Part shown: piece by piece, positions 1 to 43,964 of the stretch
Layout: every line of letters starts with the position of its first letter
Numbering within the stretch: the stretch's first letter is position 1
DNA from: a virus
Lineage: Duplodnaviria; Caudoviricetes
IMG/VR virus record: IMGVR_UViG_3300029317_000031
Location: 1 to 43,964 of that record
Strand: one strand, 5' to 3'
Length of the DNA: 43,964 bases
Translations under genes and position numbers: made by a program
The notes under the pieces: model-generated
The model's database searches: none
Told to the model about the DNA's origin: nothing
The model's input: only the letters and a program-made list of their open reading frames with translations

Positions 1-14
1 AACAAACACCTTAA

Positions 15-314
15 ATGACAGTGCAGTACCACTTAAGGTCTCTTGCGCAAGATGACTTAGAATCTATCTGGCTTTACACCGTCGAACATTGGGGTGTTGA
101 ACAAGCAGATACTTATCTCGAAGCACTCATTAAGCGTTTTGAATGGCTGGCTGAAAATGCCACGATGGGTAAACCACGGGATGATGTGAAGAAAGGGTAT
201 TATTGCTTTCCAGAAGGAGGGCACCTTATTTTCTATACTCTAAAAGACAAGCAAGTTGATATTATTGGCATAGCCCATCAGCGGATGGATATTGTTGAAT
301 ATTTGGGGCAATAA
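15..314 (+). CDS. ParE/RelE-family type II toxin
   Basis: 99 aa with ParE-like pattern (A..DL..IW.YT...WG..QA..Y, GH.IFY, I.H.RMD); the antitoxin would lie upstream of the window. Confidence 0.85.
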   Translation: MTVQYHLRSLAQDDLESIWLYTVEHWGVEQADTYLEALIKRFEWLAENATMGKPRDDVKKGYYCFPEGGHLIFYTLKDKQVDIIGIAHQRMDIVEYLGQ

Positions 315-446
315 CCCCTACGAAAAATTAAGAATGATATTTAACGAAATAACATCATTCATCTAAAGACTAAAATTCTAGGTGGCATTTATTCAGACCT
401 TAGTCTGGCAAGGACGCTTAGTGATACATTAAGGAAGTAAAGCGGT

Positions 447-2405
447 ATGAGTACACAATCAGTTTCAGCATTAATCTGGTCTACAGCAGACCTTCTACGC
501 GGCGATTACAAACAATCAGACTACGGTAAAATCATCTTGCCCTTCACCATGATTCGTCGTTTGGAATGCGTTTTAGAAGCCACGCGGGATGATGTGTTAC
601 AAGAGCATGAAGCCAGAAAAAGTCTTGATATACCCTTGCAGCAGTTCTTAACCCGTAAGTCGGGGCATAGCTTTTACAATACCTCTAAGTTCACCCTGGC
701 CAAGCTGATGTCTGATCCAAATAACATCAGAGAAAATCTTGATAGTTACATCAATGACTTTAGTGAAAACGCCCGTGAGATTTTTGAAAAGTACGAGTTC
801 ACCAATCAGATAGAAAAGCTGAATGAGAATGACCTGCTTTATCTCATCGTAGAAAAATTCGCCAGCTTTGACTTACACCCCGAAACCATCTCAAATCACC
901 AAATGGGTTTGCTATTTGAAGAGCTTATCCGCAAATTCGCAGAAGCTTCAAACGAAACGGCAGGGGAACATTTCACCCCAAGAGACATTGTTCGTTTAAC
1001 CACATCATTACTGTTTTCAACCGATGATGACGTGCTAACCAAGTCAGGTGTGGTTCGTAGCTTGTATGACCCTACCGCAGGCACAGGCGGCTTTTTAACC
1101 AGTGGTACAGAGTATCTACACGAATTAAACGCTGAGGCGACCCTCGTCACCTTTGGGCAAGAACTAAACCCCGAATCTTATGCTATCTGTAAAGCCGATA
1201 TGATGATTAAAGGTCAATCAGTCGATAACATTAAGTACGGCAACACCTTAAGCAATGACCAGCTAAGCAATAACAAATTTGATTACATGCTCTCTAATCC
1301 GCCGTTTGGTGTGGAATGGAAGAAAGTACAACAAACCGTAACAGACGAACATAAAGAACGTGGTTTTGATGGGCGCTTTGGTATGGGCTTACCCAGAGTG
1401 TCGGATGGATCGCTGCTTTTCTTAATGCACCTGATATCCAAAATGCGCCCGCAAGCAGAAGGCGGCAGCCGTATCGGTATTATTCTTAATGGTTCACCTT
1501 TATTCACAGGGGGCGCAGGCAGTGGCGAAAGCGAAATAAGGCGCTATGTGCTAGAAAATGATTTGGTAGAAGCCATCATCGCCATGCCGAACGACATGTT
1601 CTTTAACACCGGCATCGCCACCTATATTTGGGTGCTGAGCAACAATAAAGCAGCCGAACGAGCAGCAAAGGTACAGCTTATTAATGCCAGCAGCCTGGGG
1701 GAGTCCATGCGTAAATCGCTAGGTTCAAAACGTAAATACCTAACAGAAGAACAAATTAACAGCATCGTCCGCAGCTACGGTGAATTTGAACAAAGCAAAA
1801 CATCAAAACTGTTTGATACCACCGATTTTGGCTACAGACGCATCACCGTAGAGCGACCATTACAACTCAGCTTTTACCCGCACGATGCAGACAAGCTAGA
1901 AGCCTTTCAAAACGACAAAGCATTCACTAAGTGGAAAGCGCTAGGCTCAGAAGTGTTAACGGCATTAAAAGCCTTAGAGGCCGATAAAATACCCAGCCGT
2001 GATGATTTCAAGCAGATGTTAGCAACACAGATGGCATCAAAGCTCACCGCATCACAATTTAAACTGATTCAAAAACACCTAGCAGAACACGATGACGATG
2101 CAGCCTTGTGCAAAGATGCCAAAGGCAAATTAGAAGCCAATGCAGAATTACGTGATTATGAAAACATACCGCTAGCGCAAGACATAGCAGCATACTTTGC
2201 CAAAGAAGTGACACCGCATGTTCCCCTAGCGTGGATAGATAAAAAGAAAACAGACGCTAAAGATGGTGAAATAGGCATTGTGGGTTATGAAATACCGTTT
2301 AACCGCCATTTTTATGAATACGTACCCCCCAGACCGCTAGAAGTAATAGATGCAGAACTAGAAACCCTGAATAAGGAAATTATGGAGATGCTGCGTGAAA
2401 TATAA
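447..2405 (+). CDS. hsdM: Type I RM methyltransferase subunit
   Basis: [16 protein letters not shown] (motif I), NPPF (motif IV). Confidence 0.97.
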
Positions 2406-3741
2406 AGCTGAGCCAAACAGCTCTACCGTTGGTGCGCCTAGTGCCCGTAGGGTGAAACTTATGCCCCGTGGGTATAAGCAATACCCTAATTACAAGGATA
2501 GTGGTGTTGAGTGGTTGGAGGAGATTCCTGAGGGTTGGGAAGTAGCAACTATATCAAGATTATTTGATATCAAAGCAGGAGGAGATTTAAAAAAGGAGTT
2601 TTTTTCAGAAACGTTAACGGATAAATGTTGTTATCCAATATATACAAATATTACTAAAACAAAATTACCTTACGGCTATACAAGTAAAGCAATTTTTAAC
2701 AAAAATACAATAACGGTAACAGGGCGTGGAGATGTAGGTTATGCGGTTTATAGAGAATCTGAATATGATGCAATAATACGATTGTTAGTTCTTTCACCAA
2801 AAAACTCAGAACCATGTAAGTACTTTATGTATTACATCAATGAGGTTCTTGAGTTCCAAGTTGCGAAAACTGCAATTAGTCAACTTTCGACAGAACAAAT
2901 ATCACCATATAGATTAACTGTACCACCCCTCCAAGAACAAAAATCCATAGCCAACTACCTAGACAAAGCCATCGCTAAAATCGACACCCTAATCGAAAAA
3001 CAAACCAAACTCATTGAGTTGCTCAAAGAAAAGCGCCAAGCGGTTATCTCATCAGCCGTCACGCGTGGTCTTGATGCTTCTGTTCCCATGAAAGATAGCG
3101 GTGTTGAATGGTTGGGGGAGATTCCTGAGCATTGGGTTGCAAGTAGATTGAAGCATCTTACAAAGCAAATTATAGATGGCGCGCATTTCACACCAACATA
3201 TGTTGATAATGGAGTGCCTTTTTTAAGAGTTACTGATTTACATAATGAGGTTATTGATTTAAGTAAAGTTAAATTTATTCCACTAAGTGAACACAAAGAA
3301 TTAATAAAAAGATGTAACCCTCAAAAAGGAGATTTACTACTATCCAAAAATGGAACGATAGGACTTACAAAGATTGTAACTTGGGATTGGGAGTTTAGTG
3401 TTTTCGTCAGCTTATGTTTAATTAAGTTTTTACAAGATAAAATGTTACCTGAGTTCTTTATGTTTATTTTTCAAAGCAGCGGAATTGAAGAGCAACTCTC
3501 TCATAGTAGTAAGAAAACATCGGTTACAAATTTACATTTAGATAAGATTAATGCGCTCTATTTTTCTGTACCACCTGTAAAAGAACAACGAGAAATAGTT
3601 TCAAATCTAAAAAAATCATCTTTAAAATTTGAAAGTCTAATCACCAAATCAACTCAAGCCATATCCCTATTAAAAGAAAAACGCACCGCCCTAATCAGCG
3701 CCTGTGTCACAGGCAAAATTGACGTAAGGGATGCCGCATGA
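2395..3741 (+). CDS. hsdS: Type I RM specificity subunit
   Basis: Two conserved [13 protein letters not shown] blocks and PP..EQ motifs flanking two AT-rich TRDs; ends in GKIDV. Confidence 0.95.
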
Positions 3742-4763
3742 AACCGTCTGTCAACAAGGCTTTATTAGCTAATATTAAAGCCCTGTTAGCGGAGGCGCGG
3801 CAAAACTTACAGCAGTCTATCAACACCACTATGGTGCAGAGCTATTGGCATGTTGGGCGCTTGATTGTAGAGGATGAGCAACAGGGCAAGGCACGGGCGG
3901 CGTATGGTAAACAACAACTGGCGCAGCTGGCTGAAGTGCTCAGTGATGAGTTTGGCAAGGGATTTGATGCGAGAAACTTGCGAAATATGCGGCAGTTTTA
4001 CCAAACTTTTCCAATTTGGAACGCGGTGCGTACCGAATTGAGCTGGACGCATTACCGACGTTTAATCAGAATAGAAAACCAACAGGCAAGGGAATGGTAT
4101 ATCAGCGAAAGCATCGCCAATCATTGGAGTGCTAGAGCCTTAGATAGGCAGGTTAGTAAGCTTTATTATGAGCGCTTGCTTTCCAGTAAAGAAAAAGCGC
4201 CCTTGCAGCAAGAGGCGGCAGAAAAATCCCTCGCGCTTCAGGTCGATACCAAGGATGTTTTAAGAGACCCTTATATTTTTGATTTCTTAAACCTACCCGG
4301 CCAAACCTTGTTTGAATCGGATATAGAGCAATCGCTGATTGATAATCTTCAGCAATTTCTATTAGAACTGGGCAGGGGCTTTGCTTTTGTTTCCAGACAG
4401 CAACGGCTGCAGGTAGAGGAGCAAGACTTTTATATCGACTTGGTGTTTTATAATTTCAAGCTCAAATGCTTTCTGCTGATTGATTTAAAACTGGGTAAGC
4501 TGAGCCATCAAGACGTGGGGCAGATGGACACCTATGTGCGTGTTTATGATGCGTTTCATAAGGGTGAAGATGATAACCCGACCATTGGGCTTATCCTTTG
4601 TAGTGAGAAGTCTGAAGCGGTGGCAAAATACAGTGTTTTAAGTGATTCTAAACAGCTGTTTAGCTCAAAGTATCTGCCCTTTTTACCCACAGAAGATGAG
4701 TTGCGATTAGAGCTTCTTAGAGAAAGACGGTTAATTTTAGAGAATAGTGGAGAGGGTGAATGA
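3738..4763 (+). CDS. YhcG/DUF1016-family PD-(D/E)XK nuclease domain protein
   Basis: LSWTHY, RDPY.FDFL, FLLELG.GFAF, IDLVFY, IDLK, GQM..Y, PTIGLILC motifs. Confidence 0.92.
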   Translation: MKPSVNKALLANIKALLAEARQNLQQSINTTMVQSYWHVGRLIVEDEQQGKARAAYGKQQLAQLAEVLSDEFGKGFDARNLRNMRQFYQTFPIWNAVRTELSWTHYRRLIRIENQQAREWYISESIANHWSARALDRQVSKLYYERLLSSKEKAPLQQEAAEKSLALQVDTKDVLRDPYIFDFLNLPGQTLFESDIEQSLIDNLQQFLLELGRGFAFVSRQQRLQVEEQDFYIDLVFYNFKLKCFLLIDLKLGKLSHQDVGQMDTYVRVYDAFHKGEDDNPTIGLILCSEKSEAVAKYSVLSDSKQLFSSKYLPFLPTEDELRLELLRERRLILENSGEGE

Positions 4764-7700
4764 GTACCTTAGATAAACATAAGGAAAATGTATTTGAGTC
4801 TGAAATTGTTTCGTACTTAACATCAGCTCAATGGCTTGAAGGCACATCGCAAGGTTATGAGAAAGAGCTGGCGTTATACCCCGAAGATTTAATCAGCTAC
4901 GTTAAAGCCACATCCCCACAAGCTTACGAGAAAATGCAAAAGCGTGAAGGCGCTAAAACCGATGAGGTACTGTGTAAGCATGTGGCTAAAGAGATGGACA
5001 AACACGGTTCACTGCATTTTTTAAGAAAAGAAGTGAAGTACATTGGTAGCAAATTCAAACTTTGCCAATTTAAACCCGAACTGCATAACCCTGATACCCA
5101 AGCCAAGTACGATGCCAATATTTTAAGAGTGGTTCGGCAGGTTTATTATTCCACCCAGAACAAAAAAAGCATTGATATTGTGCTGTTCTTAAATGGCTTG
5201 CCTATTGCCACTTTAGAGATTAAAACGGATTTCACCCAGAACGTACAAGACGCGATTAAACAGTACAAGCACGACAGACCACCCAAAGGCGAGCCGTTAC
5301 TCTCATTCAATACGCGGGCCTTGGTTCATTTTGCGGTGAGTAATGATGAAGTGTATATGACCACCAAGTTAGCCGGTGCTAATACCTTCTTTTTGCCGTT
5401 TAATAAAGGTAAAGCGGATGGTAGTGCGGGTAATCCACCGAACCCTAATGGCTATGCCACGGCATACCTTTGGGAAGATGTGTTGCAAAAGGATTCGTTG
5501 CTTAATATTCTGGCAAGGTATATTCACCTTGAAACGAAAGAGGTTGAAGACCATCAAGGCAGGAAGAGTAAAAAAGAAACGCTGATTTTTCCACGCTATC
5601 ATCAGTTAGATGTGGTTCGCAGTTTATTGCTGGACACTAAGGCCAAAGGTGCGGGTCATCATTACCTTATTCAACACAGTGCGGGTAGCGGCAAAAGTAA
5701 TTCAATTGCCTGGTTGTCGCATCAGTTATCTTCTTTGCACAGTGATGCAGAAGAGGCTATTTTTAACTCGGTTATTGTCATCACCGATAGAACGGTATTA
5801 GACAATCAATTACAGGAAACTATCTCTAGCTTCGAGCATAAAGATGGTGTGGTGGTGGGCATTAGCCGCGAGGGCAGTAATGAATCTAAATCCTCTCAAT
5901 TAGCCGATGCATTAGAGCGTGGTGCAAAGATCATCATCACCACTATTCAGACCTTCCCGTTTGTATTAGAAGCCATACAAAAACGTACCACGTTAAAGAA
6001 CAACAGCTATGCCATTATTGCGGATGAGGCGCATTCATCACAAACAGGCTCCAGTGCTAAAAAATTACGCGATGTGCTAACAGCAGAGCAAATAGAAGAA
6101 GGGGTTGAGGTCAGCGCAGAAGATATTATTACCGCTGCCATTGAGTCGCGTAGTGCTAGCAGTAGTTTGAGTTTTTATGCGTTTACCGCAACACCTAAAA
6201 CAAAAACCTTAGAAATGTTTGGTGTGTTACCAGACCCAACACAAGCGCCCTCAAAAGATAATAAGCCTGAAGCATTCCATTTATACACCATGAAACAAGC
6301 CATAGAAGAAGGCTTTATTTTAGATGTATTGCACGGTTATACGACCTATAAGCTGTACTACAAGCTTGCACACAGTGATGTAAGCAGGGATGAAGAAGTT
6401 GAAAGCAAGCGCGCCAAGGTAAAAGTTGCTAAGTGGTTAAATATTCACCCGCATAATATTTCACAGAAAATAGAGATTATTTGCGGGCATTTTAGAACCC
6501 ATGTGGCGCATCTTTTAGAGGGCCAAGCAAAAGCAATGGTGGTGACATCTAGCAGACAGGCGGCGGTTCGTTATAAGTTAAAGTTTGATGCGTACATTAA
6601 AGAGCATGGCATAGAGGAACAAATGCAAGCAATGGTGGCGTTTTCCGGCAAGATTGAAGATGACATTGAGGGCGCTAAAAAAGAATATACCGAAGCGAAT
6701 ATGAACCCTAATTTGAACGGCAGGGAAATGCGTAAGGCTTTTGATAGCAATGACTATCAAGTGATGTTGGTGGCGAATAAGTTTCAAACGGGGTTCGACC
6801 AACCTAAGCTATGCGCCATGTATGTTGATAAAAAGCTAGGCGGTGTGGATTGCGTGCAAACCTTATCAAGGTTGAACCGTACTTATTCAGGCAAAAACCA
6901 AACCTTCATTATAGATTTCTTTAATGACACGGCAGATATTAAGGAAGCATTTGAGCCTTACTACAACACCACAGAAATTGAGGACGTAACCGACCCTAAT
7001 ATTGTTTATGAGATGCAAACCAAGCTTGAGTCGAATTCCATATTTACCCAAACAGAGATAGAAAGCTACGCCAACGCATTCTTTAGACCGAAAGGCATGC
7101 AAAAGGCGATGAGCAGCGCCTTAAAGCCAGCGCTTGACCGTTATAAAGGGCGTTACAAGAGAGCGTTGGAGCGAATCAAGAATGTTAAAGAGCAGCTGAA
7201 ATATGCTAAAGAAGCGAATAACGATAAAGAGATTCATAACTTAACGCTAGCGCTGAAAGAAGCCAATGAAGATAAAAACTCATTAGATATATTCAAGAAA
7301 GACATGATTACCTTTGTGCGCATGTATGAATTTTTATCCCAAATTGTTGACTACGCGGATGAGGAACTGTTGAAACTTGCCGCGTTTATTAAAGGGCTGA
7401 TCCCTAATTTGAAAACTTCTGATGAGAAAGACCCGATTGATATTTCATTGATTGAGTTAAGCCATTACAAGCTTAATAAACAACAAACAGAGAATATTTA
7501 TTTAGTAGGTGAGGATGCGCCATTATATGGCAGTGGTAGCGGCGGTGGAGCGACACCTAAAGACCCTGAGAAAGAATTGCTTTCCGCTATTGTGGGTGAG
7601 ATGAACTTATTGTCTGATGGTGAGCTGAGTGATGGTGATGTGTTGAACTACTTCCGAACCATTACCGACAAGGTTAGGGAAAACAAGAAGGCTGTGCTGC

Positions 7701-7903
7701 GAGTAGCGAACAACACCAAAGAGCAAGCGATGATGGGTGGGCTTGCTGATGCGGTTGATGGTGCTGTTACGGATAGCTTTGATGCACATCAAAAGCTAGC
7801 TATGAAAGTGTTGAGTGACGACAGAATTAAGAAAATCTTGGCGGATTATGTTTATGGGGAAATTGCTAAGGGTTTGAAGGCTGAAGCAAATAATTATATA
7901 TAA
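4760..7903 (+). CDS. hsdR: Type I RM restriction subunit
   Basis: DIVLFLNGLPIATLEIK nuclease motif, HSAGSGKS Walker A, DEAH box, FTATP, QTGFDQP. Confidence 0.96.
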   Translation: MSTLDKHKENVFESEIVSYLTSAQWLEGTSQGYEKELALYPEDLISYVKATSPQAYEKMQKREGAKTDEVLCKHVAKEMDKHGSLHFLRKEVKYIGSKFKLCQFKPELHNPDTQAKYDANILRVVRQVYYSTQNKKSIDIVLFLNGLPIATLEIKTDFTQNVQDAIKQYKHDRPPKGEPLLSFNTRALVHFAVSNDEVYMTTKLAGANTFFLPFNKGKADGSAGNPPNPNGYATAYLWEDVLQKDSLLNILARYIHLETKEVEDHQGRKSKKETLIFPRYHQLDVVRSLLLDTKAKGAGHHYLIQHSAGSGKSNSIAWLSHQLSSLHSDAEEAIFNSVIVITDRTVLDNQLQETISSFEHKDGVVVGISREGSNESKSSQLADALERGAKIIITTIQTFPFVLEAIQKRTTLKNNSYAIIADEAHSSQTGSSAKKLRDVLTAEQIEEGVEVSAEDIITAAIESRSASSSLSFYAFTATPKTKTLEMFGVLPDPTQAPSKDNKPEAFHLYTMKQAIEEGFILDVLHGYTTYKLYYKLAHSDVSRDEEVESKRAKVKVAKWLNIHPHNISQKIEIICGHFRTHVAHLLEGQAKAMVVTSSRQAAVRYKLKFDAYIKEHGIEEQMQAMVAFSGKIEDDIEGAKKEYTEANMNPNLNGREMRKAFDSNDYQVMLVANKFQTGFDQPKLCAMYVDKKLGGVDCVQTLSRLNRTYSGKNQTFIIDFFNDTADIKEAFEPYYNTTEIEDVTDPNIVYEMQTKLESNSIFTQTEIESYANAFFRPKGMQKAMSSALKPALDRYKGRYKRALERIKNVKEQLKYAKEANNDKEIHNLTLALKEANEDKNSLDIFKKDMITFVRMYEFLSQIVDYADEELLKLAAFIKGLIPNLKTSDEKDPIDISLIELSHYKLNKQQTENIYLVGEDAPLYGSGSGGGATPKDPEKELLSAIVGEMNLLSDGELSDGDVLNYFRTITDKVRENKKAVLRVANNTKEQAMMGGLADAVDGAVTDSFDAHQKLAMKVLSDDRIKKILADYVYGEIAKGLKAEANNYI

Positions 7904-7946
7904 ATAGGGAAGGACTAGTCTCTTGGTTTTTAAGAGACTGGTTAGA

Positions 7947-8060
7947 GTAGGTTGGGCTGAAGCATGAAGCCCAACAAACTAGACCAAACATATGATGGAT
8001 ATAAAATAATATATTTACGGTGTTGGGCTGGGCTTGAAAAGCGCAGCCCAACCCAACTTA
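7947..8060. repeat. GTAG-family REP-like doublet (REPIN-like)
   Basis: GTAGGTTGGGCT...AGCCCAAC (7947-7975) and a degenerate inverted partner TGTTGGGCTG...CAGCCCAACCCAACTTA (8021-8060). Confidence 0.55.
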
Positions 8061-8110
8061 TGGAGTATTGTATATAGGTGAACTCAATCTTTATACATTC
8101 CACAAGCAAT

Positions 8111-8142
8111 AAAAAACCCCATCACGACGTGATGAGGTTTTT
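8111..8142 (-). terminator. Rho-independent terminator after the displaced ssrA 3' end
   Basis: Minus strand AAAAACCTCATCACGTCGTGATGGGGTTTTTT, immediately after the duplicated CCA end. Confidence 0.8.
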
Positions 8143-8144
8143 AA

Positions 8145-8174
8145 AAGTGGTGGAGACGGCGGGAATCGAACCCG
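8145..8174. repeat. Prophage att core, left copy (duplicated tmRNA 3' end)
   Basis: AAGTGGTGGAGACGGCGGGAATCGAACCCG is identical to 43838-43867. Confidence 0.96.
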
Positions 8175-8210
8175 ATCACCCTGTTTTGTTTATTCGTTGA
8201 ATCCCTTTTA

Positions 8211-8223
8211 TATCAAGTCGTTA
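8211..8223 (+). promoter_or_regulatory. IHF consensus site in att arm (a second at 43826-43838)
   Basis: TATCAAGTCGTTA and TATCAAGGGTTTA both fit WATCAANNNNTTR; nearby GGGTTGT/ACAACC repeats may be integrase arm sites. Confidence 0.55.
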
Positions 8224-8344
8224 GCTTTTATTGTGATTTCGTAGAAGGGTTGTTTTGGGTTGTATTGGGGTTGTTCAACAACCCGTTTGCAACCCGCGTT
8301 TAAATTCGTGGTGCGGGTTTGGGAACTGAACTGGCGTCCGTAAA

Positions 8345-9328
8345 TTACTCTAGTGGGCCATATTTGATGGCATCGGCCAGGTGATCGGGGGCTAGGTGGG
8401 CATATTTCAGGGTTGTGTGTATATCGGCGTGGCCTAATATCTTTTGCAGGGTCAGAATGTTTCCCCCCTGGATAACAAAGTGGCTGGCGAATGAGTGCCG
8501 GAGGATGTGCGAGTTCTGGCCGCTGGGCAGTTGAATGCCGGTTCTTATAACGGCACGCCGGAATGCCCCAATGCAGTTAGTAAACACTCGCTCTGAGGGG
8601 TTTTTTTTATCAATAAACGCCAGCAGCATCTTATTGAACGAATCACTGAGCGGAACGGTACGTATTTTCTTGGATTTGGTTTTCACAAACGTAATCTTCC
8701 CATCGTGAATTTGCTGAAACGTCAGATTTTCCGCTTCCCCCCACCTAGCCCCAGTGCGCACGCATATTTGCGCGACAAACCACGTGGATTTATTCATGCA
8801 GCGCTCATCGATATCCGCCATTAGGGTATTAATCTGCTGTTTCGATAAATACGTTAACTGGCGCTCTTGAATCTTAACGAACTCAACTCCCGCAATCGGG
8901 TTGCTGTAACTAATCACCTTAAGCTTTATCAGCTTATTAAACATTGCAGACAGGTAACCGTGGTGGTTATTGAATGTTTTAGCCGTTAGCCCCGCATTAA
9001 TGCGTGAATAACGGTATTCCACCAACTGCTCAGCGCTTAGCGTGCAGGCTTGTGGGTTACCCAAGTCATTGGCCATGGCCTGCAAAATATCTCGCGTGCG
9101 AACATTGTCAGATAAATTGATTCCGTGGTACTTGTACCAAAGATTAATTAACTCACGTAGCGTGCGTGGATCGGTCACCGCATCTTGGGTGGCTTTCATC
9201 ATCGCCAGCGTTTCACGGTTGAAGATATTCGCCACATCCTCATCCGTGAACAATCGGCGAACCCGCTTAAAGCCTTTTTTTTGAATCAAGCACAGCCATT
9301 TACCGCCTTTCTGTTGTTTAACAGTCAC
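8345..9328 (-). CDS. int: Phage tyrosine integrase (P2/HP1 type)
   Basis: TGARWGE, TKSKK, HILRHSFASHF, LGH and Y catalytic residues; next to att. Confidence 0.96.
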   Translation of the reverse strand: MTVKQQKGGKWLCLIQKKGFKRVRRLFTDEDVANIFNRETLAMMKATQDAVTDPRTLRELINLWYKYHGINLSDNVRTRDILQAMANDLGNPQACTLSAEQLVEYRYSRINAGLTAKTFNNHHGYLSAMFNKLIKLKVISYSNPIAGVEFVKIQERQLTYLSKQQINTLMADIDERCMNKSTWFVAQICVRTGARWGEAENLTFQQIHDGKITFVKTKSKKIRTVPLSDSFNKMLLAFIDKKNPSERVFTNCIGAFRRAVIRTGIQLPSGQNSHILRHSFASHFVIQGGNILTLQKILGHADIHTTLKYAHLAPDHLADAIKYGPLE

Positions 9329-9371
9329 TTATAAGTACAAGTTAAGGTTGTTAGGTAGAGTGATCCCAGCC

Positions 9372-9748
9372 GGACGGGGTGGGGTCGGGAAAGGTGTAAT
9401 AAATGTAATGCTATTAATCAAGTTGATAATTCCTTTTATGATTCAATTGCTTGGAGTGGTTTCTAGGGTGTTTGTAGGTGTAATTTATATGTAATAAACA
9501 GGTAATTTAATTACACTAAATAGTTACTAATAAATTACATAAAATTACAGGCTCGAAAACAGGCCGCCAAGCCTTTAAACATATACCTTTCCGCTATCTT
9601 TCTTTAAAAGGTTGATTACATAAAATTACTAAAAAATTACACTGGCTGGCAGGTGAAAAACCTCGGCAGATGATTGATTTAAAACAAAAAAATACCGGTC
9701 GCGGGGAAAGGTTACAGAAATTACACTTTTCCCGACCCCACCCCGTCC
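9372..9748. repeat. 29-bp inverted repeats enclosing an AT-rich GTAAT/ATTAC-rich region (candidate replication origin)
   Basis: 9372-9400 versus 9720-9748 match at 28/29 as reverse complements. Confidence 0.75.
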
Positions 9749-9750
9749 CG

Positions 9751-9972
9751 TTATAGCGACAGGGTGCCTTTTTTAACTTGATCCAGCACAAACGGCTGCG
9801 CCAATTTGTATAAATCGAGGTAGGAATAATCCACACCCGGTACGGCGCCCGATTGGCACATCGACTGCTCAATCATCTGTGCCACCAGCATGAAATTATC
9901 CTGAAAGTTGTTGCCATCGGTGTGTTCAAAATCACTGATTAAGGGGGCCGGTTCGCTCATCTGGTTATCCAT
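9751..9972 (-). CDS. Hypothetical protein coupled to the repressor gene
   Basis: 73 aa ORF whose start overlaps the repressor stop. Confidence 0.6.
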   Translation of the reverse strand: MDNQMSEPAPLISDFEHTDGNNFQDNFMLVAQMIEQSMCQSGAVPGVDYSYLDLYKLAQPFVLDQVKKGTLSL

Positions 9973-10421
9973 TATTGAAGTTTATTGCGCAGCTCAATTT
10001 CAAGCCATGCCTGCTCATCATCCGTGGCGTGCTGCATCCAGCCATCAATCGTTGCGTGCATGCGTGATAAACGATCGCTATTAACACTATAAATAGCGTG
10101 TTGCTCTGCGATCTTGTTCGATTCAGCGATAAACATCGTGCCAACACCGGAAATCAACCAATCTATTGAAACACCATAAATTTGGTGAACCTTGCGCATT
10201 AATTGCGCCCCGGTGGGCTTATCTTGATAAATCGCATAAGTGATTGTTCGGGCTGACACGCCTGTTTCCCTAGCAATATCATCAGGTTGCAGTTGAAGAG
10301 TGGCGAATAGCTCCAGCAAGCGAGTTATCTCACCTGATTTTTGCTTGTTACGCGTGTTTTTTGGTGTTATCGTATTTTTCGTATTCATCGTATTCACTAT
10401 ATCAGGTTGATTAAATGACAA
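9972..10421 (-). CDS. CI-like XRE HTH repressor (true start probably downstream of 10421)
   Basis: IARETGVSARTI HTH and GVSIDWLISGVG motif; divergent from the early operon. Confidence 0.8.
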   Translation of the reverse strand: MSFNQPDIVNTMNTKNTITPKNTRNKQKSGEITRLLELFATLQLQPDDIARETGVSARTITYAIYQDKPTGAQLMRKVHQIYGVSIDWLISGVGTMFIAESNKIAEQHAIYSVNSDRLSRMHATIDGWMQHATDDEQAWLEIELRNKLQ

Positions 10422-10615
10422 GTAAAAAAACAGTTCCCAAAAAGGCCCCGCGTTCCCCCATTACATTCCGCATTAGCCCCGTTATAAAACAACGGCTTAT
10501 TGAGATATCGGTCAAACAAAACATTGACCCATCCGACGTCTATCGGGCGGCGTTCAACGAAGGTCTCAAGCAGCTTCATGGCTATCAAATACAAGGCAAT
10601 AAGTTAGTTGAATAA
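10415..10615 (+). CDS. Small DNA-binding protein in the Cox/Cro position (possibly ribbon-helix-helix)
   Basis: PITFRISP..KQRL.....SDVYR pattern; first gene of the divergent operon. Confidence 0.55.
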   Translation: MTSKKTVPKKAPRSPITFRISPVIKQRLIEISVKQNIDPSDVYRAAFNEGLKQLHGYQIQGNKLVE

Positions 10616-10675
10616 GCCATGTGACCAGTATCGCCAACATTCATTCACCTGAAAATTGGTTAAAACACCATAAAC

Positions 10676-11062
10676 ATGAAAAACATCAAAGCCACCGTCA
10701 TTAAGCCGGGCCCGTTATCGCCCAAAGAAGCCCTCGTATTAAGGTATTTATGCGAAGGCTATTCACGGAAAGAAATAGCCCAGCAGATATGTCGCTCAGA
10801 AAGTTGCATAAACCGCCGGGTCGAAAGCCTGGCCGACAAACTCAGCAGCCATAGCACTGCCGAGATTGTCGCCACCGCTACCGCGCTGAACATCGTGCGG
10901 ATCGAACTGAAGCGGAATACACGCGGTTTTTTTAGCCAATTTGTGATCTTGCTGCTTTGTTTTAATTTCGTGTTTGGTTTTTCAGGCCCACGGCCAAGAT
11001 CGCCCCGGCCCATTCGCACCCAAAACGTAGCACGGCTGGTACGCGCCAGCCGCCAAGTTTAA
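10676..11062 (+). CDS. LuxR-type HTH protein with hydrophobic C-terminal segment
   Basis: LSPKE..VL.YL.EGYSRKEIA.Q.......KL matches the GerE/LuxR HTH. Confidence 0.8.
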   Translation: MKNIKATVIKPGPLSPKEALVLRYLCEGYSRKEIAQQICRSESCINRRVESLADKLSSHSTAEIVATATALNIVRIELKRNTRGFFSQFVILLLCFNFVFGFSGPRPRSPRPIRTQNVARLVRASRQV

Positions 11063-11091
11063 ATTTTTACCCACTAATAAAAGGACATCAG

Positions 11092-11346
11092 ATGCAACTC
11101 ATCGACGAAGTGATCGAAACAATTAAAGACCTCCATTATTGCGGCGGGGCTTATGTACTCGCTGAAGCCTTGGCCTCCGCCTGCAGCTCGCAGTACAAAA
11201 TAAGCTGCTTAGACGTGTCAGTGAATCTCGACGCCGGTAACAAAGCCTTCGTTATTCGCTTAATGCAGATCACCCGCGAGCCTGATTACAGCAACAGCTC
11301 GCAAGACTCGGCGTTGTCCTGGTTAAGCAAAAATAAATATATCTAA
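11092..11346 (+). CDS. Hypothetical early protein
   Basis: 84 aa ORF with AAGGA RBS. Confidence 0.6.
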   Translation: MQLIDEVIETIKDLHYCGGAYVLAEALASACSSQYKISCLDVSVNLDAGNKAFVIRLMQITREPDYSNSSQDSALSWLSKNKYI

Positions 11347-11354
11347 GGAGAGAT

Positions 11355-11603
11355 GTGATGGGTGGGGAGCAAGAAATAAAAACAAATAACGAAAAATTGC
11401 GTGAAGCAAAAATTGATATGGATAAAGCTGTTCTTTATGTAATGAGTGAAGCCATAAACTCGAACATTGAACAAATAGATAACCCACTGACAAAGCAAGT
11501 GCTGTCGAGTATTCTTGTTATATTTTGCAGAGAAGCGGCGTCACTTGGCTTTGATTCTGGCTTAGAGTTTGCAGAAAAACACGGTTTTAAGTTGGGGGAA
11601 TAA
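11355..11603 (+). CDS. Hypothetical early protein
   Basis: 82 aa ORF with AAGGAG RBS; stop overlaps primase start. Confidence 0.6.
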   Translation: MMGGEQEIKTNNEKLREAKIDMDKAVLYVMSEAINSNIEQIDNPLTKQVLSSILVIFCREAASLGFDSGLEFAEKHGFKLGE

Positions 11604-14329
11604 TGCAACATATCAACCTAAACCCGCAAATAATTAACCGCCTAGAAAGTGACTTTAACATGGTGATTCGAGGCGCCCATTTACGCGGCGGCGAATGCCC
11701 TGAATGCAGCAAAAAAACCCTCTGGACCTGGCTAGACAAGCCCGGCCGTGTGCAGTGTGATCGCACCAATAACTGCAGCTTTAGCGCCACCAGCAAAGAA
11801 CTCTTCCCCGATTTATTCGAGCGAATTAACGAACGCTACAAACCCACCGAAGAAAACCCCAACGCCACCGCTGATGCGTATTTATCGCTTATTCGCGGGA
11901 TTGATCCCAGCGCTATACAGGGCTGGTACGATCAAAACAAATACTGGCACCCCAACGGCAACAAGGGCACCGCCTCGGTGCGGTTTTATTTAACAGAAGA
12001 TAAACAAACCTACTGGGAACGGTTGATAGATACCGTCACCATCACCGATGACGATGGCAGCACCGAAGAGCGCAACAAAAGTTTTAAAGGGGCTTTTAAG
12101 GGCCTTTGGTGGCAGCCGCCGCAGCTAACCATTAATAAAGATGACACGGTTTATTTTTGCGAAGGCATTTTAGACGCTATATCGCTTAATTTAAACGGCC
12201 TAAAAGCGGTGGCGATTATGTCGAGCGGGACCTTTCCGCATGAAACCATAAAGCAGCATTTAGGCCAAAATATTCAATGGGTACTGGCGCTGGATAACGA
12301 CAAAGCCGGCCGCAAAAGCATCAAAAAACACGGCCAAACCCTGCGCGATATGGGCGAGCGCGTTACCGCCATGTTATCGAGTGAAAGTGATGAAAAAGCC
12401 GATTGGAATGATTTACACCGCGCCAAAAAACTCAGCGAACTGGACATTGCCCAATACCGCTATTTAGGTGGCTTAGAACTGGCCATTAGCTACCGCGAAA
12501 AAGCGCAAATGATTTGGCAGCACAAGAACTGCCGGCAATATGTTTACGACTACAGAAACAAAACATATTCATTAAAGATTGATAAAAAGAAACATGATGA
12601 AGCCGTAAAAACCTTTGTTTATGGGCAGTCTGGCGCAGTTGACGGCTCATTGAATACCGGTGATGTGGAAAAAATAATAGCCGAATTAAGCGAGATGCAA
12701 AAGAAAGAATTAGATGCAAGCGCGTTTGGCCAGTCTGCAACAATTCAAGAAATCGCCACCTTTAAAATGGATTACCTGTATTTTCAGCAACCCGACAACG
12801 GTGAGGATGGGCAGTATTTCTTCCACTTTACGCTGGCAACGAATGATCAGGCTCGTGAAATAGCTTTTACCCACAAAACAATGAATGCCGCGAGTGATTT
12901 TTCAAAATCATCCATGCGCATACCCGGTGCGTGTTTTGATGGTTCAACCGCTAATTTACGGTGGTTATATAAAGACTGGACAAGACGAAACCAAAAAGAG
13001 GTGCGCACCCTCGATTATATTGGTTACGACAAAAAAACCCGCGCTTATATCTATAACGATTTTGCCATCGAAAAAGGGCGTATTCATAAGGTGAATAGTC
13101 AATCGTTTTTTCAGCTCAAAAAAGAGGGGATCAAAACAACAGTCGACATTAGGCAAACCCTCAGCACTAAGCAAAATATCGCGTGGTTAGATGATTATAA
13201 AACCGCGTTCAAAACTAAAGGGCTGATTGCGCTGGCTTGGTGGTTTGGTAGCTTATTTGCCGAACAAATACGTGAACAACACCGCGCTTACCCCTATTTT
13301 GAACTGGTTGGAACGCCGGATTCCGGCAAATCTTTACTGGTGGATTTTTTGTGGAAACTGCTCGGCAAAGAAGGGGAAACATTCAACCCGAAAGTATCGA
13401 CCCCAGCGGGCCGAATTCGAAAAATGAGTGAAGTGTCAAACATACCGATTGTTTTTAACGAAACAGATAACGAAGCGCAAGATGGCGCACGGCATGAAAA
13501 GAAATTTGCATGGGATGAATTAAAGGATCTTTTTGAAGGCCACTTTGGGAAAGTCACCGGCGTTAAATCGATGGATAACAGAACTCGAAAAACCCTTTTT
13601 AAGGGCGCATTAATGATGCTGCAAAACGTGAAAATTGTGGCATCAGAGGCGATGATGACCCGAATGGTTCACATGTTTTTTGATACCAGCCATCATTCGC
13701 CTGCGGGCTATGACGCCTCCGTTCGATTGAACTCAATGGATGTTAAAGAACTCAACGGCTTTTTAATTAATACCGTCAAACAAGAAGAGAGAATTTTAAA
13801 ACACTTTAACCAGCAATACCCCAAACACCGCGCCACCTTGATTGAGAATAAAGAAATAAAAACAAATCGAATTATAGAAAATCACGCCAAAATCATGGCC
13901 TTATTCGACTGTTTAAAAGGCGTTATACCCGCAATAAGCGATCAAGACGTGGTCGATGTTCGCATCATGCTTGAAGAGCTGGCGGTAGAGTGCCAGCAGG
14001 AACTGAACGAAGACAGCCAGCTCGTTCAGCAGTTTTGGGGCCAATACTATTATATGAATGGCGAACCAGAAATGGGCTACCAGCGGCAAGTTGGTGAGCA
14101 AAAGCCGCGCTTAAATCACAGCCGCACACCGGATCAAACAATCTGCGTTAGTCTTGAGCACTTTCACCGAATGTGTGGTGAGTTAAACCAGCCAAGAATG
14201 GATCCGAACGAACTTAGGCGACAGCTAAAAGACAGTAAAAAACACAAGCTTATCGACAGTAAGGTGATTAATTCCGCTATTGAACCACGCTCGGTCCGAT
14301 GTTTTGTGTTTGAAGTGAAAGGGGTTTAA
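11603..14329 (+). CDS. P4-alpha-like primase-helicase replication protein
   Basis: N-terminal Cys zinc finger (CPEC...C...C), TOPRIM (CEGILDA, LDND), Walker A GTPDSGKS. Confidence 0.88.
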   Translation: MQHINLNPQIINRLESDFNMVIRGAHLRGGECPECSKKTLWTWLDKPGRVQCDRTNNCSFSATSKELFPDLFERINERYKPTEENPNATADAYLSLIRGIDPSAIQGWYDQNKYWHPNGNKGTASVRFYLTEDKQTYWERLIDTVTITDDDGSTEERNKSFKGAFKGLWWQPPQLTINKDDTVYFCEGILDAISLNLNGLKAVAIMSSGTFPHETIKQHLGQNIQWVLALDNDKAGRKSIKKHGQTLRDMGERVTAMLSSESDEKADWNDLHRAKKLSELDIAQYRYLGGLELAISYREKAQMIWQHKNCRQYVYDYRNKTYSLKIDKKKHDEAVKTFVYGQSGAVDGSLNTGDVEKIIAELSEMQKKELDASAFGQSATIQEIATFKMDYLYFQQPDNGEDGQYFFHFTLATNDQAREIAFTHKTMNAASDFSKSSMRIPGACFDGSTANLRWLYKDWTRRNQKEVRTLDYIGYDKKTRAYIYNDFAIEKGRIHKVNSQSFFQLKKEGIKTTVDIRQTLSTKQNIAWLDDYKTAFKTKGLIALAWWFGSLFAEQIREQHRAYPYFELVGTPDSGKSLLVDFLWKLLGKEGETFNPKVSTPAGRIRKMSEVSNIPIVFNETDNEAQDGARHEKKFAWDELKDLFEGHFGKVTGVKSMDNRTRKTLFKGALMMLQNVKIVASEAMMTRMVHMFFDTSHHSPAGYDASVRLNSMDVKELNGFLINTVKQEERILKHFNQQYPKHRATLIENKEIKTNRIIENHAKIMALFDCLKGVIPAISDQDVVDVRIMLEELAVECQQELNEDSQLVQQFWGQYYYMNGEPEMGYQRQVGEQKPRLNHSRTPDQTICVSLEHFHRMCGELNQPRMDPNELRRQLKDSKKHKLIDSKVINSAIEPRSVRCFVFEVKGV

Positions 14330-14331
14330 AC

Positions 14332-14499
14332 ATGTTTAAAACGATATTAATACTGATGGCGTGCGCAAGCACCTATTTTGGAGCCTACATTCTGGGCAAA
14401 TCAACCCAGTTTGAGGTGTTTTTTAACCCCGAGTCACTGATGTTTATGGGCGGTGTTATTTATACCGACATGGTGATTATAATTAATAAAATGCTATGA
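14332..14499 (+). CDS. Small hydrophobic protein (55 aa, not in the ORF track)
   Basis: MFKTILILMACASTYFGAYILG...; starts 2 nt after the primase stop and overlaps the next start as ATGA. Confidence 0.5.
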   Translation: MFKTILILMACASTYFGAYILGKSTQFEVFFNPESLMFMGGVIYTDMVIIINKML

Positions 14500-14723
14500 A
14501 CTGGAAAAGAACCGACAAATACTGCCAAAGCAGTGGGCCTTACACCGTATTCGCCTTCGGCAAAGGCATGAATCAAGGCAAAGCCGTGTGGCGATTCGCC
14601 GCCAGCTATAAACCCCAGCAAGCCGTATTAGGCGTATTTGAAACAAGTGACGCCGCACGGCAGTGTTGCCAACAGCATCAGCTAGACATGAAAAAACCGC
14701 CAGCAGCGGTCTTTTCGCCTTAA
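14496..14723 (+). CDS. Hypothetical phage protein
   Basis: 75 aa, coupled within the early operon. Confidence 0.6.
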   Translation: MNWKRTDKYCQSSGPYTVFAFGKGMNQGKAVWRFAASYKPQQAVLGVFETSDAARQCCQQHQLDMKKPPAAVFSP

Positions 14724-14920
14724 ATGAAAATACTCATAAAAGGGGAGTCGTGGCGGTATTTTAACAGCCCATCCGCCCCCTGCAACAACAAACCGTAGCA
14801 ACAAAGAACAGCCCCAGCGGTCGGTGGGCAACAACAACCGCAATCAAAGCGCGTACTCCTTTCGCGTGATTTGGTCGAATCGCCACCGTAAGTGGCCATA
14901 TTTAAACCACAGAGATCAAC

Positions 14921-15106
14921 ATGCAAAAAATTGTATTAAAACCCGGTGATCAACTCACCATCAGTGGCGTCCAAATGACCGTTTTAGAGGTCGTCAAACA
15001 AAACATTCACCTCGGGTACACCGGCATCAACAATAAACACATCGCCTATAACCCGCTGCGGGTGGCTGAATTTACCCCGGTCGGGGCAACAACGGAGAAC
15101 CACTAA
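14921..15106 (+). CDS. Divergent CsrA-like protein
   Basis: LKPGDQLTI..VQMTVLEV....IHLG resembles the CsrA beta-strand pattern. Confidence 0.45.
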   Translation: MQKIVLKPGDQLTISGVQMTVLEVVKQNIHLGYTGINNKHIAYNPLRVAEFTPVGATTENH

Positions 15107-15498
15107 TGGAAACTGAATTTTATTTGCAAGATAAACGCCAATACGTCGGCAATGATATTTTGTGGTGGGCCAAAGATGGCAAAGGTTACACAACCGATGT
15201 TAGTGAAGCAGAGGTATTTACTAAAGAAAGAGCTTTGAAGCAGAACGCGTGCAGGCCAGATATAGATATTCCTTGGCTTAAAAGTTACGTTGATAGTAAC
15301 ACTCGACCGGTGATTGATATGCAGATAGCTTGCTCGTCTGAATCTTTGAAAGGGACAGGAATAGTCTTATCCAAAGTCCCTAAACCAAAACGAGAAGTTC
15401 ACAACTGTGGGCATTGCGGTAAGTTCTGCGACGAACATGATTGGTATTCGAGGGTTTATAACGGTGACCCATGTAGCCGATGCGAAGATGATTTATAA
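15106..15498 (+). CDS. Hypothetical phage protein with C-terminal CxxC...CxxC
   Basis: 130 aa; stop codon lies in the core box of the attC at 15493. Confidence 0.75.
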   Translation: METEFYLQDKRQYVGNDILWWAKDGKGYTTDVSEAEVFTKERALKQNACRPDIDIPWLKSYVDSNTRPVIDMQIACSSESLKGTGIVLSKVPKPKREVHNCGHCGKFCDEHDWYSRVYNGDPCSRCEDDL

Positions 15499-15553
15499 CG
15501 CCCATAGATAAGCAGCGCGACTTTTTGCGTCCGACTTGATTTGCTTGTTATAT
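15493..15553 (-). repeat. Integron attC site 1
   Basis: Minus strand: R'' ATATAAC, 5 nt, L'' AATCAAGT ... L' GCTTATC, 7 nt, R' GTTATAA; 61 bp. Confidence 0.85.
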
Positions 15554-15587
15554 GCCGTACTTATTTTGATTTATTTACATTTCGCCC

Positions 15588-15618
15588 TTGACCGTTACCG
15601 GTAACGATGTAATAATAT
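15588..15618 (+). promoter_or_regulatory. Cassette-internal sigma70-like promoter with palindromic operator
   Basis: TTGACC, 17 nt, AATAAT; perfect palindrome CGTTACCGGTAACG at 15593-15606. Confidence 0.6.
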
Positions 15619-15645
15619 ACCCACATTAACGAAACGGGAAAGAAA

Positions 15646-15846
15646 ATGACAACATTAACAATAAAGCAAGCAATAGCAAAAGAAACAATAGTAATAATGG
15701 CTGGAATTGTAGAAAAAGAAACCGGTAATCCTTGCGACATGACTGAGCTTGTAAAGCAAATCAAGATTACCGGAACAGCAACAAGCAAGCGCTTCGAGAA
15801 GTTAGCAGAAGCCGCGTACAACATGCTAATGACAGAGGCTGCATAA
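15646..15846 (+). CDS. Cassette-borne hypothetical protein
   Basis: 66 aa between attC 1 and attC 2. Confidence 0.7.
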   Translation: MTTLTIKQAIAKETIVIMAGIVEKETGNPCDMTELVKQIKITGTATSKRFEKLAEAAYNMLMTEAA

Positions 15847-15989
15847 TGGCATTAACCAACAAACAACGCCAAGAAGCCCTCCGAAAAAGGCGGGCGGGAC
15901 TTGGACAAAAGCGCCGAGAGTTTTACTTGAATGATGAAGAAAAATTGAAGGTTGACGAATATATTAGAAAATTGCGAAAGGCAATATAA
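15846..15989 (+). CDS. Small basic putative DNA-binding protein (47 aa, not in the ORF track)
   Basis: MALTNKQRQEALRKRRAGLGQKRREFYLNDEEKLKVDEYIRKLRKAI; TAATG overlap with upstream ORF; stop in attC 2 core. Confidence 0.7.
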   Translation: MALTNKQRQEALRKRRAGLGQKRREFYLNDEEKLKVDEYIRKLRKAI

Positions 15990-16043
15990 CGCTCAACAAT
16001 AAGCGGCGGCGCTTTTACCGTCCGCTTGATTAGCTTGTTAGCT
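15984..16043 (-). repeat. Integron attC site 2
   Basis: Minus strand: R'' AGCTAAC, 5 nt, L'' AATCAAGC ... L' GCTTATT, 7 nt, R' GTTATAT; 60 bp. Confidence 0.9.
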
Positions 16044-16056
16044 GAGAATTGGAGAA

Positions 16057-16269
16057 ATGAACATGAATATTAATATTAATGAAGGTTTAATGTGGTTTGG
16101 TTTTTGGATTTTTATGTCGGTCTTCGTGGCCGTCGATCACTGGATTTACTCAAAAGGGTATGACTCGTTTTTCTTGGTCCACAAGACAGACATTGAAAAA
16201 GAGCTGCAACAACTGAAAGTTGAGGAACTTAAATTGAAGATAAAACTGCACAGAATAGAAGGCAGCTAA
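16057..16269 (+). CDS. Cassette-borne small membrane protein with coiled-coil tail
   Basis: GGAGA RBS; hydrophobic N-terminal segment; stop in attC 3 core. Confidence 0.7.
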   Translation: MNMNININEGLMWFGFWIFMSVFVAVDHWIYSKGYDSFFLVHKTDIEKELQQLKVEELKLKIKLHRIEGS

Positions 16270-16324
16270 CGCCATAGTTAAAGCGCGGCGCTTTATGCCG
16301 TCGATTTTAAACGCCTTGTTAGGC
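16264..16324 (-). repeat. Integron attC site 3
   Basis: Minus strand: R'' GCCTAAC, 5 nt, L'' GTTTAAAA ... L' CTTTAAC, 6 nt, R' GTTAGCT; 61 bp. Confidence 0.88.
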
Positions 16325-16344
16325 GCATAGCGGAGTAAGGAATT

Positions 16345-16629
16345 ATGAATAAAGTAAAGCGACATATCGAAGGGTTTGATCGAGAGCTGATAGAAGGCCC
16401 TCGGAAACAGGAAAGTGACGTTCAAAATTTTTCAGGTTTTGGTGATATTTGCAACAACTGCGAGAACCAAAAAGAGACGGAAATTAGTGATGGAGTTATT
16501 GCCACTAGATGTAAATTGGCTGGAACATGGAAGAATTTTAAGGGTGATTTATACGGTGAAAAGAGAGTGGTTATGACGGATTTAGTTAGGTTTACTGACG
16601 GAAGTGAATATTGCTCAGGTTACGCCTAA
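16345..16629 (+). CDS. Cassette-borne hypothetical protein with four Cys
   Basis: AAGGA RBS; 94 aa; stop in the GCCTAAC core. Confidence 0.7.
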   Translation: MNKVKRHIEGFDRELIEGPRKQESDVQNFSGFGDICNNCENQKETEISDGVIATRCKLAGTWKNFKGDLYGEKRVVMTDLVRFTDGSEYCSGYA

Positions 16630-16677
16630 CAGCGTATTCAACGTCAAGCTGACGCATTATTCAACGTCAAGCTGACG
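16624..16677 (-). repeat. attI-like site: core GTTAGGC preceded by two 20-bp direct repeats
   Basis: TATTCAACGTCAAGCTGACG at 16635-16654 and 16658-16677. Confidence 0.55.
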
Positions 16678-16708
16678 TAATCCCACAACACAACAAACGG
16701 ACAACAAC

Positions 16709-17071
16709 ATGGCAAGCAAAGGCATTAACAAAGTGATCATCGTCGGCAACTTAGGCCAAGACCCTGAAATGCGCCAATTACCCAGTGGCGGGGCGGTGGC
16801 GAATATTACCGTGGCCACCTCGGAAGCCTGGAAGGATAAAACCACCGGTGAGCAAAAAGAGCAAACCGAGTGGCATCGGGTGGTGTTCTTTAATCGCTTA
16901 GCGGACATTGTCGGCGAATATTTGAAAAAGGGCGCGAAGGTTTATATAGAAGGATCACTGCAAACCCGTAAATGGCAAGACCAAAGCGGGCAGGATCGTT
17001 ATACCACCGAGATTAAAGCCAGCACCATGCAAATGCTCGATAGCCGTCCAAACGATGAGCCACCGCGCTAA
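16709..17071 (+). CDS. ssb: Single-stranded DNA-binding protein (no long acidic tail)
   Basis: [20 protein letters not shown]...TEWHRVVFF...[11 protein letters not shown]. Confidence 0.96.
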
Positions 17072-17077
17072 GCCTGG

Positions 17078-17326
17078 CTAAAACAGCTCGTTTTGTAAGG
17101 CCTGCCTTTCGTGTAATGGCAGGCTTTTCAGTAGGTGCAGCGCCAGTTGGCGGGTGGTTTGAATCGGCGGGTTTAGGTTATGCTTAAAACTGAGCGAATA
17201 AACAAAGCTGGCCCCACACTCAGCGGTGTTGGTGCATTGGCAATACAAATCCTTAATCGTGTCAGACAGTGCATTGCTTGATGTGATAATTGCTTTGTTA
17301 AAACAGTGTGGACAATCGACCCGCAT
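17078..17326 (-). CDS. ogr: Ogr/Delta-like late gene activator
   Basis: CPHC...LYCQC....CG.SF zinc finger. Confidence 0.88.
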   Translation of the reverse strand: MRVDCPHCFNKAIITSSNALSDTIKDLYCQCTNTAECGASFVYSLSFKHNLNPPIQTTRQLALHLLKSLPLHERQALQNELF

Positions 17327-17383
17327 ATAACCCCCCAGTTGTGCAGCCATTCAGTATACCAAACTCAGTTTTTCAGTGTGTTT

Positions 17384-18409
17384 TTAGCCCGCTAAAGCCT
17401 CTTTTTTCCAGTCCGGTAAGTCAAACGCCACCACTTTGCGGCCAATATGCTGGTTAATTTCTAAAAACGGTTGTTGTAGCGCGTCTATTTCCATCTCGTA
17501 ATACACCTGCATTATCTTTTGCATATCCCCAAAGCCGCTGTTATTTTCGGGTATGACGCCGCTTAAGCCCGGTTGCATTCGGTGCATGCTGAGTATTTCG
17601 CCACGGGTGATGTTTTTAATGCGCTCGAACTCATCTTTGGTGGATATATCGCCCACGGGTATTATTTGCACGGGTTCTTTGGCGTTGGATTTGCCTATAT
17701 TTAAATACAAGGATCGGAAGTTACCTGGGCCTTTGCTGCCTTTTACCTTTTCTTCAATGACCTTGGCGGTTTTCTCGTCCAGATCGGCATCGTTGGTCAC
17801 TAAGATATAGCCCATGTGCGCGCCGTTTAAGTAATATTTGCGCCTGAACAGGCCGGATTCTTCACTGAGTAGAACGCTTTGTATGCCGCCTATATATTCT
17901 GGCTTGCCGTAAATTTCTTGTTTGATATCGGGTTCTAAAATGTGGAACACTTCACCGGGTTTAAACTCGATGGTTGAGCCATCGTTTTTAAGTTTGATAA
18001 ATTCGCCGATATTTTTACCGCGCCGCATGCTAATAGCGGGCAGGCTGGATACGCGCACTAAGCGCCCAAGGCCATTAAAGTGGCGTTGAAAGTACATATT
18101 GCCGGTCACCGCATAATTTAACGCGGCTTTTTGAATCGTGTTATAGCTCACTAAATTGCTGGGTTTAAACCACTTTAAAACCATGTTCTTTTTAAAGTGC
18201 AAAATACTGTTGTGGTGGGGGTTTGCATCCATTAAATCGGCTAACCCCATTAGGCTGATGGGCGGGCGGTAGTATTCGCCGTTTATATCTAAATAGGTGC
18301 CTAAATATTCCATTGGGTTGCGGCTTAGTACCGGTTCTGGGTCACCAAAGCTAAAGGCCATGCTTTTTGATGGGGTGCTGATTGCGGTTGTTTGGGTGGT
18401 TTCGGTCAT
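17384..18409 (-). CDS. Portal protein (P2 gpQ family)
   Basis: FSFGDPEPV, QEIYG.PEY, FRRKYY.NGAHMG. Confidence 0.93.
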   Translation of the reverse strand: MTETTQTTAISTPSKSMAFSFGDPEPVLSRNPMEYLGTYLDINGEYYRPPISLMGLADLMDANPHHNSILHFKKNMVLKWFKPSNLVSYNTIQKAALNYAVTGNMYFQRHFNGLGRLVRVSSLPAISMRRGKNIGEFIKLKNDGSTIEFKPGEVFHILEPDIKQEIYGKPEYIGGIQSVLLSEESGLFRRKYYLNGAHMGYILVTNDADLDEKTAKVIEEKVKGSKGPGNFRSLYLNIGKSNAKEPVQIIPVGDISTKDEFERIKNITRGEILSMHRMQPGLSGVIPENNSGFGDMQKIMQVYYEMEIDALQQPFLEINQHIGRKVVAFDLPDWKKEALAG

Positions 18410-18418
18410 AGAATTCTC

Positions 18419-20239
18419 TTAATCGCTAAAGGACACGGTGGTTTTTGCCCGTGGGGCTATTTTTTCGTAATTAAAGGCGTGCATAATCGCCCACGCCACA
18501 TCGGCATGGCCAACGGTGTTGTTGCGGTTTGCCCCGTAGGTTATTTGCCCGCTGGGTGTGGTGGTTTGGGTAATCATCAAAAAGGCTTGGGTCACTTCTT
18601 TATCACCGGCTGAATATTCAAACAGGCCGTTTTCGATGATTTGCAGGGCTTTTAATACCAGCTCGGTTTTCATCGGGATTGAATACGTGATGGGGGTTGC
18701 GCGCCTAAAAAATGGCTCAACCAACTCAAATACGCCCAGGCCAATGCCGGTAACATCCACCCCAATGTGTTTAACGTTAAACTTTTCGGTGTTCTCTTTT
18801 ATGCGGTTAGCCTGGTACTGGAAATTAACGCCCTTGTAGCTGGCTTTTTCCAGTAATCGCCATTTGTCGGTGGCGTTTAGCGGTATGCCCACGGCGGCTA
18901 GGCTGGCATTATCGCGGGTTCGGGAGGGGTCATAACCTAATGCAACAGGGCGGTTGCCAAAGGGCCGTGCGGCGTCTTTGTGGTAATCCTTCCAGCTATC
19001 GGTGTCCACCATGCAGTTCATTAATTTGGCTAGGTTGAAGACGCTTTGCGCATCGTCTATCCATTTGCACATGAACTTATTATCGAAATCTGTTTTGGTG
19101 TTTTCGTCTTTTAATTCTTCAATATCGAATAAGTCACAGCCTTTTTCTTCCGCATCAACAACGGTTACTATTTGCCGCCATATTTTATCGGGGCCTAATT
19201 TGCCGTTTTTCAAATTTCGATGGGTGATATTAAAATCAACCTTTTTGTTTTCCGCTAATTTGGCATTGAAATTGTCACCGTTCCACATTAAATACGCAGG
19301 GTGAGACATGGCCGAGGGGACAGAAAACAAGGTGCGCCGCCATTTTTTGTGCGCCGCCATGCCGGATGCTTGTTTCCATAATTTATTAAAATCTGGCATC
19401 CAAAATATTTCATCACCATATAAATGGCCGTGGTAGGACTGTGCGGTGCGGCTGTTCGTGGATAAGAAACGAAGCTCGGCCCCGTTGGATAAGGTAATAA
19501 AGGTAGAACCTTTTAGCTCTACATTAAAATGTTCACTCGCAAACGCAATCATGTAGGCTTTAAACACATCGGCCTGATCACGTGATGATGATAAAAACAT
19601 TTGATTATCGCCGGTTAAAATAGCGTCTTCGAGTGCTTCATAAGCAAAATACCAAGTCGCCCCAATTTGCCGAGACTTTAAAATCATGCGGGTTCGGCGG
19701 GTGGCAGGGTCTTCTTTTCGGTCGTACCATTCTTGCTGATACGCAAAGAACATGCGCTCGCGAACGTCACGCAACATATCAGCTGTAATTTCGCTAATAT
19801 CATTTTTAGTCTGCTTCTTTTTGCGCTTTCTGGGTTTTCGTTGGTGAAACGCTTCGTTTTTTAATTCCTTTTCACTGGGCGCACCATCAAACAATTCTGG
19901 CGGTATATACCCGCCCTTATCCAATAACCGTGCGCTGGCTTGTAATTGTGCGGCCTTGGCGATGTTTATTTGCAAATCGCCAAAGGTGGCCACCAGCTGC
20001 TGCAGCTCGGCTAATTCCAGTGCGGTTTTTCCCTCACGTTCACTTAGCGCATTAATACGCCTGGCCACGGCTTGTTCTACCGTGTCGGGGGCGGCAAACA
20101 TTTCCCAGCCGTCTGATTCTTTCCAGTTATACAGCGACCGTTCATTAACGCCGGTCTCCTTCGCGATTTCGCGAATTGCCCAGCCTTTAATAAACAGCTT
20201 CTTACAACTTTCTTTCAGTTCCGGTGAATACTTTGCCAT
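18419..20239 (-). CDS. Terminase ATPase subunit (P2 gpP family)
   Basis: LKSRQIGATWYFA, YGDEIFW, GYDPS, HADVAWA. Confidence 0.95.
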   Translation of the reverse strand: MAKYSPELKESCKKLFIKGWAIREIAKETGVNERSLYNWKESDGWEMFAAPDTVEQAVARRINALSEREGKTALELAELQQLVATFGDLQINIAKAAQLQASARLLDKGGYIPPELFDGAPSEKELKNEAFHQRKPRKRKKKQTKNDISEITADMLRDVRERMFFAYQQEWYDRKEDPATRRTRMILKSRQIGATWYFAYEALEDAILTGDNQMFLSSSRDQADVFKAYMIAFASEHFNVELKGSTFITLSNGAELRFLSTNSRTAQSYHGHLYGDEIFWMPDFNKLWKQASGMAAHKKWRRTLFSVPSAMSHPAYLMWNGDNFNAKLAENKKVDFNITHRNLKNGKLGPDKIWRQIVTVVDAEEKGCDLFDIEELKDENTKTDFDNKFMCKWIDDAQSVFNLAKLMNCMVDTDSWKDYHKDAARPFGNRPVALGYDPSRTRDNASLAAVGIPLNATDKWRLLEKASYKGVNFQYQANRIKENTEKFNVKHIGVDVTGIGLGVFELVEPFFRRATPITYSIPMKTELVLKALQIIENGLFEYSAGDKEVTQAFLMITQTTTPSGQITYGANRNNTVGHADVAWAIMHAFNYEKIAPRAKTTVSFSD

Positions 20240-20422
20240 GCCGCTTATTGTCGTCCCAAAGTGATTTCACTCTATATTAAGCGTTTAGCACCTAAAAACG
20301 AGTGATACCGTTAAGCCCCGTACCTATGGGTTTTGTATAGGAATTAAGCGGAATAAAACACGTTGAAAAGGGTGTTAAAGCCCCCTATTATTCCCATCAA
20401 CACTAAAAAACGAGTGAAACGA

Positions 20423-21301
20423 ATGGGACAGTTAGCAACACATTGGAAACGCATTGGCCGCAGTGGCAAAACGATTGATGGGCGAACCATTGAACCGATT
20501 GCGCTGACTCAAGCCGCCGCGAACTACAAACCCGAACTGTATACCGCCCTGATTTGGCCAGAGCATTTTCGTTGGTACAACTTTGGCAAAATTGTTGAAC
20601 TAAAAAGCGACAGCAACGAAGAAGGCGGGGTGGATTTATTCGCCAAAATTGCGCCGAACCAATACTACCTCGATGCCATTAAATATGGCCAAAAGCTATT
20701 TACCAGCATGGAATTGCTGCCGAATTTTCGTGACACCGATCAATTTTACCTAACCGGTTGCGCCGCAACCGATAGCCCGGCATCGGCTGGCACCAGCGAG
20801 ATGCGGTTTAGCGCCTCCAAAAATAAAGACTTCGACAGCACCGCCGCGCTGTTATCTGAACACATTGAATTGACTAACCACACCATCGATAGCGAAGAAC
20901 AGGCCCCCAGCTGGTTCACCAAGCTATTTAAAAACAAAACCGAGGACGACATGGACAAACAATTAATCGAAAAACTACAAGGTGATCTAACGGCCTTAAC
21001 CGAACAATTCGCAGCCCTTAATAAAGGCGGCAAACCAGCAGGCGACAACATGCCTGATGAAGATAAAGAAACCGATCACTTTGCCACGCTTACCGAAAGC
21101 ATTAAAGCGTTAGACGAGCGCTTTAGCGCGTTTGAGAAAGACCACGGCAGTGAAGAAGAAGATGACACCACGCTGAAATTAACCGCCATGCAAACGGCAT
21201 TGGATGATTTAACCGGCAAATTTACCGAGGCGCTAAAAGAAACCGGCGGCACCCATGCAGGTGAAGAAACTGGCGGCGACGATTTGAACGCATACGTTTA
21301 A
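20423..21301 (+). CDS. Capsid scaffolding protein (gpO family)
   Basis: G.TIDGR.I, EH.R, TDSPAS.GT; divergent from gpP. Confidence 0.9.
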   Translation: MGQLATHWKRIGRSGKTIDGRTIEPIALTQAAANYKPELYTALIWPEHFRWYNFGKIVELKSDSNEEGGVDLFAKIAPNQYYLDAIKYGQKLFTSMELLPNFRDTDQFYLTGCAATDSPASAGTSEMRFSASKNKDFDSTAALLSEHIELTNHTIDSEEQAPSWFTKLFKNKTEDDMDKQLIEKLQGDLTALTEQFAALNKGGKPAGDNMPDEDKETDHFATLTESIKALDERFSAFEKDHGSEEEDDTTLKLTAMQTALDDLTGKFTEALKETGGTHAGEETGGDDLNAYV

Positions 21302-21316
21302 TTAATAGGACTCAAG

Positions 21317-22315
21317 ATGAATATTTCAGCACAAGCAAAACTAAAAACAGCCGATCTTTTTAAACTAACAGCACAAGCTTATGGCGGTAATGTTGGCGAA
21401 CAATACGCGGCAACCCCAAGTATTGCGCAAACCCTTAACGATAAAATTATTGAAGATGGCGTGCCATTTTTAGCCATGCTTAATACCATTGCGGTGAGTG
21501 AAATTACCGGCGAAAAAGTCTTTATGGGCTTATCCGGTGGTGTGTCAGGCCGAACAGATACATCGGGTTCTGGCGAGCGAGTGGCTAAATCGTTGGTGGA
21601 TTTAAACGCCGAAAATTACGTGCTCAAAAAGACCGATGCGGATGTGGCGCTTAAATACAGCGTGATTGATGCCTGGGCTAAGTTCCCCGATTTTCGTGAA
21701 CGCTATGGCCGCGCTATTCGCAAAGCCATTTCTAACGACCGCTTAAAAGTGGGTTTTGTGGGCACATCGGCTTTGGCCACAACGGTAGCGGCTGATTTAT
21801 CGGATGTGAATATTGGCTGGTTAGAGCAAATTAGAACCTATAACGCCGGTGCTCAATATGTATTGGGCGCAGCCGGTTCGGTGACGCTGGGTGGTGGAAC
21901 CTTCCCGAATTTAGACAGTTTAGTGTATGACGCGATTGGGCGAATTGAAGTGCCCTTTGATAAAGACCCAGATTTAGTGGTATTGGTTGGCCGTAACGTG
22001 ATGCAAGCCGCCAAAGGCGCGTATTACGATGCACAAGGCAACACGCCTACCGAAAAAGAGAAGATTCAAAACCGCCAAATCATCGAAACGTATGGCGGCT
22101 TACCGGCTTATCAACCGCCGTTCTTTGATGACAACTCTATTTTGGTCACCTCGCTGTCCAACCTATCCATTTATTGGCAGGACTCGTCTTGGAGACGTCA
22201 GCAGCTTGATAACCCTCAGAAAGATCAATACGAAGATTTCAACACCCGTAACGAAGGTTATGTGGTTGAACAGCTAGGCAAAACAAGCTTAGTGCAAGGG
22301 ATTGAGTACGCGTAA
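21317..22315 (+). CDS. Major capsid protein (P2 gpN family)
   Basis: DAWAKFPDF, D+N.GWL, NEGYVVE. Confidence 0.93.
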   Translation: MNISAQAKLKTADLFKLTAQAYGGNVGEQYAATPSIAQTLNDKIIEDGVPFLAMLNTIAVSEITGEKVFMGLSGGVSGRTDTSGSGERVAKSLVDLNAENYVLKKTDADVALKYSVIDAWAKFPDFRERYGRAIRKAISNDRLKVGFVGTSALATTVAADLSDVNIGWLEQIRTYNAGAQYVLGAAGSVTLGGGTFPNLDSLVYDAIGRIEVPFDKDPDLVVLVGRNVMQAAKGAYYDAQGNTPTEKEKIQNRQIIETYGGLPAYQPPFFDDNSILVTSLSNLSIYWQDSSWRRQQLDNPQKDQYEDFNTRNEGYVVEQLGKTSLVQGIEYA

Positions 22316-22324
22316 TTAACGACC

Positions 22325-22351
22325 CCCATGCTTACCGAGTGTAAGCATGGG
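22325..22351. other. 11-bp-stem hairpin after the capsid gene
   Basis: CCCATGCTTAC-cgagt-GTAAGCATGGG, no U-tract. Confidence 0.55.
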
Positions 22352-22368
22352 CTCACCAAGGGTAAGCC

Positions 22369-23208
22369 ATGCGACCAAATAAATTAAACGACATTAAAGC
22401 GAAACAGGCAGACGGCGAAGTGGCTGAACAAGCCCCAAGCAAGCCTAAAAAAGCCGCTAAAAAGACAGCTGCGCGCAAAACCAAACTGGATGCGATTAAA
22501 GCCAACCGTGGGGATGGCGAGGCCAGTAAACCGGCGGCGGGTATTTCTAAACTGCGCGACATTAAAACCGCCCAGCTAAAACAAGACCCCAGCGCCTACG
22601 ATGTTAAAGCAGACGTTGCCAGCGCACCGGTGCTGGGCAACCTGTTCGAACAATTACAAGCCGCGCTAATCATCGACATTGCACGCATTAAAACGCATAA
22701 AAAACTGGCCGATAAACAAGCGCTAAAAAGCTCGTTATTACCGAGTTATTTGCCCTTTGTTGAGCAGTATATTAGCGAAGGCCACGACTACCCCAACAAC
22801 GTGGCGGTGATGTGCATGGTCTGGGCGCTGGACATTGGCGACATTGAAACGGGAATGGATATTGCGGCGTATTTGATAGAAACCAAGCAGACTTTACCCG
22901 CTAATTTCAAGTGTGATATTCCAACGTTGTTATGCCGTTGCGTTTATGACTGGGCTAACGACCAGCTAAAAACCAAACAAAGCGCCCAGCCGTATTTAGA
23001 TCAGCTGCTTTCGTTGCTTGCAACGCACCGTTGGGAATTACCCGTAGCGGTTGAAAGCATGATGTATGTGATAGCGGCAAAACACGCCTTTGAACTCGGT
23101 GAGTTTGGACCATGTGTTAAGTGGTGTGTAGAAGCAGAAACCGCCAACCCCGACGGGGCCGGCGTTAAAACATTAAAAGCCAAGGCCGAAAAAGCACTGG
23201 CGCAATAA
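22369..23208 (+). CDS. Terminase small subunit (gpM family)
   Basis: K..LLP.Y, MVW.LD.GD, AGVKT; synteny. Confidence 0.85.
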   Translation: MRPNKLNDIKAKQADGEVAEQAPSKPKKAAKKTAARKTKLDAIKANRGDGEASKPAAGISKLRDIKTAQLKQDPSAYDVKADVASAPVLGNLFEQLQAALIIDIARIKTHKKLADKQALKSSLLPSYLPFVEQYISEGHDYPNNVAVMCMVWALDIGDIETGMDIAAYLIETKQTLPANFKCDIPTLLCRCVYDWANDQLKTKQSAQPYLDQLLSLLATHRWELPVAVESMMYVIAAKHAFELGEFGPCVKWCVEAETANPDGAGVKTLKAKAEKALAQ

Positions 23209-23402
23209 CTCCCCACACCTGAGCTTAGCAAACGTTTATTAAACGCGGTTTCAACCAACGTTTTAATAATCGCTTTGCTCAGGTTTTTAGCCGAGTCCGA
23301 ATCGGTTTTTGATTCGGCAAACGAGGATTATCCCCGAAGGGGGTTAGTTCAACGACTGATCCCTACTGAACGCAGGGTTTATTAACCAGAGGCAACGCAA
23401 AC

Positions 23403-23903
23403 ATGAGCTTAACCGGAAAACCACCATTAGCCACCGCAGCCCCAATCGAAAACGATGGTTTTTGGTTGGATGTCAGCACGGCTGATTTAATGAGTAAATA
23501 CCGCATTCCGGCCGAGTACGTCGGTGACGTGATTACCTGGGGTTTAACGCTTGCGGTAGTGCGCGTTAATGCCGCGCTGGTGATGGTTAAAAGCGAAATA
23601 ATCACCCGTGGTTTTGCCAGCCTTGAGGCCTATTTAGCGGTAAACAGCGAACAAGTAGGCGGTTTTGAAATAATCCAAACCCATTATGAGCATGCTATTT
23701 ATGCGCGTGCAAAAGCTGGTTTATTGCAGCAATTTAACACCATGAACCGCCGCGAGAATGCCGAAAACCAAGCCAAAGAAAGTGAGCAAACCGAACATTA
23801 TTGGTTAGAAGAAAGCGCGCAAAGCATAGCCGCGTTGCAGGGGGCGTTTTTCCCCGATGATGTGTTTATCGCTAACCACAGCGTACATGTGGCGCTTATC
23901 TAA
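23403..23903 (+). CDS. Head completion/stabilization protein (gpL family)
   Basis: NDGFW, Y..A+YA.AKA; synteny. Confidence 0.85.
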   Translation: MSLTGKPPLATAAPIENDGFWLDVSTADLMSKYRIPAEYVGDVITWGLTLAVVRVNAALVMVKSEIITRGFASLEAYLAVNSEQVGGFEIIQTHYEHAIYARAKAGLLQQFNTMNRRENAENQAKESEQTEHYWLEESAQSIAALQGAFFPDDVFIANHSVHVALI

Positions 23904-24346
23904 TGCATAAGCTGGCCGCCATTACCGCGTTTTTAGTTCAGCAGAATTTAGTAGCCGCTGAGCAAATTGACAGCTGGGTGGAAAATGTAGAACTTTTCCC
24001 CGCAGGTGATGAGCGCGGCAATGGTGTATTAATGTTTCGGCAAGAATACACGATTGGGATTGAGATAGAGCGTTACCCATACAAAACGCATCCCGCCGAA
24101 TTATTGTTTGCATTGCTTAGTTGTTGGTTAATGGATAACGACAGCGAGCGCGACGAGATAGCCGTGCCTAAAGTTGATGTTGAAGTTTTAGATGACAGCA
24201 TAGCTGACCTTGAAATAACCATTGAATTTACAGAAGACATTACAGCGGTGGAAGACCCAGCCGGGCCAATCCTTTTTAACGGCAAGCAATACCGCTTAGA
24301 TGTGGATTTGATTGATTATGCCGAAGAGGGCGAGGTGCGCACGTGA
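23903..24346 (+). CDS. Tail completion protein (gpR-like)
   Basis: Acidic 147 aa, I.F.E.I...ED..G pattern; synteny. Confidence 0.75.
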   Translation: MHKLAAITAFLVQQNLVAAEQIDSWVENVELFPAGDERGNGVLMFRQEYTIGIEIERYPYKTHPAELLFALLSCWLMDNDSERDEIAVPKVDVEVLDDSIADLEITIEFTEDITAVEDPAGPILFNGKQYRLDVDLIDYAEEGEVRT

Positions 24347-25023
24347 AGTCCATCACCTTAAATATTGAAGGCCAATTACCGCTAAAACGGCAAATGCAAT
24401 TACTCGCTATGCCAAAAGCTTTGCGCCGCCGCTTGTTGAACAAAGTGGCTAAAAAGGTGATTAGCCACAGCAAAAAACGGGTGCGCAGCCAAACCGATTT
24501 AAAAGGCCAAGCCTTTGCCAAACACAGCAAGGGCCGTAAGCGCAAAATGCTAGCGCGATTAAGCCGCCAGCTAAAAGTAACCCAGCTAACCGGCGCAGCA
24601 GCAACCATTGGTTTTAACAACAAAGTGCTGGGAAAAATAGCCGCGGATCATCAATTTGGCAGCAGCCAAACGATGAACAAAGACAGTTTTAAAAGCAGCG
24701 ATACCGCCGCCAAGAATTACCACAAGCCCGCTACCCGCAAACAAGCCCGCGCACTGCGCCAGGCTAATTACAGAGTGGGCAAGAAGAAGGGCCGTAAGGG
24801 CAAAAAACCCAGCTTAAAGTGGGTTACCAGCCACTTAACCATTGGCCAAGCGGGGGTGATTATAAAAACCCTTCGACTAGAGGCGGGTGAGCGGCTAAAA
24901 AACCGTTGGACAACCAAACTACCCGCCCGTTCTTTTTTGGGCGCAACGGCAGGCGAGGTAAGTCAGCATGTTGAATCAATCTTTAAACAAATGAAACAGG
25001 AGGTGGCTTATGTCGCTAGGTAA
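24343..25023 (+). CDS. Virion morphogenesis protein (gpS-like)
   Basis: Basic protein with HQFG, ATRKQA..L, LPARSFLG. Confidence 0.8.
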   Translation: MKSITLNIEGQLPLKRQMQLLAMPKALRRRLLNKVAKKVISHSKKRVRSQTDLKGQAFAKHSKGRKRKMLARLSRQLKVTQLTGAAATIGFNNKVLGKIAADHQFGSSQTMNKDSFKSSDTAAKNYHKPATRKQARALRQANYRVGKKKGRKGKKPSLKWVTSHLTIGQAGVIIKTLRLEAGERLKNRWTTKLPARSFLGATAGEVSQHVESIFKQMKQEVAYVAR

Positions 25024-26140
25024 CGTAACAGTCAATGCACTTAATTTAAACCAGGGGCCATTCCCCACGGTTGAAAAATACTTTTTATTTATTGGCGAAG
25101 GCGCAACCAATCAAAATACGCTGTTGTACTTAAACACCGACAGCGATTTAGACATTGAATTGGGCGCTGCCGACAGCGAACTTAAACGCCAAATTGTGGC
25201 CGCCAAAGCCAACGCGGGCGAGAACTGGGCCTGTGCGGCGATGGCCGTGGCCGATGGATCACTTTGGGATGCGCCGGTTGATGTAGCCATGAACGAGAAC
25301 TTAAAAGTGGAGGCCATTGTGGTCACCACACCGGTCACCGCTCAAGCCGAGCTCACCGCGATGCAAGCAAAGGCGCTAGACCTTAACGCCACCTATGGCC
25401 GCCGGGTTTCATTTATTGCGACAGCGGTAGCGATTGATGGCACGCCAACAACAGGCCAAAGTTGGTCTGAATACATTGCAGCGGTTAACAACCTAACCGA
25501 CAGTTTAGTCGCAAACAGGGTGCATATTGCGCCGTACATTTACAACGATGCGGTGGGTATTTATGCGGGCCGTTTATGCAACAGCCAAACCAGTGTGGCC
25601 GATACGCCGATGCGCGTCGCCACCGGCACAATTGTAGGGCAAGACCAAAGCACCCTGCCAACCGATAAAGACGGCATTATTTATTCCAACGCCCACGCAA
25701 AAGCACTGAACGACCAACGTTTCAGCGTACCGGCTTTTTATGCGGATTATGAAGGGGTTTATTGGTCCGATGGGCAAATGTTAGACGTGGCCACCGGTGA
25801 TTTCAGCGTAATAGAAAACTTGCGCGTGGTGGATAAAGCCGCCCGTGCGGTGCGCTTAGTATTGATTGGATTGGTAGGCGATAGACGCTTTAACTCACTG
25901 CCAGTCGGCGAGGCATGGGCGATAAGCAAACTGATGCGCCCCTTGCAGGAAATGAGCCGATCACAGGTGTTTCAGGGCATGCCCTTCCCCGCGGAACTTA
26001 AAGCCCCGCTCGATGGGGATATTGCGATTAGCTGGATCACCCGCACCGAGGTGGAAATATTTTTAATCGCTCGACCGTTTGAAATACCCAAAGCGATTAC
26101 CGCCAACATTGTGCTGGATTTATCCGCACCCGACGCTTAA
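25010..26140 (+). CDS. Tail sheath protein (HP1-type, DUF2586-like)
   Basis: V.VN.LN..QG, ADTPMRVATG, IENLRVVDKAAR. Confidence 0.87.
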   Translation: MSLGNVTVNALNLNQGPFPTVEKYFLFIGEGATNQNTLLYLNTDSDLDIELGAADSELKRQIVAAKANAGENWACAAMAVADGSLWDAPVDVAMNENLKVEAIVVTTPVTAQAELTAMQAKALDLNATYGRRVSFIATAVAIDGTPTTGQSWSEYIAAVNNLTDSLVANRVHIAPYIYNDAVGIYAGRLCNSQTSVADTPMRVATGTIVGQDQSTLPTDKDGIIYSNAHAKALNDQRFSVPAFYADYEGVYWSDGQMLDVATGDFSVIENLRVVDKAARAVRLVLIGLVGDRRFNSLPVGEAWAISKLMRPLQEMSRSQVFQGMPFPAELKAPLDGDIAISWITRTEVEIFLIARPFEIPKAITANIVLDLSAPDA

Positions 26141-26155
26141 CAACAGGATAACAAC

Positions 26156-26599
26156 ATGAGAATTTCAGGAAAAAGCTTTGATGTGATGGTGGGCGATTTA
26201 TTAATCAACGCCGAATCACTCAGTGCCAGTATTAGCGATAACCGCAAGGCGATTACCGAAGGCGGCGTGCCGAATGGTTATGTCGATGGCGATGTATCAT
26301 GCAGCGGCGAAATAGAAGTGGATGCTAAAAACTTTAACCTATTTATTGAAGCGGCCAAAAGCTCAGGCAGTTGGCGCGAGCTGGAACCGTTTGACATTAT
26401 TTGTGTCGCTAAAACCAGCGCTGAGGAACAAAAGCACGAGCTGTTTGGCTGCCTTATTAATGTGTCGGATTTAATCAGCATCGACCAAGCCGGCGGCGAG
26501 AAAACCAAGCACAAACTGCCGTTTGAAGTGACCAGCCCTGATTTTGTGCGCATTAACGGCGTGCCGTATTTAAGCGCGGCTGATACCCGCAACCTATAA
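26156..26599 (+). CDS. Tail tube protein (HP1-type, DUF2597-like)
   Basis: MRISGKSFD...VTSPDFVRINGVPYL. Confidence 0.87.
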   Translation: MRISGKSFDVMVGDLLINAESLSASISDNRKAITEGGVPNGYVDGDVSCSGEIEVDAKNFNLFIEAAKSSGSWRELEPFDIICVAKTSAEEQKHELFGCLINVSDLISIDQAGGEKTKHKLPFEVTSPDFVRINGVPYLSAADTRNL

Positions 26600-26601
26600 C
26601 C

Positions 26602-26856
26602 ATGAGCAGCATAATTGGCAAACATGGCGTCGTGGCGGTGATCGGGGTGGATAAGATTGTGGCCATCACAGGCCCAGGCTTTGTGCTAGATACCAGCAAC
26701 GCGCTGGTAATACGCCCACCGGTAGATGCGAACTACACAATAAACGGCACAGGCGAAACAGGCGTTATGCCGGCCATGCAAGCGTTTGGGATTTCAAAAG
26801 GGGTGAATAGCATCACCTTTGATACCGCGATGAACATAGAAGTGATGAGCCGCTAA
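26602..26856 (+). CDS. Hypothetical beta-rich protein
   Basis: 84 aa, coupled to neighbours. Confidence 0.6.
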   Translation: MSSIIGKHGVVAVIGVDKIVAITGPGFVLDTSNALVIRPPVDANYTINGTGETGVMPAMQAFGISKGVNSITFDTAMNIEVMSR

Positions 26857-28241
26857 TGAATTTTGGCCTGCAAATGATGATGGCGAAGCGAACACCGCTG
26901 CAGGCGGCGATGGCGCGGTATTTTACCGACCTAGACCCAATATTCTCGCCGCATTACGCGATACCTGCTGCCACGTTAGCTGGGGATTATAAAGTAGAGA
27001 AGAATTTCTATTTTACGGGTGCTCTTAGCGCGATGTTTGGGGATTCAGGGACGTTTAATAGCAGGGTTAGGATATTAGCTAACGGTGGGGTCGATTGGCG
27101 ACCAGAGGACTCTTCATCTGTTGTAACTACGGCTTCCGGGGTAGTCCCTTTGAACACTATGTCAACAATTGTTGTTGAGCGTGTAGGTTCTAACGGCACG
27201 ATCACTGTAAATGGATTGGAAGTGTTTTCTGGTCCAATCGCAACAGGTCAGTGCAATATCAACCAATTAGCGGCAACAAACACAGCTGGCACTTATTGTG
27301 ACGGCATCATCTCAAACGTCAAAATAACAGACGCAGGAACATTAGTAAGACATTACAAAATAGATGAAAATTTTGCTCTAACAGATGTGTTAGCCAATAG
27401 CGCAACCACGTTGGGGAGTGAGTTGGTTGTTAATGGCGAGCTTGGCAGCGGTACAGAAGATTGGGTTGCTGTGAACGGTGCAGTGTTATCGGCGGTAAAC
27501 GGTAGGTTGAGGATTACGGCTGGTAATAGTGCCAGTTACCCAAGAGCAGATCAAAATATTACGGTTGAAGTGGGTAAGCAATACTGGGTTAAGTGCAGCC
27601 TTTATGATGGATCGGCAACAGCGAGAGCCGATGTTGATACTCCTACTGATGGGAATAATAATCTAGCTGATGGTTGGGAACTGATAACAGCAATTACGTC
27701 TACTCTTACTTTACAGCTATTCTCTCTCTCGACTACAGAGGGAAGTTACGCGGAATTTAATAGCATCTCAATCCGAGAAGCCCCCGGCTACGGCAAAGCC
27801 GTCAACATCGCCGAATCAGAGAAATACACGCTGGTAGATGATGGGGTTAATTGGTTAGGCGAGGAGTTGGTAACATCTTTATCGACAGACGCAGGTAGTT
27901 CAATCGCGGATGGTGTAGTTACGCTAGTTCAAGATGTTGGCAATGATTATGTTCAGATTGGCAGCGTGGTGAATCACGTTGAGGCGTATATATTTGTTAG
28001 TTATACAATAACTGAGGAAAGCCTAAGCCTGTCTGACAAGCTGAGTTTTTATCAAGGTAGTGTGGCTTGCGTTATAGAAGGCGCAGGAGAGTTTCTATCA
28101 ACAGCCGTAGGCTCTCACTCTTACTCTCTTCAAACTTTCGCTACAGGGGCTTTAAGGCTGAAACTGAGAGATGTAAATGCGGGGGATTACGTGAAGATTG
28201 CAGACATATCAGCTAGGCCGATCATCAATATAGCCTCATGA
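26856..28241 (+). CDS. Putative virion appendage protein with LamG-like and carbohydrate-binding-like domains
   Basis: Beta-rich; G.ISNVKI motif; repeated LG(S/E)ELV domain starts. Confidence 0.55.
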   Translation: MNFGLQMMMAKRTPLQAAMARYFTDLDPIFSPHYAIPAATLAGDYKVEKNFYFTGALSAMFGDSGTFNSRVRILANGGVDWRPEDSSSVVTTASGVVPLNTMSTIVVERVGSNGTITVNGLEVFSGPIATGQCNINQLAATNTAGTYCDGIISNVKITDAGTLVRHYKIDENFALTDVLANSATTLGSELVVNGELGSGTEDWVAVNGAVLSAVNGRLRITAGNSASYPRADQNITVEVGKQYWVKCSLYDGSATARADVDTPTDGNNNLADGWELITAITSTLTLQLFSLSTTEGSYAEFNSISIREAPGYGKAVNIAESEKYTLVDDGVNWLGEELVTSLSTDAGSSIADGVVTLVQDVGNDYVQIGSVVNHVEAYIFVSYTITEESLSLSDKLSFYQGSVACVIEGAGEFLSTAVGSHSYSLQTFATGALRLKLRDVNAGDYVKIADISARPIINIAS

Positions 28242-28302
28242 ACCTACTCCAATCCACAGCAATCCTAATCACCATTGAAGCAATCATACTAGGGCTAATA
28301 CT

Positions 28303-28782
28303 ATGCTAGGAAATAACAATAAAGAACTCTGCTCAATCTACGATGCAGAGCAAGGGATAATCGAAGATTCAGAGTGCTATCAATTACTGCAACGTTTCCC
28401 CAAAGGCGGCATGCCAGATCAAGCTAATTACATCTTTGCAGGTAGTTTAGCTGAGCCATTGAATCCATTCTTAATAAGCGATCTAGTGGACGCTGAAGGT
28501 GTAAAACTAGAAGGTGATGCGTTTGTCTTAGCGGTTGGTAAAGAGTTAGCTACGGACGGTAGAGAGCATGGGATATTAGGTGATAAGAACGATATTATTA
28601 GCTTGTCACATCATCCTGTATGGAAACTCTGGCAAAAACAGTACGCTGATGATAACAGAGCAGCATTTGAAGCTGATTATCTAGCAGTGAGGGAGAGATT
28701 CTCAGCATTGCCAGCTTATTCAGAAACAATTACATTCCAGCAGGCAGCCGATTGGCTACTTGCGGGTATTAAATCCATTTAA
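28303..28782 (+). CDS. Hypothetical protein
   Basis: 159 aa acidic ORF. Confidence 0.6.
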   Translation: MLGNNNKELCSIYDAEQGIIEDSECYQLLQRFPKGGMPDQANYIFAGSLAEPLNPFLISDLVDAEGVKLEGDAFVLAVGKELATDGREHGILGDKNDIISLSHHPVWKLWQKQYADDNRAAFEADYLAVRERFSALPAYSETITFQQAADWLLAGIKSI

Positions 28783-28796
28783 CACAGGTTTTTATT

Positions 28797-29381
28797 ATGA
28801 ATATATCAATCAAAACCCTCACCGCCGCGCTTAAAAAAGCCGCCGCCCCCCTATTTAAAGGCGATTTAAACATCACCTTGGTGGGGGTTCGCAGTGCCGA
28901 TACCCACGCCAACCGTTTTAACGATCTGCTGTGCGTGTTGGTGGAAAAGGGCGGTAAAAAGCAATTGCTTAAATACCCCATGACCACCGACCCCGGCGTG
29001 TATTACCGCGAAAACCCGTTAAACGTAAACGGCACGGCAGTACTCGTGCCAGGGCATTATAAAAGCTGCTGGCAGTTAGCCGCGCACCGGGGGCAATACA
29101 AGGCCTTGGTGCAAACAGGGCTGATGAAAGTATGGCGCGATAATGATAAAAACGCCCAGCTTAATACCGAAAACGCACCAACACAAAGCGGCTTTTTTGG
29201 CATTAACCTACACCGTGCACGGGTGGATAACGTGAGCCTGCAGGTGGATAAATGGTCGGCCGGTTGCCAAGTGTTAGCCGGTGCCGATGATTTTAACGAG
29301 TTGATGGCCTTGATTGACTTATCGGCTAAAAAATACGGTAAGAATTTTAGTTATACGCTGCTTGAAGAGAGCCAGCTATGA
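28797..29381 (+). CDS. Putative endolysin with L,D-transpeptidase-like His/Cys motif
   Basis: GINLH...WSAGCQV; directly upstream of holin-like genes. Confidence 0.6.
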   Translation: MNISIKTLTAALKKAAAPLFKGDLNITLVGVRSADTHANRFNDLLCVLVEKGGKKQLLKYPMTTDPGVYYRENPLNVNGTAVLVPGHYKSCWQLAAHRGQYKALVQTGLMKVWRDNDKNAQLNTENAPTQSGFFGINLHRARVDNVSLQVDKWSAGCQVLAGADDFNELMALIDLSAKKYGKNFSYTLLEESQL

Positions 29382-29860
29382 GCGGCTTAATGGGCAAATT
29401 AACCAGCCTAATGGGCAGTGGCTTACTCGATAGCGTGGGCAATATTGCTGATAAGTTTATTCAAACCCCCGATGAGAAAGCGGCCTTTAAAGTGGAACTG
29501 GAAAAGGTGTTACAGCAGCGCGATAGCGAGGTTGAGCAAACCATACGCGCTGAATTACAGGCCAAGGAGCGCATTATTGTGGCTGAAATGGCGCAGGGCG
29601 ATAACTACACAAAACGCGCACGGCCCACGGTTATTTATTTTGGTTTAGCCATTATTGGCTTTAATTATTGTTTGATTCCCCTGGTGCAACTGGCCATGAA
29701 TATAACCGTTGACCCGTTTACCTTGCCGGCTGAATTTTGGCTGGCGTGGGGCGGTTGTGTGGGCGTTTATAACATTGGCCGCAGTATGGAAAAGCGCGGC
29801 AATAGACACAAATTAACCCAAGCAGCGGTGGGTTCTAAGCCGCTTAATTTGCTCGACTAA
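29378..29860 (+). CDS. Holin-family membrane protein
   Basis: ARP.+.Y, transmembrane segments, GRS.EK motif. Confidence 0.75.
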   Translation: MSGLMGKLTSLMGSGLLDSVGNIADKFIQTPDEKAAFKVELEKVLQQRDSEVEQTIRAELQAKERIIVAEMAQGDNYTKRARPTVIYFGLAIIGFNYCLIPLVQLAMNITVDPFTLPAEFWLAWGGCVGVYNIGRSMEKRGNRHKLTQAAVGSKPLNLLD

Positions 29861-30189
29861 TGGAGAAGATCGTGCCGGAAAAGGACCCTACAACGTATTC
29901 ATTAATCACCTATGGCTGGGTGGTGTTGCTGGCCGGCTTTGGCGGTCTGGTTAACGTCATCCGCCAAGTTAACAGCGGCGATGGGCCCAGCTTTTCGGCT
30001 AAAAAGTTTATCGGCGAGCTGGTGATTTCGTGTTTTGCCGGGCTGATTACCTTCTTTTTATGCGAAGGCGCACAACTGGACCCGATGTTATCGGCCGGTT
30101 TAATTGGCATGGCGGGGCATATGGGCTCACGCGCTATTTTAATATTTCAACACTATTTAATTAATAAAACTAAGGGGTTCAAACGATGA
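29860..30189 (+). CDS. Holin (LydA-like)
   Basis: PEKDP start, three hydrophobic segments, GHMGSRA. Confidence 0.78.
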   Translation: MEKIVPEKDPTTYSLITYGWVVLLAGFGGLVNVIRQVNSGDGPSFSAKKFIGELVISCFAGLITFFLCEGAQLDPMLSAGLIGMAGHMGSRAILIFQHYLINKTKGFKR

Positions 30190-30467
30190 GTAAAACAACA
30201 TTAACCGTAGGCGATAAAACGTTAGATTTTAAGGTGGGCGTGGATGACTTCAACACCTACTTAAACGATCAAATGCCGAACGACAAGGTCGCACCGGCGT
30301 ATCACTTTTTGCTTAATACGGTGCTTGATGACAGCAAAGACGATTTTAAAGCGGTGGTGATGGTAGACGGTAAACCGAACGGTTTGGTGGCGCTACAAAT
30401 GGCCGGTGTACTGGCTGAACAGTTTGGCGGCGGGGTACAAATTAGCCTAAAAAAGCCGAGCGCATAG
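30186..30467 (+). CDS. Tail assembly chaperone
   Basis: NDKVAPA..FL motif; upstream of tape measure gene. Confidence 0.8.
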   Translation: MSKTTLTVGDKTLDFKVGVDDFNTYLNDQMPNDKVAPAYHFLLNTVLDDSKDDFKAVVMVDGKPNGLVALQMAGVLAEQFGGGVQISLKKPSA

Positions 30468-30637
30468 CCGCGCAAATTGAGCAAAACGGCTACCTGCAAA
30501 CGCAATGCTTAACCCACCATTGGCTACCCCAGCGTGAGCTTAACGAGCAAAGCATGGGCGAAGCCTTATACCTTGAAAAACGCTACTGGGATAATATGAA
30601 AAACGCGATCACCAACGGCATCGGGCAGGCGCTGTAA
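30449..30637 (+). CDS. -1 frameshift extension of the tail chaperone
   Basis: In-frame A_AAA_AAG at 30449-30455; -1 frame open to TAA 30635-30637, overlapping the tape measure ATG. Confidence 0.78.
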   Translation, partial: KKAERIAAQIEQNGYLQTQCLTHHWLPQRELNEQSMGEALYLEKRYWDNMKNAITNGIGQAL

Positions 30638-32382
30638 TGTCAATGCAACAGCTAGATTTTATGGTCAGCCTGATTGATCGGGTAAGCGGGCCTGCCAAAG
30701 GCATGATGACAACCATGGACAGCGTGACCACCAATATTCAAGGCGGCATGCGCAAGATTGGTTACGGCACGGCGGGCTTGGTGGGCGCTGGCATGGCGCT
30801 GGATCGGTTAATTGCGCCGGCAAAAGAAATGCGAACCGCACTGGGGACGCTTGAAAGTTTGGGGGTTGAGGAATTGGCCCTTAAAAACTTGCGCGATACC
30901 GCCCTCAACACCGGGGTGGAATTTGGTAAAAACTCGGTCGATATTGTGAACGCCAGTTACAAGTTGCAAAGTGCCATTGGTAATTTAAAAGGTGATGAGT
31001 TAAGTGATCTGGTGAACAAATCCACCTTATTAGCCACGGCCACCAAAGGCGGGCTTGAAAGCACCAATTCATTCGTCGGCCAGATGTTTAATATTCACGA
31101 AAAAGAAGCCGATATGATTGGTAAAACGGCCTTTATGAACAAGCTAATATCGAAAACATCAAAGGCGGTGCAGCTATTTAATACCGATGGCGACAAAATG
31201 GGCGAGGCGATGAAGAACATCGGCAAGCAAGCCACCGCCATGAAAGTGCCCTTATCTGAGCAGTTAGCGGTGATGGGTTTTTTACAAAACACGATGATCG
31301 AGGGTAGCCGGTCGGGCACCGCTTATACGGCGTTTTTAGCCAACATTAATAAAGCCGAAACAACCTTGGGCATGAAGTTTACCGATACCGCTGGGGCCGC
31401 TTTGCCGATGCTTGAAATTATTGGCAAATTAGAGGCTAAATTTGGTGATTTAAGCAAAGCAGCGGATCAACGGTTGATGCAAAAAGCCTTTGGTAAACGT
31501 GGGCAGCAGTTACTTAGCGCAATGGCCGGTAGCTTAGGCACCTTTGAAGGCCATTTAACAAAAATCCAAAATGCTAATGGTTTGGATGGGGTTTATACCA
31601 TGGCGGCGGCGATTACTGATCCGTGGGATCAGGCATCACAATCTATCAGCAATACGCACACCAAATTTGCCGAGTTTGTGTTGAAAGCCCTATTGCCCGT
31701 TTATACCTGGGTAGCGAAGCTGGGAGTGCAAATGGGCGGTTGGATGGATCAATTCCCAACCTTAACAAGGTACTTAGGCTATACCGTTTTGGGTATTACC
31801 GCTGTGATTGCCACCTTGTCGCTATTTTCCATCGGCATGGGCATTGCCAGCTTTATTAGCGGCGGTTTTACCGTATCAATGGGTTTGTTTAATGGCGTGA
31901 TGTCCGTGGCTAAATTCTCGCTGTTATCGATACTGCCCGCTATTTGGGGCTTTACTGCGGCGCTATTGGCCAACCCGTTAACTTGGGTGGTGTTAGGCGT
32001 GGTGGCGCTTGGCGCGGCGTTGGTGGGTTTGGTGTTGTATTGGGATGATATTACCGCCGCCATTGGCCGCTTTTTTGACAAAATTTCAAGCCTGGCCGGT
32101 ATTAAAGACCTGTTAGCGGGGTTAATACCTGACTTTATTTTAGAGTTGATTGGGGTGAATAAAACCACCGGTAGCAGCACCGAACCACCCAAGCCCATTG
32201 CGGCACCGGCGGCGCTTAACAGCACGGCCCCTAAAGCGGGCGAGCTGGGGGTGATTAACAAAATAAGCAATGCCAGCAGTGCGAACAACAGCCGACAAAT
32301 AGGCGATGTACACGTGAGCAACTTTGGCCAAGCGATGAGCGGCCAACAGTTGATTGATGACCTTGAATTTATGGGAGGCTAA
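30637..32382 (+). CDS. Tail tape measure protein
   Basis: L.D.VSGP start, Ala/Gly-rich, LLANPLTWVV hydrophobic block. Confidence 0.92.
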   Translation: MSMQQLDFMVSLIDRVSGPAKGMMTTMDSVTTNIQGGMRKIGYGTAGLVGAGMALDRLIAPAKEMRTALGTLESLGVEELALKNLRDTALNTGVEFGKNSVDIVNASYKLQSAIGNLKGDELSDLVNKSTLLATATKGGLESTNSFVGQMFNIHEKEADMIGKTAFMNKLISKTSKAVQLFNTDGDKMGEAMKNIGKQATAMKVPLSEQLAVMGFLQNTMIEGSRSGTAYTAFLANINKAETTLGMKFTDTAGAALPMLEIIGKLEAKFGDLSKAADQRLMQKAFGKRGQQLLSAMAGSLGTFEGHLTKIQNANGLDGVYTMAAAITDPWDQASQSISNTHTKFAEFVLKALLPVYTWVAKLGVQMGGWMDQFPTLTRYLGYTVLGITAVIATLSLFSIGMGIASFISGGFTVSMGLFNGVMSVAKFSLLSILPAIWGFTAALLANPLTWVVLGVVALGAALVGLVLYWDDITAAIGRFFDKISSLAGIKDLLAGLIPDFILELIGVNKTTGSSTEPPKPIAAPAALNSTAPKAGELGVINKISNASSANNSRQIGDVHVSNFGQAMSGQQLIDDLEFMGG

Positions 32383-32703
32383 GTGGCTACATATAGCGAT
32401 TTACAATTTGATAACGACGACTTGGTGCTCGACAGTGCCGGCGAGCCGGTGCTGGTGGAAGATGCCGCCTGCATTACCCAAGATGTTAAACACTTGATAC
32501 GCGACAGCGGCTTAATGGTGCAGATGATCGGCCAGCGCAATAGCGCGGTGGTGGATGATTTGGTGCTGCAGCTCACGCTGATGATTGAAGACGACGAACG
32601 GCTAGTCCCTGGCACGGTGAGCATTGAACAAAGCACCGCCGAAGTGTTTTTTATTAGTGCCGATACCTATGAGTTTGGCCCCATTTACCTGGAGGCGGGT
32701 TAA
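32383..32703 (+). CDS. Baseplate protein (DUF2590-like)
   Basis: I.QD+KH.I.DSG, E.D.RLVPGT. Confidence 0.75.
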   Translation: MATYSDLQFDNDDLVLDSAGEPVLVEDAACITQDVKHLIRDSGLMVQMIGQRNSAVVDDLVLQLTLMIEDDERLVPGTVSIEQSTAEVFFISADTYEFGPIYLEAG

Positions 32704-32705
32704 GC

Positions 32706-33881
32706 ATGAGTGATATCAATTTTAAGCAGATTTTAAAAGATGCCGGCATGCCCACCACCCGCGAGGCGCTTAATGCGCAGTGGAAAACGGACGTGGTGGC
32801 CAGCGGCAGCACGATTAATAACGACAGTGCGTACAGCCCCTTTTGGAAGGTGATTAATGCCTTAATTACCCAACCGGCGCTGTGGTTGATTGAGTTTTTA
32901 GCCAATACGGTAATGCCGAATGCCTTTGTAAAGTACGCCAGCGGCACGTTTTTAGAGGTGCTGGCCGATGGGGTTAATTTAACCCGCAAAGGCGCGGTGG
33001 CGGCGCAGGGAGAGGTGACGTTTAGCCGTTCGAATGTTGGCCAAGGCGTGACTATTGCTGCAGGCACGCTTATTCAAACCGCCAGTTTAAATGGCGCGGT
33101 GTATCAGCTAATAACCACCGCCGAAGCCAGTTTTGACAGCGGCTTAAGTACCCTACGGGTGCCGGTGCAGGCGGTGGAGGCGGGCGAGGTGTTTAACTTG
33201 GCCGCCGGCTATTATTCAATTTTGCCCACACCCATTGCCAATATTAGCGCGGTAGAAAATACCGCCGATTGGCTGAGCTTACCCGGTGCGAATATTGAAA
33301 CCGATGACGATTTACGCGCACGGGTGCGCAACCAGTTTGGATCATCCAGTGATTTCCATAGCGATGCGGTGTATACGGCGCTGATTAGCACCTTCCCCGG
33401 GGTGACGGTAGATGCTATTTGGTTTGAACACGATGCCCCGCGTGGCCCCGGCACGGCGAATGCGTTTGTGTTATTTGATTTTGCCGCACCGGTGAGCCAA
33501 TACCTGGCCGATATTAATAAACACATTACTGACGATGGCCACCACGGCCACGGTGATGATTTGCTGGTGTTCCAAATGCCGGAACAAAACCAAGCCTTAA
33601 CCGCCACGGTGTACCACGACAACACCCTACTAGCGGATGACATTACCGCGTTGCAAACACAGGTGGATGACTTTATTAGTGCAGCGTTTAGGGAAAACAC
33701 CCTGTACAGCCCCAGCCAAACGTACCCACACAATCGGTTTAGTTTTAGCCGATTAGGGCAAGAACTGCACGCAGCGTTTAACGGGATTCATTCGGTTGAT
33801 TTTAATTTAGACGACATTGTGAGCCAGCTTTGGGTGGCGCGCTTAAGCAGTTTAACGGTAACCATGCAGGCCACAGAATGA
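32706..33881 (+). CDS. Baseplate J/gp47-family protein
   Basis: ETDDDLRAR, APRGPGTAN. Confidence 0.9.
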   Translation: MSDINFKQILKDAGMPTTREALNAQWKTDVVASGSTINNDSAYSPFWKVINALITQPALWLIEFLANTVMPNAFVKYASGTFLEVLADGVNLTRKGAVAAQGEVTFSRSNVGQGVTIAAGTLIQTASLNGAVYQLITTAEASFDSGLSTLRVPVQAVEAGEVFNLAAGYYSILPTPIANISAVENTADWLSLPGANIETDDDLRARVRNQFGSSSDFHSDAVYTALISTFPGVTVDAIWFEHDAPRGPGTANAFVLFDFAAPVSQYLADINKHITDDGHHGHGDDLLVFQMPEQNQALTATVYHDNTLLADDITALQTQVDDFISAAFRENTLYSPSQTYPHNRFSFSRLGQELHAAFNGIHSVDFNLDDIVSQLWVARLSSLTVTMQATE

Positions 33882-34009
33882 TGACGTGCAGGGATGCACT
33901 AATATGCCCGAAGGAAATGCCCTTGGGTGCGCGGCGGCAGGATGACGTGCAGGGATGCACTAATGTCGCGATGGCAGGAGCCATTGAGCGACCCGAGGAG
34001 CGATGAAAC
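33880..34009. repeat. Small repeat-containing insert between baseplate J and tail I genes
   Basis: 24-bp direct repeat GATGACGTGCAGGGATGCACTAAT at 33880-33903 and 33941-33964, plus short palindromes. Confidence 0.65.
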
Positions 34010-34534
34010 ATGATAGATATTAAACTGCCGTTTTGGCTAAGCGCCGATGAAACCGCCAAGTTAATAACGGCGGCTAAAACGTGGTGGGCACGGCTTGAGG
34101 CTATTTTAGTGTGGCCGCTGGGCCAGTTTGATGCGCTAACGTGTGAATTGGCGATGCTTAATTTGTTGGCATGGCAGCGCGATATTGACCGCTTTACCGA
34201 TGAACCCGAAAGCCTGTACCGCTTACGGGTTAAACACGCGCTGATTAATGCACAAGATGCGGGCAGCAAGGCGGGCTTTATTGCTATTTTTGAACGCTTA
34301 GGTATTGGTTATGTGGAAATTGAAGAACGCACGGACCCGGTGGATTGGGATGTGATATTGCTGAATTTATCGGATTCGCAACTGGCGCAAAGCCCCGATT
34401 TACTGCAGCACATTATTCATAAATACGGCCGCACCTGCCGCCGGTACCAGTTAGTTGTTTTAACCCCCATTACCACCGGAGCGCAAATGCGCGCCACCGG
34501 GCATGTGTGGGATTTAGACGTGGCAAAAATTTAA
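34010..34534 (+). CDS. Tail protein (P2 gpI-like)
   Basis: L.LLAWQRDI.RF..EP..LYR.RV, YGRTCRRY. Confidence 0.85.
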   Translation: MIDIKLPFWLSADETAKLITAAKTWWARLEAILVWPLGQFDALTCELAMLNLLAWQRDIDRFTDEPESLYRLRVKHALINAQDAGSKAGFIAIFERLGIGYVEIEERTDPVDWDVILLNLSDSQLAQSPDLLQHIIHKYGRTCRRYQLVVLTPITTGAQMRATGHVWDLDVAKI

Positions 34535-34547
34535 CAAAGGACAACAG

Positions 34548-35909
34548 ATGGCTTTTATAACCATACTCGGTGAAAACCAATTAGCGGCAAAACAAGGCGC
34601 CGGGCAAACGCTCAATATGGCCAACTTTGTGCTGGCCAATATTGCAGGGCTAGGCGCAGAGCCTGCCGACAGAATTGAGGCCATGCCGGAGGCGGGCGAT
34701 ATAGTGGCGACCAAGGCCATTACAACATCGGGTTATGTGAATACTAACCAAGTGGTGTATTCCCTGGTGATGGATTCAGACGTGGGCGATTTTGATTTTA
34801 ACTGGATTGGCTTGGTGGATGATGAGGGCGTGTTAATTGCCGCCACCTACGTGCCGACTATTTCTAAAACGGCGAATAATGGCGTGGTGCAGGGTAATAA
34901 CTTGACCCGCAACTTTTTACTGGCGTACACCGGCATTACGGCCACCGCCGCCATTGCGGTGTCGGCTGAAACCTGGCAAATAGATTTTAATGCCCGCTTA
35001 CACGGCATTGATGAGCGTGAACGCTTAAGTAACTTTGATATTTATGGCCACGCGGGTTTTTTTGGCACGGGCTTTAGTGTCGTGCAGCAAGGCAGCACGA
35101 GCACCTACGATATTTTACCCGGCATAGCTTATGTGGGCGGGGTGCGGGTAGACAGCCTAGCAACCCAAACCGCCACCATTGCCACCGCGGGTGCTATTTG
35201 GCTGGATGTGTCCCTGCAGGGTGATATATCGGATGTGAGCGCGGTGGCGCTGATTATTGCCGATGGCGCCGCGCATAACGATTACACCGATGGCTTGGGT
35301 TTTGAGCATTATGTGACAAAACTGGCCGATATTGCCGCCAATGGGAACGTCAGTGATCAGCGGGTTAGTGGTGAGCCCTTAGATGACCATTTAGCCGATG
35401 CGGACGCGCATTCGCAGTATTTAAAAAAATCCGACACGGTAAGCCAAGCCGCCGCCGAGGCGGGCACAGCAACCACGGTTAGGGCGTGGACCGCGTTGCG
35501 GGTTAAACAGGCCATTGATGCGTTAGTGAAAGCGGCCAGCGAAACGGTGGCGGGGCTGGTTAAACGCGCCACCCAAGCCGAGGTGGACGCGGGCGCGGAT
35601 GATAGCCGTTACATTACGCCGTTAAAAATGCGGTTTGGTTTTTCAATTTCACTGGGCTCAAATGGCTATATCGTTTTCCCAACGTGGATGGGGGGGGTGA
35701 TTTTACAGTGGGGCTACTCGTCAACAGGATCGCCGCCGATGGATGTTACTTTTAACTTAGCATTCCCGAATAACGTTTTTATTGCCCACGTCACTGATGT
35801 GGGGATAGCAAATGAATCACCATTTTCAGTCTCCGGGTTAAATCAGTCTGGCTTCACGATAAACCTAGCCGTTGGTGGCGGCATGTATTGGTTCGCAATA
35901 GGGCATTAA
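34548..35909 (+). CDS. Tail fibre protein
   Basis: N-terminal GDF.FNWIGL collar domain; C-terminal NGY..FP..GG.ILQWG domain. Confidence 0.88.
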   Translation: MAFITILGENQLAAKQGAGQTLNMANFVLANIAGLGAEPADRIEAMPEAGDIVATKAITTSGYVNTNQVVYSLVMDSDVGDFDFNWIGLVDDEGVLIAATYVPTISKTANNGVVQGNNLTRNFLLAYTGITATAAIAVSAETWQIDFNARLHGIDERERLSNFDIYGHAGFFGTGFSVVQQGSTSTYDILPGIAYVGGVRVDSLATQTATIATAGAIWLDVSLQGDISDVSAVALIIADGAAHNDYTDGLGFEHYVTKLADIAANGNVSDQRVSGEPLDDHLADADAHSQYLKKSDTVSQAAAEAGTATTVRAWTALRVKQAIDALVKAASETVAGLVKRATQAEVDAGADDSRYITPLKMRFGFSISLGSNGYIVFPTWMGGVILQWGYSSTGSPPMDVTFNLAFPNNVFIAHVTDVGIANESPFSVSGLNQSGFTINLAVGGGMYWFAIGH

Positions 35910-35911
35910 AA

Positions 35912-36457
35912 ATGAAAAAAATAACATTAAAAACAAACGGCACTTTTGAGCATGTGTGGCTAACGGGAATACACACTATTCCCGCCTCTGCTATTGAGGT
36001 TAGTGACTCTGATTTTATGCTGCTATCGCAAAATGCGAACAGTAAACGATATGACATTACCGCCGGCGCGGTGGTGAATTATGTGGCCGCGTTTGATTGG
36101 GCGCAGGCTGTGTTGCAAAAACAAAGCACTATAAACAGTGCTTTTAGCGCCGCGCTGGATTCGATTACCCAACTCTATGCCCGGGAAGAAATAGACAGTT
36201 GGCCCACCCAAGAGGCCGAGGCCACCGCGTGGCTAAATGATAATAGCCAGCCTACGCCGCTAATTGATGCGATGGTGGCCAACCGGCCCAGTGTGGATAA
36301 GGCTGAATTAGTTAGCCGAATTTTAACCAACACGGCAAATTATAAGGCGGTTAGCGGGGTGGCGATGGGCAAAAAACAGGCGTTTGAAGATGTACTTTAT
36401 GCCTTGCCAGGCACTGCCACGCAGGCCGATTTTGACGCCATTATTATCGTATTTTAA
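35912..36457 (+). CDS. Tail fibre assembly protein
   Basis: Follows fibre gene; EIDSW.TQEAEA motif. Confidence 0.65.
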   Translation: MKKITLKTNGTFEHVWLTGIHTIPASAIEVSDSDFMLLSQNANSKRYDITAGAVVNYVAAFDWAQAVLQKQSTINSAFSAALDSITQLYAREEIDSWPTQEAEATAWLNDNSQPTPLIDAMVANRPSVDKAELVSRILTNTANYKAVSGVAMGKKQAFEDVLYALPGTATQADFDAIIIVF

Positions 36458-36466
36458 GGAGTTCAA

Positions 36467-37051
36467 ATGACTGTATTATTGATTGTATTAGCGCTGTTGT
36501 TATTACCGTTTGTGCTGGTGGGCGCGGGTTTATTATTTAAACGCCCGATGGGGACCCGTACCTTTGCCAATGGCTTAACGATCCGTGATTACGAGCTACC
36601 CCCTTGCTTGCGCTGGCTGCATAACCCGGAGGATCATTTAACCGGTGATAAACGGGGCTGGTATTGGTGTGAGTACTTCCCTAATTGGGTGCCGGCTTGG
36701 TTCAAAATGCTGTGGTGGAGCGGCTGGCGTAACCCGTTTAATTATTTAAAGCGGGTGGTGATGGGCGTGGATATTCGCGATTACACGTTTCATAAATTAT
36801 GCGGGCAGGATTATGTGCGTGATGATTTGCGCAGCACGGGGTTTCAAATTTTATACGCTAAACCTAAAAAGGGCGGCATGGTGCGGCCAATGTTGTATTG
36901 GGTGCGGCCATGGGGCAACAGCACCCGCGCCATTGTATGCCAATGGGGCTGGAAAATTAAGCTAGCCCACGGCGATGCAGAATATGACAACGAGTGGGAT
37001 TATTTTAAGGGGCTAACCTTTGAGCCGCAGCTATTTAAGGATATTAGCTGA
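36467..37051 (+). CDS. Trp-rich phage hypothetical protein with N-terminal TM segment
   Basis: AAGGAG RBS; WW.GWRNP motif. Confidence 0.65.
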   Translation: MTVLLIVLALLLLPFVLVGAGLLFKRPMGTRTFANGLTIRDYELPPCLRWLHNPEDHLTGDKRGWYWCEYFPNWVPAWFKMLWWSGWRNPFNYLKRVVMGVDIRDYTFHKLCGQDYVRDDLRSTGFQILYAKPKKGGMVRPMLYWVRPWGNSTRAIVCQWGWKIKLAHGDAEYDNEWDYFKGLTFEPQLFKDIS

Positions 37052-37428
37052 TGCTGGCACGGTGGCACGATTTAACCCCGCAGCAACAGGCTAATTTTGG
37101 TAATGGCTGTGGGCCTGCTTGGTTGCCGGCGTTTATAACGAATTTTATATTCGGCTGGTTTTTTAGCGCCAGCTGCCGGCGGCATGATTTTGCTTATGGA
37201 CGCGGGGGCAACGAGGCTGATCGTAAAGTAGCGGATGTGGGTTTTTTAACCGCGATGCTGGGCGATGTGGCGCGGGCAGCGGTGTTTTATAAGCCTTTTT
37301 TATGGCTGCTGGCGTGGGTTTTTTATGCGCTGGTGCGGTGGTTTGGCATACACCGTTTTAACCATGGACTGCCATTAAGTTTGGCTGATGTTTTGTTAAT
37401 CGATGGGCAGGTGGTGAGCGTTAAATGA
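37051..37428 (+). CDS. Hypothetical protein with phospholipase A2-like motif
   Basis: NGCGP ... C..HDF.Y ... AD..F. Confidence 0.5.
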   Translation: MLARWHDLTPQQQANFGNGCGPAWLPAFITNFIFGWFFSASCRRHDFAYGRGGNEADRKVADVGFLTAMLGDVARAAVFYKPFLWLLAWVFYALVRWFGIHRFNHGLPLSLADVLLIDGQVVSVK

Positions 37429-38120
37429 GCTGGCAAGCACTCACCTTAGCCCAGCCCAGCAGCAGCGCCCTTGCGTTAGACGGCGCGCTGAATGTGTTTG
37501 AGGTATCGCCCTTTAGTGCGGGTGTGGCCGAGGGCGATGGCTTAAACCGCTGGTTAAGTTTTCCCAATGCGGTGGCGGCGATTAAAGCGAAGCTCGCCGG
37601 CCAGCCGATTGAGGCGGTTTTTTGCGTGGGCGTTACGGCGGGCAATTTGGGCGATTTAGCCGTCCAAGCGGGGTTGTTAAATGGCGCATTTAACCTTAAG
37701 CAGTTGCAACAATGGCAACGCCATGCGGCTAATTTAGCGGCGCTGGAAAGTACTAAAATGCTGCTGAACGATAACGAGGCGGCATCCGGTGAGCTGGCGC
37801 TTAATGCCTTGCCAACGATTAAGACGGCGATGCAAAAGGCGCTGGATGTGCAAGGCATTGCCGATGCGGTGGCGTTAAAAGCCGCTAATCCGCTGGCTAA
37901 TTTAAACAGTTTTGCAACCGCTGCGGCTGATTTTGCTGCGCAAGTTAATACCCCATTAAGCGAGCCGGCCGGTAGCCACGGTTGGCGATTTTATGCCGAT
38001 AGCGATGTGCTAAACCAGTTAAGCCTGGGCCACCCAGGGGATGAATACAGTTATGCGGCGGTGTTGGTGTTTACTGGCAGCGCCAGCGAGTTAAATTATT
38101 TACGTGAATTAATGCCCTAG
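37425..38120 (+). CDS. Hypothetical tail-region protein
   Basis: 231 aa Ala-rich, in late operon. Confidence 0.6.
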   Translation: MSWQALTLAQPSSSALALDGALNVFEVSPFSAGVAEGDGLNRWLSFPNAVAAIKAKLAGQPIEAVFCVGVTAGNLGDLAVQAGLLNGAFNLKQLQQWQRHAANLAALESTKMLLNDNEAASGELALNALPTIKTAMQKALDVQGIADAVALKAANPLANLNSFATAAADFAAQVNTPLSEPAGSHGWRFYADSDVLNQLSLGHPGDEYSYAAVLVFTGSASELNYLRELMP

Positions 38121-38128
38121 GAGGGCGC

Positions 38129-38629
38129 ATGGCCTTATATTTAAACCAGCAGAAAATTAACGGCCAGCAGTTGAAGGTGGCGGTGGTACTGGCCTTGGCG
38201 AGTGAAGATTTAAGCGGCCAAAGCTCGTTTGCAGAGGCCGCCGAAACGGGCGATAAACCGAAGGCGATGACCGTATCGATGGTTATTCGCTACAAGCAAG
38301 CGGCTGATTTAACCGCGATGCTGGGCTTGGCTGAGGCGAAAGATTCAGTCGGCGAGCGGGTTATTTATAACGTGGTGAATGATACCGCGAGGGCGATGGG
38401 TATTCGCCGGGTGCGCTTTCAGGGCGATTTGAATGTGCGCGAAAACGATGGCAATCAGATGTGGAATGTGTCGTTTAAGTTGAGTGAAATGCGCTCGGTA
38501 CCGGAAATTAAAGAGGCCAGAACGGCCCCGCAAGCGGTCACTGATCAACCCCCAACGGTGCCCACGGTAGCCGCCCAACAAGGTTTTGCTGGGGTGCTGG
38601 ATTATGTGGCCAAGGCCACGGCACTGTAA
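38129..38629 (+). CDS. Putative baseplate complex protein
   Basis: DLSGQSS....AE.G.K.K, W.V.F.L.E..SVPE. Confidence 0.6.
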   Translation: MALYLNQQKINGQQLKVAVVLALASEDLSGQSSFAEAAETGDKPKAMTVSMVIRYKQAADLTAMLGLAEAKDSVGERVIYNVVNDTARAMGIRRVRFQGDLNVRENDGNQMWNVSFKLSEMRSVPEIKEARTAPQAVTDQPPTVPTVAAQQGFAGVLDYVAKATAL

Positions 38630-39315
38630 TGCGCTTAAATAGAACCTTAACCATTGATGGTACGGCTTTGCAGGTGGTGAATGAGAAGGTGCGCCTGCAG
38701 TTAAACGGCGCAGGCTCGGCCATTTTTACCGTGGTGGCCAGCAATATTAAGCTGCATAGCTTGGTGTTGTTTGATTTGGGTTATGCCAAACAAGCCGCCG
38801 CCCAGCGTTTTTTTATTGGTCTGGTGGTGAAGGTGAACCCGATTGGCAACAAACAAAGCAAGGTGTATTGCAAAGAATTAAGCCACGCCTTGTCGTTTAA
38901 ATTGCCGTTGGATTTACGCCATGTGAGCTTAAAAGAGCTGCTGGCTAAAATAACCGAGCTAACCCGCTTGGAATTTGCCGTGCCGGATGAGCCCTATGCG
39001 AACACTAAAACGGCTAAGTTTTTTAATATTGGCAGTGGTGTTCAGGCGATTGAAGCCATTGCAAAAGTGTTTAAGGTGCCGGATTACCTGTGGCAGCAAC
39101 AAGCGGGCACGGTGTATGTGGGCCGCTGGGCTGATTCACGCTGGGTAACGGTGGATGATTTGATCTTGCCCAATAAGCTGTTTGATAAACAGGGGCCTGA
39201 TAATGCAACGCTGGCGGCTATTCCCCAATTACGCCCCGGCATTCGGGTGAATGGCCAACGCTTGCAATCGGTGACGTTTCAACAAAATACAATGGTGATC
39301 ACATGGAACGCTTAA
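38629..39315 (+). CDS. Putative baseplate hub/tail protein
   Basis: WQQQ..G.VYVG.W..SRW, P.LRPG; synteny. Confidence 0.55.
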   Translation: MRLNRTLTIDGTALQVVNEKVRLQLNGAGSAIFTVVASNIKLHSLVLFDLGYAKQAAAQRFFIGLVVKVNPIGNKQSKVYCKELSHALSFKLPLDLRHVSLKELLAKITELTRLEFAVPDEPYANTKTAKFFNIGSGVQAIEAIAKVFKVPDYLWQQQAGTVYVGRWADSRWVTVDDLILPNKLFDKQGPDNATLAAIPQLRPGIRVNGQRLQSVTFQQNTMVITWNA

Positions 39316-40196
39316 TAAAAAAATTAGTGCTGAAGCTGTTTCCTGAGTTATCGGCGGGCTATCACTTGCCGATGTTTGGCGTGGTGGTGGCCGCACGAGA
39401 AACCCCCAACGAGGGCGATCTGTGCGAGGAATTTAGGCCACATTATGCGGTGGATGTGCAAGTGCTAACCGAACACGGCCAGCCGGATGCCGATTGGCCC
39501 TTATTGCGTGATGTGATATTAGCCGTGCCGGTGGCCGGTAATGAGCGCGGCCAGTTTTCATTCCCCGATGATGGCGCCTGGGTAGAGCTGGCGTTTGCCT
39601 ACGGTTCACCGAATAGGCCATTTATTCGCAGTGTATTGCCGCATAATTTAACCTTGCCGCCGCTGGAACGGGGCGAACAACGCTGGCAGCATAATGCTAA
39701 ATCGTATCAGCGGATTGATAAAAACGGCAACCAACAGCGCATTACTGATGGCGATATTGACGATAAAAGCCTGAACCGTTTAGTGCAGGCGATGCAATCG
39801 GTACGTGAATTTCATACCTCATTAAAAACCACTCAACAAAACGATAGCGAGATTATCGGCGCGATTAAACGCATAGAAGCCTATGGCGCTTTGGTGCTGC
39901 AATCGGGCGGGGTGATGGACCTATCGGCGGTGGATGATGTGCGGCTCACCAGCCTAAGCAAAAACTTACAAAAAGCGCCTAAAACGTGGCTGGGTTCGCA
40001 AAACGAAAACGTGCTGGGCTTGCTCAGCGAGCTGATGCAATTGGTGATTGATTTAACCGCCTTGTTGGCTAGCCATACCCATACCGGTGACGATGGAGGA
40101 TCAACCAGTGCGCCACATCAAGCGGGCAGTATTACCGGCAATGGCAGCAGTGTTGGTGGTGTTAAGGGGCGGTTGGATGGGATTGCCGAGCCATGA
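39303..40196 (+). CDS. Putative baseplate spike (gpV-like)
   Basis: OB-fold-like N-terminus and C-terminal HTH (HxH) metal-binding tip. Confidence 0.65.
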   Translation: MERLIKKLVLKLFPELSAGYHLPMFGVVVAARETPNEGDLCEEFRPHYAVDVQVLTEHGQPDADWPLLRDVILAVPVAGNERGQFSFPDDGAWVELAFAYGSPNRPFIRSVLPHNLTLPPLERGEQRWQHNAKSYQRIDKNGNQQRITDGDIDDKSLNRLVQAMQSVREFHTSLKTTQQNDSEIIGAIKRIEAYGALVLQSGGVMDLSAVDDVRLTSLSKNLQKAPKTWLGSQNENVLGLLSELMQLVIDLTALLASHTHTGDDGGSTSAPHQAGSITGNGSSVGGVKGRLDGIAEP

Positions 40197-40423
40197 GTGA
40201 GCCGTTAGCTGATATACGTTGTGGGGCGTGCAGTAAAAAGCTGGGCGCGGGCATTTTTATTAAGCTGGAGCTTAAGTGCCCACGCTGTAAAACAATTAAT
40301 TTTTTGAGGGTCGAGAACCCCGAACCTGTACACCGCGAGTGTCGAACGATGGACGACACGCGTGACAAAATACCAACAAAAAAACCTAAGCCTTCACCAC
40401 ACCGATTGCCTGAGCCTGCTTAA
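40193..40423 (+). CDS. Com-family zinc-finger regulator
   Basis: IRCGAC.KKL...LELKCPRCKTIN. Confidence 0.85.
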   Translation: MSEPLADIRCGACSKKLGAGIFIKLELKCPRCKTINFLRVENPEPVHRECRTMDDTRDKIPTKKPKPSPHRLPEPA

Positions 40424-41303
40424 AACCTTTAGCGATAATAGTATTGATTTAATTGCCACCGACCCGCCTTATTTTAAGGTGAAGGGCGAGGCCTGGGATA
40501 ACCAGTGGAAAAACAAAACGGCCTTTTTTGCTTGGCTGGATGAAGTGCTGGCTGAATTTGCACGGGTGTTAAAGCCGGCCGGTTCGCTTTATTTGTTTGC
40601 GGGGCCGCATTTAGCCACCGAGGTGGAGGGCGTTATTGCCCGGCATTTTAAGGTGCTTAATCAAATTTTGTGGCGTAAGGAGAAGGGCCGGCACTTGGGC
40701 TGCAATAAAGAATCGCTGCGCCAATTCTTCCCGCAAACTGAGCATATTATTTTTGCCGAAAGCCGTAAAAAACCGCCGTTTATGTTTGAGCCTATTTTGG
40801 CTTATTTGGAGGGTGCAAGGCTGGCCGCCGGTGTTAGCCGTGCCCAGATCGATGCGGCCTGCGGTAAGCAAATGAGCGGCCATTGGTTTGGCCGTTCGCA
40901 ATTTAGTATTCCCAGCGAGCAACATTATTTAACAATGGATGCGCTGTTTGGCGGGGTGTTAAAACCTTATTCGGTGTTTAAAAAAGACTTTGTTAGCTTG
41001 CGCGATGCCGGCAAAAACCACCGCCGCACCTTTAATGTCAGCAAAGAGGTACCGTTTACTAATGTGTGGGATTTTGCCACGGTGGCGTGGTACCAGGGAA
41101 AACACCCCTGCGAAAAACCACTCGATTTAATGGCGCATATTATTAACACCAGTTCCTTACCGGGTGATGTGGTGTTTGATGGTTTTGTGGGCAGTGGTTC
41201 CACCGCGCTGGCCTGCCAACAAACGGGCCGACGCTTTATTGGTTGCGAAATGGGCGAGGCCGAATTTGCGTTGGCGGTGGGGCGCTTAGCCGAGGTTGCT
41301 TAG
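40362..41303 (+). CDS. N6/N4 DNA methyltransferase (beta class)
   Basis: DPPY before HPCEKP and D.F.GSGST. Confidence 0.92.
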   Translation: MTKYQQKNLSLHHTDCLSLLKTFSDNSIDLIATDPPYFKVKGEAWDNQWKNKTAFFAWLDEVLAEFARVLKPAGSLYLFAGPHLATEVEGVIARHFKVLNQILWRKEKGRHLGCNKESLRQFFPQTEHIIFAESRKKPPFMFEPILAYLEGARLAAGVSRAQIDAACGKQMSGHWFGRSQFSIPSEQHYLTMDALFGGVLKPYSVFKKDFVSLRDAGKNHRRTFNVSKEVPFTNVWDFATVAWYQGKHPCEKPLDLMAHIINTSSLPGDVVFDGFVGSGSTALACQQTGRRFIGCEMGEAEFALAVGRLAEVA

Positions 41304-41307
41304 CGCT

Positions 41308-41775
41308 TTATTGGATTTCTATATCGGCTAACAGCCATCGCTCGGCTTCGCTTGAGTAGTTAAGCAGGACCTTGGTGTTAGAACGAATCGTGCCGCCAAA
41401 GCTGTTTTGCGAGTCAACGTATGAGCTGACTAAAAACTGGCAATCGGCTACTTTGCTGAGTGTGCCGCCGCCGATGGGGAAGTCGGCGCTGGCCGGTGAT
41501 TTTAAGTGTTTTTTAATATAGGTTTGGGCATAGCCTTTAGCGGATGAGCCGCTGCTGCATTCACGTTCGGCGGTAGCGGCTTTGTTGGCGGCAATCTCTT
41601 CGGGGCTGCTGCCACACGCATTCACCAGGACCACCACCAGTAGCACTAAAAAAACAACGCTGAAAAGCCCCTGTTTGCTGCTGATGGTGGGGTTTGTTTG
41701 ACCACAATGCGGGCACTTACGAACACCCTGAGCGACTTCTTTTTTACACGTTTTACACGCGACCAACTTAGCCAT
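41308..41775 (-). CDS. Zinc-ribbon membrane protein (moron-like)
   Basis: CxxC...CPHCG, one TM segment, LKSPASADF...VDSQNSFG domain. Confidence 0.7.
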   Translation of the reverse strand: MAKLVACKTCKKEVAQGVRKCPHCGQTNPTISSKQGLFSVVFLVLLVVVLVNACGSSPEEIAANKAATAERECSSGSSAKGYAQTYIKKHLKSPASADFPIGGGTLSKVADCQFLVSSYVDSQNSFGGTIRSNTKVLLNYSSEAERWLLADIEIQ

Positions 41776-41831
41776 AAATTCCCTTTAATACTGCGTAATT
41801 AAATAATCGAATACATTGTATACGTTTTTTA

Positions 41832-41860
41832 TTGACAGCATAAATGCAATTGATTAACCT
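41832..41860 (+). promoter_or_regulatory. Sigma70 promoter of the C4/antirepressor operon
   Basis: TTGACA, 17 nt, TAACCT. Confidence 0.65.
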
Positions 41861-41958
41861 AGCGATACGTTAGCAAAATCTAACGGCGGGTCTGGAAACC
41901 TGTAAAATGACTATTGCGCACAAGCGCATGATAATGCGTTTTTTATTGCCAAAATTTT

Positions 41959-42045
41959 ATGGTGGCGGTACGTGGGGAGCTTCGGCTCGCCGGTTTCATT
42001 AGCAATAGTCCTTCCGGTTTTCCAGCCTGCGTACTGCCATCACCC
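41959..42045 (+). ncRNA. C4/CI-type antisense RNA
   Basis: Closing stem ATGGTGGCGGTACG / CGTACTGCCATCA, GAGC-TTCG-GCTC hairpin, loops complementary to flanking target sites. Confidence 0.75.
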
Positions 42046-42094
42046 TTATCTGGAAATAAGGATGGTGGTTCTTTAACTCAAAAGGACTATTAAC

Positions 42095-42430
42095 ATGCTA
42101 AACCCAATCGACACCTCAAAATATACCCAAGCCGCCTTACGCAAATTGGCCCATCTACCGCCTAAACGTCTTTTTTTGGGCGCCGGCAGGATAGCCGCGA
42201 TTAACCTACCCAGCGACACCCCTTTTATTGTCGAAATGGAAAGCGGTGCACTATTCAAATTAGGCGGACTTAACAAAGGCCAAGCCAGCCAGCTACCCAG
42301 CTTGCATCAACAACTCATCGGTCAGCGGATTGCTTTCAAGTTTCAAGGCGGCTTTAACGACTTAAATCAGCCCATCAACCCCATTTTTAATACATTGCTG
42401 TTAGCGGCTAATACCGGGGGCGTTCAGTGA
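42095..42430 (+). CDS. Hypothetical protein downstream of C4 RNA
   Basis: AAGGA RBS; 111 aa. Confidence 0.55.
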   Translation: MLNPIDTSKYTQAALRKLAHLPPKRLFLGAGRIAAINLPSDTPFIVEMESGALFKLGGLNKGQASQLPSLHQQLIGQRIAFKFQGGFNDLNQPINPIFNTLLLAANTGGVQ

Positions 42431-42933
42431 TCTCGCTTAGAGCACTTGCCAACCCCTTTATGTTCAACAATTTTCAGGTGCGAACAGCGGTCGATAATGA
42501 CGATATCGTGTGGTTTTGCGGGCTGGATCTTTGCGCCGCCTTAGATATTGATAATACGCACAACGATAATACGCCCACCGAATGGAGTCGAATGAGCTTG
42601 CCGTGTAGTAGCGACGAACTGTCGCTGAAGTTTTTTAACGAAGCAGGCGCATATCGGTTAATATTTTCATCCAACAGGCCCAACGCCATTTCCTTGGCTG
42701 ATTGGGTGTGCCGCGAGGTAGTACCAGTATTTCGCAATAATGGTTTCTTTGGAAAGATTAGCGCTAAGGACCGGGTGATTTACCTAGAAATTGTCGCAGA
42801 TCTAACCAATAAACTAAACACCACTAATAATGCAATGTTGCATAAAATGCTTCAGGCCGAGCTACGCGACTGTTGCAATGTCATCGGACGCAAAATGCCG
42901 GACCTGACGTTACTGGGTAACGAGTACCCGTGA
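42427..42933 (+). CDS. Bro-N domain protein (putative antirepressor)
   Basis: F.F....VRT, WFCG.DLC.AL, NEAG.YRLIF.S..P.A...DWV..EV.P. Confidence 0.85.
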   Translation: MISLRALANPFMFNNFQVRTAVDNDDIVWFCGLDLCAALDIDNTHNDNTPTEWSRMSLPCSSDELSLKFFNEAGAYRLIFSSNRPNAISLADWVCREVVPVFRNNGFFGKISAKDRVIYLEIVADLTNKLNTTNNAMLHKMLQAELRDCCNVIGRKMPDLTLLGNEYP

Positions 42934-42988
42934 AAGTCGATAGGAATTGAGTAGCAATAGCACCTAATATTCGATAAGGAGTAACCGA

Positions 42989-43210
42989 ATGACAACTATC
43001 AATGATGAGCAAGCACAAAACTTAAAAGAATCAATTTCGGCGTTAGAAGCCGCCACGGCAAGTATCGCATCAGGAATAGACGATAATCTGGTAACCGGTG
43101 ATCAGGTATACAATTTGCTTTGGACAATCATTCATCGAATAAAAGAACGATCGATGTGCCCCGATCCGATAGTCAGTGAAACACCTGCGCATCAGCTAAG
43201 CAAAAAATAA
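42989..43210 (+). CDS. Hypothetical protein
   Basis: AAGGAG RBS; 73 aa. Confidence 0.55.
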   Translation: MTTINDEQAQNLKESISALEAATASIASGIDDNLVTGDQVYNLLWTIIHRIKERSMCPDPIVSETPAHQLSKK

Positions 43211-43219
43211 ATAAATAAT

Positions 43220-43362
43220 CCAAACAGCAAAGCCAAACAGCAAAGCCAAACAGCAAAGCCAAACAGCAAAGCCAAACAGCAAAGCCAAACAGCAAAGCCA
43301 AACAGCAAAGCCAAACAGCAAAGCCAAACAGCAAAGCCAAACAGCAAAGCCAAACAGCAAAG
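43220..43362. repeat. Perfect tandem repeat (CCAAACAGCAAAG) x11
   Basis: 11 exact 13-bp copies read directly. Confidence 0.95.
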
Positions 43363-43399
43363 CGAAAAAACTAAATCAAAGAGGTAATCCGATCAAGTT

Positions 43400-43426
43400 A
43401 ACCAGGGCCCGTCCCTGGTTTTTTTT
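43400..43426 (+). terminator. Rho-independent terminator
   Basis: ACCAGGG-cccgt-CCCTGGT followed by a T run. Confidence 0.75.
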
Positions 43427-43611
43427 ACCCAAATTAGCGACTAATTGATAATCGTTAAAGGAAGTGGCTAATTGGTTTGAAAAAACCGTAGCCCTGGCAC
43501 TATATAAGGCGGCTCTTTCAGTTATGGAAGAACCTTTAACATTGTAACACGCGAGTCAAGCCGCAGCACTGCCCAAATCCACCGACACAAAAAAAATATC
43601 CACCGAAAAAA

Positions 43612-43630
43612 CACTCCTCCTCACCTGCGG
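43612..43630 (-). other. Candidate cos site
   Basis: Minus strand GCAGGTGAGGAGGAGTG resembles P2 cos GGCGAGGCGGGG; near att as in HP1-type genomes. Confidence 0.35.
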
Positions 43631-43837
43631 GGCTTTTGCATTTTTTATGCGTTTTGAATTGTTTGTTGAAGCAGAGAGTATTGATCAAGCCGCAAAACAC
43701 GTGGCCATTACGGAAATAACTTAATAAAAATAAACTTCGACGAATGAAGTTTATTTCCATCCGTCGAAGTAATTAACAACCTTTTAACAACCCTTTTACA
43801 GCTTGCTTTGTTGTTTTCCCTTTAATATCAAGGGTTT

Positions 43838-43867
43838 AAGTGGTGGAGACGGCGGGAATCGAACCCG
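43838..43867. repeat. Prophage att core, right copy
   Basis: Identical to 8145-8174. Confidence 0.96.
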
Positions 43868-43964
43868 CGTCCGCAAGCACTCCGCTCTTGGCTCTACATG
43901 TTTATCCTATAACTTTTAATTTAACTATTGGCTACCCGATAGGCTAGGAAGACCAACAACGATT
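43841..43964 (-). ncRNA. ssrA: tmRNA, 3' part (5' part outside the window)
   Basis: Minus strand ends ...GGACGCGGGTTCGATTCCCGCCGTCTCCACCA, preceded by AAACATGTAGAGCC; no tRNA anticodon or D arm. Confidence 0.92.

Follow-up and report, generated by a model that had tools for sequence, protein, structure and literature searches.

The early operon of a temperate phage genome holds three attC-type sites and four small genes whose polarity is opposite to that of bacterial gene cassettes. We consider it likely, with a probability of roughly 0.7, that this is an inverted, phage-adapted array whose units are gained and lost at the attC cores, most probably through a host integron integrase (IntI) acting in trans. 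The array is real and active; it is a CALIN by definition and, because of its gene polarity, not a canonical cassette array.

Genomic context of the array

We refer to the whole stretch of DNA that was analysed (43,964 bp) as the window. PHROGs and Pfam annotation identifies the record as a temperate phage genome of the P2/phiCTX type, with an integrase, a repressor-like gene, a Toprim primase, a single-strand DNA-binding protein gene (ssb), ogr, and portal, terminase, capsid and contractile tail genes; the closest named relatives found in a portal search were in marine gammaproteobacteria. The array forms the end of a rightward early operon, with a 130-aa phage gene on one side and ssb on the other, and its GC content is 40% compared with 46.5% for the whole window. 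The features to which we refer below are as follows (positions in the window):

8345..9328, minus strand: prophage integrase of the arm-type phage class, not an integron integrase
11603..14329, plus strand: phiCTX-type Toprim primase, upstream of the array in the same early operon, 28-35% to phiCTX-like phages
15106..15498, plus strand: 130-aa phage gene (phrog_2457), left flank of the array, stop inside the R' core of site A
15493..15553, minus strand: attC-type site A (61 bp), predicted crossover between 15498 and 15499, model score 45.8 bits
15499..15989, minus strand: cassette 3 (491 bp), i.e., site A, its own promoter and two small plus-strand genes, perfect core pair
15588..15616, plus strand: sigma-70-like promoter (10/12, extended -10) with a palindrome in its spacer (15593-15606)
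15646..15846, plus strand: 66-aa ORF of cassette 3, no family
15846..15989, plus strand: 47-aa ORF that weakly matches a family of small phage transcription regulators (phrog_536, E 0.0065), stops at the crossover
15984..16043, minus strand: attC-type site B (60 bp), predicted crossover between 15989 and 15990, model score 58.8 bits
15990..16269, minus strand: cassette 2 (280 bp), i.e., site B and one plus-strand gene, perfect core pair
16057..16269, plus strand: 70-aa ORF, no family, N-terminal half hydrophobic, C-terminus charged, homologous genes present in other phage-like contigs
16264..16324, minus strand: attC-type site C (61 bp), predicted crossover between 16269 and 16270, model score 48.6 bits
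16270..16629, minus strand: cassette 1 (360 bp), i.e., site C and one plus-strand gene
16345..16629, plus strand: 94-aa ORF, only itself found as homologue, language-model neighbours are unnamed viral proteins
16624..16677, minus strand: distal attI-like entry site, core at 16624-16630 and a degenerate second box 5 bp away at 16636-16642
16635-16654 and 16658-16677: two perfect 20-bp direct repeats of the entry site, found nowhere else in the window
16709..17071, plus strand: ssb, starting 79 bp past the entry core

No intI was found in the record, where the only tyrosine recombinase scored 49 bits against TIGR02249 (cut-off 265); the whole-record search with the IntI profile gave no intI remnant either, and PHROGs and Pfam scans of the main ORFs revealed no further recombinase. 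The claim of the original prediction that a phage integrase is the sole recombinase here, with no IntI, is thus borne out.

Left of the integrase (15-7903) the window carries a ParE-family gene and a type I restriction-modification operon with an inserted YhcG gene, which are either prophage cargo or host flank, and its right end (40362-42933) encodes a DNA methyltransferase, a zinc-ribbon protein and a Bro-N antirepressor. A non-coding stretch between early genes (14690-14900) contains inverted and short direct repeats; an Rfam search of the window gave nothing relevant, with one chance-level match in that stretch (isrK, E 0.82).

Three attC-type sites bound units with matched cores

Read on the minus strand, sites A-C each consist of R'', a 5-nt spacer, an 8-nt L'', a 7-nt L' and R', with the extra base of L'' at position 4; all three hence have the attC box order R''-L''-L'-R' with an extrahelical base in L''. 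The R'-side spacer of attC sites ranges from 5 to 6 nt. The spacers measured here are 7, 7 and 6 nt; of the 207 viral sites among the matches listed, 13 have a 7-nt spacer, and not one of these was called canonical. Orientation was anchored on the bottom strand of attCaadA7 as printed in Table S3 of Qi et al. 2023 (PMC9892861) and on Nivina 2016 (PMC5027507).

A covariance model trained on 46 sites from other viral loci matched only sites A-C in the 44-kb window, all on the minus strand (E 1.7e-8 to 1.7e-11). The training sites were gathered with a pattern drawn from sites A and B, making the result partly circular for those two; site C does not fit the collecting pattern and is therefore the sole independent test of the model (48.6 bits). 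A structural scanner recovered two of the three sites, compared with a mean of 0.6 matches in 60 shuffles of the window, and none of the 60 shuffles contained three same-strand sites inside 1 kb. A first, loose version of the scanner was unspecific (16 matches), while its stricter successor overlooks site A and a number of sites recognised by eye, so that the counts from it are lower bounds. The folding energy of the sites is weak (z 0.4 to -2.1) and does not separate the two strands.

The core pairs are perfect in all three units, as in an excised circle. Both the three minus-strand palindromes with attC anatomy and the three perfect core pairs bounding units of 491, 280 and 360 bp had been described in the original prediction: the box layout and model matches of 45.8-58.8 bits back the former, every value agreed on remeasurement for the latter, and the covariance search proposed there as a check matched three sites on the minus strand only. 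With three sites inside 830 bp, all on the minus strand (according to our own model, which is partly circular for two of them), and no integron integrase nearby in the whole record, the locus has the makeup of a CALIN; it differs from a SALIN or attG insertion, which has a single site, and from a complete integron, which has intI beside attI.

Cargo genes are inverted relative to bacterial cassettes

All four cargo genes lie on the plus strand, i.e., on the attC bottom strand and opposite to bacterial cassettes, and the TAA stop of each unit's last gene adjoins the predicted crossover. The arrangement of a canonical cassette (a gene on the top strand that ends at its own attC and is expressible from Pc) was not found. 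The original prediction of a cassette array was hence right about the attC sites and cores and incomplete in having missed both the inversion of the genes and the distal entry site. Pfam, PHROGs and the Atlas gave the cargo genes no usable name; they are likely to encode small early accessory proteins. The promoter of cassette 3 is weak evidence alone, with three promoter-like matches in the search against 3.9 expected by chance; the same element also heads a core-matched unit of the relative L139 (75% over 56 nt). By eye, the promoter with its palindrome also occurs in L346/L347, before a homologue of the cassette-2 gene without attC.

To place this polarity in a wider setting, we searched viral contigs with one pattern, which gave at least 128 stretches (52 of 64 parts of the data scanned). 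Among the matches listed, 207 of 234 scanner sites at viral loci had enough flank, and 135 of these were inverted, 20 canonical and 52 ties. A ribosome site and start codon followed the site on the bottom strand in 114 viral cases and on the top strand in 10 (again among the matches listed). The 113 viral sites outside the pattern were likewise mostly inverted (71, with 10 canonical and 32 ties, among the matches listed), as were the viral loci when counted as such (72 inverted, 11 canonical and 11 ties among the matches listed, overlapping loci being counted twice). In two further viral loci (L004:2626-3081 and L007:1396-1848) ssb genes adjoin inverted attC sites, as in the window, and a third (L077:1015-1257, 2551-2748 and 2777-3094) holds one array with duplicated units, in which three genes have the same N-terminus, supplied by attC.

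Applied to 401 gammaproteobacterial genomes, the same pattern had matches in 39. In a bacterial control of 28 of the 30 fetched loci (two unpublished genomes were left out), 43 of 51 sites were scored as 1 inverted, 29 canonical and 13 ties. Sites beside the chromosomal intI in L290, L291, L292 and L294 were canonical, and no sites were shown next to the chromosomal intI in L289. As for published examples, PH101 gave four model matches, including both IntI1-validated sites, which are inverted with respect to the annotated genes, and the published TJE1 array is canonical; P12002L_attC1, the one site that failed the IntI1 assay of Qi et al. 2023 (PMC9892861), is inverted. Given the inversion, ordinary bacterial cassettes that are expressed after capture do not fit the window.

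A distal entry site is reused in natural variants

The head of the attC top strand, 16624-16677, lies where an attI would be placed, has a core, a degenerate second box and direct repeats, and is the insertion point in natural variants. The distal sites of relatives are unlike one another. To obtain variants, contigs from public sequencing runs were aligned to the region at 88% likeness. Run X1, possibly the source of the window, was left out of the variant counts; X2 belongs to another study, X3 and X5 come from one sample, X4 has figures identical to X3 and was probably filed twice, and the RNA runs X4 and X7 are represented by contigs only.

A joint from 16265 to 16626 was found in X2, X3/X5 and X4. 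It leaves out 360 bases and brings cassette 2 directly to the distal site; its position has 5 letters of play, a range that includes the predicted unit 16270-16629. The variant pieces are unitigs at depth 3-12, those with the joints at depth 3-6, and the short side at a joint measures 29-34 letters; the X2 piece over cassette 2 shows no differing letters. Another gene runs up to 16627 in X3 and yet another up to about 16620-16627 in X2, both as loose ends, and one X2 unitig stops at 16627; among the variants at least three different genes end at the distal core. At the other end of the array, an X2 contig retains the left flank gene and, beyond 15503, continues into a different attC body. Other runs left cassette 1 and the 66-aa gene uncovered, which was not counted as evidence. 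Cassette 1 is likely to be the latest insertion, and in the simplest history it would have entered the distal site of an array resembling the variants. The capture and shuffling of cassettes that had been proposed for this locus thus gain support from breakpoints at the predicted cores in natural variants; a host IntI as the agent is what we infer.

attC bodies travel with genes and are also exchanged

Across the viral and relative loci, the cores of neighbouring sites were perfectly paired in 111 of 141 cases among the matches listed, compared with 10.9 after shuffling, and such perfect pairs imply a circular intermediate. We also asked which neighbouring gene an attC body accompanies (219 viral sites, among the matches listed). 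Pairs of sites that have in common only the gene following the site on the bottom strand had a median body identity of 0.80 (17 pairs), those with only the preceding gene in common 0.28 (3 pairs), against a background of 0.39; the pairs form about five groups, so they are not independent, and the collecting pattern favours similar bodies. This linkage is the one expected from bottom-strand recombination at R', and it is not absolute. Specifically, cassette 2 carries other attC bodies in X2, X3 and L333, and the body of site A precedes another gene in X2, the exchange of bodies taking place close to the R''/L'' end, in a stretch of about 15 bases that is similar between sites. Because bottom-strand recombination by IntI alone fails to explain these swaps, a second route is needed, either top-strand events or homologous exchange. 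In one X2 contig, the stretch corresponding to window 16044-16067 (the end of attC, the ribosome site and the initial codons of cassette 2) is fused to another gene, and this fusion looks like an intermediate in the making of a new cassette.

The cassette-2 gene has homologues in 23 other loci. A scanner site adjoins the homologue in four of these (L337, L338, L341 and L350), always in the inverted orientation; flanking sites were recognised by eye in L333, half-site remnants occur in L334 and L335, and the rest have none. The L333 contig (1.4 kb) is 89.5% identical to cassette 2 from 16034 to 16271 only, and the neighbour of the homologue is a canonical sense cassette with a DUF4062 gene, which is split over two frames (the adjoining cassettes involve L333:1130-1447 and 116-179). 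This contig is probably part of a bacterial integron, and the juxtaposition would then be a sign that phage and bacterial cassette pools meet.

Arrays and integron integrases in related prophages and hosts

The portal gene, used as a query, found viral relatives, which the primase and the 130-aa flank gene did not; a blastn comparison of the array with cultured phages and plasmids yielded nothing of use. The primase-ogr interval is arranged as in the window in 46 of the 160 portal loci. Scanner sites with the top strand on the minus strand were present in L139 (1), L178 (5), L216 (4) and L232 (1), and one with the top strand on the plus strand in L225. On inspection by eye, L178, L139 and L216 hold inverted arrays of unrelated small genes with matched cores in the same interval, each ending in a core followed by non-attC sequence, as in the window; these are the clear arrays, 3 in 46 loci. 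The comparison of related prophages suggested for the primase-ssb interval accordingly found arrays that differ in content. The last unit of L139 (3936-4634, reversed) has a perfectly matched non-standard core and a gene that starts inside attC. Inverted arrays also lie near the portal in L211 and L220. In L129, L131 and L132, which are the closest relatives, the interval lacks attC sites, so arrays are patchy among relatives; two of them, L131 and L132, hold homologues of the 130-aa flank gene without attC.

We then searched host genomes for IntI. Matches over the cut-off were found in G001, G002 and G003, the hosts of L216, L211 and L220, and none in G004, whose prophage L232 has degenerate sites; hence three of the four genomes whose prophages carry such sites encode IntI. 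G005, the host of L209, has IntI, and no array was found there. Since G004 lacks IntI and G005 has it without an array, IntI presence does not discriminate. Chromosomal attC sites in G001 are 130-140 bp long, compared with 71-85 bp for the prophage sites, and a pattern for longer sites had no match in the five host genomes.

Among 50 virus records (chosen from the pattern loci, plus L139 and L178), two had IntI over the cut-off, and L139 and L178 were not among them. One of the two, L024, is a class 1 integron. The other, G446, is a temperate phage with an IntI of 457 bits in addition to a serine integrase and a repressor; its intI is located some 60 bp beyond the distal core of an inverted array and is co-directional with the cargo, in the place where the window has ssb. 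The cargo of this array (G446:C1:2422-6463, L356) includes a phosphoadenosine phosphosulfate reductase-like gene, and two of its attC sites are near-identical.

Alternative explanations

The position of intI in G446 could mean that the platform of the window once had its own distal IntI, since lost, and that units now move only with a co-infecting or co-resident IntI-bearing phage. We think this unlikely, as virus-borne IntI is confined to 2 of 50 records (one being the class 1 integron), the window holds no intI remnant, the relatives L139 and L178 have no IntI, and three of four host genomes with prophage sites encode a chromosomal one. It is quite unlikely that unit movement is chiefly due to homologous or slippage recombination, by phage or host recombination functions, between attC bodies that resemble one another, with IntI playing a minor part now and the hairpins serving as linkers, ribosome-site modules or RNA signals. 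Such a process would agree with the body swaps at the roughly 15 similar bases near R''/L'', with the genes that start inside the attC loop in L178, L139 and L211, and with the integrase-independent loss of small cassettes between similar sites (Loot 2017, PMC5371416). However, the distal site and the incoming units share only 5-7 bases, yet at least three genes end exactly there; the perfect core pairs (111 of 141 among the matches listed) imply a circular intermediate; and neighbouring sites in L178 are too dissimilar for homologous exchange.

The array could also be a passive CALIN, i.e., ordinary bacterial cassettes inserted off-target (attG-type) or a fragment of a chromosomal integron. 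IntI does insert cassettes at short secondary sites (Loot preprint, 10.1101/2022.09.11.507474), some phages contain host integron fragments (Qi et al. 2023, PMC9892861), and the distribution of arrays is patchy (3 clear arrays in 46 loci). Orientation largely refutes this explanation, which we judge very improbable: genes lie on the top strand at 29 of 30 called bacterial sites and in host integrons, and those of the window do not. Moreover, cargo homologues are phage-type, and the chromosomal attC sites of G001 (130-140 bp) are unlike the prophage sites (71-85 bp). That another recombinase, either the prophage integrase or an Xer-type enzyme, uses the sites is extremely improbable, given that they are members of one sequence family with attCaadA7 and bacterial integron sites and that the only recombinase found in the window is an arm-type phage integrase.

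A model for phage cassette turnover

Under the reading that we prefer, namely an inverted array served by the host, IntI acting in trans would excise and insert units on a platform that is mirrored relative to an integron. The enzyme would recombine the folded bottom strand at the AAC beside each stop codon, and a unit would consist of attC as 5' leader, a ribosome site, a gene and a stop at the crossover; in L178, L139, L211 and G446 some genes start inside attC. Circles would enter preferentially at the distal attI-like site, which would place the newest gene farthest from the early promoter, yet in a position to be read in sense from it. A second, slower route would exchange attC bodies near the R''/L'' end, and low-rate top-strand events are documented at aadA7-type sites (Nivina 2016, PMC5027507).

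Through inversion, the recombinogenic strand would likely coincide with the sense strand; if replication follows early transcription, the latter would serve as the lagging-strand template, and recombination is higher with the bottom strand on that template (Loot 2017, PMC5371416). GC skew in the window tracks gene direction and gives no replication direction. Inversion would also silence phage cassettes in host integrons and host cassettes, which are often anti-phage, in the phage operon. Such mutual silencing matters because chromosomal integrons store anti-phage genes, as a preprint by Kieffer reportedly also found. Storage of this kind is described in the Darracq preprint (10.1101/2024.07.02.601686). 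A broader and more tentative proposal, which we hold to be possible and rather doubtful, is a mirror-image integron economy run on the host integrase, which would shuffle early genes fast while staying deaf to host anti-phage cassettes, and in which attC-plus-ribosome-site leaders fused to new genes would give birth to cassettes that leak into bacterial arrays.

Relation to known systems and significance

Phage CALINs are already published. Qi et al. 2023 (PMC9892861) reported 17 among 10,705 phage genomes and found that IntI1 recombined 5 of 6 tested phage sites. These resemble the window in having an attC cluster without intI in a phage, and PH101_attC2 belongs to the same short family of sites; the accessible portions of that paper's text mention neither a rule of gene inversion nor an entry site or turnover in nature, whereas turnover at cores is seen in natural variants of the window. 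The original prediction that such arrays are rarely reported in phages is consistent with these counts as far as published genomes go; similar sites are nonetheless common in uncultured viral contigs. The literature that we searched, most of it freely readable, contained no report that phage arrays are systematically inverted or turn over in nature; the accessible parts of four further papers (PMC13676570, PMC13323075, PMC13366799 and 10.1101/2025.06.18.660453) had no bearing on the array.

Bacterial integron arrays (PMC5027507, PMC5371416) share with the window the attC anatomy, matched cores, crossover at a conserved triplet and an entry site at the head of the top strand. By contrast, the window has no intI and no Pc side, its genes are antisense to the top strand and attC forms a 5' leader; expression is expected from a phage early promoter at the far end, and the newest cassette would come last rather than first. 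SALINs and attG insertions (10.1101/2022.09.11.507474) are likewise cassettes outside integrons that depend on an integrase encoded elsewhere, whereas the window has three stacked units, one entry site reused by different genes and inverted cargo of phage type. The integron of G446 is alike in its temperate phage setting, early operon, inverted units, matched cores and distal entry with repeated AAC motifs, and differs in encoding IntI at the distal end.

Integrons are regarded as bacterial systems in which anti-phage genes are stored. Should phages maintain a parallel, inverted pool of cassettes and borrow IntI, a site-specific mechanism would lie behind part of the mosaicism of their early regions, and genes would be exchanged in both directions between phage arrays and bacterial integrons. 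The idea would also give a handle on how cassettes are made, a process called largely unknown by Loot 2017 (PMC5371416). The locus makes it testable, with its short sites, a defined entry site and a natural before-and-after pair that differs by one 360-bp unit.
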